Positions 1 through 64,000 of a DNA stretch of 64,000 nucleotides are shown in pieces. The stretch comes from Escherichia coli (GTDB lineage: Bacteria > Pseudomonadota > Gammaproteobacteria > Enterobacterales > Enterobacteriaceae), in the NCBI RefSeq assembly GCF_024298765.1, contig NZ_CP101210.1; one strand, written 5' to 3'. Both the position numbers and the translations under genes were made by a program. How positions within the stretch are numbered: position 1 is the stretch's first letter; each line of letters starts with the position of its first letter. Under the pieces are notes generated by a model that was given only the letters and a program-made list of their open reading frames with translations, was not told the origin of the DNA and did no database searches.

Positions 1-326
1 CGATCGGCTTCTACCGTACCAGGGTTCGCTTCCATAGTAATTTCTGCATCCGCTGCCAGCGGCAAACGCGCACGCACGCCGTCCAGCAGCGTTTGCATCG
101 CCGGGCCGGAAAGCAGGCTCGGCGTACCACCGCCAATAAAGATTGTCTTTACTTCACGGCCCTGAGCGTAAGCCACATCGTTGTCCAGATCGTTAAGCAG
201 ATGCTGAACATAATCGTCGTGCGGCACTTCTCCTTTCAACGCGTGAGAGTTGAAATCGCAGTACGGGCATTTCTGTACGCACCACGGGATGTGAATGTAG
301 AGACTCAGCGGCGGTAATTTAACCAT
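1..326 (-). CDS. hemW: Radical SAM heme chaperone HemW (YggW), N-terminal part; gene runs off the left edge of the window
   Basis: Reverse-strand translation from ATG at 326 reads [28 protein letters not shown] with the CxxxCxxC radical-SAM motif; start overlaps the rdgB stop by 8 nt. Not in ORF track because it is truncated. Confidence 0.85.
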
Positions 327-912
327 TACGTAAAGCGTCCAGCAGCAGTTTCAACGCCTGACCACGGTGGGAAATGGCGCTCTTTTCTTCGCGGGTCAGT
401 TCGGCAGCGGTTTTCCCTTCGGAAGGAACGAAGAAAATTGGATCATAACCAAAGCCACCAGTACCCGCTGGTTCACGAGTAATCACACCCGGCCAGCTGC
501 CGTGGCACACCAGCGGAGTGGGATCTTCCGCGTGACGCAGATATACCAGCACGCAGTGGAAACGTGCCTGACGTTGGTCGTCCGGTACGTCTTTCAGTGT
601 TTCCAGCAATTTTTGCAGATTCTTTTGATCGGTCGCGTCTTCACCGGAATAACGCGCGGAGTAAATTCCCGGCGCACCGCCAAGTACATCTACCGCCAGA
701 CCGGAGTCGTCGGCAATTGCCGGTAAACCGGTCACTTTTGCCGCATGGCGCGCTTTCAGAATCGCGTTTTCGATAAAGGTCAGGCCGGTTTCTTCAGCGG
801 AATCTACGCCGAGGTCTGTTTGGGCCACGATATCAAGACCGAAGTCGCTAAGCAGCGACGCCAGCTCACGCACTTTACCGGCATTGCCGGTTGCGAGGAC
901 AACTTTTTGCAT
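319..912 (-). CDS. rdgB: dITP/XTP pyrophosphatase RdgB (197 aa)
   Basis: ORF 319..1008 contains [16 protein letters not shown]...; start trimmed to the internal Met giving 197 aa, matching recalled RdgB. Confidence 0.9.
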
Positions 913-919
913 AGGATAC

Positions 920-1210
920 CTAATTAAGTAACGCCGCGATTTCTGGCGGGATTTGTTGCGGATTAATGATTTTAATTTGTTTGTGGCGGCCAAGTTCGCC
1001 TTTTTCAATCACCACCTGGCTTTTGGCAACCCGGAATTGCTTACCGAGAAACTTCACCAGATGGCTGTTGGCCTGGCCGTCAACCGGCGGCGCGGTTATG
1101 GCGACTTTTACCTCGTCGCCATGTAAACCGACAATAGAATCACGGCTGGCTTTCGGCTGAATATAGAGCCGTAAAACCAGACCGTCATCATTAATTGTTA
1201 CGGCACTCAT
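920..1210 (-). CDS. yggU: DUF167 protein YggU (96 aa)
   Basis: ORF 920..1222; start placed at the Met of [10 protein letters not shown]..., which forms an ATGA overlap with the yggT stop. The 100-aa alternative start at 1222 is possible. Confidence 0.75.
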
Positions 1211-1773
1211 AACGCCATCCACAGCCCCGGCAGCAGCATGTTTCCGGTTGCCTGTAATACTTCTGCGACACCCATATTGATGACATACAACAGCAGAACG
1301 AGGATCATCGGCGAGAAATCAATCCCACCCATTGCCGGTAGCAGGCGGCGAATCGGGCGCAGCAGCGGATCGGCCAGCTGAATCAGCACGTATTCAATCG
1401 GGCTACGCCCCTGGCTTACCCAGCTCATAATCGCCATCACCAGCAGGACCCAGAAAATCAGCAGGCCGATGGTTTTCAGCAGAATCAGTAAACCGGCAAT
1501 CCAAATGATTGGCAGAAAGGTCACCACTTTAAACAGCACGATGGCTTTGATGAAACTGAGAATGTACGCAACCAGCAGTGAGGCGCTGTCAATGGGCCCC
1601 ATTGCCGGAATAACGCGGCGCAGTGGCCCGATAATTGGCTGCGTTACCTTCACTACAAACTGTGAGAAGGGGTTGTAAAAATCACAATGAGCCCACTGCA
1701 TCCAGATGCGTAATAACAGCACCATGGTATACAGCTCAATGACCGTTGAAAGCAGGAAAGTCAACGTATTCAT
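1207..1773 (-). CDS. yggT: YggT family inner-membrane protein (188 aa)
   Basis: ORF 1207..1773; hydrophobic multi-TM translation; position between yggS and yggU. Confidence 0.9.
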
Positions 1774-1790
1774 GGCGTTCCTTTAATTCC

Positions 1791-2495
1791 TTATTTTTTA
1801 GAGTAATCACGCGCACCAAAAATTGCAGTGCCGATACGAACCATCGTGCTACCTGCCGCAATGGCGGCTTCCATATCGTCCGACATTCCCAGAGAGAGCG
1901 TGTCGATATGCGGGTAGCGTGTTTTCAGTCCGGCAAATGCTACAGCCATTTGGCGTGCAACTTCAAACTGCCTTACATATTCTGACTCAGGTGCAGGGAT
2001 TGCCATCAGCCCGCGCAGACGTAAACGCGGTAGTTCAGCGACCGCAGCTGCCAGCTCGTCCAGTTCAGCCAGTTGAATCCCGGACTTACTGTTTTCATCA
2101 CTAATATTAATTTGAATCAGTACGTTAAGAGGGGGAAGTTCTGCCGGGCGCTGATCGTTGAGGCGGGTAGCAATGCGCAAACGGTCGATGGTATGACACC
2201 AGTCGAAATGCTCTGCCACCAGGCGGCTTTTATTAGACTGCAACGGGCCAATAAAATGCCATTCTAATCCTGTTACGCCCAGTTCCTGAAAGTGGCGAAT
2301 TTTATCTACCCCTTCCTGAACGTAGTTTTCACCAAATTGACGCTGCCCGGCATCAATGGCTTCTGCGATGGCGCTCGCAGGTTTTGTTTTACTGACTGCA
2401 AGCAGCGTAATTTCTTCTGGAGAACGGCCGCAACGCGTTGCAGCCGCTGAGATTTTGTCCCGGACCTGTGCCAGGTTATGCGCAATATCGTTCAT
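1791..2495 (-). CDS. yggS: PLP-homeostasis protein YggS (234 aa)
   Basis: ORF 1791..2495; translation MNDIAHNLAQVRDKI...LAVSKTKP matches recalled YggS. Confidence 0.9.
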   Translation of the reverse strand: MNDIAHNLAQVRDKISAAATRCGRSPEEITLLAVSKTKPASAIAEAIDAGQRQFGENYVQEGVDKIRHFQELGVTGLEWHFIGPLQSNKSRLVAEHFDWCHTIDRLRIATRLNDQRPAELPPLNVLIQINISDENSKSGIQLAELDELAAAVAELPRLRLRGLMAIPAPESEYVRQFEVARQMAVAFAGLKTRYPHIDTLSLGMSDDMEAAIAAGSTMVRIGTAIFGARDYSKK

Positions 2496-2512
2496 TTTCC
2501 GAGGATCTTAGT

Positions 2513-3493
2513 ATGAATATGGAAGAAATTGTGGCCCTTAGTGTAAAGCATAACGTCTCGGATCTACACCTGTGCAGCGCCTGGCCCGCACGATGGCGTA
2601 TTCGCGGGCGAATGGAAGCTGCGCCGTTTGATGCGCCGGACGTCGAAGAGCTACTGCGGGAGTGGCTGGATGACGATCAGCGGGCAATATTGCTGGAGAA
2701 TGGTCAGCTGGATTTTGCCGTGTCGCTGGCGGAAAACCAGCGATTGCGTGGCAGTGCGTTCGCGCAACGGCAAGGCATTTCGCTGGCGTTACGGCTGTTA
2801 CCTTCGCACTGCCCGCAGCTCGAACAGCTTGGCGCACCAGCGGTATTGCCGGAATTACTCAAGAGCGAGAATGGCCTGATTCTGGTGACGGGGGCGACGG
2901 GGAGTGGCAAATCTACCACGCTGGCGGCGATGGTTGGCTATCTCAATCAACATGCCGATGCGCATATTCTGACGCTGGAAGATCCTGTCGAATATCTCTA
3001 TGCAAGCCAGCGATGTTTGATCCAGCAGCGGGAAATCGGTTTGCATTGTATGACGTTCGCATCGGGATTGCGGGCTGCATTGCGGGAAGATCCTGATGTG
3101 ATTTTGCTCGGAGAGCTGCGTGACAGCGAGACAATCCGTCTGGCGCTGACGGCGGCAGAAACCGGGCATTTGGTGCTGGCAACATTACATACGCGTGGTG
3201 CGGCGCAGGCAGTTGAGCGACTGGTAGATTCATTTCCGGCGCAGGAAAAAGATCCCGTGCGTAATCAACTGGCAGGTAGTTTACGGGCGGTGTTGTCACA
3301 AAAGCTGGAAGTGGATAAACAGGAAGGACGCGTGGCGTTGTTTGAATTGCTGATTAACACACCCGCGGTGGGGAATTTGATTCGTGAAGGGAAAACCCAC
3401 CAGTTACCGCATGTTATTCAAACCGGGCAGCAGGTGGGGATGATAACGTTTCAGCAGAGTTATCAGCAGCGGGTGAAAGAAGGGCGCTTGTGA
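2513..3493 (+). CDS. yggR: PilT-like type IV pilus retraction ATPase homologue YggR (326 aa)
   Basis: ORF 2438..3493 trimmed to MNMEEIVALSV; Walker A GATGSGKST present; divergent from yggS. Confidence 0.85.
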   Translation: MNMEEIVALSVKHNVSDLHLCSAWPARWRIRGRMEAAPFDAPDVEELLREWLDDDQRAILLENGQLDFAVSLAENQRLRGSAFAQRQGISLALRLLPSHCPQLEQLGAPAVLPELLKSENGLILVTGATGSGKSTTLAAMVGYLNQHADAHILTLEDPVEYLYASQRCLIQQREIGLHCMTFASGLRAALREDPDVILLGELRDSETIRLALTAAETGHLVLATLHTRGAAQAVERLVDSFPAQEKDPVRNQLAGSLRAVLSQKLEVDKQEGRVALFELLINTPAVGNLIREGKTHQLPHVIQTGQQVGMITFQQSYQQRVKEGRL

Positions 3494-3524
3494 CGTTGCT
3501 GTGTCTGATACGAATTGTAAATAT

Positions 3525-3620
3525 GCCCGATGCGCAAGCTTATCGGGCCTACAAGGGAAGCGTAACTTTGAATTCGCACTCACTGTAGGTTGGATAAGGC
3601 GTTTACGCCGCATCCAACAT
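3525..3620. repeat. REP/BIME-type palindromic repeat pair in the yggR-ruvX spacer
   Basis: gcccgatgcgcaagcttatcgggcctaca and gtaggttggataaggcgtttacgccgcatccaaca resemble enterobacterial REP palindromic units. Confidence 0.55.
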
Positions 3621-3666
3621 GAAACAACGAGCACATTGTCAGAAATCTGTGCGCTAGTAAATCGCC

Positions 3667-4083
3667 TTAATATCCCTGCTCGAAATAACTTTCGAGAATG
3701 ATAACCGCAGAGGCAGAGTCAACTTTGCCTTTGTTGAGCGCCCGATAGCCGCCCTGTTCAAACAGACCGGAACGTGCTTCTACGGTGCTAAGACGTTCGT
3801 CATGGAGCTTTACTTCAACACCGAAACGGCCATGAATACGGTTGGCAAATTTACGCGCTCTGGCAGTCAATGGTTGCTCGGTGCCGTCCATATTCAGCGG
3901 CAAACCGACGATGATTTCGTCCGGCTGCCACTCTTTCAGTAAACGTTCGATGAGGTTCCAGTCCGGCGTACCGTCCTGTGCTTTAATTGCAGGCAAAGGG
4001 CGAGCGGTGCCGGTAATGCGTTGGCCGACCGCTACGCCAATGCTTTTGGTGCCGAAGTCGAAGGCGAGTAAGGTTCCACTCAT
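3667..4083 (-). CDS. ruvX: Holliday-junction resolvase-like / pre-16S rRNA nuclease RuvX (YqgF, 138 aa)
   Basis: ORF 3667..4209 trimmed to [20 protein letters not shown]; ATGA overlap with the yqgE stop. Confidence 0.9.
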
Positions 4084-4646
4084 CAGGCGTGCCCTGCCAC
4101 ACCAGGCATGGTGAGAATATCCACACCAATCAGTTTTGCCGCCTCGCGCCAGCGGTCGGCAATCGGCGTTTTGAACAGAATATTCAGATCTGCCGGGGCC
4201 GTTAGCCATGCGTTATCGAGAATTTCTTGTTCCAGTTGGCCTTTCTCCCAGGAGGAGTAACCCAGCGCGACCAGAACATCGGCTGGCTGCTTAGGAGTTC
4301 CTATCGTTTCCAGGACATCGCGGGAAGTGGTCACCACAGTGTTATCAGAAATACGGATGCTGGAGGCAAAGCGTGACGGCGGGGTATGCAAAATAAACCC
4401 ACGATCTTCTGCCAGCGGGCCACCAAGCATAACGGGCTTATCCAGACGAATGGCAGGATCGCGCGGTTCTGGCGTAATTTTTAACTTTTCCAGAATTCCT
4501 TCGACCTGCAGATTTTCCAGCGGCTTATTAATAATCAGCCCCATTGCGCCATCGGGATTATGCTCGCAAATGTAAACAACTGAGCGGCGGAAAAGCGGAT
4601 CCTGGAGAGCAGGCATGGCAATAAGAAAGTGATGCTGTAAATTCAT
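4083..4646 (-). CDS. yqgE: UPF0301/DUF179 protein YqgE (187 aa)
   Basis: ORF 4083..4718 trimmed to [17 protein letters not shown]. Confidence 0.85.
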
Positions 4647-4754
4647 TGTCAGAGGTTCTGTTTCCTGGTTCAAAAAAGCAACAGCGCCCAGTATGCGGGG
4701 AAAGATGGGCGCTGTCACTCTTAGTCTTTATGGGCTCCGTCCCGCGGAGGTTAT

Positions 4755-5705
4755 TTAAGATTTCTGCAAACGTGCTTCGATGGCATCCATTAACATTCCG
4801 GTGATCGATACCGGAAATTCCGCCTCGATCTCACGAACGCAGGTTGGGCTGGTAACATTAATTTCGGTCAGACGATCACCAATGATATCCAGCCCCACAA
4901 AGATTAGCCCTTTGGCTTTTAGCGTAGGGCCAACACGGCGGGCAATTTCCCAGTCGCTTTCCGTCAGTGGACGTGGTTCCCCACGACCACCGGCAGCCAG
5001 GTTACCACGGGTTTCGCCCCCCTGCGGAATACGCGCCAGGCAATACGGCACCGGCTCGCCATCCACTACCAGCACGCGTTTGTCGCCATCTTTAATGGCT
5101 GGCAGGTAATTTTGCGCCATGCAGTAGCGAGTGCCATGCTCAGTCAGGGTTTCGGCAATCACGCCGAGGTTTGGATCACCTTCTTTCACGCGGAAAATCG
5201 ACGCGCCGCCCATACCGTCCAGCGGCTTAAGAATGATGTCGCTGTGTTTTTCCCAGAAAGCTTTTAGCTGCGCTTTATTGCGTGTGACCAGCGTTTCTGG
5301 TGTTAAGTCAGAGAACCAGGCAGTGAACAGTTTTTCGTTACAATCGCGCAGGCTCTGCGGCTTGTTAACGATCAGCGTCCCTTTATCTTCGGCACGTTCC
5401 AGAATATAGGTCGCGTAGATAAACTCGGTATCAAACGGCGGGTCTTTACGCATCAGGATCACATCGAGATCGGCCAGCGGCAGATCCTGCTCACCCGTGA
5501 ACTCGTACCATTTATCGTAGTTCTGTTCGACGCTCAAAGTACGGGTACGAGCGCGAGCCTCACCATTGATCAAATAGAGATCGGCCATCTCCATATAGTG
5601 AAGTTCGTAACCACGACGCTGTGCTTCCAGCAACATAGCGAAACTGGAATCTTTCTTGATGTTGATGTTTGCGATGGGGTCCATCACGATGCCGAGCTTG
5701 ATCAT
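4755..5705 (-). CDS. gshB: Glutathione synthetase GshB (316 aa)
   Basis: ORF 4755..5705; translation MIKLGIVMDPIANINIKKDSSF... matches recalled GshB. Confidence 0.95.
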   Translation of the reverse strand: MIKLGIVMDPIANINIKKDSSFAMLLEAQRRGYELHYMEMADLYLINGEARARTRTLSVEQNYDKWYEFTGEQDLPLADLDVILMRKDPPFDTEFIYATYILERAEDKGTLIVNKPQSLRDCNEKLFTAWFSDLTPETLVTRNKAQLKAFWEKHSDIILKPLDGMGGASIFRVKEGDPNLGVIAETLTEHGTRYCMAQNYLPAIKDGDKRVLVVDGEPVPYCLARIPQGGETRGNLAAGGRGEPRPLTESDWEIARRVGPTLKAKGLIFVGLDIIGDRLTEINVTSPTCVREIEAEFPVSITGMLMDAIEARLQKS

Positions 5706-5717
5706 TATTCTTCTCCG

Positions 5718-6449
5718 TTAGCCCAAATCGCCAAAACGCACTTGTAGCGCGGTAATGGCGGTGAGCGCAGTTGTCTCAGTACGCAAAACGCGAGGTCCCA
5801 ACAGGATATCAGTAAATTGATAGCGGGCAGTCATGGCAATTTCATCTGCCGATAAACCGCCTTCCGGGCCAATCAGCAGGCGGACGCGTTCGACCGGTAA
5901 CGGCAACGTATTGATGCTGTTACTGGCGCGCGGGTGAAGATTCAGTTTCAGTCCTTCATCCTGCTCTGCACACCAGGCTTCCAGATCCATCGCTGGACGG
6001 ATTTCCGGCACCCGGTTACGGCCACACTGCTCACAGGCAGCAATTGCAATCTTCTGCCACTGCTGGAGCTTCTTGTTCAGACGTTCACTATCCAGTTTAA
6101 CGCCGCAGCGCTCAGAAAAAAGTGGCGTAATGAGGCTTACACCGAGTTCGATCGATTTCTGGATAGTAAATTCCATTTTTTCACCACGCGACATCACCTG
6201 ACCGAGGTGAATATGCAGCGGAGATTCACGATCGTCGAGTTGGCCTTCCAGCACTTTCACTTCCACGCTTTTTTTACTGGCGCTGGTAATTTCGGCGTCA
6301 AAGACCTGGTTGCTGCCGTCAAACAATTGCAACGCCTGTCCCGGCCCCATGCGCAGTACGCGCCCGATATGGTTGGCGGCATCTTCGCAAAGCGCGATGT
6401 GAGAATGGCTGGTTAGTGGTTCAGGATGATAAATGCGGGGGATACGCAT
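5718..6449 (-). CDS. rsmE: 16S rRNA m3U1498 methyltransferase RsmE (243 aa)
   Basis: ORF 5718..6476 trimmed to [12 protein letters not shown]. Confidence 0.85.
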
Positions 6450-6528
6450 AGTTAAAAATCCGCGTCGTCTCCCCACGCGGTTGTACGCGTGGGGTAGGGG
6501 TTAACAAAAAGAATCCCGCTAGTGTAGG

Positions 6529-7236
6529 TTAGCTCTTTCGCGCCTGGCAAGCGCGTTGCACATACGGGTTATGATTGCCCTGCACCTTCGCGATGCGTTC
6601 ATCACGCTCGCACTCCCAGTCGGTAACTGGATACATCTTGTCCCATGCGTTGAACAGCTGCGTTTGCTGACGAGAGAGTGTCAGGTTGTATTGGTCACGC
6701 ATATAGAAGTAGGTGCGCGCAATGGCACCGCGTGCACGCGCTGGTGGCTCGGCAACTTTTTCTTTGAAATCGACCTTCATGGCGCATTGACCGTACTGGC
6801 CTTCACCGCCATTCCACTGGCTGTACATAAAGTTGCCGCGATCGCCATTCACCTCACCGACTGACGGCTGCAGGTTATGCATATCGCTTTCCATCTTGCG
6901 ATAGACCGGATCTTTGGCGCAATTTTTACGTCCACCGTCCTGCCAGCACTGGCGCTGGTGACCGAATTGCCAGGCAGGAACGACGTGTTCCCACTCTACG
7001 CGGCTGGCACGGTTTTCATTTTTTCGCACCTGATAGCCGCACGATTGCAGATCAACAACGCCTTTTTTGCCCTGCCAGTTAATTTTACATCCGCAATAAA
7101 ACGTACCGGGCGCGTCAGCGTGGACTTTTACCGCTGCGGCTTTCGCCTGAGAAAAACTATTGATACCTTCGGCCAACGCCGGGCCGGAAAATGCTGCGCT
7201 CAGTACCACCGCAGCAATAGACAAATAACGGTACAT
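6529..7236 (-). CDS. endA: Periplasmic endonuclease I EndA (235 aa)
   Basis: ORF 6529..7239; signal peptide followed by the conserved endonuclease I sequence. Confidence 0.9.
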
Positions 7237-7330
7237 CACTTACTCCGTGTTAAAACGAGCCAGCAACGTAGCGAAAGTTGTTTTGGTATGCAATCAGCCA
7301 GATCAGGAAAGTTCCTGATAGTTCAGGTGG

Positions 7331-7828
7331 TTATTTCGCAACCAGCTGTTCGCCGCAGTGAACACAGCGATAGACGGCTTCGCCACGAACTACGCGATTA
7401 TGGCGGCGTACGGTAAGCTGATGTTCCTGGCACTTACAGCGGTAGGGGAAGGTGTTGCGGCGCACGGATTGCAGTTCAAACTGATGCGTACGACGGGCGG
7501 GAACGCCCAGCACGCTTTCCATCATCCACTTCCACTCTTTGCCATGTGGTGCTACGCGGCCGAAATGTTTCCATACCAGCAAATGTGCCAGTTCGTGCGG
7601 CACCACTTCTTCAATAAAGGCTTCACTGTTTTCCAACAGCAAAACGGGATTGAGGCGAATTTCATAGCTTTCCAGCCAGGCTGTTCCGGCAGAGGTTCCG
7701 CGCTGGGTGTAAGAGAGTTTTGGCTCCGGGTAGTTACGCCCTAGCTTCAGGTTCGCCTGGGCGAGTTTTTCCCGCAGGCGACGCATAACGGCCTGTTGGA
7801 GGGCGATAGGGAGACGGGATGTTTTCAT
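7331..7828 (-). CDS. sprT: SprT-like zinc metalloprotease-fold protein (165 aa)
   Basis: ORF 7331..7882 trimmed to [14 protein letters not shown]; HELAH motif and C-terminal Cys pairs. Confidence 0.85.
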
Positions 7829-7904
7829 AGCGGCAGAGGATAGAGCGAAGAAAAGATGACTGCAAGAGGTGGCTTCCTCCACGACGGGAGGAAGCCTGAG
7901 GAGA

Positions 7905-9299
7905 TTAATCGTGAGCGCCGATTTCGCGCAGTTTACGACCTTTCATCAGATTACGTTCAATATGTTCCAGCGAAACATGTTTGGTTTCCGGCACCAGCCA
8001 CAATGTCAGCAGGATAAACAGTACGTTCAGAGCCGCATACACCCAGAAGGTGTTGGCGTTACCCAGCGTGTTGAGCATGGTCAGGAACGTTGCGCCAACG
8101 ATCATGTTGGCAATCCAGTTGGTGGCGGTGGAGCAGGTGATGCCAAAATCGCGGCCTTTCAGCGGCTGAATTTCGGAGCACAGTACCCAAATCAGCGGAC
8201 CGGCACTCATGGCAAAGCCAACAATAAACATCAGCAGCATGGCGATGGCGAAATACTGCGCCGACGGAGAGTGGATACCGATATGCATCATTGTACCGAG
8301 TACGCCCATGCCAGCAGCCATCACCAGGAAGCCCAGCGTTAGCGTTGGTTTACGTCCCCAGCGGTCAACAAGGCCGATTGCGATAAAGGTGGCAAGTACG
8401 TTGGTCAGGCCGACAATCACTGTCCCCCACATTTGCTCGGTAGTGTTGGTATAACCCGCCAGTTCGAAGATTTTCGGCGCGTAATACATGATGACGTTCA
8501 TCCCGGTGAATTGCTGCATTACCTGCAACAGTACGCCAAGGAACACCGCGCGGCGGAAGTTGCTGTTCTCTTTAAACAGCGCCCAGCCACTCTGTTTAAC
8601 CTGCAAACTTTCACGGATTTCATCCAGTTCGTGTTTCGCTTCCGCGCTGGTGTCACGCAGGCGTAGCAGCACGCGTTCGGCATCAACAAAACGGCGTTTG
8701 GCGGCAAACCAACGTGGGCTGTCTGGCAGGAAGAAGACACCAATCAGCAGCAAAATTGCCGGGATGATAATCACACCCAGCATCCAGCGCCATGCACCGG
8801 TGTAGCTGAAGGCGGTATCAGAAAGATAAGCGCCGAGGATCCCGATAGTGATCATCAACTGATACATCGAGATCATACTGCCGCGAATTTTTTCCGGCGC
8901 AATTTCAGAGAGGTACAGCGGTGCGGTATAAGAGGCCACACCCACCGCCAGCCCCAGCAGAACGCGCGAAAGAATCAGTACTTCAACGTTTGGCGCAGCC
9001 GCAGAGAACAGTGAACCGGCAACAAACAGGATTGCGCCGATCATCAGGCTCTTTTTGCGCCCGAGTTTAAAGGAGAGCCAGCCGCTGCCCACCGCACCGA
9101 CTGCCGCACCGAACATCATGGAGCTTACGACCCATTCTTGCGTGTGCGAAGTAATCTGGAATTCATCTGCAATAAACGGCAGTGCGCCAGCAATTACACC
9201 GATATCCAGGCCAAAGAGTAATCCCGCCAGAGCAGCAAGGAAGCAGACGAAAAACGTCATTGCCTTGTTTGACCGCCCCTGTTTTTTAGCGTCAGGCAT
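7905..9299 (-). CDS. galP: Galactose:H+ symporter GalP (MFS, 464 aa)
   Basis: ORF 7905..9311 trimmed to [24 protein letters not shown]; 12-TM sugar porter. Confidence 0.9.
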
Positions 9300-9683
9300 G
9301 ATGCCCTCCAATATGGTTATTTTTTATTGTGAATTAAGATAGGTGAGTACGACGTAAAAAGATGTGAAGCAAATCACATCAGTGTAATCGCTTACACTAA
9401 CATTTATCTTGGTTATGATTTAAGTGCATGAAAATAATTGAGTTATATCATCATAGATTAAACGCTGTTATCTGCAATTAAGACTTTACTGAAAAGAAAT
9501 GTAACAACTGTGAAAACTGAATAATAATATGAAAATATTACAAATATTTGGCTGGTGTGGTTGGTGTAATCGGTTTCAGTAATGATGATAATTTGCGGTA
9601 AAACGTGTTGAGGAAGAATGATGTTATTGTGCGGGCGGTTTTTTTGCCGGATGCGGCGTGAATGTCTATCCACCGCGGTGAGG

Positions 9684-9714
9684 TAAAAGAAAAAGGCCAG
9701 CGCGAGGCTGGCCT
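9684..9714 (-). terminator. Rho-independent terminator of metK
   Basis: Minus-strand hairpin ggccagcctcgcgctggcc followed by a T-run, just 3' of the metK stop. Confidence 0.6.
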
Positions 9715-9735
9715 TTGAAAGCAGGTGAAGAAAGA

Positions 9736-10890
9736 TTACTTCAGACCGGCAGCATCGCGCAGCAGCTGCGCTTTGTCGGTTTTTTCCCACGGGAAATGTT
9801 CGCGACCAAAGTGACCGTATGCTGCGGTTTCTTTGTAGATCGGGTGCAGCAGATCCAGCATCTGAATCAGACCGTATGGACGCAGGTCAAAGAACTCACG
9901 TACCAGCAGAGTCAGTTGTTCAGAAGGCACTTTCTCGGTACCGAAAGTTTCCACCATGATGGAAGTCGGTTCAGCCACGCCAATTGCGTAGGAAACCTGA
10001 ATTTCACAACGATCGGCCAGGCCAGCAGCAACGATGTTTTTCGCGACATAACGTGCTGCGTACGCTGCGGAACGGTCCACTTTTGATGGATCTTTACCAG
10101 AGAATGCACCACCACCGTGACGTGCCATGCCGCCGTAGGTATCAACGATAATTTTACGACCAGTCAGACCGCAGTCACCCATCGGGCCACCGATAACAAA
10201 ACGACCGGTCGGGTTGATGAAGAATTTGGTGGCAGAAGTCAGCCATTCAGCGGGCAGAATCGGCTTGATGATCTCTTCCATTACCGCTTCTTGCAGCGAT
10301 TTCTGGTCGATCTCTTCAGAGTGCTGAGTGGAAAGCACGACAGCATCAATGCCAACGATTTTGCCGTCGTCATACTGGAAAGTCACCTGGCTTTTCGCGT
10401 CCGGGCGCAGCCACGGCAGAGTGCCGTTTTTACGCACTTCAGCCTGACGCTGTACCAGACGGTGTGCATAGGTGATAGGCGCTGGCATCAGCACGTCGGT
10501 TTCATTGGTTGCGTAGCCAAACATCAGACCCTGGTCACCCGCGCCCTGTTCCAGCGGATCGGCACGGTCAACGCCCTGGTTGATGTCAGGAGACTGTTTG
10601 CCGATAGCGCTCAGAACCGCACAGGAGTTAGCGTCAAAGCCCATGTCGGAATGCACATAGCCAATTTCGCGAACGGTGTTACGGGTGATCTCTTCGATGT
10701 CTACCCAGGCGCTGGTGGTGATTTCGCCGCCAACTAAAACCATGCCGGTTTTTACGTAGGTTTCGCAAGCAACGCGTGCTTTCGGATCCTGTTCGAGGAT
10801 CGCGTCTAAAACGGCATCAGAGATTTGGTCAGCAATTTTGTCAGGATGCCCTTCAGAGACGGACTCGGACGTAAAAAGGTGTTTTGCCAT
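9736..10890 (-). CDS. metK: S-adenosylmethionine synthetase MetK (384 aa)
   Basis: ORF 9736..10902 trimmed to [18 protein letters not shown]. Confidence 0.95.
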
Positions 10891-10930
10891 ATTTAATATC
10901 ACCTAAAGAGAATTTGGTTAGCTCAAACTG

Positions 10931-11197
10931 TTGTGTGGATTTTCTGTGGTAGCGGATCCTACCACGACTCTGCAGGTTAAAAACACTGGCAGTCTGAGTG
11001 TTAATCGGTATGGATGGATTAACATCTGGATGGCTATTTTAGGTCAATTCTTCACCCGATTTCCACTTTTTTTTGAATCGTGTCTCATTCTGTTAAAAAC
11101 GTGGCTGGAAATTTTTCCTGACAATGCTGGCATTCTGCGTATTTATCTTTTGCAATTTTCTGCCATTGTGGGGTATAAAACGCGGCGCGCGGCTTAA
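10931..11197 (+). CDS. yqgD: Small hypothetical ORF at the position of K-12 yqgD; coding status doubtful
   Basis: 88-aa ORF in the metK upstream region; position only, no recognisable domain. Confidence 0.25.
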
Positions 11198-11409
11198 ATA
11201 AAAAGCACACGACGTTTCTTTCGTGTTGCCACTTCCAGCCGGGTTGAAAACAGAGTTTTGGCTTGTGGGTTCGTCTTAACAGGCGGCCGTGGAGGTGATA
11301 CGAAATAATGAACCGTTGTCTGCTGCTTAACCTGTCTCACCGTTCTGGTGAAGATTCGTTCCCCGCACTCTGCATCTCTGCTTTGCATACCTGCCGATGT
11401 TATACCCAT
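11194..11409 (-). CDS. yqgC: Small hypothetical ORF at the position of K-12 yqgC; coding status doubtful
   Basis: 71-aa ORF; position only. Confidence 0.25.
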
Positions 11410-11544
11410 CTCGGCGCTTCTCAGGATTCAAGAGCTGGTTACAGCTACTGAGGACTGAACAAGGGCGCTCTTGTAAAAACAAGAGTTTTCTCGTGGTTTC
11501 GCCGAACTGTCACACTTACGTTCGGTTATGTGCTTAATAATGTT

Positions 11545-11676
11545 ATGAAAAAGAAACCGGTTGCGCAGTTGGAGCGTCAGCATTCACTGCTGGAAAATCC
11601 ATGTGCTTATGGGTTGTTATCGCAGTTCCAGGCTGCGATAGTCGTTAACTGTTTTACACTTAATAAAATAATTTGA
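11545..11676 (+). CDS. yqgB: Small protein YqgB (43 aa) just upstream of speA
   Basis: atgaaaaagaaaccggttgcgcag... translates [43 protein letters not shown], matching recalled YqgB; below the ORF-track size cut-off. Confidence 0.6.
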
Positions 11677-11684
11677 GGTTCGCT

Positions 11685-13661
11685 ATGTCTGACGACATGT
11701 CTATGGGTTTGCCTTCGTCAGCGGGCGAACACGGTGTACTACGCTCCATGCAGGAGGTTGCAATGAGCTCCCAGGAAGCCAGCAAGATGCTGCGTACTTA
11801 CAATATTGCCTGGTGGGGCAATAACTACTATGACGTTAACGAGCTGGGCCACATTAGCGTGTGCCCGGACCCGGACGTCCCGGAAGCTCGCGTCGATCTC
11901 GCGCAGTTAGTGAAAACTCGTGAAGCACAGGGCCAGCGTCTGCCTGCACTGTTCTGTTTCCCACAGATCCTGCAGCACCGTTTGCGTTCTATTAACGCCG
12001 CGTTCAAACGTGCGCGGGAATCCTACGGCTATAACGGCGATTACTTCCTCGTTTATCCGATCAAAGTTAACCAGCACCGCCGCGTGATTGAGTCCCTGAT
12101 TCATTCGGGCGAACCGCTGGGCCTGGAAGCCGGTTCCAAAGCGGAGTTGATGGCGGTGCTGGCACATGCTGGCATGACCCGTAGCGTCATCGTCTGCAAC
12201 GGTTATAAGGACCGCGAATATATCCGCCTGGCATTAATTGGCGAGAAGATGGGCCACAAGGTCTATCTGGTCATTGAGAAGATGTCAGAAATTGCCATTG
12301 TGCTGGATGAAGCAGAACGTCTGAATGTCGTTCCTCGTCTGGGCGTGCGTGCACGTCTGGCTTCGCAGGGCTCGGGTAAATGGCAGTCCTCCGGCGGGGA
12401 AAAATCGAAGTTCGGCCTGGCGGCGACTCAGGTACTGCAACTGGTTGAAACCCTGCGTGAAGCCGGGCGTCTCGACAGCCTGCAACTGCTGCACTTCCAC
12501 CTCGGTTCGCAGATGGCTAATATTCGCGATATCGCGACAGGCGTTCGTGAATCCGCGCGTTTCTATGTGGAACTGCACAAGCTGGGCGTCAATATTCAGT
12601 GCTTCGACGTTGGCGGCGGTCTGGGCGTGGACTATGAAGGCACCCGTTCGCAGTCCGACTGTTCGGTGAACTACGGCCTCAATGAATACGCCAACAACAT
12701 CATCTGGGCGATTGGTGATGCGTGTGAAGAAAATGGTCTGCCACATCCGACGGTAATCACCGAGTCGGGTCGTGCGGTGACTGCGCATCACACCGTGCTG
12801 GTGTCGAATATCATCGGCGTGGAACGTAACGAATACACGGTGCCGACCGCGCCTGCAGAAGACGCACCGCGCGCCCTGCAAAGCATGTGGGAAACCTGGC
12901 AGGAGATGCACGAACCGGGAACTCGTCGTTCTCTGCGTGAATGGTTACACGACAGCCAGATGGATCTGCACGATATTCATATCGGCTACTCTTCCGGCAC
13001 CTTTAGCCTGCAAGAACGTGCATGGGCAGAACAACTCTATCTGAGCATGTGCCATGAAGTGCAGAAGCAACTGGATCCGCAAAACCGTGCGCATCGTCCG
13101 ATTATCGACGAGCTGCAGGAACGTATGGCTGACAAAATGTACGTCAACTTCTCGCTGTTCCAGTCGATGCCGGACGCATGGGGGATCGACCAGTTGTTCC
13201 CGGTTCTGCCGCTGGAAGGGTTGGATCAAGTGCCGGAGCGCCGCGCTGTGCTGCTGGATATTACCTGTGATTCTGACGGTGCTATTGATCACTACATCGA
13301 TGGTGATGGTATTGCCACGACAATGCCAATGCCGGAGTACGATCCAGAGAATCCGCCGATGCTCGGTTTCTTCATGGTCGGCGCATATCAGGAGATCCTC
13401 GGCAACATGCACAACCTGTTCGGTGATACCGAAGCGGTTGACGTGTTCGTCTTCCCTGACGGCAGCGTAGAAGTAGAACTGTCTGACGAAGGCGATACCG
13501 TGGCGGATATGCTGCAATATGTACAGCTCGATCCGAAAACGTTGTTAACCCAGTTCCGTGATCAAGTGAAGAAAACCGATCTTGATGCTGAACTGCAACA
13601 ACAGTTCCTTGAAGAGTTCGAGGCAGGTTTGTACGGTTATACCTATCTTGAAGATGAATAA
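11685..13661 (+). CDS. speA: Biosynthetic arginine decarboxylase SpeA (658 aa)
   Basis: ORF 11673..13661 trimmed to [19 protein letters not shown]. Confidence 0.95.
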
Positions 13662-13678
13662 TTAAGATTATTCCGCTG

Positions 13679-13720
13679 GCGGGTCGATTTATTTACGTAA
13701 ATCGGCCCGCTTTCTTTTTA
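13679..13720 (+). terminator. Rho-independent terminator after speA
   Basis: 13-bp stem gcgggtcgattta / taaatcggcccgc, loop tttacg, then tttcttttta. Confidence 0.6.
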
Positions 13721-13806
13721 TATATTCTTAAAAATAATTTAGCTGCTTTTCTTATTAAATAATCTCCCTACAATCGCTGCATTAATTAAATGCAGAGGGA
13801 ACGGTT

Positions 13807-14538
13807 ATGAAAAAAGGGAAAGTACGTAGCGCGTTGATAGCATTAGCCGTGCTGCTGGCCGGTTGTTCCAGTAATGCGCAGTATAATAGCAGTGCATCAG
13901 GCAATGTCGGCACCGCCTGGGGTGGGGATGTGCACTCAACGGTTCAGGGCGTATCTGCTGAGCGAGCTTGGCGCGATCCGGCAGAGATGATCGTTATTAG
14001 TTATTCGACGACTGTTCCTTCGGGCTACGACCGCGTTTATAGCATTCGTATTAACGAACTTGAATATGCTATTCGCGATGGTAATTTTAATTCTCTACCT
14101 ATTACGCGGGTTTATGATTCGTCAAATAATGAACCACGCTATATTGTCCATGCCAGAGTAGGAATGAATTATCAATTATATGTCCGCAATTACAGTCGTA
14201 ACACCAACTACGAGATCGTTGCTACGGTTGATGGCCTGGATGTGCTGAACGGCAAGCAAGGTTCGCTGAATAACAACGGCTATATTGTGAATGCCGGAGA
14301 TTCGTTAGCGATTAAAGGATTCCGCAAAGATAAACATACCGAAGCGGCTTTTCAGTTCGCCAACGTTGCTGATTCCTACGCAGCCAATTCGGCGCAAGGC
14401 GATGTGCGTAATACCGGTGTAATCGGCTTTGCCGCCTTTGAATTACAAGGCCCGGCGCAAAACGCGCTGCCGCCGTGCTCTGGACAAGCCTTTCCGGCAG
14501 ATAACAATGGCTATGCGCCGCCACCGTGTCGGAAATAG
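13807..14538 (+). CDS. Putative outer-membrane lipoprotein of unknown function (243 aa); candidate accessory gene
   Basis: ORF begins MKKGKVRSALIALAVLLAGCSS: a signal peptide with lipobox LLAG|C and Ser at +2. Mature part is Asn/Ser/Tyr/Gly-rich with two C-terminal Cys. Central portion looks AT-rich. Its own SD (gagggaa) and flanking terminators. Confidence 0.7.
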   Translation: MKKGKVRSALIALAVLLAGCSSNAQYNSSASGNVGTAWGGDVHSTVQGVSAERAWRDPAEMIVISYSTTVPSGYDRVYSIRINELEYAIRDGNFNSLPITRVYDSSNNEPRYIVHARVGMNYQLYVRNYSRNTNYEIVATVDGLDVLNGKQGSLNNNGYIVNAGDSLAIKGFRKDKHTEAAFQFANVADSYAANSAQGDVRNTGVIGFAAFELQGPAQNALPPCSGQAFPADNNGYAPPPCRK

Positions 14539-14603
14539 CAACCTCGCTTGATGCCTCGCCCATTTAAGGCGATAATTAGCACAAAATTGTGTTTCGCAAA
14601 TCC

Positions 14604-14646
14604 AACCCTTCCTCGTCGGGCCTAACGACGCGGAAGGGTTTTTTTA
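14604..14646 (+). terminator. Rho-independent terminator between the lipoprotein ORF and speB
   Basis: Hairpin cccttcctcgtcg...cgacgcggaaggg followed by ttttttta. Confidence 0.55.
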
Positions 14647-14673
14647 TATCGACTTTGTAATAGGAGTCCATCC

Positions 14674-15594
14674 ATGAGCACCTTAGGTCATCAATACGAT
14701 AACTCACTGGTTTCCAACGCCTTTGGTTTTTTACGCCTGCCGATGAACTTCCAGCCGTATGACAGCGATGCTGACTGGGTGATTACTGGCGTGCCGTTCG
14801 ATATGGCCACTTCTGGCCGTGCGGGGGGGCGCCACGGTCCGGCAGCGATCCGTCAGGTTTCGACGAATCTGGCCTGGGAACACAACCGCTTCCCGTGGAA
14901 TTTCGACATGCGTGAGCGCCTGAACGTGGTGGACTGCGGTGATCTGGTATATGCCTTCGGCGATGCCCGTGAGATGAGCGAGAAGCTGCAGGCACACGCC
15001 GAGAAGCTGCTGGCTGCCGGTAAGCGTATGCTCTCCTTCGGTGGTGACCACTTTGTTACGCTGCCGCTGCTGCGTGCTCATGCGAAGCATTTCGGCAAAA
15101 TGGCGCTGGTACACTTTGACGCCCACACCGATACCTATGCGAACGGTTGTGAATTTGACCACGGCACCATGTTCTATACCGCGCCGAAAGAAGGTCTGAT
15201 CGACCCGAATCATTCCGTGCAGATTGGTATTCGTACCGAGTTTGATAAAGACAACGGCTTTACCGTGCTGGACGCCTGCCAGGTGAACGATCGCAGCGTG
15301 GATGACGTTATCGCCCAGGTGAAACAGATTGTGGGTGATATGCCGGTTTACCTGACCTTTGATATCGATTGCCTGGACCCTGCATTTGCACCAGGCACCG
15401 GTACGCCGGTAATTGGCGGCCTGACCTCCGATCGCGCCATTAAACTGGTACGCGGCCTGAAAGATCTCAACATCGTTGGGATGGACGTAGTGGAGGTGGC
15501 TCCGGCATACGATCAGTCGGAAATCACCGCTCTGGCAGCGGCGACGCTGGCGCTGGAGATGCTGTATATTCAGGCGGCGAAAAAGGGCGAGTAA
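14674..15594 (+). CDS. speB: Agmatinase SpeB (306 aa)
   Basis: ORF 14674..15594; translation [23 protein letters not shown]... matches recalled SpeB. Confidence 0.95.
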
Positions 15595-15631
15595 GCGCCA
15601 GATAAGAGGCGCACGGGTGATGTGCCATTAA

Positions 15632-15668
<37 letters not shown>

Positions 15669-15684
15669 TCGGCACTACCTGGCT

Positions 15685-16443
15685 TTACTTAACTCCATCC
15701 GCGCTCATACGATCGCGAATATGCTGGGCGCGTTCGGCGGATGCAGGATGGTCGTCAAACATTGAGCTTTGGCGGCCTTCTTCCAGTTTCGCCAGTTTTT
15801 CAAAGCTGGTGGCAAGACCTGCCGGGCTGATACCGCGTTGGCGCAGCAAATCGTAGGAGTAATCATCGGCCTCTGATTCCTGACGTTGGGTAAATTGCGA
15901 ATTGACTAGCTTTTCGCCCAGGTCTCCCAGTTGTGATTGTGACAAACTGCCGACAATTCCGCCTGCAGAGGCTGCCGCAACGCGAATTGCGTTTGTACCA
16001 AGTGCTACCTGCATTCCTTTCTTCACATGGCCTAATGCCACGTGCCCCATTTCGTGACCGAGCACCGCTTCGACTTCGTTATCCGTCATCATATCCATCA
16101 GCCCGCTATAGACGCGGATACAGCCGTTAGCCATTGCAAAGGCGTTCACATCCTTCGCCATATACACTTTGTAATTCACCGGCTGACCGTTGATATTGTT
16201 GCCTAGCGCATTGGCAATAGTTGTCAGACGTTTAGCGTATTCGCTATTGGCTGGCGCAATCGTCGCCTTGCTGTCCATCTCCTGACATGCCTGATCGCTC
16301 AGGGTTTTCACCTGCGCATCACTCAAACTGTAAGCCTGAAAAGCTTCCGCTCCTGATGAGAGCAGTCCGTTGGAGTCCATATTCTGGCAACCGGTCAGTA
16401 CCGTTGCCACGCTCATTGCTACCAATAAGGCGCGAATTTTCAT
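15685..16443 (-). CDS. loiP: Outer-membrane metalloprotease LoiP (YggG, M48 family, 252 aa)
   Basis: ORF 15685..16662 trimmed to MKIRALLVAMSVATVLTGC (lipobox); HEMGH zinc motif. Confidence 0.85.
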   Translation of the reverse strand: MKIRALLVAMSVATVLTGCQNMDSNGLLSSGAEAFQAYSLSDAQVKTLSDQACQEMDSKATIAPANSEYAKRLTTIANALGNNINGQPVNYKVYMAKDVNAFAMANGCIRVYSGLMDMMTDNEVEAVLGHEMGHVALGHVKKGMQVALGTNAIRVAAASAGGIVGSLSQSQLGDLGEKLVNSQFTQRQESEADDYSYDLLRQRGISPAGLATSFEKLAKLEEGRQSSMFDDHPASAERAQHIRDRMSADGVK

Positions 16444-16720
16444 GTTTTCTCTTCCGCACAAGGTCAGGATTATTCTAAAAATGCGCCGTTTGCAGGTGAA
16501 TCGACGCTCAGTCTCAGTATAAGGAAAAGCGCAGCGGACGGGCGAGCAGATTGCGCAACATGCGAGCATGATCCAGAGATTTCTGAAGCGGCAAAAGGAT
16601 GTTCCATGTACATGACGCGCGGCTTGCGGTAAATTGTTGGCAAATTTTCCGGCGTAGCCCAAAACGCGCTGTCGTCAAGTCGTTAAGGGCGTGCCCTTCA
16701 TCATCCGATCTGGAGTCAAA

Positions 16721-18712
16721 ATGTCCTCACGTAAAGAGCTTGCCAATGCTATTCGTGCGCTGAGCATGGACGCAGTACAGAAAGCCAAATCCGGTCACCC
16801 GGGTGCCCCTATGGGTATGGCTGACATTGCCGAAGTCCTGTGGCGTGATTTCCTGAAACACAACCCGCAGAATCCGTCCTGGGCTGACCGTGACCGCTTC
16901 GTGCTGTCCAACGGCCACGGCTCCATGCTGATCTACAGCCTGCTGCACCTCACCGGTTACGATCTGCCGATGGAAGAACTGAAAAACTTCCGTCAGCTGC
17001 ACTCTAAAACTCCGGGCCACCCGGAAGTGGGTTACACCGCTGGCGTGGAAACCACTACAGGTCCGCTGGGTCAGGGTATTGCCAACGCAGTCGGTATGGC
17101 GATTGCAGAAAAAACGCTGGCGGCGCAGTTTAACCGTCCGGGCCACGACATCGTCGACCACTACACCTACGCCTTCATGGGCGACGGCTGCATGATGGAA
17201 GGCATCTCCCACGAAGTTTGTTCTCTGGCGGGTACGCTGAAGCTGGGTAAACTGATTGCGTTCTACGATGACAACGGTATCTCTATCGATGGTCACGTTG
17301 AAGGCTGGTTCACCGACGACACCGCAATGCGTTTCGAAGCTTACGGCTGGCACGTTATTCGCGGCATCGACGGTCATGACGCGGCATCCATCAAACGCGC
17401 AGTAGAAGAAGCGCGCGCAGTGACTGACAAACCGTCCCTGCTGATGTGCAAAACCATCATCGGTTTCGGTTCCCCGAACAAAGCCGGTACGCACGACTCC
17501 CACGGTGCGCCGCTGGGCGACGCTGAAATTGCCCTGACCCGCGAACAGCTGGGCTGGAAATATGCACCGTTCGAAATCCCGTCTGAAATCTATGCTCAGT
17601 GGGATGCGAAAGAAGCAGGCCAGGCGAAAGAATCCGCATGGAACGAGAAATTCGCTGCTTACGCGAAAGCTTATCCGCAGGAAGCCGCTGAATTTACCCG
17701 CCGTATGAAAGGCGAAATGCCGTCTGACTTCGACGCCAAAGCGAAAGAGTTCATCGCTAAACTGCAGGCTAACCCGGCGAAAATCGCCAGCCGTAAAGCG
17801 TCTCAGAATGCGATTGAAGCGTTCGGCCCGCTGTTGCCGGAATTCCTCGGCGGCTCTGCTGACCTGGCACCGTCTAACCTGACCCTGTGGTCTGGTTCTA
17901 AAGCAATCAACGAAGATGCTGCGGGTAACTACATCCACTACGGTGTTCGCGAGTTCGGTATGACCGCGATTGCTAACGGTATCTCCCTGCACGGTGGCTT
18001 CCTGCCGTACACCTCCACCTTCCTGATGTTCGTGGAATACGCACGTAACGCCGTACGTATGGCTGCGCTGATGAAACAGCGTCAGGTGATGGTTTACACC
18101 CACGACTCCATCGGTCTGGGCGAAGATGGCCCGACTCACCAGCCGGTTGAGCAGGTCGCTTCACTGCGCGTGACCCCGAACATGTCCACATGGCGTCCGT
18201 GTGACCAGGTTGAATCCGCGGTCGCGTGGAAATACGGCGTTGAGCGTCAGGACGGCCCGACTGCGCTTATCCTCTCCCGTCAGAACCTGGCGCAGCAGGA
18301 ACGTACTGAAGAGCAGCTGGCAAACATCGCGCGCGGTGGTTATGTGCTGAAAGACTGTGCCGGTCAGCCGGAACTGATCTTCATCGCGACCGGTTCTGAA
18401 GTTGAACTGGCGGTTGCTGCCTACGAAAAACTGACTGCTGAAGGCGTGAAAGCGCGCGTGGTTTCCATGCCGTCTACCGACGCGTTCGACAAGCAGGATG
18501 CGGCTTACCGTGAGTCTGTACTGCCGAAAGCGGTTACTGCACGCGTTGCGGTGGAAGCGGGTATTGCTGACTACTGGTACAAGTATGTTGGCCTGAACGG
18601 TGCTATCGTCGGCATGACCACCTTCGGTGAATCTGCTCCGGCAGAGCTGCTGTTTGAAGAGTTCGGCTTCACCGTTGACAACGTTGTTGCGAAAGCGAAA
18701 GCGCTGCTGTAA
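16721..18712 (+). CDS. tktA: Transketolase 1 TktA (663 aa)
   Basis: ORF 16691..18712 trimmed to [19 protein letters not shown]. Confidence 0.95.
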
Positions 18713-18734
18713 TCGGTAAGATGCTTTGTGAGAA

Positions 18735-18759
18735 GGGCCGCGAAAGCGGCCCTTTTTTT
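18735..18759 (+). terminator. Rho-independent terminator of tktA
   Basis: gggccgcgaaagcggccc followed by ttttttt; the T-run overlaps the stop codon of the convergent SPFH gene. Confidence 0.65.
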
Positions 18760-19666
18760 ACTTAGTAGAGATAAACGGAACTGTACTGCCGGGGATCATG
18801 GTATCGGGTAGCTTACCGTCCCAACGCTCAGCAGTGGTGAGGGCAACAAGTCCGGGATTATCCCGCAGAGCTTCACCGCGCAGGCGGATCGCTTCTGCTT
18901 CAGCCGCACTTTTTAAACGAATAGTTTCAGCCTCTGCCGCGCCTCTTACGCGAATAGTCTCAGCTTCTGCTTTGGCTGCCGCCAGTTTACTGTCTGCTTC
19001 AGCCTGGGCCTGAGTTACTGCTATTTGCGCCTGGATTTTCTCTGTTTCCAGATTTTGCTTACGTGTGGCAATGGCGACTTCTGCTTTCATTCGATCTTCA
19101 ATCGATTTTTCATAAGCGTCAGAAAAATCAATATTTTCAATCTGGACACCATCAATCACCACCGGGCCAACAACGGCTTTACGCATTGCATTTTGCAGAT
19201 CCTGAACCAGTTTTGTACGATCCTGTACCGCGCTGATGGCGGTATATTGGCCGAAAACGTTCTCCAGTTGAGTTGGCAGCTGGCGGACGATCAGACGCTC
19301 TTTTAAAGATTCAATGGTGTTGTAGGTTGTATAAACTGCGCCAGCTTCTGAAGGTTTAATGTGGAAGCTGACTGATACTGTCATTTGTGCCGGTTGCTGG
19401 TCGCGGCTGTAGGCCTGTAATCCCTGATAAACCACAGCCTGATTACGCGTGGAAATTTTCTCCACGCTTTCCATAAAAGGGATCTTAAAACCCAGACCCG
19501 GCTCGGCAACTTTTACGATTTTTCCGTAGCGCAGCAAAATGCCGCGTTCACCTTCATTAACGGTGTAATACGAGAGAAATGGCAGCACAACCACGGCAAG
19601 CACGCCAATGACGATAGCAATAGATTTTTGTGGGCGAAATGAGGTTATTGAAACAGGTGCTTTCAT
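18758..19666 (-). CDS. SPFH/band-7 (prohibitin/HflC-like) membrane protein with C-terminal repeat-containing coiled coil (302 aa); candidate accessory gene
   Basis: ORF 18758..19666 with SD aaggaag 7 nt upstream; N-terminal TM helix (IAIVIGVLAVVVLPF) followed by an SPFH-like region; C-terminal AEAETIRVRGA/AEAETIRLKSA/AEAEAIRLRGE repeats. Confidence 0.8.
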   Translation of the reverse strand: MKAPVSITSFRPQKSIAIVIGVLAVVVLPFLSYYTVNEGERGILLRYGKIVKVAEPGLGFKIPFMESVEKISTRNQAVVYQGLQAYSRDQQPAQMTVSVSFHIKPSEAGAVYTTYNTIESLKERLIVRQLPTQLENVFGQYTAISAVQDRTKLVQDLQNAMRKAVVGPVVIDGVQIENIDFSDAYEKSIEDRMKAEVAIATRKQNLETEKIQAQIAVTQAQAEADSKLAAAKAEAETIRVRGAAEAETIRLKSAAEAEAIRLRGEALRDNPGLVALTTAERWDGKLPDTMIPGSTVPFISTK

Positions 19667-20043
19667 GACAATCTTCCTTGAGTAAAGTGTGGGAATATGT
19701 CACATGAGGTGAGGAGAAAACAGCCTACAGGTGAGAATTCAGAATCTATAAAGGGGTATAGCGAAAAAACATTGCATTAAAAAAGTATGTTTTCGGACAT
19801 TCAATAAATAAATGGCGATATGTATCACAAATACAACAACAATCAAAATGTTGATTTTGTGATAAACATAACAAATACAAAGTTGACTTTAAAAATATCA
19901 ATTTCATTTTGTTGTTATTTAAAGTTTTATTATTTTTGTTCATGGGGTTTTTCTTCTCGCGTACCCAATTGCTTTCATTAAACCGCACGAGTATTTTATT
20001 TTTACCGCCGGACGGTACCCTAAAAATAAAATAAGGATAATTT

Positions 20044-20487
20044 ATGCGGCTTATTGATTATTTTCCAGAATCATCAATCTCAGTTATACATTCAGCAAAA
20101 GATTGGCAGGAAGCTATCGATTTCTCGATGGCATCATTGCTGGATAAAAACTATATCAGCGAGAATTACATTCAGGCAATTAAAGATTCCACCATTAACA
20201 ATGGCCCTTATTATATTCTCGCACCAGGCGTGGCAATGCCTCATGCGCGACCGGAATGTGGGGCGCTTAAAACCGGGATGTCTTTGACATTACTTGAACA
20301 AGGTGTTTATTTTCCGGGGAATGACGAACCAATTAAATTACTCATCGGACTCTCTGCTGCCGATGCCGATTCGCACATTGGCGCTATTCAGGCGTTAAGT
20401 GAATTACTGTGCGAAGAAGAAATACTCGAACAACTCTTAACAGCATCATCAGAAAAACAATTAGCGGACATTATCAGCCGCGGATAA
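20044..20487 (+). CDS. cmtB: Mannitol-type PTS EIIA component CmtB (147 aa)
   Basis: ORF 20044..20487; translation matches recalled CmtB. Confidence 0.85.
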   Translation: MRLIDYFPESSISVIHSAKDWQEAIDFSMASLLDKNYISENYIQAIKDSTINNGPYYILAPGVAMPHARPECGALKTGMSLTLLEQGVYFPGNDEPIKLLIGLSAADADSHIGAIQALSELLCEEEILEQLLTASSEKQLADIISRG

Positions 20488-20514
20488 TTACTCTCTCCTC
20501 TACAGGATAATATT

Positions 20515-21903
20515 ATGGAAAACAAGTCTGCTCGTGCAAAGGTCCAGGCTTTTGGGGGCTTTTTGACGGCAATGGTCATCCCCAATATTGGTGCTTTTAT
20601 TGCCTGGGGTTTTATTACTGCGTTATTTATTCCCACCGGTTGGCTGCCTAACGAACATTTCGCCAAAATTGTCGGCCCGATGATTACCTATTTATTGCCC
20701 GTGATGATTGGTTCTACCGGTGGTCATCTGGCCGGCGGTAAACGCGGCGCGGTCATGGGCGGAATAGGTACTATTGGTGTGATCGTCGGCGCAGAGATCC
20801 CGATGTTCCTTGGCTCAATGATTATGGGGCCGCTCGGTGGTCTGGTGATTAAATATATCGACAAGGCGCTGGAAAAGCGGATCCCTGCTGGTTTTGAGAT
20901 GGTTATCAATAACTTCTCATTAGGTATCGTGGGGATGCTCCTTTGTCTGCTGGGTTTTGAAGTGATCGGCCCTGCGGTGTTAATTGCCAATACTTTCGTC
21001 AAAGAGTGTATTGAGGCGCTGGTACATGCGGGTTATCTGCCTTTGCTGTCAGTCATCAATGAACCGGCGAAAGTGCTTTTCCTTAATAATGCGATCGATC
21101 AGGGCGTCTATTACCCGTTGGGGATGCAACAGGCTTCAGTTAACGGTAAATCCATCTTCTTTATGGTGGCGTCCAACCCTGGGCCTGGCTTAGGACTGTT
21201 GCTGGCGTTTACTTTGTTTGGTAAAGGGATGAGTAAACGTTCTGCGCCCGGGGCGATGATTATTCACTTCCTCGGTGGGATCCACGAACTGTATTTCCCG
21301 TATGTGCTGATGAAGCCGCTGACCATTATTGCCATGATTGCGGGCGGTATGTCTGGCACCTGGATGTTTAACTTACTGGACGGTGGTCTGGTGGCTGGTC
21401 CAAGTCCGGGGTCTATCTTTGCTTACCTGGCACTGACGCCGAAAGGCTCGTTCCTGGCGACAATTGCCGGTGTTACGGTAGGTACCCTGGTGTCCTTTGC
21501 TATCACTTCCGTAATACTGAAGATGGAAAAAACGGTGGAAACGGAGAGCGAAGATGAGTTTGCTCAGTCAGCCAATGCGGTTAAGGCGATGAAACAAGAG
21601 GGTGCATTCTCGTTAAGCCGGGTTAAGCGAATCGCCTTTGTTTGCGATGCGGGGATGGGCTCCAGCGCGATGGGCGCAACCACCTTCCGTAAACGTCTGG
21701 AAAAAGCGGGGCTGGCAATTGAAGTAAAACATTACGCGATAGAAAACGTGCCTGCGGATGCGGATATCGTCGTTACTCACGCCAGTCTGGAAGGGCGCGT
21801 GAAACGTGTGACGGATAAACCACTGATATTGATTAATAACTATATTGGCGATCCAAAACTCGACACTTTATTTAATCAATTAACCGCTGAACATAAACAC
21901 TGA
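20515..21903 (+). CDS. cmtA: Mannitol-type PTS EIICB component CmtA (462 aa)
   Basis: ORF 20515..21903; polytopic membrane protein with a C-terminal EIIB-like region. Confidence 0.9.
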   Translation: MENKSARAKVQAFGGFLTAMVIPNIGAFIAWGFITALFIPTGWLPNEHFAKIVGPMITYLLPVMIGSTGGHLAGGKRGAVMGGIGTIGVIVGAEIPMFLGSMIMGPLGGLVIKYIDKALEKRIPAGFEMVINNFSLGIVGMLLCLLGFEVIGPAVLIANTFVKECIEALVHAGYLPLLSVINEPAKVLFLNNAIDQGVYYPLGMQQASVNGKSIFFMVASNPGPGLGLLLAFTLFGKGMSKRSAPGAMIIHFLGGIHELYFPYVLMKPLTIIAMIAGGMSGTWMFNLLDGGLVAGPSPGSIFAYLALTPKGSFLATIAGVTVGTLVSFAITSVILKMEKTVETESEDEFAQSANAVKAMKQEGAFSLSRVKRIAFVCDAGMGSSAMGATTFRKRLEKAGLAIEVKHYAIENVPADADIVVTHASLEGRVKRVTDKPLILINNYIGDPKLDTLFNQLTAEHKH

Positions 21904-21917
21904 TTACAGAGGTAAAA

Positions 21918-23195
21918 ATGAAAACCAAAGTTGCTGCTATTTATGGCAAGCGGGATGTCCGTCTGCGCGAATTTGAGCTGCCAGAAATTACCGATAATGA
22001 ACTGTTAGTGAATGTAATTTCTGACAGCGTTTGTTTATCCACCTGGAAAGCGGCGTTACTCGGTAGTGAACATAAACGCGTACCCGACGATTTAGAAAAT
22101 CATCCGGTCATTACCGGGCATGAATGTGCCGGGGTTATTGTTGAAGTGGGTAAAAATCTCACCGACAAATATAAAAAAGGCCAGCGTTTTGTATTGCAAC
22201 CGGCGATGGGGTTACCAAGCGGATATTCAGCGGGCTACAGCTACGAATATTTTGGCGGTAACGCCACCTATATGATTATTCCCGAAATCGTCATTAATTT
22301 GGGCTGCGTATTACCGTATCACGGCTCTTATTTTGCTGCGGCGTCACTGGCAGAGCCTATGTGCTGCATTATTGGCGCTTATCATGCCAATTATCACACC
22401 ACGCAATATGTTTATGAGCATCGCATGGGCGTTAAACCTGGCGGCAATATTGCGCTGCTGGCATGTGCTGGTCCGATGGGCATTGGCGCTATCGATTATG
22501 CTATTAACGGCGGCATACAACCGTCGCGGGTGGTGGTGGTCGATATCGACGACAAACGCCTGGCGCAGGTACAAAAGCTGCTGCCGGTGGAACTGGCGGC
22601 CAGTAAAGGCATTGAGCTGGTGTATATGAATACCAAAGGGATGAGCGATCCGGTCCAGACGCTGCGGGCGCTGACGGATGATGCCGGATTTGATGACGTA
22701 TTTGTCTATGCAGCGGTGCCTTCAGTCGTCGAGATGGCTGATGAATTACTGGCGGAAGATGGCTGCCTGAACTTCTTTGCCGGGCCGACGGATAAAAACT
22801 TCAAAGTGCCGTTTAATTTCTACAACGTCCATTACAACAGAACGCATGTCGTCGGTACGTCCGGCGGTTCAACGGACGACATGAAAGAGGCGATTGCGCT
22901 TAGCGCCACAGGGCAGTTGCAGCCGTCGTTTATGGTGACCCATATCGGTGGGCTGGATGCGGTGCCAGAAACCGTGCTCAATCTGCCGGATATCCCAGGC
23001 GGTAAAAAACTCATTTATAACGGCGTGACCATGCCGCTCACTGCCATTGCCGATTTTGCCGAAAAAGGCAAAACCGATCCGCTGTTTAAAGAGTTGGCGC
23101 GGCTGGTTGAGGAAACGCACGGCATCTGGAATGAACAGGCCGAGAAATATCTGCTGGCACAATTTGGCGTTGATAGCGGGGAGGCCGCGCAATGA
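21918..23195 (+). CDS. yggP: Zn-dependent alcohol/polyol dehydrogenase-like protein YggP (425 aa)
   Basis: ORF 21918..23195; MDR-family features (GHECAG). Confidence 0.85.
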   Translation: MKTKVAAIYGKRDVRLREFELPEITDNELLVNVISDSVCLSTWKAALLGSEHKRVPDDLENHPVITGHECAGVIVEVGKNLTDKYKKGQRFVLQPAMGLPSGYSAGYSYEYFGGNATYMIIPEIVINLGCVLPYHGSYFAAASLAEPMCCIIGAYHANYHTTQYVYEHRMGVKPGGNIALLACAGPMGIGAIDYAINGGIQPSRVVVVDIDDKRLAQVQKLLPVELAASKGIELVYMNTKGMSDPVQTLRALTDDAGFDDVFVYAAVPSVVEMADELLAEDGCLNFFAGPTDKNFKVPFNFYNVHYNRTHVVGTSGGSTDDMKEAIALSATGQLQPSFMVTHIGGLDAVPETVLNLPDIPGGKKLIYNGVTMPLTAIADFAEKGKTDPLFKELARLVEETHGIWNEQAEKYLLAQFGVDSGEAAQ

Positions 23196-24157
23196 TGTCC
23201 CTGGCGTGGCCATTATTTCGCGTTACGGAACAGGCAGCGTTGGCTGCCTGGCCGCAAACCGGATGTGGCGACAAAAATAAAATTGATGGCCTGGCGGTCA
23301 CCGCGATGCGCCAGGCATTAAACGACGTCGCTTTTCGTGGACGAGTGGTTATCGGCGAGGGAGAGATTGACCATGCGCCGATGCTGTGGATTGGCGAAGA
23401 GGTGGGCAAAGGCGATGGGCCAGAAGTCGATATCGCGGTTGACCCGATTGAAGGCACGCGGATGGTGGTGATGGGGCAGAGCAATGCGCTGGCGGTCATG
23501 GCTTTCGCCCCACGGGGCAGCCTGTTACATGCGCCCGATATGTATATGAAAAAGCTGGTTGTTAATCGACTGGCTGCCGGGGCGATAGATCTGTCTTTGC
23601 CTCTGGCGGACAACTTGCGTAACGTGGCGCGGGCGTTAGGTAAACCGCTGGACAAGCTGCGTATGGTTACGCTGGATAAACCGCGCCTGAGTGCCGCAAT
23701 TGAGGAAGCAACACAGCTGGGCGTGAAGGTTTTTGCCCTGCCGGATGGCGATGTCGCCGCCAGCGTGCTGACCTGCTGGCAGGATAATCCTTACGATGTG
23801 ATGTACACCATCGGCGGTGCGCCAGAAGGCGTGATTTCTGCCTGTGCCGTTAAAGCATTAGGCGGGGATATGCAGGCCGAGCTGATTGACTTTTGTCAGG
23901 CTAAAGGGGATTACACGGAAAATCGGCAGATTGCAGAGCAGGAGCGCAAGCGTTGCAAGGAAATGGGCGTTGACGTTAACCGTGTGTACTCGCTCGATGA
24001 ACTGGTGAGGGGGAACGATATCCTCTTTAGCGCTACGGGCGTGACGGGCGGCGAGTTGGTGAACGGAATCCAACAGACGGCGAATGGGGTGCGGACGCAG
24101 ACATTACTGATCGGCGGCGCGGACCAAACGTGTAATATAATAGACTCCCTGCATTGA
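23192..24157 (+). CDS. yggF: Class II (GlpX-type) fructose-1,6-bisphosphatase YggF (321 aa)
   Basis: ORF 23192..24157; ATGA overlap with the yggP stop. Confidence 0.85.
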   Translation: MMSLAWPLFRVTEQAALAAWPQTGCGDKNKIDGLAVTAMRQALNDVAFRGRVVIGEGEIDHAPMLWIGEEVGKGDGPEVDIAVDPIEGTRMVVMGQSNALAVMAFAPRGSLLHAPDMYMKKLVVNRLAAGAIDLSLPLADNLRNVARALGKPLDKLRMVTLDKPRLSAAIEEATQLGVKVFALPDGDVAASVLTCWQDNPYDVMYTIGGAPEGVISACAVKALGGDMQAELIDFCQAKGDYTENRQIAEQERKRCKEMGVDVNRVYSLDELVRGNDILFSATGVTGGELVNGIQQTANGVRTQTLLIGGADQTCNIIDSLH

Positions 24158-24178
24158 TGGTGATCTATCGGAAGACCA

Positions 24179-24688
24179 ATGGCGACGCTGACAGAAGATG
24201 ATGTGCTTGAGCAACTGGATGCACAGGACAATTTATTTTCATTTATGAAAACTACGCATTCTATTTTGCTCCAGGGGATACGCCAGTTTCTGCCGTCGCT
24301 GTTTGTCGATAATGATGAAGAGATCGTCGAATATGCAGTGAAGCCGTTACTCGCCCAAAGCGGCCCGCTTGACGATATTGATGTTGCACTGCGTTTGATT
24401 TATGCGCTGGGGAAAATGGATAAATGGCTGTACGCCGATATCACGCATTTTTCCCAGTTCTGGCATTACCTGAACGAACAGGATGAAATGCCCGGATTTG
24501 CCGATGACATGACCTGGGATTTTATCAGCAACGTCAATAGCATAACCCGCAATGCGACGCTCTATGACGCGTTGAAAGCGATGAAGTTCGCCGATTTCGC
24601 CGTCTGGTCAGAGGCGCGTTTTAGCAGGATGGTCAAAACGGCGCTGACGCTGGCAGTAACGACCACCTTAAAGGAATTAACGCCGTGA
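24179..24688 (+). CDS. yggD: MtlR-like transcriptional regulator YggD (169 aa)
   Basis: ORF 24179..24688; position in the cmt cluster. Confidence 0.8.
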   Translation: MATLTEDDVLEQLDAQDNLFSFMKTTHSILLQGIRQFLPSLFVDNDEEIVEYAVKPLLAQSGPLDDIDVALRLIYALGKMDKWLYADITHFSQFWHYLNEQDEMPGFADDMTWDFISNVNSITRNATLYDALKAMKFADFAVWSEARFSRMVKTALTLAVTTTLKELTP

Positions 24689-25398
24689 AAATTGAATTAA
24701 CGGTGAATGGGCTGAAGATACAGGCACAGTACCAGAACGAAGAGATTGAAAATGTACATAAACCGTTGCTGCACATGTTGGCGGCCTTACAGACGGTAAA
24801 TCCGCAGCGGCGTACGGTGGTTTTTCTTTGCGCTCCGCCGGGGACGGGTAAATCTACCCTAACCACCTTCTGGGAATATCTCGCGCAACAAGACCCGGAG
24901 CTGCCCGCTATTCAGACGCTGCCGATGGATGGTTTTCATCATTACAATAGCTGGCTGGATGCGCATCAATTGCGCCCCTTCAAAGGCGCACCAGAGACAT
25001 TTGACGTTGCGAAACTGGCGGAAAATCTGCGCCAGGTAATGGAAGGGGATTGTACGTGGCCGCAGTACGATCGACAAAAGCATGATCCTGTTGAAGATGC
25101 GTTGCACGTTACCGCACCACTCGTCATCGTCGAAGGAAACTGGCTATTATTGGATGATGAAAAGTGGCAGGAGTTGGCATCTTTCTGCGATTTTTCTATT
25201 TTTATTCATGCACCTGCTCAAATTCTGCGGGAGCGCTTGATTAGTCGTAAAATTGCGGGAGGATTATCGCGGCAAGAAGCCGAAGCTTTTTATGCCCGAA
25301 CCGATGGTCCCAATGTCGAGCGTGTGCTGGTGAATAGTCGTCAGGCCAATCTGATATTAGAGATGACCGAAGAAGGCAGATATCACTTCAAAAGCTGA
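24685..25398 (+). CDS. yggC: P-loop kinase-like protein YggC (237 aa)
   Basis: ORF 24685..25398 (GTG start); Walker A GTGKST. Confidence 0.8.
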   Translation: MKIELTVNGLKIQAQYQNEEIENVHKPLLHMLAALQTVNPQRRTVVFLCAPPGTGKSTLTTFWEYLAQQDPELPAIQTLPMDGFHHYNSWLDAHQLRPFKGAPETFDVAKLAENLRQVMEGDCTWPQYDRQKHDPVEDALHVTAPLVIVEGNWLLLDDEKWQELASFCDFSIFIHAPAQILRERLISRKIAGGLSRQEAEAFYARTDGPNVERVLVNSRQANLILEMTEEGRYHFKS

Positions 25399-25682
25399 CA
25401 ATTTATTCCAGTTATTGCAGGGGTATTATTACGCCAGCCTGGAATAAAGCTCCCTACAAAAGGGGATAAAAGTGTGATGTAAGTCAGATAAATGTCTTCT
25501 TCGGCTGGACAATCATTCCTTTTATTCCACGTTTCGCTTATCCTAGCTGAAGCGTTTCAGTCGATTAAATGTTCGACAATTAACCAATCAGTCGCAGTTT
25601 GCGACAGGTAAGGTTTCCCCGGACGATTTGCTGGATTACTCTGTCTGGCAAATTTGCTCAGGGAAAACCTTGCAGGAGATCT

Positions 25683-26702
25683 ATGACCGTACGCGTAGCG
25701 ATAAATGGCTTCGGTCGCATCGGGCGTAATGTGGTTCGTGCTTTGTATGAATCCGGACGCCGGGCGGAAATTACCGTGGTGGCAATCAACGAACTGGCGG
25801 ATGCTGCGGGCATGGCGCATTTGTTGAAATATGACACCAGCCATGGCCGTTTTGCATGGGAAGTACGACAGGAACGCGATCAACTTTTTGTTGGTGATGA
25901 CGCCATCCGTGTATTGCATGAACGTTCACTGCAATCGCTCCCCTGGCGTGAACTTGGCGTTGATGTAGTCCTCGACTGCACCGGCGTATATGGCTCCCGC
26001 GAGCATGGCGAAGCGCATATTGCCGCCGGGGCCAAAAAAGTGCTCTTTTCACATCCTGGCAGTAACGATCTCGACGCGACCGTTGTTTACGGCGTCAATC
26101 AGGATCAACTTCGTGCGGAACACCGCATCGTTTCTAACGCTTCCTGTACCACGAATTGCATAATTCCCGTCATCAAATTGTTAGATGATGCGTACGGTAT
26201 TGAGTCCGGCACTGTGACCACAATTCACTCCGCCATGCACGATCAACAGGTTATTGATGCATACCATCCTGACCTGCGTCGCACCCGGGCAGCCAGCCAG
26301 TCGATCATTCCGGTCGATACTAAACTGGCCGCCGGTATCACACGATTTTTTCCGCAATTTAACGATCGCTTTGAAGCGATTGCGGTACGTGTGCCAACCA
26401 TAAATGTGACGGCAATCGATTTAAGCGTGACGGTGAAGAAACCTGTAAAAGCCAATGAAGTCAACCTGTTGCTGCAAAAAGCAGCACAAGGTGCATTTCA
26501 TGGTATAGTTGACTATACGGAATTGCCGTTGGTCTCTGTAGATTTTAACCACGATCCGCACAGTGCCATTGTCGATGGCACCCAAACCCGGGTTAGTGGC
26601 GCACACCTGATCAAAACGTTGGTCTGGTGCGATAACGAATGGGGCTTTGCTAACCGAATGCTCGACACGACGTTAGCTATGGCTACTGTTGCTTTCAGGT
26701 AA
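25683..26702 (+). CDS. epd: D-erythrose-4-phosphate dehydrogenase Epd (339 aa)
   Basis: ORF 25599..26702 trimmed to [15 protein letters not shown]; GAPDH family. Confidence 0.9.
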
Positions 26703-26751
26703 GACGCAAGCAGCGTCTGCAAAACTTTTAGAATCAACGAGAGGATTCACC

Positions 26752-27915
26752 ATGTCTGTAATTAAGATGACCGATCTGGATCTTGCTGGGAAACGTGTAT
26801 TTATCCGTGCGGATCTGAACGTACCAGTAAAAGACGGGAAAGTAACCAGCGACGCGCGTATCCGTGCTTCTCTGCCGACCATCGAACTTGCCCTGAAACA
26901 AGGCGCAAAAGTGATGGTAACTTCCCACCTGGGTCGTCCTACCGAAGGCGAGTACAACGAAGAATTCTCTCTGCTGCCGGTTGTTAACTACCTGAAAGAC
27001 AAACTGTCTAACCCGGTTCGTCTGGTTAAAGATTACCTCGACGGCGTTGACGTTGCTGAAGGTGAACTGGTTGTTCTGGAAAACGTTCGCTTCAACAAAG
27101 GCGAGAAGAAAGACGACGAAACCCTGTCCAAAAAATACGCTGCACTGTGTGACGTGTTCGTAATGGACGCATTCGGTACTGCTCACCGCGCGCAGGCTTC
27201 TACTCACGGTATCGGTAAATTCGCTGACGTTGCGTGCGCAGGCCCGCTGCTGGCAGCTGAACTGGACGCGCTGGGTAAAGCACTGAAAGAACCTGCTCGC
27301 CCGATGGTGGCTATCGTTGGTGGTTCTAAAGTATCTACCAAACTGACCGTTCTGGACTCCCTGTCTAAAATCGCTGACCAGCTGATTGTTGGTGGTGGTA
27401 TCGCTAACACCTTTATCGCGGCACAAGGCCACGATGTGGGTAAATCCCTGTACGAAGCTGATCTGGTTGACGAAGCAAAACGTCTGCTGACCACCTGCAA
27501 CATCCCGGTTCCGTCTGATGTTCGTGTAGCAACTGAGTTCTCTGAAACTGCACCGGCTACCCTGAAATCTGTTAACGATGTGAAAGCTGACGAGCAGATC
27601 CTGGATATCGGTGATGCTTCCGCTCAGGAACTGGCTGAAATCCTGAAGAATGCGAAAACCATTTTGTGGAACGGTCCGGTTGGCGTGTTCGAATTCCCGA
27701 ACTTCCGCAAAGGTACTGAAATCGTGGCTAACGCTATCGCAGACAGCGAAGCGTTCTCCATCGCTGGCGGCGGCGACACTCTGGCAGCAATCGACCTGTT
27801 CGGCATTGCTGACAAAATCTCCTACATCTCCACTGGCGGCGGCGCATTCCTCGAATTCGTGGAAGGTAAAGTACTGCCTGCAGTAGCGATGCTCGAAGAG
27901 CGCGCTAAGAAGTAA
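26752..27915 (+). CDS. pgk: Phosphoglycerate kinase Pgk (387 aa)
   Basis: ORF 26689..27915 trimmed to [25 protein letters not shown]. Confidence 0.95.
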
Positions 27916-28128
27916 AAAATCACAGGGCAGGGAAACCTGCCCTTGTTGCAGCGCGCTTTTAAAGCACGCACTTTTTCATACTCTAAATAATTCGAGTTGC
28001 AGGAAGGCGACAAGAGAGTGAATCCCATGAGCTTACATAAGTAAGTGACTGGGGTGAGCGAACGCAGACGCAGCACATGCAACTTGAAGTATGACGAGTA
28101 TAAGGCCCGACGATACAGGACAAGAGAC

Positions 28129-29208
28129 ATGTCTAAGATTTTTGATTTCGTAAAACCTGGCGTAATCACTGGTGATGACGTACAGAAAGTTTTCCAGGTA
28201 GCAAAAGAAAACAACTTCGCACTGCCAGCAGTAAACTGCGTCGGTACTGACTCCATCAACGCCGTGCTGGAAACCGCTGCTAAAGTTAAAGCGCCGGTTA
28301 TCGTTCAGTTCTCCAACGGTGGTGCTTCCTTTATCGCTGGTAAAGGCGTGAAATCTGACGTTCCGCAGGGTGCTGCTATCCTGGGCGCGATCTCTGGTGC
28401 GCATCACGTTCACCAGATGGCTGAACATTATGGTGTTCCGGTTATCCTGCACACCGACCACTGCGCGAAGAAACTGCTGCCGTGGATCGACGGTCTGCTG
28501 GACGCGGGTGAAAAACACTTCGCAGCTACCGGCAAGCCGCTGTTCTCTTCTCACATGATCGACCTGTCAGAAGAATCTCTGCAAGAGAACATCGAAATCT
28601 GCTCTAAATACCTGGAGCGCATGTCCAAAATCGGCATGACTCTGGAAATCGAACTGGGTTGCACCGGTGGTGAAGAAGACGGCGTGGACAACAGCCACAT
28701 GGACGCTTCTGCACTGTACACCCAGCCGGAAGACGTTGATTATGCGTATACCGAGCTGAGCAAAATCAGCCCGCGTTTCACCATCGCAGCGTCCTTCGGT
28801 AACGTACACGGTGTTTACAAGCCGGGTAACGTTGTTCTGACTCCGACTATCCTGCGCGACTCTCAGGAATATGTTTCTAAGAAACACAACCTGCCGCACA
28901 ACAGCCTGAACTTCGTATTCCACGGTGGTTCCGGTTCTACTGCTCAGGAAATCAAAGACTCCGTAAGCTACGGCGTAGTGAAAATGAACATTGATACCGA
29001 TACCCAATGGGCAACCTGGGAAGGCGTTCTGAACTACTACAAAGCGAACGAAGCTTACCTGCAGGGTCAGCTGGGTAACCCGAAAGGCGAAGATCAGCCG
29101 AACAAGAAATACTACGATCCGCGCGTATGGCTGCGTGCAGGTCAGACTTCTATGATCGCTCGTCTGGAAAAAGCATTCCAGGAACTGAACGCGATCGACG
29201 TTCTGTAA
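28129..29208 (+). CDS. fbaA: Class II fructose-bisphosphate aldolase FbaA (359 aa)
   Basis: ORF 28045..29208 trimmed to MSKIFDFVKPGVITGDD. Confidence 0.95.
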   Translation: MSKIFDFVKPGVITGDDVQKVFQVAKENNFALPAVNCVGTDSINAVLETAAKVKAPVIVQFSNGGASFIAGKGVKSDVPQGAAILGAISGAHHVHQMAEHYGVPVILHTDHCAKKLLPWIDGLLDAGEKHFAATGKPLFSSHMIDLSEESLQENIEICSKYLERMSKIGMTLEIELGCTGGEEDGVDNSHMDASALYTQPEDVDYAYTELSKISPRFTIAASFGNVHGVYKPGNVVLTPTILRDSQEYVSKKHNLPHNSLNFVFHGGSGSTAQEIKDSVSYGVVKMNIDTDTQWATWEGVLNYYKANEAYLQGQLGNPKGEDQPNKKYYDPRVWLRAGQTSMIARLEKAFQELNAIDVL

Positions 29209-29232
29209 GTCATTCCTTTCTGCTTATCTCAA

Positions 29233-29256
29233 GGCCCGCTCTGCGGGTCTTTTTTT
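29233..29256 (+). terminator. Rho-independent terminator after fbaA
   Basis: Hairpin cccgctctgcggg followed by tcttttttt. Confidence 0.6.
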
Positions 29257-29398
29257 CGCCAAAAGCAAGGTGATGCAGATGAGAAATCTGTGATCTATTT
29301 GGCAAAATTATGCTTTATTGTTTACCCTTGTCAGACTGCCCGTCATAAGGCGGCGGAGTGTATTTCTCCATTTTGAGTCAGTTGAAAAGGAATATTGA

Positions 29399-30259
<861 letters not shown>

Positions 30260-30267
30260 TCAACGCT

Positions 30268-30300
30268 GAGGCCAGATAATACTCTCTGGCCTCTCTCTTA
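30268..30300 (+). terminator. Putative terminator after mscS
   Basis: Hairpin gaggccagataatactctctggcctc followed by a T-rich tract. Confidence 0.45.
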
Positions 30301-30397
30301 TTAGTTTTTCTGATTGCCAATTAATATTATCAATTTCCGCTAATAACAATCCCGCGATATAGTCTCTGCATCAGATACTTAATTCGGAATATCCAAC

Positions 30398-31033
30398 GTG
30401 TTTTCTTATTACTTTCAAGGTCTTGCACTTGGGGCGGCTATGATCCTACCGCTCGGTCCACAAAATGCTTTTGTGATGAATCAGGGCATTCGTCGTCAGT
30501 ACCACATTATGATTGCCTTACTTTGCGCTATCAGCGATTTGGTCCTGATTTGCGCCGGGATTTTTGGTGGCAGCGCGTTATTGATGCAGTCGCCGTGGTT
30601 GCTGGCGCTGGTCACCTGGGGCGGCGTAGCCTTCTTGCTGTGGTATGGTTTTGGCGCTTTTAAAACAGCGATGAGCAGTAATATTGAGTTAGCCAGTGCC
30701 GAAGTCCTGAAGCAAGGCAGATGGAAAATTATCGCCACCATGCTGGCAGTGACCTGGCTGAATCCGCATGTTTACCTGGATACTTTTGTTGTACTGGGCA
30801 GTCTTGGCGGGCAACTTGATGTGGAACCAAAACGTTGGTTTGCGCTCGGGACAATTAGCGCCTCTTTCCTGTGGTTCTTTGGTCTGGCTATTCTCGCAGC
30901 CTGGCTGGCACCGCGCCTGCGCACGGCAAAATCACAGCGCATTATCAATCTGGTAGTGGGATGTGTTATGTGGTTTATTGCCTTGCAGCTGGCGAGAGAC
31001 GGTATTGTTCATGCACAAGCCTTGCTCAGTTAG
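30398..31033 (+). CDS. argO: Arginine exporter ArgO (LysE family, 211 aa)
   Basis: ORF 30398..31033 (GTG start); translation [23 protein letters not shown]. Confidence 0.85.
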
Positions 31034-31125
31034 GCGCTATCTGATGGAAAAATAAAACAGAGGCGCTAAGCTTGCCTCCAGAGGTCCTGAATTTTAGGCA
31101 AGTCAATTAACACGGAGAGACTAAC

Positions 31126-31866
31126 GTGAAGTTCAAAGTTATCGCCCTGGCGGCATTAATGGGTATTAGCGGGATGGCAGCGCAGGCTAACGAATTGCCG
31201 GATGGACCGCATATTGTCACCTCCGGTACGGCAAGCGTGGATGCGGTGCCAGACATTGCCACTCTTGCGATTGAAGTCAACGTGGCCGCGAAGGATGCCG
31301 CTACTGCCAAGAAACAGGCGGATGAGCGCGTCGCACAATACATTTCCTTCCTTGAACTCAATCAGATCGCGAAAAAAGATATCAGCTCAGCGAACTTACG
31401 CACCCAGCCAGATTATGATTATCAGGATGGTAAAAGTATCCTGAAAGGCTACCGTGCTGTGAGAACGGTGGAAGTCACGCTCCGTCAGTTAGACAAACTG
31501 AATTCCTTGCTGGATGGCGCGCTGAAGGCGGGTCTTAACGAAATTCGTTCTGTATCGCTGGGCGTGGCGCAGCCGGATGCCTATAAAGACAAAGCGCGTA
31601 AGGCAGCGATTGATAACGCGATTCATCAGGCGCAGGAACTGGCGAACGGCTTTCATCGTAAACTGGGGCCGGTATATAGTGTGCGCTACCATGTTTCCAA
31701 CTATCAGCCCAGCCCAATGGTGCGGATGATGAAAGCCGATGCCGCGCCGGTGTCCGCCCAGGAAACTTACGAGCAGGCCGCTATTCAGTTTGATGATCAG
31801 GTCGATGTGGTCTTCCAGTTAGAACCTGTGGATCAACAACCCGCTAAAACACCTGCAGCACAATAA
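31126..31866 (+). CDS. yggE: DUF541/SIMPL-family periplasmic protein YggE (246 aa)
   Basis: ORF 31126..31866 (GTG start); signal peptide. Confidence 0.85.
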   Translation: MKFKVIALAALMGISGMAAQANELPDGPHIVTSGTASVDAVPDIATLAIEVNVAAKDAATAKKQADERVAQYISFLELNQIAKKDISSANLRTQPDYDYQDGKSILKGYRAVRTVEVTLRQLDKLNSLLDGALKAGLNEIRSVSLGVAQPDAYKDKARKAAIDNAIHQAQELANGFHRKLGPVYSVRYHVSNYQPSPMVRMMKADAAPVSAQETYEQAAIQFDDQVDVVFQLEPVDQQPAKTPAAQ

Positions 31867-32033
31867 TATTTGTAGCCCGACGTATTCGTCGGGCTAATGC
31901 CTTTACCCGATATTGCCTCCTTTTTCTGTAATTTTCTGTAAAACCATGACGTAATCACCTATCTTTGCTCGCGGTTTCATCAAGGATAGGCTGACTGAAA
32001 CGGTTAAGCGGACAAGGATGCGGGGGAGGGGGT

Positions 32034-32930
32034 ATGGACATTTTTATTTCGAAAAAGATGCGCAATTTCATTTTATTAGCGCAAACCAATAATATTGCCC
32101 GGGCGGCAGAAAAAATCCATATGACAGCTTCGCCATTTGGTAAAAGCATTGCCGCGCTGGAAGAACAAATTGGCTATACGCTATTTACCCGCAAAGATAA
32201 TAATATCAGCCTCAATAAAGCCGGACAGGAACTGTATCAAAAACTGTTCCCGGTTTATCAACGGCTTTCTGCGATTGATAATGAAATCCATAACTCAGGG
32301 CGTCGTTCACGAGAAATTGTGATTGGCATAGATAATACTTATCCGACAATTATTTTCGATCAGTTGATTAGTCTCGGAGATAAGTATGAAGGCGTGACCG
32401 CCCAGCCAGTTGAGTTCAGCGAAAATGGCGTTATCGATAATCTTTTTGACCGTCAGTTAGATTTTATTATCTCCCCACAGCATGTATCTGCACGAGTTCA
32501 GGAACTGGAAAACCTGACTATCAGTGAACTACCGCCGCTGCGATTGGGCTTTCTCGTTTCTCGTCGTTATGAAGAGCGACAAGAGCAAGAGTTGCTTCAG
32601 GAGCTACCCTGGCTACAAATGCGCTTTCAGAACCGGGCTAACTTCGAAGCAATGATTGATGCGAATATGCGTCCTTGTGGGATCAATCCCACCATTATTT
32701 ATCGTCCCTACAGTTTTATGGCCAAAATCAGCGCCGTGGAGCGCGGACATTTTCTGACGGTGATCCCGCATTTTGCCTGGCGACTGGTGAATCCGGCAAC
32801 GCTGAAATATTTTGATGCGCCGCACAGGCCGATGTATATGCAGGAATATCTTTATTCAATCAGAAATCATCGTTATACCGCCACGATGCTTCAGCATATT
32901 GCTGAAGATCGTGACGGGACGAGTCATTAA
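32034..32930 (+). CDS. ygfI: LysR-family transcriptional regulator YgfI (298 aa)
   Basis: ORF 32034..32930; N-terminal HTH; stop codon overlaps the convergent scpC stop. Confidence 0.8.
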   Translation: MDIFISKKMRNFILLAQTNNIARAAEKIHMTASPFGKSIAALEEQIGYTLFTRKDNNISLNKAGQELYQKLFPVYQRLSAIDNEIHNSGRRSREIVIGIDNTYPTIIFDQLISLGDKYEGVTAQPVEFSENGVIDNLFDRQLDFIISPQHVSARVQELENLTISELPPLRLGFLVSRRYEERQEQELLQELPWLQMRFQNRANFEAMIDANMRPCGINPTIIYRPYSFMAKISAVERGHFLTVIPHFAWRLVNPATLKYFDAPHRPMYMQEYLYSIRNHRYTATMLQHIAEDRDGTSH

Positions 32931-34405
32931 CCCAGCATCGAGCCGGTTGCAATTAAATTACGGTGTAAGTCGAAGACGTGGCTAAGATCGTGGTGAATAT
33001 GTCCGCCGGGCGCATTTTCCAGATAGCGATGCAGATAATCCCGATACATAGGATGTGCACAATTATCAATGATAGTGCGGGCGCGTTGAAGCGGGGAAAG
33101 ACCACGCAGATCGGCGATGCCTTGTTCGGTGATGATCACTTTGACGCTGTGTTCGCTGTGATCAACATGGCTGCACATTGGCACGACGGTTGAGATCTTG
33201 CCTTCTTTAGCAATCGACGGGGCCATAAAGATCGACAGATACGCGTTGCGTTCAAAATCACCGCTGCCACCGATGCCGTTCATCAGATCGACCCCGGCTA
33301 CGTGCGTTGAGTTGGCATGCCCGTAAATATCAAACTCCAGGCCGACGTTCAGAGCGATGACGCCCAGACGACGGATGATTTCCGGGTTATTGGAAATCTC
33401 CTGCGGACGCAACACAATGCGGCTGGCAAAGTAATCCATATTGTCGTAAATCTTGCGCAGGGAATCGGCCGAGATAGTCAGGCTGGAGGCGCTGGCCCCG
33501 CTGATTTTGCCCGTTTCCAGTAAATGCACCACCGATTCCTGTAGCACTTCCGAATACATCATAAACGGAGGAATTTCCGGATTTTCCCCCAGACGCGCCA
33601 TTACCGCATTATTGATGTTGCCTACGCCACTTTGCAGCGGCAGAAATTCCGGCGGAATACGCCCATGCGCCATTTCCTGCAACAAGAACGTGACCACGTT
33701 ATCGGCAATCTGCTGGCACATGGGATTTTGCTTATCCAGCATATTACCGGCGTCAGGCAAGTTGGTTTCCACGACGGCGACAATCTTTTTCGGATCGATT
33801 TGCACATAGCGGGTACCGACGCGATCCATTGCATGGAAGATCGACACGCTATTGCGCCGCGGTGGCGCGCCAGGAATCACAATATCTGCCAGTTCTGCAA
33901 CGCGCGGATCGTGATAGTGATTGAGTTCAATGATCACTTTCTTCGCCCGCAGCAGCCAGGTCGGCGCATTACCGATCCCGCTGGTTAACCAGACTCGACC
34001 ATCCGGTGCCAGTGCCGATGCTTCAATGACGGCAACATCAATGTCGCCGAAGAAACCGTAATTGACCATTTGCGCCACTTCGCTCAAATGCAGGTCAACG
34101 AAACTCACCGCGCCCTGATTGATCTTTTTACGTAAACCGGACGATGTTTGATATGGCGCACGCCAGGAAACAGCATCGGCGTCAGAAAGTACATCGTCAG
34201 CGGCGGCGCTGATTGACGCCCCCGTCAGCAGGCGAATTTGATACGGCTTTTTGGCCTCATGCTGTTCGTTAGCTCTGCGGGCAATCGCGTTGGGTAAGGC
34301 TTTCGGCGAACCCGCTGGGGTAAAGCCGCTAAATGCCACCATGTCGTTATGCTGGATAATTTCTGCCGCTTCATCGGCGGTCATCCTTGTCCACTGAGTT
34401 TCCAT
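32927..34405 (-). CDS. scpC: Propionyl-CoA:succinate CoA-transferase ScpC (YgfH, 492 aa)
   Basis: ORF 32927..34405; last gene of the sbm operon. Confidence 0.9.
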   Translation of the reverse strand: METQWTRMTADEAAEIIQHNDMVAFSGFTPAGSPKALPNAIARRANEQHEAKKPYQIRLLTGASISAAADDVLSDADAVSWRAPYQTSSGLRKKINQGAVSFVDLHLSEVAQMVNYGFFGDIDVAVIEASALAPDGRVWLTSGIGNAPTWLLRAKKVIIELNHYHDPRVAELADIVIPGAPPRRNSVSIFHAMDRVGTRYVQIDPKKIVAVVETNLPDAGNMLDKQNPMCQQIADNVVTFLLQEMAHGRIPPEFLPLQSGVGNINNAVMARLGENPEIPPFMMYSEVLQESVVHLLETGKISGASASSLTISADSLRKIYDNMDYFASRIVLRPQEISNNPEIIRRLGVIALNVGLEFDIYGHANSTHVAGVDLMNGIGGSGDFERNAYLSIFMAPSIAKEGKISTVVPMCSHVDHSEHSVKVIITEQGIADLRGLSPLQRARTIIDNCAHPMYRDYLHRYLENAPGGHIHHDLSHVFDLHRNLIATGSMLG

Positions 34406-34428
34406 TTTAACTCCTTCGTTCGCAGGGA

Positions 34429-35214
34429 TTAATGACCAACGAAATTAGGTTTACGTTTTTCGAGGAAAGCGTTCATCCCTTCCTGGTAATCTTCGCTGTC
34501 ATAAACCGCGCGGCGCATCCCCTGAATACGTTCAAATTCATCGGAGTTCATGGTGTGCGCTTCGCCCAGTACACGCAGCTCTTCTTTGATAACGGCAATG
34601 GCTAACGGCGCTTTCTCAGAGATGTGGTGCGCCATTTGTAAGGTGAAATCTTCCAGTTCTTCCACTTCCACAACATGGTTGAGGATGCCGACAGCCAGCG
34701 CGCGCTGGGCTGTGATTGGCGAAGCGGTAAAAATCAGCTCTTTGACAATGTGGAAGCCCGCGTCGCGGGTCAGGTTGTGAATGCCGACCAGGTTATACGG
34801 GACGCCGAGGTTTACAGGTGTCATTGAGAAGGTTGAGGTACTGGCGGCGATGATCAGATCGGAACTCATGATCATTTCAAATGCGCCACCCCAGACACTA
34901 CCTTCCACCATCGAAATGATCGGTTTCGGGAATTTTTGGATCATGCGGGTGATTTGACGCAACGGATCATCATAGGAGAGCGGATCGCGACCGCCAGACG
35001 GCAGTTCGTGAATATCGTGACCTGCGGAGAAGACTTTGGAACCACTCGGCGCGCGCAAAATGATACAGCGAATTTCCGGCCGGTTGAGATCGCTTAATGC
35101 CTGCATAAGATCATCAATAAAGACTTTACTTAAGGCATTAAGTTTGCGGCCATAGTTAAACTCAATGACCGCCACTTTGTTGATAGTGACAACGTTCACA
35201 TACTGATAAGACAT
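34429..35214 (-). CDS. scpB: Methylmalonyl-CoA decarboxylase ScpB (YgfG, crotonase family, 261 aa)
   Basis: ORF 34429..35256 trimmed to MSYQYVNVVTINKVAVIEFNYGR. Confidence 0.85.
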   Translation of the reverse strand: MSYQYVNVVTINKVAVIEFNYGRKLNALSKVFIDDLMQALSDLNRPEIRCIILRAPSGSKVFSAGHDIHELPSGGRDPLSYDDPLRQITRMIQKFPKPIISMVEGSVWGGAFEMIMSSDLIIAASTSTFSMTPVNLGVPYNLVGIHNLTRDAGFHIVKELIFTASPITAQRALAVGILNHVVEVEELEDFTLQMAHHISEKAPLAIAVIKEELRVLGEAHTMNSDEFERIQGMRRAVYDSEDYQEGMNAFLEKRKPNFVGH

Positions 35215-35224
35215 AAAAATTCCT

Positions 35225-36220
35225 TTAATCAAAATATTGCGTCTGGATAAATTCACTGAGCTGCCGCAGGCCGGTGCGCGGTGAGAGCGTATTGTTTTTG
35301 ACTGCTAAAAGCGTCTGGCGGTAATAGCGATCGAAATCTTCATTCGCGAACAGGCGATTCAGTACTTCTTCTTCGGTCTGCTTACGCAGCCATTCCACCG
35401 ATTGTTGTTGCCGCACTTGTTGTAATCGACCACTGGCAGTTAGCGCGGTTTTGAAGTCGATGATGGCGTGCCAGATCTCATCGATTCCACGTTTTTCCAG
35501 TGCGCTACAAGTCAGAACCCGTGGCTGCCATTCGTCGTATTTACGTCGCAGAATATGCAGGGCACTCTCGTACATATGCCGGGCAATGGCGACATTGGTA
35601 TGGTTATCGCCATCGTCTTTGTTGATAACGATCAGATCTGCCACTTCCATCAGCCCCTTTTTAATGCCCTGCAGATCATCGCCGCCACCGGCAATTTGCA
35701 ACGAGATAAAACAGTCCACCATGCGGGCGACTTCCGTTTCTGACTGCCCGACGCCAACCGTTTCGACAATCACTACGTCATAACCCGCCGCTTCGCATAA
35801 CAGCATTAATTCCCGCGCTCGCTGACTGGCACCGCCCAGATGGCCGGAGGAGGGTACCGGGCGAATAAACGCCGCCTCGGCACGCGCCAGGTCATTCATG
35901 CGGGTTTTATCCCCGAGAATGCTACCGCCAGTGACCGGGCTGCTGGGATCGACCGCAATAACAGCAACCTTTAATCCCTCACGAATCAACAACATGCCAA
36001 AGGCTTCAAGAAAGGTACTTTTCCCCGCGCCGGGTGTGCCGGTAACGCCCAGTCGCAGGGCGTTACCACAGAACGGCATAATGGCGTCAAGCAGCTGAGT
36101 ACTTAGCGCCTGATGACGCGGGTGACGGCTTTCCACCAACGTCATGGCCTGGGCGAGCGTGGCACGCTCACCATGACGTAAGCGGCGAATACTTTCTGCC
36201 AGCGTGGCTTCATTAATCAT
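35225..36220 (-). CDS. argK: MeaB/ArgK-type G3E GTPase (YgfD, 331 aa), mutase chaperone
   Basis: ORF 35225..36220; P-loop [12 protein letters not shown]; start overlaps the scpA stop by 8 nt. Confidence 0.9.
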
Positions 36221-38357
36221 GATGCTGGCTTATCAGATTCAGTACGTCGCGCACGCTATCGAGCATAGGTGTACCTGGACCATAAATCGCCGCCACGCCG
36301 CGCTCTTGCAGGAAGGCGTAATCCTGCGGCGGAATGACGCCACCCGCGACCACGCAGATATCTTTGCGTCCCCATTTTTTCAGCGCTTCGACCAGTTCTG
36401 GGATCAGCGTTTTATGACCGGCAGCCAGTGAGGATGCGCCCACTACGTGAACGTCGTTTTCTACGGCCAGGCGGGCGATCTCTTCAGGTGTAGAGAACAT
36501 CGGGCTTAAATCTACGTCGAAACCGAGATCGGAATAGGCGCTGGCGATCACTTTCGCGCCGCGATCGTGCCCATCCTGGCCCATTTTGGCGATCAGAATG
36601 CGCGGGCGACGACCATTGTCGGCAAGGAACTGCTCCGTTTGCGCAACAATGGCATCGAACTCGGCGGCCGATTTCTCAGACTGATGATAGCTTTGCGCAA
36701 TCACGCCGGTAACACACTGGCTTGGCACCAGATAACGGTCGAAAGCGGCTTCCAGCGCATCGGAAATTTCACCCAGGGTGGCGCGAACGCGAGCAGCATT
36801 AACAGCGGCAGCCAGCAGGTTTTCGTTATGCTGTGCGGCGTGAGTCAGGGCGTTCAACGCGGCGGTTACGGCGGCATCATCACGGGTGGCGCGAATGCGT
36901 TCCAGCGAAGCAATTTGCTCGTTACGCACCATCACGTTGTCGATCTCAAGTACATCGGTTTCGTCTTCGTGATCCAGTTTGTACTTGTTGACACCAACGA
37001 TGACACGCTTGCCCTGGTCGATCAGCGACTGTTCGCGCGCTGAGGCCTCTTCGATCATTCGTTTTGGCAGACCTGCTTCGATCGCTTTCGCCATGCCACC
37101 GGCTTCGTCGATCTGTTGGATAATAGCTCTGGCTTGTTTGACGATTTGATCGGTCAGCGACTCAATGTAATAGGATCCGGCCAGTGGATCGACGGTGCGG
37201 CAGAGTTCTGATTCTTCCTGAATGATGATCTGGGTATTGCGGGCAATGCGTGCTGAGAAATCGGTAGGCAAACCAAGCGCTTCATCAAAGGCGTTGGTAT
37301 GCAGTGACTGAGTACCGCCCAGCGTTGCAGCCAGTGCTTCAATGGTGGTGCGGATAACGTTGTTATACGGATCCTGTTCAGTCAGGCTCCAGCCTGAGGT
37401 CTGGCAGTGGGTACGCAGCGCCAGTGATTTCGGATCCTGTGCGCCAAATCCACTGACCGCTTCGCTCCATAAATAACGTGCCGCACGCAACATGGCGACG
37501 TTCATAAACAGATCCATGCCAATGCCGAAGAAGAACGACAGGCGAGGAGCGAAGTCATCAATTTTCAGCCCGGCGGAGATTGCTGCTTTGATGTACTCAA
37601 TCCCATCAGCGAGCGTAAATGCTACCTGCTGCACGCAGTTGGCACCCGCTTCACCCATATGGTAACCGCTGATACTGATGGTATTAAATCGCGGCATGTT
37701 GCCGGAACACCAGGCGATGATGTCGGCGATAATACGCATTGACGGTTTTGGCGGGTAAATATAGGTGTTGCGGCAAAGATACTCTTTGAGGATATCGTTT
37801 TGAATGGTGCCGGTCAGTTTATCGGGTGTAACGCCTTGCTCTTCTGCGGCGACAATATAAAACGCCAGTACTGGTAGCACTGCGCCATTCATGGTCATCG
37901 AAACCGACATTTTATCCAGCGGGATCTGGTCGAACAGAACTTTCATATCTTCCACGGTGTCGATAGCGACGCCCGCTTTGCCGACGTCGCCCGCCACGCG
38001 TGGGTTATCGGAGTCGTAGCCACGGTGGGTGGCAAGGTCAAACGCAACGGAAAGACCTTTTTGCCCGGCGGCCAGGTTACGGCGATAAAAAGCGTTGGAC
38101 TCTTTTGCTGTTGAAAAACCAGCATACTGACGGATGGTCCACGGTTGGGCGGTATACATAGTGGCACGCGGGCCACGAACGTAGGGCGGCAAACCAGGAA
38201 GGGTACCTGTCACCTCCAGATTATCGAGATCGGCTTCGGTATACAGCGGCTTGATGGCGATCCCTTCCGCGGTTTGCTGAACCAGCGAGTCGACAGTTTT
38301 CTCCCGACGGCTCAATTCCTTGTTGGCAAGCTGTTGCCACTCCTGCACCTTAGACAT
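36213..38357 (-). CDS. scpA: B12-dependent methylmalonyl-CoA mutase ScpA (Sbm, 714 aa)
   Basis: ORF 36213..38378 trimmed to [20 protein letters not shown]. Confidence 0.9.
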
Positions 38358-38560
38358 TATTTGCTCCGTAAAACGCAATCAAAATGAGGGTATTTGCGCT
38401 TACGGTGAGCTTTTTACGTGGGTTTGTCGCCAGCAAAAAAAATGCATTCAGACGTCGTTTTTTGCCGCCTGAGATTTGTCTATTTTGTGATGTGATTCAA
38501 GGAATACAAAAAGAAGTGAGGATAACGCCTGATATGTGCTATCAGGCATTATTTGATGGA

Positions 38561-39454
38561 TTAATCCTGACGAAGGACTTTGTGACCATAATCAAGCAAC
38601 GCATCAGTGACTTTACGCATCATGCGGCTTTCAGGAGCAAAGCGGTGCCAGTAGAGCATCCGTCGTTGAAATAGCCCAGGCGTTAAGTCAATCAGTTCAC
38701 CGCTGGCCAGCTCTTTCTCGATTTGCAGGTGCGGGATCATACAGCAGGTGGTGCCCTGGCGAGCAAGTTGCACGAACGCTTCTGAAGAATTAACGATATG
38801 GCAGGGTACGCTGCCAGGAGGCAGATCGAAGTTTTGCTGCAAAAAGGCCTGGTGCATATCGTCAAGATGGTCAAAGGCGACCACAGGTGCTTTCAATAAT
38901 GCCGAACGCGTTACGCCGTTAGGGAAATATTTTTCGGCAAACGGTTTTGAGCTGACGAACAGATAGTCGAGCGCACCGAGCTTATCGACAAGACAGCTCG
39001 GCAGCGCCTGATGTTGAATACTCACCGCGCCGACCACTTCGCCGCGGCGCAGACGTTCCTGAGTGCGGGTTTCATCTTCTACCTGCAAGTTGAGGCGGAT
39101 AGGCGAATCAGCTAACACAGGAGCCAGCGCCGGAAGCAACCACGTCGCCAGACTGTCAGCGTTGACCGCCAGTGAAAGCAGCAGCGGAGTTGAACCGGTT
39201 TGTTCATCGCCCAGCCACTCTTCTTCCAGTAACTCCACCTGGCGTAGCAGTGCCAGCAGTTTTTGCCCTTGTTCTGTCGGGCGCGGTGGTACGGTACGCA
39301 CCAACAGCGGCTGCCCGAACATATTTTCCAGTTGCTTAATGCGCTGTGAGACGGCTGATTGTGTAATGCACAGCTTTTGTGCCGCGCGCTCAAATCCTCG
39401 TTCACGTATCACCGCATCCAGTGCCTGTAATGTTCTGTAGTCCGGGCGTTTCAT
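38561..39454 (-). CDS. argP: LysR-family regulator ArgP (IciA, 297 aa)
   Basis: ORF 38561..39664 trimmed to [28 protein letters not shown]. Confidence 0.85.
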
Positions 39455-39835
39455 TGCTGTTGTCTGCTCCTGGTAAATGCTTTTTCCTGCACTATGACAC
39501 AATTTTGTGTCAGGTTGCATATACCGAAGTCGTTGGCGGGTAACATTTGTATCAGTGGTTAACGCGCAGCTTAAAAGATCAGGGATTTGCGCTAATGCAT
39601 TTCGCTCAGCGAGTTCGCGCCCTGGTTGTGTTGAATGGCGTGGCGTTATTGCCTCTGTTCGCATCGTGGAGCGGCATACCCAGACCGTTGTATGCTTTAT
39701 TTGCGGGGCGAAAGGGGATGCCCGCCATTGCGCGATATTTTATGGATGAGTTAACCACCCGGCTTGCCAACGGGGTCTGAATCGCTTTTTTTGTATATAA
39801 TGCGTGTGAAATTTCATACCACAGGCGAAACGATC

Positions 39836-40495
39836 ATGACGCAGGATGAATTGAAAAAAGCAGTAGGATGGGCGGCACTTCAGTATGTTCAGCCCGGCAC
39901 CATTGTTGGTGTAGGTACAGGTTCCACCGCCGCACACTTTATTGACGCGCTCGGCACGATGAAAGGCCAGATTGAAGGGGCCGTTTCCAGTTCAGATGCT
40001 TCCACTGAAAAACTGAAAAGCCTCGGCATTCACGTTTTTGATCTCAACGAAGTCGACAGCCTTGGCATCTACGTTGATGGCGCAGATGAAATCAACGGCC
40101 ACATGCAGATGATCAAAGGCGGCGGCGCGGCGCTGACCCGTGAAAAAATCATTGCCTCGGTTGCGGAAAAATTTATCTGTATTGCAGACGCATCCAAGCA
40201 GGTTGATATTCTGGGCAAATTCCCGCTGCCAGTAGAAGTTATCCCGATGGCACGTAGTGCAGTGGCGCGCCAGCTGGTGAAACTGGGCGGTCGTCCGGAA
40301 TACCGCCAGGGCGTGGTGACCGATAACGGCAACGTGATCCTCGACGTCCACGGCATGGAAATCCTTGACCCGATAGCGATGGAAAACGCCATAAATGCGA
40401 TTCCTGGCGTGGTGACTGTTGGCTTGTTTGCTAACCGTGGCGCGGACGTTGCGCTGATTGGCACACCTGACGGTGTCAAAACAATTGTGAAATGA
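39836..40495 (+). CDS. rpiA: Ribose-5-phosphate isomerase A RpiA (219 aa)
   Basis: ORF 39764..40495 trimmed to [18 protein letters not shown]. Confidence 0.9.
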
Positions 40496-40750
40496 TCTGA
40501 CGGGGGAACCTCCCCCGTTAAAAAAATTCTCTTCATTAAATTTGGTGACATGTGTCACGTTTTTACCTGGCTATTGTCGATTGCTCTAAATAAACCCTCT
40601 AAACCAGCATATTCATCCAAGAAATACCTTTGCGTGATATTTCCTCAACATCGCGACGCAAACGTTCATATTGCCGCAATATTATTTTTTGATATGTTGA
40701 AAGGCGGATGCAAATCCGCACACAACATTTCAAAAGACAGGATTGGGTAA

Positions 40751-41983
40751 ATGGCAAAGGTATCGCTGGAGAAAGACAAGATTAAGTTTCTGCTGGTAGA
40801 AGGCGTGCACCAAAAGGCGCTGGAAAGCCTTCGTGCAGCGGGTTACACCAACATCGAATTTCACAAAGGCGCGCTGGATGATGAACAATTAAAAGAATCC
40901 ATCCGCGATGCCCACTTCATCGGCCTGCGATCCCGTACCCATCTGACTGAAGACGTGATCAACGCCGCAGAAAAACTGGTCGCTATTGGCTGTTTCTGTA
41001 TCGGAACAAACCAGGTTGATCTGGATGCGGCGGCAAAACGCGGGATCCCGGTATTTAACGCACCGTTCTCAAATACGCGCTCTGTTGCGGAGCTGGTGAT
41101 TGGCGAACTGCTGCTGCTATTGCGCGGCGTGCCGGAAGCCAATGCTAAAGCGCATCGTGGCGTGTGGAACAAACTGGCGGCGGGTTCTTTTGAAGCGCGC
41201 GGCAAAAAGCTGGGTATCATCGGCTACGGTCATATTGGTACGCAATTGGGCATTCTGGCTGAATCGCTGGGAATGTATGTTTACTTTTATGATATTGAAA
41301 ACAAACTGCCGCTGGGCAACGCCACTCAGGTACAGCATCTTTCTGACCTGCTGAATATGAGCGATGTGGTGAGTCTGCATGTACCAGAGAATCCGTCCAC
41401 CAAAAATATGATGGGCGCGAAAGAGATTTCGCTAATGAAACCCGGCTCGCTGCTGATTAATGCTTCGCGCGGTACTGTGGTGGATATTCCAGCGCTGTGT
41501 GACGCGCTGGCGAGCAAACATCTGGCGGGGGCGGCAATCGACGTATTCCCGACTGAACCGGCGACCAATAGCGATCCATTTACCTCTCCGCTGTGTGAAT
41601 TTGACAACGTCCTTCTGACGCCACACATTGGCGGTTCGACTCAGGAAGCGCAGGAGAATATCGGCTTGGAAGTTGCGGGTAAATTGATCAAGTATTCTGA
41701 CAATGGCTCAACGCTCTCTGCGGTGAACTTCCCGGAAGTCTCGCTGCCACTGCACGGTGGGCGTCGTCTGATGCACATCCACGAAAACCGTCCGGGCGTG
41801 CTAACTGCGCTCAACAAAATTTTTGCCGAGCAGGGCGTCAACATCGCCGCGCAATATCTACAAACTTCCGCCCAGATGGGTTATGTAGTTATTGATATTG
41901 AAGCCGACGAAGACGTTGCCGAAAAAGCGCTGCAGGCAATGAAAGCTATTCCGGGTACCATTCGCGCCCGTCTGCTGTACTAA
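40751..41983 (+). CDS. serA: D-3-phosphoglycerate dehydrogenase SerA (410 aa)
   Basis: ORF 40751..41983; translation MAKVSLEKDKIKFLLVEGVHQ. Confidence 0.95.
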   Translation: MAKVSLEKDKIKFLLVEGVHQKALESLRAAGYTNIEFHKGALDDEQLKESIRDAHFIGLRSRTHLTEDVINAAEKLVAIGCFCIGTNQVDLDAAAKRGIPVFNAPFSNTRSVAELVIGELLLLLRGVPEANAKAHRGVWNKLAAGSFEARGKKLGIIGYGHIGTQLGILAESLGMYVYFYDIENKLPLGNATQVQHLSDLLNMSDVVSLHVPENPSTKNMMGAKEISLMKPGSLLINASRGTVVDIPALCDALASKHLAGAAIDVFPTEPATNSDPFTSPLCEFDNVLLTPHIGGSTQEAQENIGLEVAGKLIKYSDNGSTLSAVNFPEVSLPLHGGRRLMHIHENRPGVLTALNKIFAEQGVNIAAQYLQTSAQMGYVVIDIEADEDVAEKALQAMKAIPGTIRARLLY

Positions 41984-42004
41984 TTCCCCTTCTCTGAAAA
42001 TTAA

Positions 42005-42035
42005 CGGGCAGGTCACTGACTTGCCCGTTTTTTTA
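42005..42035 (+). terminator. Rho-independent terminator of serA
   Basis: Hairpin cgggcaggtcactgacttgcccg followed by ttttttt. Confidence 0.65.
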
Positions 42036-42169
42036 TCCCTTCTCCACACCGTTGCCGCATTGCGCATTCTACTTTGCGAGTCTGCTCCAGAAAATAAATC
42101 AAAGTCAGATCAATGCGTTGTGTTTATTTAATGGGGATTTACGATGGCAGGGCAGCATGGGGCTGTAAC

Positions 42170-42310
42170 GGTAAAGCCCTCACCGAAGCGAGGGCTTGAA
42201 GGAGAAGGGTTATGATGCGACTTGTCATCATACTGATTGTACTGTTACTCATAAGTTTCCCAGCTTATTAACAGTCAGTCTCAGGGGAGGAGTCATCCTC
42301 CCTTACCCTT
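42170..42310 (-). ncRNA. sibC: SibC antisense sRNA (antitoxin of ibsC); ends approximate
   Basis: Minus-strand sigma70-like promoter (TTGACA-17 nt-TAATTT) at 42318..42346 reads antisense across ibsC; minus-strand hairpin at about 42160..42190 could be its terminator. Boundaries inferred, not measured. Confidence 0.5.
42212..42271 (+). CDS. ibsC: Type I toxin IbsC-like small hydrophobic peptide (19 aa)
   Basis: ggagaagggtt SD then atgatgcgacttgtcatcatactgattgtactgttactcataagtttcccagcttattaa, translating MMRLVIILIVLLLISFPAY; serA-ygfA intergenic position matches the known ibsC/sibC locus. Confidence 0.6.
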   Translation: MMRLVIILIVLLLISFPAY

Positions 42311-42317
42311 ACTCACT

Positions 42318-42346
42318 AAATTAGGTTAAAGAATCAACGATGTCAA
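42318..42346 (-). promoter_or_regulatory. Putative sigma70 promoter of sibC
   Basis: Minus-strand ttgaca (plus 42341..42346), 17-nt spacer, taattt (plus 42318..42323). Confidence 0.4.
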
Positions 42347-42371
42347 TCAGGGCGATGCAGGTGTGTCGCCC

Positions 42372-42920
42372 TCACCACTCCCAGACTTTCGACGGTGTAA
42401 CCACCGCAGGAAGAGGGATATCCCACTCTTCAACGGGGAGTTTTTCCACTAACTGACAATCATGCGCATAACCCACCGGTTGCATTTTATAGTGCTGCCA
42501 GTTTTGTAAGGTCCGATCATAAAAACCACCGCCCATTCCCAGGCGCTGACCGTACTCATCAAAGGCGACCAGCGGTGTGATCAACACGTCTAATCGGGAA
42601 AGGGGTAGCACGTCACGCACATCCAGTTTTGGCTCATGGATCTTCAACCTGTTCATCACCAGTTCGCTTTGCGGATGGTAATTCAGGAACAGCAAATTAC
42701 CGGCACTGAAGGGATGCAAAACTGGAAGATATACGCGCTTACCGGCGCGCCAGAGTTGTTCTATGAGTGGCAGGGTGTCGAGTTCGCCATCAAAAGAGAG
42801 GAATACAGCGACCGTATGTGCCATCACCACCGGGGGATAAGTCATCATCCGGGTAGCGGCTTGTTGACCCATTTCCTGCTGTTGTTCCGGCGTTAACGCA
42901 CGACGACGTTGCCGAATCAT
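42372..42920 (-). CDS. ygfA: 5-formyltetrahydrofolate cyclo-ligase YgfA (182 aa)
   Basis: ORF 42372..43118 trimmed to MIRQRRRALTPEQQQEMGQQ; the ORF-track extension runs into ssrS and is not coding. Confidence 0.85.
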   Translation of the reverse strand: MIRQRRRALTPEQQQEMGQQAATRMMTYPPVVMAHTVAVFLSFDGELDTLPLIEQLWRAGKRVYLPVLHPFSAGNLLFLNYHPQSELVMNRLKIHEPKLDVRDVLPLSRLDVLITPLVAFDEYGQRLGMGGGFYDRTLQNWQHYKMQPVGYAHDCQLVEKLPVEEWDIPLPAVVTPSKVWEW

Positions 42921-42993
42921 TTTGCGGATTTCTTGTCGGGATAATGTCAGTGGGAGTTCTGGTAGTTGCGTCATGGCTGGTGCCAGATAAGAA

Positions 42994-43178
42994 GGAAATC
43001 TCCGAGATGCCGCCGCAGGCTGTAACCCTTGAACCCTTGGTTCAAGGTGAATGTGTCGTCGCAGTTTTAAGGCTTCTCGGACGGACCGAGCATGCTCACC
43101 AACCGCGGAGCGCCACATTCTTGTGGTATGAAATATCGGCTCAGGGGACTGGCCCGCTTGCGAACATCTCAGAGAAAT
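42994..43178 (-). ncRNA. ssrS: 6S RNA (SsrS), RNA polymerase-binding regulatory RNA
   Basis: Minus strand reads AUUUCUCUGAGAUGUUCGCAAGCGGGCCAGUCCCCUGAGCCGAUAUUUCAUACCACAAGAAUGUGGCGCUCCGCGG..., matching recalled E. coli 6S RNA; immediately upstream of ygfA. Confidence 0.85.
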
Positions 43179-43219
43179 TTTGTCTTCACGGTTACTCTAC
43201 CACAGTAAACCGAAAAGTG

Positions 43220-43615
<396 letters not shown>

Positions 43616-43716
43616 CTATAGCTACCCTGATGAGAAGAGACAAGCCCTTTTCTGGTCCACCAGGGCCCAAAGTGGTAGCATATCATGAATATTCCTCCCT
43701 TTGACGACGAATGCTT

Positions 43717-44295
43717 ATGTCTATACAGAACGAAATGCCTGGTTACAACGAAATGAACCAGTATCTGAACCAACAAGGGACGGGTCTGACCCCTGCTGAG
43801 ATGCATGGTTTAATCAGCGGGATGATATGTGGCGGTAACGATGACAGCTCATGGCTGCCGCTACTTCACGACCTGACGAACGAAGGCATGGCTTTCGGTC
43901 ATGAGCTGGCACAGGCACTGCGTAAAATGCACTCTGCCACCAGCGATGCCCTGCAGGATGACGGCTTCCTTTTTCAGCTTTATCTGCCTGATGGCGATGA
44001 TGTCAGCGTTTTCGATCGGGCTGATGCGCTGGCAGGTTGGGTCAATCACTTCCTGCTTGGTCTTGGCGTTACGCAACCGAAGCTGGACAAAGTGACCGGA
44101 GAAACCGGTGAAGCCATCGACGATCTGCGTAACATCGCGCAGCTGGGCTACGACGAAGACGAAGATCAGGAAGAGCTTGAAATGTCGCTTGAAGAGATCA
44201 TCGAATACGTTCGTGTTGCCGCGCTGTTATGCCACGACACCTTTACTCATCCGCAACCGACCGCGCCAGAAGTACAAAAACCGACTCTACACTAA
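43717..44295 (+). CDS. ygfB: UPF0149 protein YgfB (192 aa)
   Basis: ORF 43711..44295 trimmed to [17 protein letters not shown]. Confidence 0.8.
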
Positions 44296-44320
44296 AAACA
44301 AAAAACGTAAGGAGAGTGTT

Positions 44321-45646
44321 ATGAGTGAGATATCCCGGCAAGAGTTTCAGCGTCGCCGTCAGGCCCTGGTGGAGCAAATGCAACCCGGCAGCGCCGCGCT
44401 GATTTTTGCTGCACCAGAAGTAACACGTAGCGCCGACAGCGAATACCCCTATCGTCAGAACAGTGACTTCTGGTACTTCACCGGCTTTAACGAACCGGAA
44501 GCGGTGCTGGTGCTGATTAAAAGCGACGACACTCATAACCACAGCGTTTTGTTTAACCGCGTTCGCGACCTGACGGCAGAGATCTGGTTTGGTCGTCGCT
44601 TAGGCCAGGATGCCGCGCCAGAGAAACTGGGCGTTGACCGCGCACTGGCATTCAGCGAAATCAATCAGCAACTTTATCAACTGCTTAATGGTCTGGATGT
44701 GGTTTATCACGCTCAGGGCGAATATACCTATGCTGATGAAATCGTGAACAGCGCGCTGGAAAAGCTGCGTAAAGGCTCGCGACAGAATCTCACTGCCCCG
44801 GCTACGATGATCGACTGGCGTCCTGTTGTTCATGAAATGCGCCTGTTCAAATCACCAGAAGAGATTGCCGTACTTCGCCGCGCGGGTGAAATCACCGCAC
44901 TGGCGCATACCCGGGCGATGGAAAAATGCCGTCCGGGGATGTTCGAGTACCATCTGGAAGGCGAAATTCACCACGAGTTTAACCGCCACGGTGCGCGTTA
45001 CCCTTCCTATAACACCATTGTTGGCAGCGGTGAAAACGGCTGCATTTTGCACTACACCGAAAACGAGTGTGAACTGCGTGACGGTGATCTGGTGTTGATT
45101 GACGCGGGTTGTGAATACAAAGGTTACGCTGGCGACATTACCCGCACCTTCCCGGTCAACGGCAAATTCACTCAGGCTCAGCGTGAAATCTATGACATTG
45201 TGCTGGAGTCTCTTGAAACCAGCCTGCGCCTGTATCGTCCGGGAACTTCCATGCAGGAAGTCACTGGTGAAGTGGTGCGTATCATGGTTAGCGGCCTGGT
45301 AAAACTCGGCATCCTGAAGGGTGATGTTGATGAACTGATCGCTCAGAACGCCCATCGTCCTTTCTTTATGCATGGCCTTAGCCACTGGTTAGGACTGGAT
45401 GTCCATGACGTTGGCGTTTATGGTCAGGATCGCTCGCGCATTCTGGAACCGGGGATGGTACTGACCGTAGAGCCTGGTCTGTATATCGCGCCGGATGCGG
45501 ATGTGCCAGAACAATATCGCGGTATCGGCATTCGTATTGAAGACGACATTGTGATTACCGAAACCGGCAACGAAAACCTCACCGCCAGCGTGGTGAAAAA
45601 GCCGGAAGAAATCGAAGCGTTGATGGCTGCTGCGAGAAAGCAATGA
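44321..45646 (+). CDS. pepP: Xaa-Pro aminopeptidase PepP (441 aa)
   Basis: ORF 44108..45646 trimmed to MSEISRQEFQRRRQALVEQM with SD aaggagag upstream. Confidence 0.9.
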   Translation: MSEISRQEFQRRRQALVEQMQPGSAALIFAAPEVTRSADSEYPYRQNSDFWYFTGFNEPEAVLVLIKSDDTHNHSVLFNRVRDLTAEIWFGRRLGQDAAPEKLGVDRALAFSEINQQLYQLLNGLDVVYHAQGEYTYADEIVNSALEKLRKGSRQNLTAPATMIDWRPVVHEMRLFKSPEEIAVLRRAGEITALAHTRAMEKCRPGMFEYHLEGEIHHEFNRHGARYPSYNTIVGSGENGCILHYTENECELRDGDLVLIDAGCEYKGYAGDITRTFPVNGKFTQAQREIYDIVLESLETSLRLYRPGTSMQEVTGEVVRIMVSGLVKLGILKGDVDELIAQNAHRPFFMHGLSHWLGLDVHDVGVYGQDRSRILEPGMVLTVEPGLYIAPDADVPEQYRGIGIRIEDDIVITETGNENLTASVVKKPEEIEALMAAARKQ

Positions 45647-46821
45647 GCGTAATCATCGTCGGTGGCGGCATGGCGGGCGCGACGCTGGCGCTGGCTATTT
45701 CCCGGTTAAGTCACGGGGCGCTGCCGGTACATTTGATTGAAGCGACTGCGCCAGAGTCACATGCTCATCCGGGCTTTGATGGACGAGCGATAGCGCTGGC
45801 GGCGGGTACCTGTCAGCAACTGGCGCGCATCGGCGTCTGGCAATCTCTGGCTGATTGCGCAACCGCCATCACTACCGTGCATGTCAGCGATCGTGGTCAT
45901 GCCGGATTCGTCACCCTCGCCGCAGAAGATTACCAACTGGCGGCGCTGGGGCAGGTTGTCGAATTGCATAATGTCGGGCAACGGCTGTTTGCATTGCTGC
46001 GCAAAGCACCTGGCGTAACGCTGCATTGTCCTGATCGCGTGGCTAACGTTGCCCGTACTCAGAGTCACGTTGAAGTGACGCTGGAGAGTGGCGAGACGCT
46101 GACGGGCTGCGTGCTGGTAGCCGCTGATGGCACCCATTCAGCGTTAGCCACCGTGTGCGGCGTTGACTGGCAGCAGGAGCCTTACGAACAACTGGCTGTG
46201 ATTGCCAACGTTGCGACTTCCGTTGCGCATGAAGGGCGCGCTTTTGAACGCTTTACACAATATGGCCCGCTGGCGATGTTGCCGATGTCTGACGGACGCT
46301 GTTCGCTGGTCTGGTGTCATCCACTGGAACGGCGCGAAGAGGTACTGTCTTGGAGCGACGAGAAGTTTTGCCGTGAACTCCAGTCGGCCTTTGGTTGGCG
46401 ACTTGGGAAAATTACCCACGCTGGTAAACGCAGTGCTTATCCGCTGGCGTTAACCCGCGCCGCCAGACCTATTACCCATCGTACCGTGCTGGTGGGCAAT
46501 GCGGCGCAAACTCTGCACCCGATTGCCGGGCAAGGGTTCAACCTCGGTATGCGAGATGTCATGAGCCTTGCGGAAACCCTGACTCAGGCGCAGGAGCGCG
46601 GAGAAGACATGGGTGATTACGGCGTATTGTGCCGTTATCAGCAGCGTCGACAGCGCGATCGCGAAGCAACCATCGGCGTCACGGACAGCCTTGTACATCT
46701 TTTTGCCAACCGTTGGGGGCCGCTGGTTGTCGGGCGCAACATCGGGCTGATGGCAATGGAATTATTCACCCCAGCACGCGATGTGCTGGCGCAGCGCACC
46801 CTCGGGTGGGTGGCGCGTTGA
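45643..46821 (+). CDS. ubiH: 2-octaprenyl-6-methoxyphenol hydroxylase UbiH (392 aa)
   Basis: ORF 45643..46821; FAD-binding GGGMAG; ATGA overlap with the pepP stop. Confidence 0.9.
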   Translation: MSVIIVGGGMAGATLALAISRLSHGALPVHLIEATAPESHAHPGFDGRAIALAAGTCQQLARIGVWQSLADCATAITTVHVSDRGHAGFVTLAAEDYQLAALGQVVELHNVGQRLFALLRKAPGVTLHCPDRVANVARTQSHVEVTLESGETLTGCVLVAADGTHSALATVCGVDWQQEPYEQLAVIANVATSVAHEGRAFERFTQYGPLAMLPMSDGRCSLVWCHPLERREEVLSWSDEKFCRELQSAFGWRLGKITHAGKRSAYPLALTRAARPITHRTVLVGNAAQTLHPIAGQGFNLGMRDVMSLAETLTQAQERGEDMGDYGVLCRYQQRRQRDREATIGVTDSLVHLFANRWGPLVVGRNIGLMAMELFTPARDVLAQRTLGWVAR

Positions 46822-46843
46822 AGGCGGTTTTAAGGAATAAACA

Positions 46844-48046
46844 ATGCAAAGTGTTGATGTAGCCATTGTTGGCGGCGGCATGGTGGGGCTGGCGGTTGCC
46901 TGCGGCTTGCAGGGTAGCGGCTTACGCGTTGCCGTACTGGAGCAGCGCGTACCGGAACCTCTGGCGGCGGATGCACCACCACAACTGCGCGTTTCGGCTA
47001 TCAATGCCGCCAGCGAAAAATTACTCACCCGTCTTGGCGTCTGGCAGGACATTCTCTCTCGTAGGGCCAGTTGTTATCACGGTATGGAAGTGTGGGACAA
47101 AGACAGTTTTGGTCACATTTCGTTTGACGATCAAAGCATGGGCTATAGCCATCTTGGGCATATCGTTGAAAACTCGGTGATTCACTACGCGCTGTGGAAC
47201 AAAGCGCAGCAGTCGTCAGATATCACTCTGTTGGCCCCCGCAGAATTACAGCAGGTCGCCTGGGGAGAAAATGAAACCTTCCTGACGTTGAAAGATGGCA
47301 GTATGTTAACGGCGCGTCTGGTGATTGGCGCGGACGGCGCTAATTCCTGGTTGCGCAACAAAGCCGATATTCCGCTGACTTTCTGGGATTATCAGCATCA
47401 CGCGCTGGTAGCGACCATTCGCACGGAAGAACCGCATGATGCGGTGGCGCGGCAGGTTTTTCATGGCGAAGGCATTCTGGCCTTTTTGCCGCTTAGCGAT
47501 CCGCATCTTTGCTCGATTGTCTGGTCACTGTCGCCAGAGGAAGCGCAGCGGATGCAGCAGGCAGGCGAAGACGAATTTAATCGCGCGTTAAATATCGCTT
47601 TTGATAATCGCCTGGGCTTATGCAAGGTTGAAAGTGAGCGCCTGGTGTTCCCGCTAACGGGGCGTTATGCGCGCCAGTTTGCCGCACACCGTCTGGCGCT
47701 GGTGGGCGACGCCGCGCATACTATTCACCCGCTGGCGGGGCAGGGGGTAAATCTCGGCTTTATGGATGCTGCAGAGCTGATTGCTGAACTGAAACGGTTG
47801 CATCGTCAGGGTAAAGACATCGGGCAGTACATTTACCTGCGTCGCTATGAGCGTAGCCGTAAGCACAGTGCGGCGCTGATGCTGGCTGGTATGCAGGGAT
47901 TCCGCGATCTGTTTTCCGGTACCAATCCGGCGAAAAAATTGCTGCGTGATATTGGTTTAAAACTGGCCGACACGCTTCCTGGCGTTAAACCACAACTTAT
48001 CCGCCAGGCAATGGGATTAAACGATTTGCCTGAATGGCTGCGTTAA
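46844..48046 (+). CDS. ubiI: 2-octaprenylphenol hydroxylase UbiI (VisC, 400 aa)
   Basis: ORF 46844..48046; FAD-binding GGGMVG. Confidence 0.9.
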   Translation: MQSVDVAIVGGGMVGLAVACGLQGSGLRVAVLEQRVPEPLAADAPPQLRVSAINAASEKLLTRLGVWQDILSRRASCYHGMEVWDKDSFGHISFDDQSMGYSHLGHIVENSVIHYALWNKAQQSSDITLLAPAELQQVAWGENETFLTLKDGSMLTARLVIGADGANSWLRNKADIPLTFWDYQHHALVATIRTEEPHDAVARQVFHGEGILAFLPLSDPHLCSIVWSLSPEEAQRMQQAGEDEFNRALNIAFDNRLGLCKVESERLVFPLTGRYARQFAAHRLALVGDAAHTIHPLAGQGVNLGFMDAAELIAELKRLHRQGKDIGQYIYLRRYERSRKHSAALMLAGMQGFRDLFSGTNPAKKLLRDIGLKLADTLPGVKPQLIRQAMGLNDLPEWLR

Positions 48047-48089
48047 AAATTTCTCCTCTGTTGTTTATTTGATACCCATCACACTTTCA

Positions 48090-48117
48090 TCTCCCGGTTT
48101 TTTCGCCGGGAGATTTT
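48090..48117 (+). terminator. Rho-independent terminator after ubiI
   Basis: Stem tctcccgg/ccgggaga with a T-rich loop, then tttt. Confidence 0.5.
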
Positions 48118-48129
48118 CCTCATTTGAAA

Positions 48130-48493
48130 TAAACTAATTTCACCTCCGTTTTCGCATTATATTTTCTAATGTCATGATTTTTTGATTTAGTGTTTTTTGA
48201 CATTTTTTTAGTTCTTAATATTGCATTAATCAAATTAACTTTCTCATCTGTTTATCTTTATATAGAGATTTGTTCATTTTTTGGTTTTTTATTCTGTTGC
48301 GATTTTTGCATTTTTTAACCATAAGCTAATGTGATGATCAATTTTACCTTATGGTTAACAGTCTGTTTCGGTGGTAAGTTCAGGCAAAAGAGAACGATTG
48401 CGTTGGGGACCGGGAGTGGCTCCGATGCTGGGTTTCGTGGTGATAATTTCGCCATGGAAAAGTTGTCAGCCCCGCTTATTCAATGAGGACAAG
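48130..48493 (+). promoter_or_regulatory. AT-rich gcvTHP promoter/control region
   Basis: About 360 bp of AT-rich sequence upstream of gcvT containing CTAAT...ATTAG-like motifs (e.g. ctaatgtcatgattttttgatttag at about 48166..48190) of the kind bound by GcvA; assignment from position and established gcv regulation. Confidence 0.4.
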
Positions 48494-49588
48494 ATGGCAC
48501 AACAGACTCCTTTGTACGAACAACACACGCTTTGCGGCGCTCGCATGGTGGATTTCCACGGCTGGATGATGCCGCTGCATTACGGTTCGCAAATCGACGA
48601 ACATCATGCGGTACGTACCGATGCCGGAATGTTTGATGTGTCACATATGACCATCGTCGATCTTCGCGGCAGCCGCACTCGGGAGTTTCTGCGTTATCTG
48701 CTGGCGAACGATGTGGCGAAACTCACCAAAAGCGGCAAAGCCCTTTACTCGGGGATGTTGAATGCCTCTGGCGGTGTGATAGATGACCTCATCGTCTACT
48801 ACTTTACTGAAGATTTCTTCCGCCTCGTTGTTAACTCCGCCACCCGCGAAAAAGACCTCTCCTGGATTACCCAACACGCTGAACCTTTCGGCATCGAAAT
48901 TACCGTTCGTGATGACCTTTCCATGATCGCCGTACAAGGGCCGAATGCGCAGGCAAAAGCTGCCACACTGTTTAATGACGCCCAGCGTCAGGCGGTGGAA
49001 GGGATGAAACCGTTCTTTGGCGTGCAGGCGGGCGATCTGTTTATTGCCACCACTGGTTATACCGGTGAAGCGGGCTATGAAATTGCGCTGCCCAATGAAA
49101 AAGCGGCGGATTTCTGGCGCGCGCTGGTGGAAGCGGGCGTTAAGCCATGCGGCCTGGGCGCGCGTGACACGCTGCGTCTGGAAGCGGGTATGAATCTTTA
49201 TAGTCAGGAGATGGACGAAACCATCTCTCCTTTAGCCGCCAATATGGGCTGGACTATCGCCTGGGAACCGGCAGATCGTGACTTCATCGGTCGTGAAGCC
49301 CTGGAAGTGCAGCGTGAGCATGGCACAGAAAAACTGGTTGGTCTGGTGATGACCGAAAAAGGCGTGCTGCGTAATGAACTGCCGGTACGCTTTACCGATG
49401 CGCAGGGCAACCAGCATGAAGGCATTATCACCAGCGGTACTTTCTCCCCGACGCTGGGTTACAGCATTGCGCTGGCGCGCGTGCCGGAAGGTATTGGTGA
49501 AACAGCGATTGTACAAATTCGCAACCGTGAAATGCCGGTTAAAGTGACGAAACCTGTTTTTGTGCGTAACGGTAAAGCCGTCGCGTGA
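48494..49588 (+). CDS. gcvT: Glycine cleavage T protein GcvT (364 aa)
   Basis: ORF 48371..49588 trimmed to [21 protein letters not shown]. Confidence 0.95.
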
Positions 49589-49611
49589 TTTACTTTTTTG
49601 GAGATTGATTG

Positions 49612-50001
49612 ATGAGCAACGTACCAGCAGAACTGAAATACAGCAAAGAACACGAATGGCTGCGTAAAGAAGCCGACGGCACTTACACCGTTGGTATCAC
49701 CGAACATGCCCAGGAGCTGTTAGGCGATATGGTGTTTGTTGACCTGCCGGAAGTGGGCGCAACGGTTAGCGCGGGCGATGACTGCGCGGTTGCCGAATCA
49801 GTAAAAGCGGCGTCAGACATTTATGCGCCAGTAAGCGGTGAAATCGTGGCGGTAAACGACGCACTGAGCGATTCCCCGGAACTGGTGAACAGCGAACCGT
49901 ATGCAGGCGGCTGGATCTTTAAAATCAAAGCCAGCGATGAAAGCGAACTGGAATCACTGCTGGATGCGACCGCATACGAAGCATTGTTAGAAGACGAGTA
50001 A
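49612..50001 (+). CDS. gcvH: Glycine cleavage H protein GcvH (129 aa)
   Basis: ORF 49609..50001 trimmed to [20 protein letters not shown]. Confidence 0.95.
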
Positions 50002-50119
50002 CGGCTTTATTCCTCTTCTGCGGGAGAGGATCAGGGTGAGGAACTTTTACGCCTCACCCTCACTCTCTTCGCAAGGAGAGAGGTTCACAATTCACTGCAC
50101 GTTTCAGGAACCATCGCTC

Positions 50120-52993
50120 ATGACACAGACGTTAAGCCAGCTTGAAAACAGCGGCGCTTTTATTGAACGCCATATCGGACCGGACGCCGCGCAACAGCAA
50201 GAAATGCTGAATGCCGTTGGCGCACAATCGTTAAACGCGCTGACCGGCCAGATTGTGCCGAAAGATATTCAGCTTGCGACCCCGCCGCAGGTTGGCGCAC
50301 CGGCGACCGAATACGCCGCGCTGGCGGAACTCAAGGCTATTGCCAGTCGCAATAAACGCTTCACGTCTTACATCGGCATGGGTTACACCGCCGTGCAGCT
50401 ACCGCCGGTTATTCTGCGTAACATGCTGGAAAATCCGGGCTGGTATACCGCGTATACTCCGTATCAACCTGAAGTCTCCCAGGGCCGCCTTGAAGCACTG
50501 CTCAACTTCCAGCAGGTAACGCTGGATTTGACCGGGCTGGATATGGCCTCTGCCTCTCTTCTGGACGAGGCCACTGCTGCCGCCGAAGCAATGGCGATGG
50601 CGAAACGCGTCAGCAAACTGAAAAATGCCAACCGCTTCTTCGTTGCTTCTGACGTTCATCCGCAAACGCTCGATGTGGTCCGTACTCGTGCTGAAACCTT
50701 TGGTTTTGAAGTGATTGTCGATGACGCGCAAAAAGTGCTCGACCATCAGGACGTCTTCGGCGTGCTGTTACAGCAGGTTGGCACAACCGGTGAAATCCAC
50801 GACTACACTGCGCTCATCAGCGAACTGAAATCACGCAAAATTGTGGTCAGTGTCGCCGCCGATATTATGGCGCTGGTGCTGTTAACTGCGCCGGGTAAAC
50901 AGGGCGCGGATATTGTCTTTGGTTCGGCGCAACGCTTCGGTGTGCCGATGGGCTACGGTGGCCCACACGCAGCATTCTTTGCGGCGAAAGATGAATACAA
51001 ACGCTCAATGCCGGGCCGTATTATCGGTGTATCGAAAGATGCAGCTGGCAATACCGCTCTGCGCATGGCGATGCAGACTCGCGAGCAACATATTCGCCGT
51101 GAGAAAGCGAACTCCAACATTTGTACTTCCCAGGTACTGCTGGCAAACATCGCCAGCCTGTATGCCGTTTATCACGGCCCGGTTGGCCTGAAACGTATCG
51201 CTAACCGCATCCACCGTCTGACCGATATCCTGGCGGCGGGCCTGCAACAAAAAGGTCTGAAACTGCGTCATGCGCACTATTTCGACACTTTGTGTGTGGA
51301 AGTGGCAGACAAGGCGGGCGTACTGGCGCGTGCCGAAGCGGCTGAAATCAACCTGCGTAGCGATATCCTGAACGCGGTTGGGATCACCCTTGATGAAACC
51401 ACCACGCGTGAAAACGTGATGCAGCTTTTCAGCGTACTGCTGGGGGATAACCACGGCCTGGACATCGACACGCTGGACAAAGACGTGGCTCACGACAGCC
51501 GCTCTATTCAGCCTGCGATGCTGCGCGACGACGAAATCCTCACCCATCCGGTGTTTAATCGCTACCACAGCGAAACCGAAATGATGCGCTATATGCACTC
51601 GCTGGAGCGTAAAGATCTGGCGCTGAATCAGGCGATGATCCCGCTGGGTTCCTGCACCATGAAACTGAACGCCGCCGCCGAGATGCTCCCAATCACCTGG
51701 CCGGAATTTGCCGAACTGCACCCGTTCTGCCCGCCGGAGCAGGCCGAAGGTTATCAGCAGATGATTGCGCAGCTGGCTGACTGGCTGGTGAAACTGACCG
51801 GTTACGACGCCGTTTGTATGCAGCCGAACTCTGGCGCACAGGGCGAATACGCGGGCCTGCTGGCGATTCGTCATTATCATGAAAGCCGCAACGAAGGGCA
51901 TCGTGATATCTGCCTGATCCCGGCTTCTGCGCACGGAACTAACCCCGCTTCTGCACATATGGCAGGAATGCAGGTGGTGGTTGTGGCGTGTGATAAAAAC
52001 GGCAACATCGATCTGACTGATCTGCGCGCGAAAGCGGAACAGGCGGGCGATAACCTCTCCTGTATCATGGTGACCTATCCTTCCACCCACGGCGTGTATG
52101 AAGAAACGATCCGTGAAGTGTGTGAAGTCGTGCATCAGTTCGGCGGTCAGGTTTACCTTGATGGCGCGAACATGAACGCCCAGGTCGGCATCACCTCACC
52201 GGGCTTTATTGGCGCGGACGTCTCGCACCTTAACCTGCATAAAACTTTCTGCATTCCGCACGGTGGCGGCGGCCCTGGTATGGGACCGATCGGCGTGAAA
52301 GCGCATCTGGCACCGTTTGTGCCAGGTCATAGCGTGGTACAAATTGAAGGCATGTTAACCCGTCAGGGCGCGGTTTCTGCGGCACCGTTCGGTAGCGCAT
52401 CCATTCTGCCAATCAGCTGGATGTACATCCGCATGATGGGCGCAGAAGGGCTGAAAAAAGCAAGCCAGGTGGCAATTCTTAACGCCAACTATATTGCCAG
52501 CCGCCTGCAGGATGCCTTCCCGGTGCTGTATACCGGTCGCGACGGTCGCGTGGCGCACGAATGTATTCTCGATATTCGCCCGCTGAAAGAAGAAACCGGC
52601 ATCAGCGAACTGGATATTGCCAAGCGTCTGATCGACTACGGTTTCCACGCGCCGACCATGTCGTTCCCGGTGGCGGGTACGCTGATGGTTGAACCGACTG
52701 AATCTGAAAGCAAAGTGGAACTGGATCGCTTTATCGACGCGATGCTGGCTATCCGCGCAGAAATTGACCAGGTGAAAGCCGGTGTCTGGCCGCTGGAAGA
52801 TAACCCGCTGGTGAACGCGCCGCACATTCAGAGCGAACTGGTCGCCGAGTGGGCGCATCCGTACAGCCGTGAAGTTGCGGTATTCCCGGCAGGCGTGGCA
52901 GACAAATACTGGCCGACAGTGAAACGTCTGGATGATGTTTACGGCGACCGTAACCTGTTCTGCTCCTGCGTACCGATTAGCGAATACCAGTAA
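50120..52993 (+). CDS. gcvP: Glycine dehydrogenase (decarboxylating) GcvP (957 aa)
   Basis: ORF 50036..52993 trimmed to [22 protein letters not shown]. Confidence 0.95.
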
Positions 52994-53015
52994 TTCACTG
53001 ATTCGACTATCTTCT

Positions 53016-53038
53016 AAAGGCGCTTCGGCGCCTTTTTA
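53016..53038 (+). terminator. Rho-independent terminator after gcvP
   Basis: aaaggcgcttcggcgccttttta. Confidence 0.6.
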
Positions 53039-53117
53039 GCTTGTTAATAAAGTGCGCTTTGTGTGTCGGATGAAGCGTAAATATAAACTCCTGGAGTTCA
53101 ATATATGACAGGAGCGC

Positions 53118-53147
53118 CAGGCCTGATGAGCGGGGCGCATCAGGCAC
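53118..53147. repeat. REP-like palindrome in the gcvP-bglA spacer
   Basis: gcctgatgagcggggcgcatcaggc. Confidence 0.45.
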
Positions 53148-53156
53148 ATCGGGTAA

Positions 53157-54617
<1,461 letters not shown>

Positions 54618-54634
54618 TTACAGGAAATAGTACC

Positions 54635-54946
54635 ATGCAGCCAAACGACATCACTTTTTTTCAACGTTTCCAGGATGACATTCTGGCTGGGCGTAAAACC
54701 ATCACCATCCGCGACGAGTCTGAATCGCACTTCAAAACGGGTGATGTGCTTCGTGTCGGGCGTTTTGAAGATGACGGTTATTTTTGCACGATTGAAGTCA
54801 CCGCAACCTCAACCGTAACGCTGGATACACTGACGGAAAAACATGCAGAGCAGGAAAATATGACCCTGACTGATCTGAAAAAGGTCATTACCGATATCTA
54901 TCCCGGTCAGACACAGTTTTATGTGATTGAATTTAAATGCCTTTAA
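54635..54946 (+). CDS. yqfB: ASCH-domain protein YqfB (103 aa)
   Basis: ORF 54635..54946; translation [21 protein letters not shown]. Confidence 0.8.
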
Positions 54947-55106
54947 ATTGAACTCACGCCTGTTAGTTGAAATTTCGCATTTAATTTCATGATTTTTCGG
55001 AGATTAGTCTCAAATCAGAATTTATTTTAGCTAACAGGTGTTCACTGGAACTATTCTCAGTTACGCTGGAGAGGTATACATGTGCGTGTACGTTTCTCCG
55101 GAGTAA

Positions 55107-55769
<663 letters not shown>

Positions 55770-55845
55770 TGGGTGTGCCTTTGTAGGCCTGAAAAGACAC
55801 ACCCTTGTCGCATCAGGCGATAAATGCATGATGCGACACAGAGAT

Positions 55846-56826
55846 TTACTCTTCGAGTGAATACGGCAGCGGCTCGATATGCAATGTATTCGCATCGTCA
55901 CGCACGCGGAAGATGCTGTCCGGTTCCATATCGTTATTCATGACGACCTGTACCACGACCTGACCATCTTCCAGTTTTACCGCAGCCAGCACGGTTCCGG
56001 TACGACGCCAGTTCTCGCCCATTTTCAGCTCTAAGTCTTCACCGGCTTCCGGCAGTCGGCTGGCGCTACCCGTCAGCAACCAGAGCGCGCGTTTGTTGGC
56101 ACCACGGAATTTAGCTCGCGCCACCATCTCTTGTCCGGTATAGCAGCCTTTTTTAAAGCTAATGCCGCCCAGCGCCTGGAGGTTGGTCGCCTGTGGGATA
56201 AACTGCCCGCTGTTGGCGGCATCAATCACCGGGAAACCCGCTTCAATGTTTAATGCCAGCCACTGTTGGCTATTGTTCAGTTCCGCTTCACCGCGCAGTT
56301 TATCGGTCAGCATATTGGCAGTGGCTTCATCGGTTACGATCAGGAAACGTTCTGCAGGGTGTTCAAACCATAGCAAAGTGGTCGCGCCTTCTTTAACTAC
56401 CTGTTTTTCTTTCGAAGGCAGTTCACTAAAGATATTTGCCAGCGCGGCGCGCGCCTGAAAACCGGCAACACCAAGCAGCACACGCTCATCGTCCGGCGCG
56501 ATGGTCACTTTAGAGAACACCGCATATTTTTTCAGTTCAGTCAGCTGCGGTTCACGCACACTGCGCCGTTCAATCCATGCAAAGCCATCGCCGTCGCGGA
56601 ACAGACGTAAATTGCTCCACATTTTACCTTTGGCGTCGCAATGGGCGGCGAGCAGATGCTGATTTTCTGTCATCTGGCTGACATCTGCTGTCACCTGACC
56701 CTGCATATATTTTTCGCTGTCCGCGCCAGTAATGGTGGCAAGCGCCCAGTCATCAAGCGTTATCAGCGTCAGCGGTAAACGGGCAGACGCCGTAGGCTGA
56801 CGGGGAGGAAAAGGTGTAAAAGCCAT
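55846..56826 (-). CDS. ygfZ: Folate-binding Fe-S cluster repair protein YgfZ (326 aa)
   Basis: ORF 55846..56826; translation [27 protein letters not shown]. Confidence 0.9.
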
Positions 56827-57066
56827 AATAGAGTCCTGAGTTGCTTAACGGCGTATTAATGACTAATGGTAAAAGAGCTATGAGGCAATGCAAGTGCTTT
56901 CACTACGCGATCTGTGCCTTCTGATATGCTTTGCGAGGCGACTTCCAAAAAAATGAAGCCCTTGAATTGTTGTGAATTAATTTCGCGATCGCGATTGTGT
57001 TTACTGATATTCCCGTAAAAGAAGTCGAAAAACACGTTACAATAGCCGGGTACTGGATTTTCGTGA

Positions 57067-57733
<667 letters not shown>

Positions 57734-57772
57734 AGATGACGGCAAAGCATATGTGCTAAGCCGTCAGTGACA

Positions 57773-58294
57773 TCAGGCGTAATGCTCTGCCATTTCGTTG
57801 AGGATTTGCTCGCACCAGCTCTGAATACGCTCGTCGCTAAGGTCATACTGGTTAGTTTCATCCAGCGCCAGACCCACGAACAGTTGCCCGTCAGCAATCA
57901 CCGGTTTCGGGCTGGTAAATTCATATCCTTCCGTTGGCCAGTAGCCGACGAACTTCACGCCTTTGGTCGAGAGTTTGTCATGCAGCATACCGAGCGCATC
58001 GAGGAACCACTCGCCGTATCCCAGTTGATCGCCAAGCCCATACAGCGCAACAATTTTACCTTCGAGGTTCAGGTCGTCGAGCTGATCCCAGACGGCTTCC
58101 CAGTCTTCCTGGATTTCGCCAAAATCCCAGGTCGGGATACCCAGAATGAGCACATCGTACTGCTCCATTAATTTCGGGGAGTCGTCCTTGAGGTTATGTA
58201 AGGTCACCAGTTCTGGGCCGATAATATCGCGGATTTTTTCTGCCGCCATTTCGGTGTAACAGGTGCTGGAACCGTAAAAAAGACCCATATTCAT
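57773..58294 (-). CDS. fldB: Flavodoxin 2 FldB (173 aa)
   Basis: ORF 57773..58294; translation [23 protein letters not shown]. Confidence 0.9.
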
Positions 58295-58405
58295 AACGTA
58301 AGCTTCTCGATTCTGCTGTGGCTTTTGCGGCTAGTGTATCAGAATCGCTTTAGTCACGGCACAATAAGGCATAATGGATCAAATGAGTGACCATAAGGGG
58401 CGCAA

Positions 58406-59302
58406 GTGAAACAGGATCTGGCACGCATCGAGCAGTTTCTTGATGCTCTGTGGCTGGAAAAAAATCTGGCTGAAAATACGTTGAACGCTTACCGTCGCGA
58501 TCTGTCAATGATGGTGGAGTGGTTGCATCACCGCGGGTTGACGCTGGCGACGGCGCAAAGTGACGATTTGCAGGCATTACTGGCAGAACGGCTGGAGGGC
58601 GGGTATAAAGCCACCAGCTCAGCGCGTTTGCTGAGTGCAGTGCGCCGATTGTTCCAGTATCTTTATCGCGAAAAGTTTCGTGAAGATGATCCCAGTGCGC
58701 ATCTCGCTTCACCGAAATTGCCCCAGCGTTTGCCAAAAGATTTAAGCGAAGCGCAGGTCGAACGTTTATTACAGGCACCATTAATTGATCAGCCACTGGA
58801 GCTACGCGATAAAGCCATGCTTGAAGTGTTGTATGCTACCGGACTGCGTGTCTCTGAACTGGTCGGGCTGACAATGAGTGATATCAGCCTGCGTCAGGGC
58901 GTGGTGCGGGTCATTGGTAAAGGCAACAAAGAGCGCCTGGTGCCGTTAGGTGAAGAGGCGGTTTACTGGCTGGAAACCTATCTGGAACATGGGCGTCCGT
59001 GGCTGTTGAATGGTGTGTCAATTGACGTGTTGTTTCCCAGCCAGCGTGCGCAGCAGATGACGCGACAGACCTTCTGGCACCGCATTAAACATTATGCCGT
59101 GCTGGCGGGTATCGACAGCGAAAAGCTGTCACCGCATGTGTTGCGTCACGCTTTTGCCACTCACTTATTAAATCATGGTGCGGATTTGCGCGTGGTGCAG
59201 ATGCTACTGGGCCACAGCGATCTCTCCACCACGCAAATTTATACGCATGTCGCTACCGAGCGTCTGCGGCAACTTCATCAACAGCATCACCCGCGGGCGT
59301 GA
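58406..59302 (+). CDS. xerD: Chromosome dimer-resolution tyrosine recombinase XerD (298 aa)
   Basis: ORF 58406..59302 (GTG start); C-terminal RHAFATHLL...GHSDLSTTQIYTHV catalytic region. Housekeeping recombinase, not a mobile-element integrase. Confidence 0.9.
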   Translation: MKQDLARIEQFLDALWLEKNLAENTLNAYRRDLSMMVEWLHHRGLTLATAQSDDLQALLAERLEGGYKATSSARLLSAVRRLFQYLYREKFREDDPSAHLASPKLPQRLPKDLSEAQVERLLQAPLIDQPLELRDKAMLEVLYATGLRVSELVGLTMSDISLRQGVVRVIGKGNKERLVPLGEEAVYWLETYLEHGRPWLLNGVSIDVLFPSQRAQQMTRQTFWHRIKHYAVLAGIDSEKLSPHVLRHAFATHLLNHGADLRVVQMLLGHSDLSTTQIYTHVATERLRQLHQQHHPRA

Positions 59303-59326
59303 TGTCTGAAAAGAACAGGAAAATTT

Positions 59327-60037
59327 ATGAAGAAAGGTTTTATGTTATTTACCTTGTTGGCAGCGTTTTCAGGCTTTGTTCAGGCTGATGACGCGGCAAT
59401 TCAACAAACGTTAGCCAAAATGGGCATCAAAAGCAGCGATATTCAGCCCGCGCCCGTAGCTGGCATGAAGACAGTTCTGACTAACAGCGGTGTGTTGTAC
59501 ATCACCGATGATGGTAAACATATCATTCAGGGGCCAATGTATGACGTTAGTGGCACGGCTCCGGTCAATGTCACCAATAAGATGCTGTTAAAGCAGTTGA
59601 ATGCGCTTGAAAAAGAGATGATCGTTTATAAAGCGCCGCAGGAAAAACACGTCATCACCGTGTTTACTGATATTACCTGTGGTTACTGCCACAAACTGCA
59701 TGAGCAAATGGCAGACTATAACGCGCTGGGGATCACCGTGCGTTATCTTGCTTTCCCGCGCCAGGGGCTGGACAGCGATGCAGAGAAAGAAATGAAAGCT
59801 ATCTGGTGTGCGAAAGATAAAAACAAAGCGTTTGATGATGTGATGGCAGGTAAAAGCGTCGCACCAGCCAGCTGCGACGTGGATATTGCCGACCATTACG
59901 CACTTGGCGTCCAGCTTGGCGTTAGCGGTACTCCGGCAGTTGTGCTGAGCAATGGCACACTTGTTCCGGGTTACCAGCCGCCGAAAGACATGAAAGAATT
60001 CCTCGACGAACACCAAAAAATGACCAGCGGTAAATAA
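59327..60037 (+). CDS. dsbC: Periplasmic disulfide isomerase DsbC (236 aa)
   Basis: ORF 59327..60037; signal peptide and CGYC active site. Confidence 0.9.
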   Translation: MKKGFMLFTLLAAFSGFVQADDAAIQQTLAKMGIKSSDIQPAPVAGMKTVLTNSGVLYITDDGKHIIQGPMYDVSGTAPVNVTNKMLLKQLNALEKEMIVYKAPQEKHVITVFTDITCGYCHKLHEQMADYNALGITVRYLAFPRQGLDSDAEKEMKAIWCAKDKNKAFDDVMAGKSVAPASCDVDIADHYALGVQLGVSGTPAVVLSNGTLVPGYQPPKDMKEFLDEHQKMTSGK

Positions 60038-60042
60038 TTCGC

Positions 60043-61776
60043 GTGAAACAACAGATACAACTTCGTCGCCGAGAAGTCGATGAAACGGCCGACTTGCCCG
60101 CTGAATTGCCTCCCTTGCTGCGCCGTTTATATGCCAGCCGGGGTGTGCGTAGCGCGCAGGAACTGGAACGCAGTGTTAAAGGCATGCTGCCCTGGCAGCA
60201 ACTGAGCGGCGTCGAAAAGGCCGTTGAGATCCTTTACAACGCTTTTCGCGAAGGAACGCGGATTATTGTGGTCGGTGATTTCGACGCCGACGGTGCGACC
60301 AGCACGGCTCTAAGCGTGCTGGCGATGCGCTCGCTTGGTTGCAGCAATATCGACTACCTGGTTCCAAACCGTTTCGAAGACGGTTACGGCTTAAGTCCGG
60401 AAGTAGTCGATCAGGCTCATGCCCGTGGCGCGCAGTTAATTGTCACGGTGGATAACGGTATTTCCTCCCATGCGGGGGTTGAACACGCTCGTTCGTTGGG
60501 CATTCCGGTTATTGTTACCGATCACCATTTGCCAGGCGACACATTACCCGCAGCGGAAGCGATCATTAACCCTAACTTGCGCGACTGTAATTTCCCGTCG
60601 AAATCACTGGCAGGCGTGGGTGTGGCGTTTTATCTGATGCTGGCGCTGCGCACCTTTTTGCGCGATCAGGGCTGGTTTGATGAGCGCGGTATTGCAATCC
60701 CTAATCTGGCGGAGCTGCTGGATCTGGTGGCGCTGGGGACGGTGGCGGATGTAGTGCCACTGGACGCCAATAACCGCATTCTGACCTGGCAGGGGATGAG
60801 TCGCATCCGTGCCGGAAAGTGCCGTCCGGGGATTAAAGCGCTGCTGGAAGTGGCCAATCGCGATCCACAAAAACTCGCCGCCAGCGATTTAGGTTTTGCG
60901 CTGGGGCCACGTCTCAATGCTGCCGGGCGACTGGACGATATGTCCGTTGGCGTGGCGCTGTTGCTGTGCGACAACATCGGCGAAGCGCGCGTGCTGGCAA
61001 ATGAACTCGATGCGCTAAACCAGACGCGAAAAGAGATCGAACAGGGAATGCAAGTTGAAGCCCTGACCTTGTGCGAGAAACTGGAGCGCAGCCGCGACAC
61101 ACTACCCGGCGGGCTGGCAATGTATCACCCCGAATGGCATCAGGGCGTTGTCGGTATTCTGGCTTCGCGCATCAAAGAGCGTTTTCATCGTCCGGTTATC
61201 GCCTTTGCGCCAGCTGGTGATGGTACGCTGAAAGGTTCCGGTCGCTCCATTCAGGGGCTGCATATGCGTGATGCGCTGGAGCGATTAGACACACTCTACC
61301 CCGGCATGATGCTCAAGTTTGGCGGTCATGCGATGGCGGCGGGTTTGTCGCTGGAAGAGGATAAATTCGAACTCTTTCAACAACGGTTTGGCGAACTGGT
61401 TACGGAGTGGTTGGACCCTTCGCTATTGCAAGGCGAAGTGGTGTCGGACGGTCCGTTAAGTCCGGCCGAAATGACCATGGAAGTGGCGCAGCTGTTGCGC
61501 GATGCTGGCCCGTGGGGGCAGATGTTCCCGGAGCCGCTGTTTGATGGTCATTTTCGTCTGCTGCAACAGCGGCTGGTGGGCGAACGTCATTTGAAAGTCA
61601 TGGTCGAACCGGTCGGCGGCGGTCCACTGCTGGACGGGATTGCTTTTAATGTCGATACCGCCCTCTGGCCGGATAACGGCGTGCGCGAAGTGCAACTGGC
61701 TTACAGGCTCGATATCAACGAGTTTCGCGGCAACCGCAGCCTGCAAATTATCATCGACAATATCTGGCCAATTTAG
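60043..61776 (+). CDS. recJ: ssDNA-specific 5'-3' exonuclease RecJ (577 aa)
   Basis: ORF 60043..61776; DHH motifs (GDFDADG, DHH). Confidence 0.9.
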   Translation: MKQQIQLRRREVDETADLPAELPPLLRRLYASRGVRSAQELERSVKGMLPWQQLSGVEKAVEILYNAFREGTRIIVVGDFDADGATSTALSVLAMRSLGCSNIDYLVPNRFEDGYGLSPEVVDQAHARGAQLIVTVDNGISSHAGVEHARSLGIPVIVTDHHLPGDTLPAAEAIINPNLRDCNFPSKSLAGVGVAFYLMLALRTFLRDQGWFDERGIAIPNLAELLDLVALGTVADVVPLDANNRILTWQGMSRIRAGKCRPGIKALLEVANRDPQKLAASDLGFALGPRLNAAGRLDDMSVGVALLLCDNIGEARVLANELDALNQTRKEIEQGMQVEALTLCEKLERSRDTLPGGLAMYHPEWHQGVVGILASRIKERFHRPVIAFAPAGDGTLKGSGRSIQGLHMRDALERLDTLYPGMMLKFGGHAMAAGLSLEEDKFELFQQRFGELVTEWLDPSLLQGEVVSDGPLSPAEMTMEVAQLLRDAGPWGQMFPEPLFDGHFRLLQQRLVGERHLKVMVEPVGGGPLLDGIAFNVDTALWPDNGVREVQLAYRLDINEFRGNRSLQIIIDNIWPI

Positions 61777-61866
61777 CGTCATCTTCTCTATAAAAAAGAG
61801 CGTGGATTGGGTACAATCCCGCTCTTATCACCGCATTTTGACTAGCTCAATAAAAGAAATCAGACC

Positions 61867-62965
61867 ATGTTTGAAATTAATCCGGTAAATAATCGCATTC
61901 AGGACCTCACGGAACGCTCCGACGTTCTTAGGGGGTATCTTTGACTACGACGCCAAGAAAGAGCGTCTGGAAGAAGTAAACGCCGAGCTGGAACAGCCGG
62001 ATGTCTGGAACGAACCCGAACGCGCACAGGCGCTGGGTAAAGAGCGTTCCTCCCTCGAAGCCGTTGTCGACACCCTCGACCAAATGAAACAGGGGCTGGA
62101 AGATGTTTCTGGTCTGCTGGAACTGGCTGTAGAAGCTGACGACGAAGAAACCTTTAACGAAGCCGTTGCTGAACTCGACGCTCTGGAAGAAAAACTGGCG
62201 CAGCTTGAGTTCCGCCGTATGTTCTCTGGCGAATATGACAGCGCCGACTGCTACCTCGATATTCAGGCGGGGTCTGGCGGTACGGAAGCACAGGACTGGG
62301 CGAGCATGCTTGAGCGTATGTATCTGCGCTGGGCAGAATCGCGTGGTTTCAAAACTGAAATCATCGAAGAGTCGGAAGGTGAAGTGGCGGGTATTAAATC
62401 CGTAACGATCAAAATCTCCGGCGATTACGCTTATGGCTGGCTGCGTACAGAAACCGGCGTTCACCGCCTGGTGCGTAAGAGCCCGTTTGACTCCGGCGGT
62501 CGTCGCCACACGTCGTTCAGCTCCGCGTTTGTTTACCCGGAAGTTGATGATGATATCGATATCGAAATCAATCCGGCGGATCTGCGCATCGACGTTTATC
62601 GCGCATCTGGCGCGGGCGGTCAGCACGTTAACCGTACCGAATCTGCGGTGCGTATTACTCACATCCCAACCGGGATCGTGACCCAATGCCAGAACGACCG
62701 TTCCCAGCACAAGAACAAAGACCAGGCCATGAAGCAGATGAAAGCGAAGCTTTATGAACTGGAGATGCAGAAGAAAAATGCCGAGAAACAGGCGATGGAA
62801 GATAATAAATCCGACATCGGCTGGGGCAGCCAGATTCGTTCTTATGTCCTTGATGACTCCCGCATTAAAGATCTGCGTACCGGGGTAGAAACCCGCAACA
62901 CGCAGGCCGTGCTGGACGGCAGCCTGGATCAATTTATCGAAGCAAGTTTGAAAGCAGGGTTATGA
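61867..62965 (+). CDS. prfB: Peptide chain release factor 2 PrfB; requires programmed +1 frameshift, join(61867..61941, 61943..62965)
   Basis: Frame 0 reads [25 protein letters not shown] then an in-frame TGA at 61942..61944 within cttagggggtatctttgac; the +1 frame continues [12 protein letters not shown]... to 62965, and contains the GGQ motif. ORF track only reports the 3' part from 62084. Confidence 0.9.
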
Positions 62966-62974
62966 GGAACCAAC

Positions 62975-64000
62975 ATGTCTGAACAACACGCACAGGGCGC
63001 TGACGCGGTAGTCGATCTTAACAATGAACTGAAAACGCGTCGTGAGAAGCTGGCGAACCTGCGCGAGCAGGGGATTGCCTTCCCGAACGATTTCCGTCGC
63101 GATCATACCTCTGACCAATTGCACGCAGAATTCGACGGTAAAGAGAACGAAGAACTGGAAGCGCTGAACATCGAAGTCGCCGTTGCTGGCCGCATGATGA
63201 CCCGCCGTATTATGGGTAAAGCGTCTTTCGTTACCCTGCAGGATGTGGGTGGCCGCATTCAGCTGTACGTTGCCCGTGACGATCTGCCGGAAGGCGTTTA
63301 CAACGAGCAGTTCAAAAAATGGGACCTCGGCGATATCCTCGGCGCGAAAGGTAAACTGTTCAAAACCAAAACTGGCGAACTGTCTATCCACTGTACCGAG
63401 CTGCGTCTGCTGACCAAAGCACTGCGTCCGCTGCCGGATAAATTCCACGGCTTGCAGGACCAGGAAGCGCGCTATCGTCAGCGTTATCTGGATCTCATCT
63501 CTAACGATGAATCCCGCAACACCTTTAAAGTGCGCTCGCAGATCCTCTCTGGTATTCGCCAGTTCATGGTGAACCGCGGCTTTATGGAAGTTGAAACGCC
63601 GATGATGCAGGTGATCCCTGGCGGTGCCGCTGCGCGTCCGTTTATCACTCACCATAACGCGCTGGATCTCGACATGTACCTGCGTATCGCGCCGGAACTG
63701 TACCTCAAGCGTCTGGTGGTCGGTGGCTTCGAGCGTGTATTCGAAATCAACCGTAACTTCCGTAACGAAGGTATTTCCGTACGTCATAACCCAGAGTTCA
63801 CCATGATGGAACTCTATATGGCTTACGCAGATTACAAAGATCTGATCGAGCTGACCGAATCGCTGTTCCGTACTCTGGCACAGGATATTCTCGGTAAGAC
63901 GGAAGTGACCTACGGCGACGTGACGCTGGACTTCGGTAAACCGTTCGAAAAACTGACCATGCGTGAAGCGATCAAGAAATATCGCCCGGAAACCGACATG
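62975..64000 (+). CDS. lysS: Lysyl-tRNA synthetase LysS, N-terminal part; gene runs off the right edge of the window
   Basis: ATG at 62975 followed by [33 protein letters not shown], in frame to position 64000. Confidence 0.9.

Follow-up and report, generated by a model that had tools for sequence, protein, structure and literature searches.

The prfB gene in a 64-kb stretch of Escherichia coli DNA and its intact programmed +1 frameshift site

The feature at positions 61867 to 62965 of the window, by which we mean the whole 64,000-nucleotide stretch of Escherichia coli DNA analyzed here, is almost certainly an ordinary E. coli prfB gene, encoding release factor 2 (RF2), with an intact textbook self-regulating +1 frameshift site. 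An earlier note, made from the DNA sequence, had described an intact frameshift site at this position and had interpreted it as the classic autoregulatory site of RF2. Both the observation and the interpretation are correct, supported by RF2 homology across the junction, by the RefSeq annotation, and by conservation of the site; the feature is already known. No result of the analysis speaks against this reading. Unless stated otherwise, all features described below lie on the plus strand.

Layout of the shift site and identity of the joined product

Translation from the prfB start codon (ATG, 61867-61869) yields a zero-frame product of 25 residues, followed by a stop. These 25 codons form the first coding segment (61867..61941), which is also the first CDS piece in the annotation of E. 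coli strain 104. Its last codon, CUU (CTT at 61939-61941, Leu25), is the P-site codon of the shift, and the in-frame UGA at 61942-61944 is codon 26 of the zero frame. Together with the following C61945, this UGA forms UGAC (61942..61945), a weak, RF2-specific stop context (PMC12421855). An internal Shine-Dalgarno-like AGGGGG (61930..61935), the frameshift stimulator, ends 3 nt upstream of CUU, and the intervening spacer is the E-site codon UAU (TAT at 61936..61938), which encodes Tyr24. The slippery sequence CUU U occupies 61939..61942, where peptidyl-tRNA-Leu would re-pair from CUU to UUU (mechanism in PMC12421855), and U61942 (T61942 in the DNA) is the single base omitted from the coding join. 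The earlier note had placed the UGA at codon 26 within CUU UGA C, preceded by an AGGGGG; both elements are present, the former as CTT TGA C at 61939-61945 and the latter at 61930-61935.

The second coding segment, assigned to the +1 frame by homology and annotation, extends from 61943 to 62965 and comprises codons 26 to 365 and the stop codon UGA (62963-62965). This frame is free of stops from 61889 up to the TGA at 62963-62965, the preceding stop being a TAA at 61886. The join(61867..61941,61943..62965) therefore measures 1098 nt, that is, 365 codons plus the stop. It may be observed in passing that the terminator of prfB itself, UGA at 62963-62965, is an RF2-specific stop codon.

The composite motif AGGGGGNNNCTTTGAC was found once in the 64-kb window, compared with 0.00 copies expected from 100 dinucleotide-preserving shuffles. 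The heptamer CTTTGAC alone occurred 13 times versus 8.2 expected and is uninformative by itself; only the composite motif with its Shine-Dalgarno-like element is significant within the window.

The joined 365-amino-acid translation was collinear with the solved E. coli RF2 chains over residues 1 to 365, with no gap through the L25/D26 junction. The match to PDB entry 1gqe (E=8e-241) differed solely at residue 297 (L here versus V), and the matches to 1ml5 and eight further entries (E=1e-240) differed solely at residue 246 (A here versus T). The earlier note had proposed this alignment of the join to RF2 as its own check, and the match crosses the junction rather than failing there. With the NCBIfam model TIGR00020 (prfB), the joined product scored 525.9 bits (cutoff, 370), whereas RF1 models gave 304 to 306 bits, below their cutoffs of 400 to 423. 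Pfam assigned PCRF (PF03462) to residues 31 to 219 and RF-1 (PF00472) to residues 228 to 337. The tripeptide SPF, the RF2-specific stop codon recognition motif, was read from the sequence at residues 205 to 207 (62480..62488), as was the GGQ motif, which catalyzes peptidyl-tRNA hydrolysis, at residues 250 to 252 (62615..62623). Every sequence feature that was tested for RF2 membership and for the shift site was found.

In the RefSeq/PGAP annotation of identical DNA in strain 104 (NZ_CP029164.1), prfB is a two-piece CDS labeled "programmed frameshift" (WP_001701073.1) that covers exactly 61867..62965. A mechanical list of open reading frames (ORFs) instead contains a 25-amino-acid ORF (61867..61944) and a 293-amino-acid ORF (62084..62965) that opens with the earliest ATG in the +1 frame, just as the earlier note had remarked in stating that an ORF caller reports only a truncated 293-residue product. 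As both ORFs are present in that list, the locus could be read as two independent genes, a small ORF of 25 codons at 61867-61944 and an N-terminally shorter RF2 of 293 residues from the ATG at 62084. However, residues 1 to 72 of the joined product match the structure of full-length, 365-residue E. coli RF2 residue for residue, RF2 homology spans the junction even in homologues that are only 28% identical, and conserved RF2 domain 1 is encoded in the +1 frame of 61943-62083, which contains no stop. A pair of separate genes is thus extremely improbable, and the 293-residue ORF at 62084..62965 is an artifact of overlooking the frameshift and not a separate gene.

Pipelines that are blind to recoding yield precisely this pair at prfB, a 25-residue ORF and a truncated RF2 of 293 residues. 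As such pipelines misreport the gene, prfB is to be written as the join given above. The practical value of the finding lies in correct annotation; the site itself, which virtually all E. coli genomes share, is a textbook example and brings no new biology.

Conservation within E. coli and across bacterial phyla

The interval from 61700 to 63100 (1401 bases) matched many E. coli chromosomes at 100% identity, and it had a match in 5425 of the 5426 complete E. coli genomes, always as a single copy and under recJ, prfB, and lysS. In strain 104, a chicken isolate from China, prfB is preceded by xerD-dsbC-recJ and followed by lysS-idi. Aligned with the chromosome of this strain, the window showed two mismatches, at 20930 and 42996, within its first 50,000 bases, and the part from 58700 to 64000 was free of mismatches. 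The window is unremarkable E. coli chromosomal DNA. The mismatch at 42996 falls on the penultimate base of the 6S RNA gene.

A 50-nt probe centered on the shift site was found at 99% identity or higher in 4410 E. coli records and at 95 to 99% identity in a further 1012. In the three variant E. coli records that were sampled, all changes lay outside the shift motif: a synonymous TAC/TAT change at codon 27, a GCC/ACC change at codon 29 (one strain), and a change of one base in the 5' leader. The codon 29 variant belongs to E. coli GF131 (locus L002), in which, aligned to 61952, a rare GCC to ACC substitution replaces Ala29 with Thr three codons past the shift site; codon 27 of this strain also shows the TAC/TAT change, which is synonymous and common. 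The recJ-prfB-lysS stretch was unmatched in one of the 5426 complete genomes, the 50-nt probe was missing in four, and one match to the E. coli prfB region was on a record labeled as a plasmid. The genomes without a match and the plasmid-labeled record may be assembly or labeling oddities, or they may be real variants.

Conservation across species was assessed by scanning one genome per species (100,044 species, 298 Gb) for the pattern TNAGGGGGNNNCTTTGAC, which matched at least 120 loci. The pattern fixed the bases of the motif, so that their invariance in the sample is by construction, and left the spacer free. A scan anchored on the motif shows where the motif occurs and not what share of prfB genes carry it, and prevalence was therefore taken from the literature: the prfB frameshift is needed in 64% of 12,753 bacterial genomes (PMC12421855). 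The reported consensus is AGGGGG, 3 nt, and CTTT, with a conserved C after the stop; the stop is nearly always TGA and never TAG, and the stops at these sites are exclusively RF2 readable. Actinomycetota, Mycoplasmatota, and Thermotogota are reported to be without the prfB frameshift site (PMC12421855).

The listed loci span Gammaproteobacteria, Betaproteobacteria, Bacillota, Bacteroidota, Fusobacteriota, Deinococcota, Myxococcota, Gemmatimonadota, and others. Among the matches listed, 110 of 120 were RF2 homologues, with identities to the present RF2 of 28 to 99.7% (median, 57%), and one further match was an RF2 gene that runs off the locus edge. In 101 of the 110 RF2 loci among the matches listed, the alignment placed the site exactly at the position of the E. 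coli junction. The spacer codon in these 110 listed loci was most often TAT (55 loci), followed by TCT (26), TAC (11), CAT (7), and TTT (6). Its third base was T in 87% of the listed RF2 loci (1.40 bits), compared with mostly less than 0.4 bits at adjacent third codon positions. Conservation of a spacer that the scan left free points to selection acting on the nucleotides in addition to the protein. The conservation of the shift site, which the earlier note had asked to be confirmed, thus holds both within E. coli and across phyla.

The remaining nine matches among those listed were not RF2 genes and were set aside as chance occurrences, their number being close to the expectation for a 14-base pattern in 298 Gb. 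Five of them (L082, L055, L081, L059, and L090), chosen for long downstream ORFs or for an exact E. coli 16-mer, were rechecked, and no RF2 homology was found in these loci. One, from a Cryomorphaceae metagenome-assembled genome (L082, 7237-7254), contains the exact E. coli 16-mer AGGGGGTATCTTTGAC in an AT-rich, intergenic-looking stretch. RF2 homology was sought across this 10-kb locus and none was found; given the size of the database, the 16-mer is most likely a chance match.

These data also bear on the reading of the frame break as a sequencing or assembly error, or as an inactivating mutation that would make prfB a pseudogene. To a naive ORF caller, a disruption of the frame by one base does resemble an indel or a pseudogene. 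However, the same sequence is present in the independent assemblies of all but one of the 5426 complete E. coli genomes, the break falls exactly within the canonical AGGGGG-N3-CTTTGAC motif, and the motif is equally placed in at least 110 RF2 genes of distant species. In addition, E. coli cannot live without RF2. An error or a pseudogene, to which we assign next to no probability, is already refuted by the data from the E. coli population and from other species.

Zero-frame decoding of the UGA without a frameshift, whether by readthrough or by selenocysteine insertion, is less probable still: although UGA is the most readthrough-prone codon and also the selenocysteine codon, the next zero-frame stop lies 32 codons past it, more than 30 zero-frame stops precede 62965, and the encoded sequence is unrelated to RF2, which is encoded in the +1 frame only. 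As the zero frame is closed and holds no RF2-like sequence, both forms of zero-frame decoding are excluded.

Mechanism and autoregulation of the +1 shift

The steps of the programmed +1 frameshift have been established in E. coli by published work, summarized in PMC12421855, and we infer them for the present strain. Ribosomes would initiate at the AUG at 61867 and read 25 codons, whereupon the UGA would enter the A site while CUU, bound by peptidyl-tRNA-Leu, occupies the P site. With RF2 abundant, the UGA would be read and the 25-residue peptide released. With RF2 scarce, the ribosome would pause on UGAC, in which the UGA is a weak stop because it is followed by C. The AGGGGG would pair with the 16S rRNA at its anti-Shine-Dalgarno tail, the E-site tRNA would be displaced, and tRNA-Leu would slip from CUU to UUU. 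Decoding would resume with GAC (Asp26) and yield RF2 at its full length of 365 residues. As the outcome of the shift depends on the level of RF2, the protein would set the rate of its own synthesis through negative autoregulation.

Shift efficiency at the identical E. coli site has been reported to be inverse to RF2 concentration (Craigen and Caskey 1986, as relayed in PMC12421855). Published efficiencies for this E. coli sequence are roughly 20 to 50%. Ribosome profiling of the native E. coli locus put frameshifting at approximately 28% in K-12 and approximately 21% when the allele was that of E. coli B (Ala246), and deletion of RF3 raised prfB frameshifting in K-12 to approximately 47% (PMC5373646). 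The gene studied here likewise encodes Ala246 (codon GCA at 62603..62605), seen as A versus T in the alignment to the K-12 sequence 1ml5. The canonical, more active RF2 allele is Ala246, which E. coli B shares with other lineages, whereas Thr246 is unique to K-12 strains and gives a less active RF2 (PMC5373646). The window therefore does not derive from a K-12 laboratory strain. We consider it very unlikely either that the 25-residue termination peptide has a function of its own or that the Ala246 allele shifts the frameshift set point measurably relative to K-12; the sequence hints at neither, and the published profiling values for the two alleles are only approximately 21% and 28%.

The predicted fold of the RNA from 61900 to 62020, examined for a structured stimulator, was indistinguishable from those of shuffled sequences (z = -0.67). 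To our knowledge, no downstream RNA structure is expected or needed for the prfB shift site. An Rfam scan of the whole window at gathering thresholds placed no RNA family at the shift site, finding only 6S and SIB RNAs elsewhere, and no rRNA gene was detected in the window. E. coli is known to have both the anti-Shine-Dalgarno tail on its 16S rRNA and a tRNA-Leu that can re-pair with UUU. In a promoter scan of 61500-63100, the single promoter-like site lay within coding sequence, and a terminator scan of the same interval returned one terminator-like hairpin (61819-61804, minus strand). Neither count exceeded that in shuffled sequences, and both are uninformative on the prfB promoter.

Genomic neighbors and comparison with known systems

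The lysS gene (lysine--tRNA ligase; 62975..64000 in the window) starts with an ATG at 62975, 9 nt after the prfB stop, and a GAGG at 62965-62968 overlaps the final base of that stop. Judging from this spacing, prfB and lysS probably share an operon; the 9-nt gap and the overlapping GAGG suggest cotranscription and possibly translational coupling.

Elsewhere in the window, Rfam identified the 6S RNA gene ssrS (42995-43178, minus strand; 139.7 bits) and a SIB antitoxin RNA (42196-42346, minus strand; 136.5 bits), opposite which lies ibsC (42212-42271, plus strand), a gene annotated as encoding a type I toxin. A hypothetical protein of 243 amino acids (13807-14538, plus strand) is encoded in the gap of approximately 1 kb between speA and speB, and a search of this protein against Pfam gave no match. 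The corresponding gap in K-12 is much shorter, and the larger gap may therefore represent a strain-variable insertion. Between tkt and cmtB lies a gene of the SPFH/Band 7 (prohibitin) family (18758-19666, minus strand; PF01145, E = 3.5e-30).

The site described here is itself the type example of programmed +1 frameshifting in bacteria and not merely a relative of it. The known E. coli system has the same gene with recJ upstream and lysS downstream, a UGA at codon 26, the sequence AGGGGG UAU CUU UGA C, and a product of 365 amino acids; prfB of K-12 differs in encoding Thr246 where Ala246 is found here, but its shift site is identical. According to PMC12421855, through which we cite the original reports (Craigen et al. 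1985; Craigen and Caskey 1986), the E. coli prfB frameshift has been known since 1985. The prfB sites of other bacteria share the motif architecture and the position in the protein with the E. coli site, whereas the spacer codon and the length of the N-terminal leader vary.

Two further systems are alike in part. Eukaryotic antizyme (OAZ) likewise controls its own synthesis through a +1 shift at an in-frame UGA, with an efficiency that is set by the product of the pathway. However, the OAZ shift senses polyamine concentration and not a release factor, it depends on a downstream pseudoknot and upstream elements instead of Shine-Dalgarno pairing, and the protein is unrelated. E. coli dnaX likewise has an internal Shine-Dalgarno-like stimulator upstream of its slippery site. 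In contrast to prfB, dnaX shifts in the -1 direction on the slippery heptamer A AAA AAG, with a longer Shine-Dalgarno spacing and a downstream hairpin, and it makes two functional products instead of acting as an on/off autoregulator. The dnaX frameshift is one of the three established in K-12 (PMC5373646).
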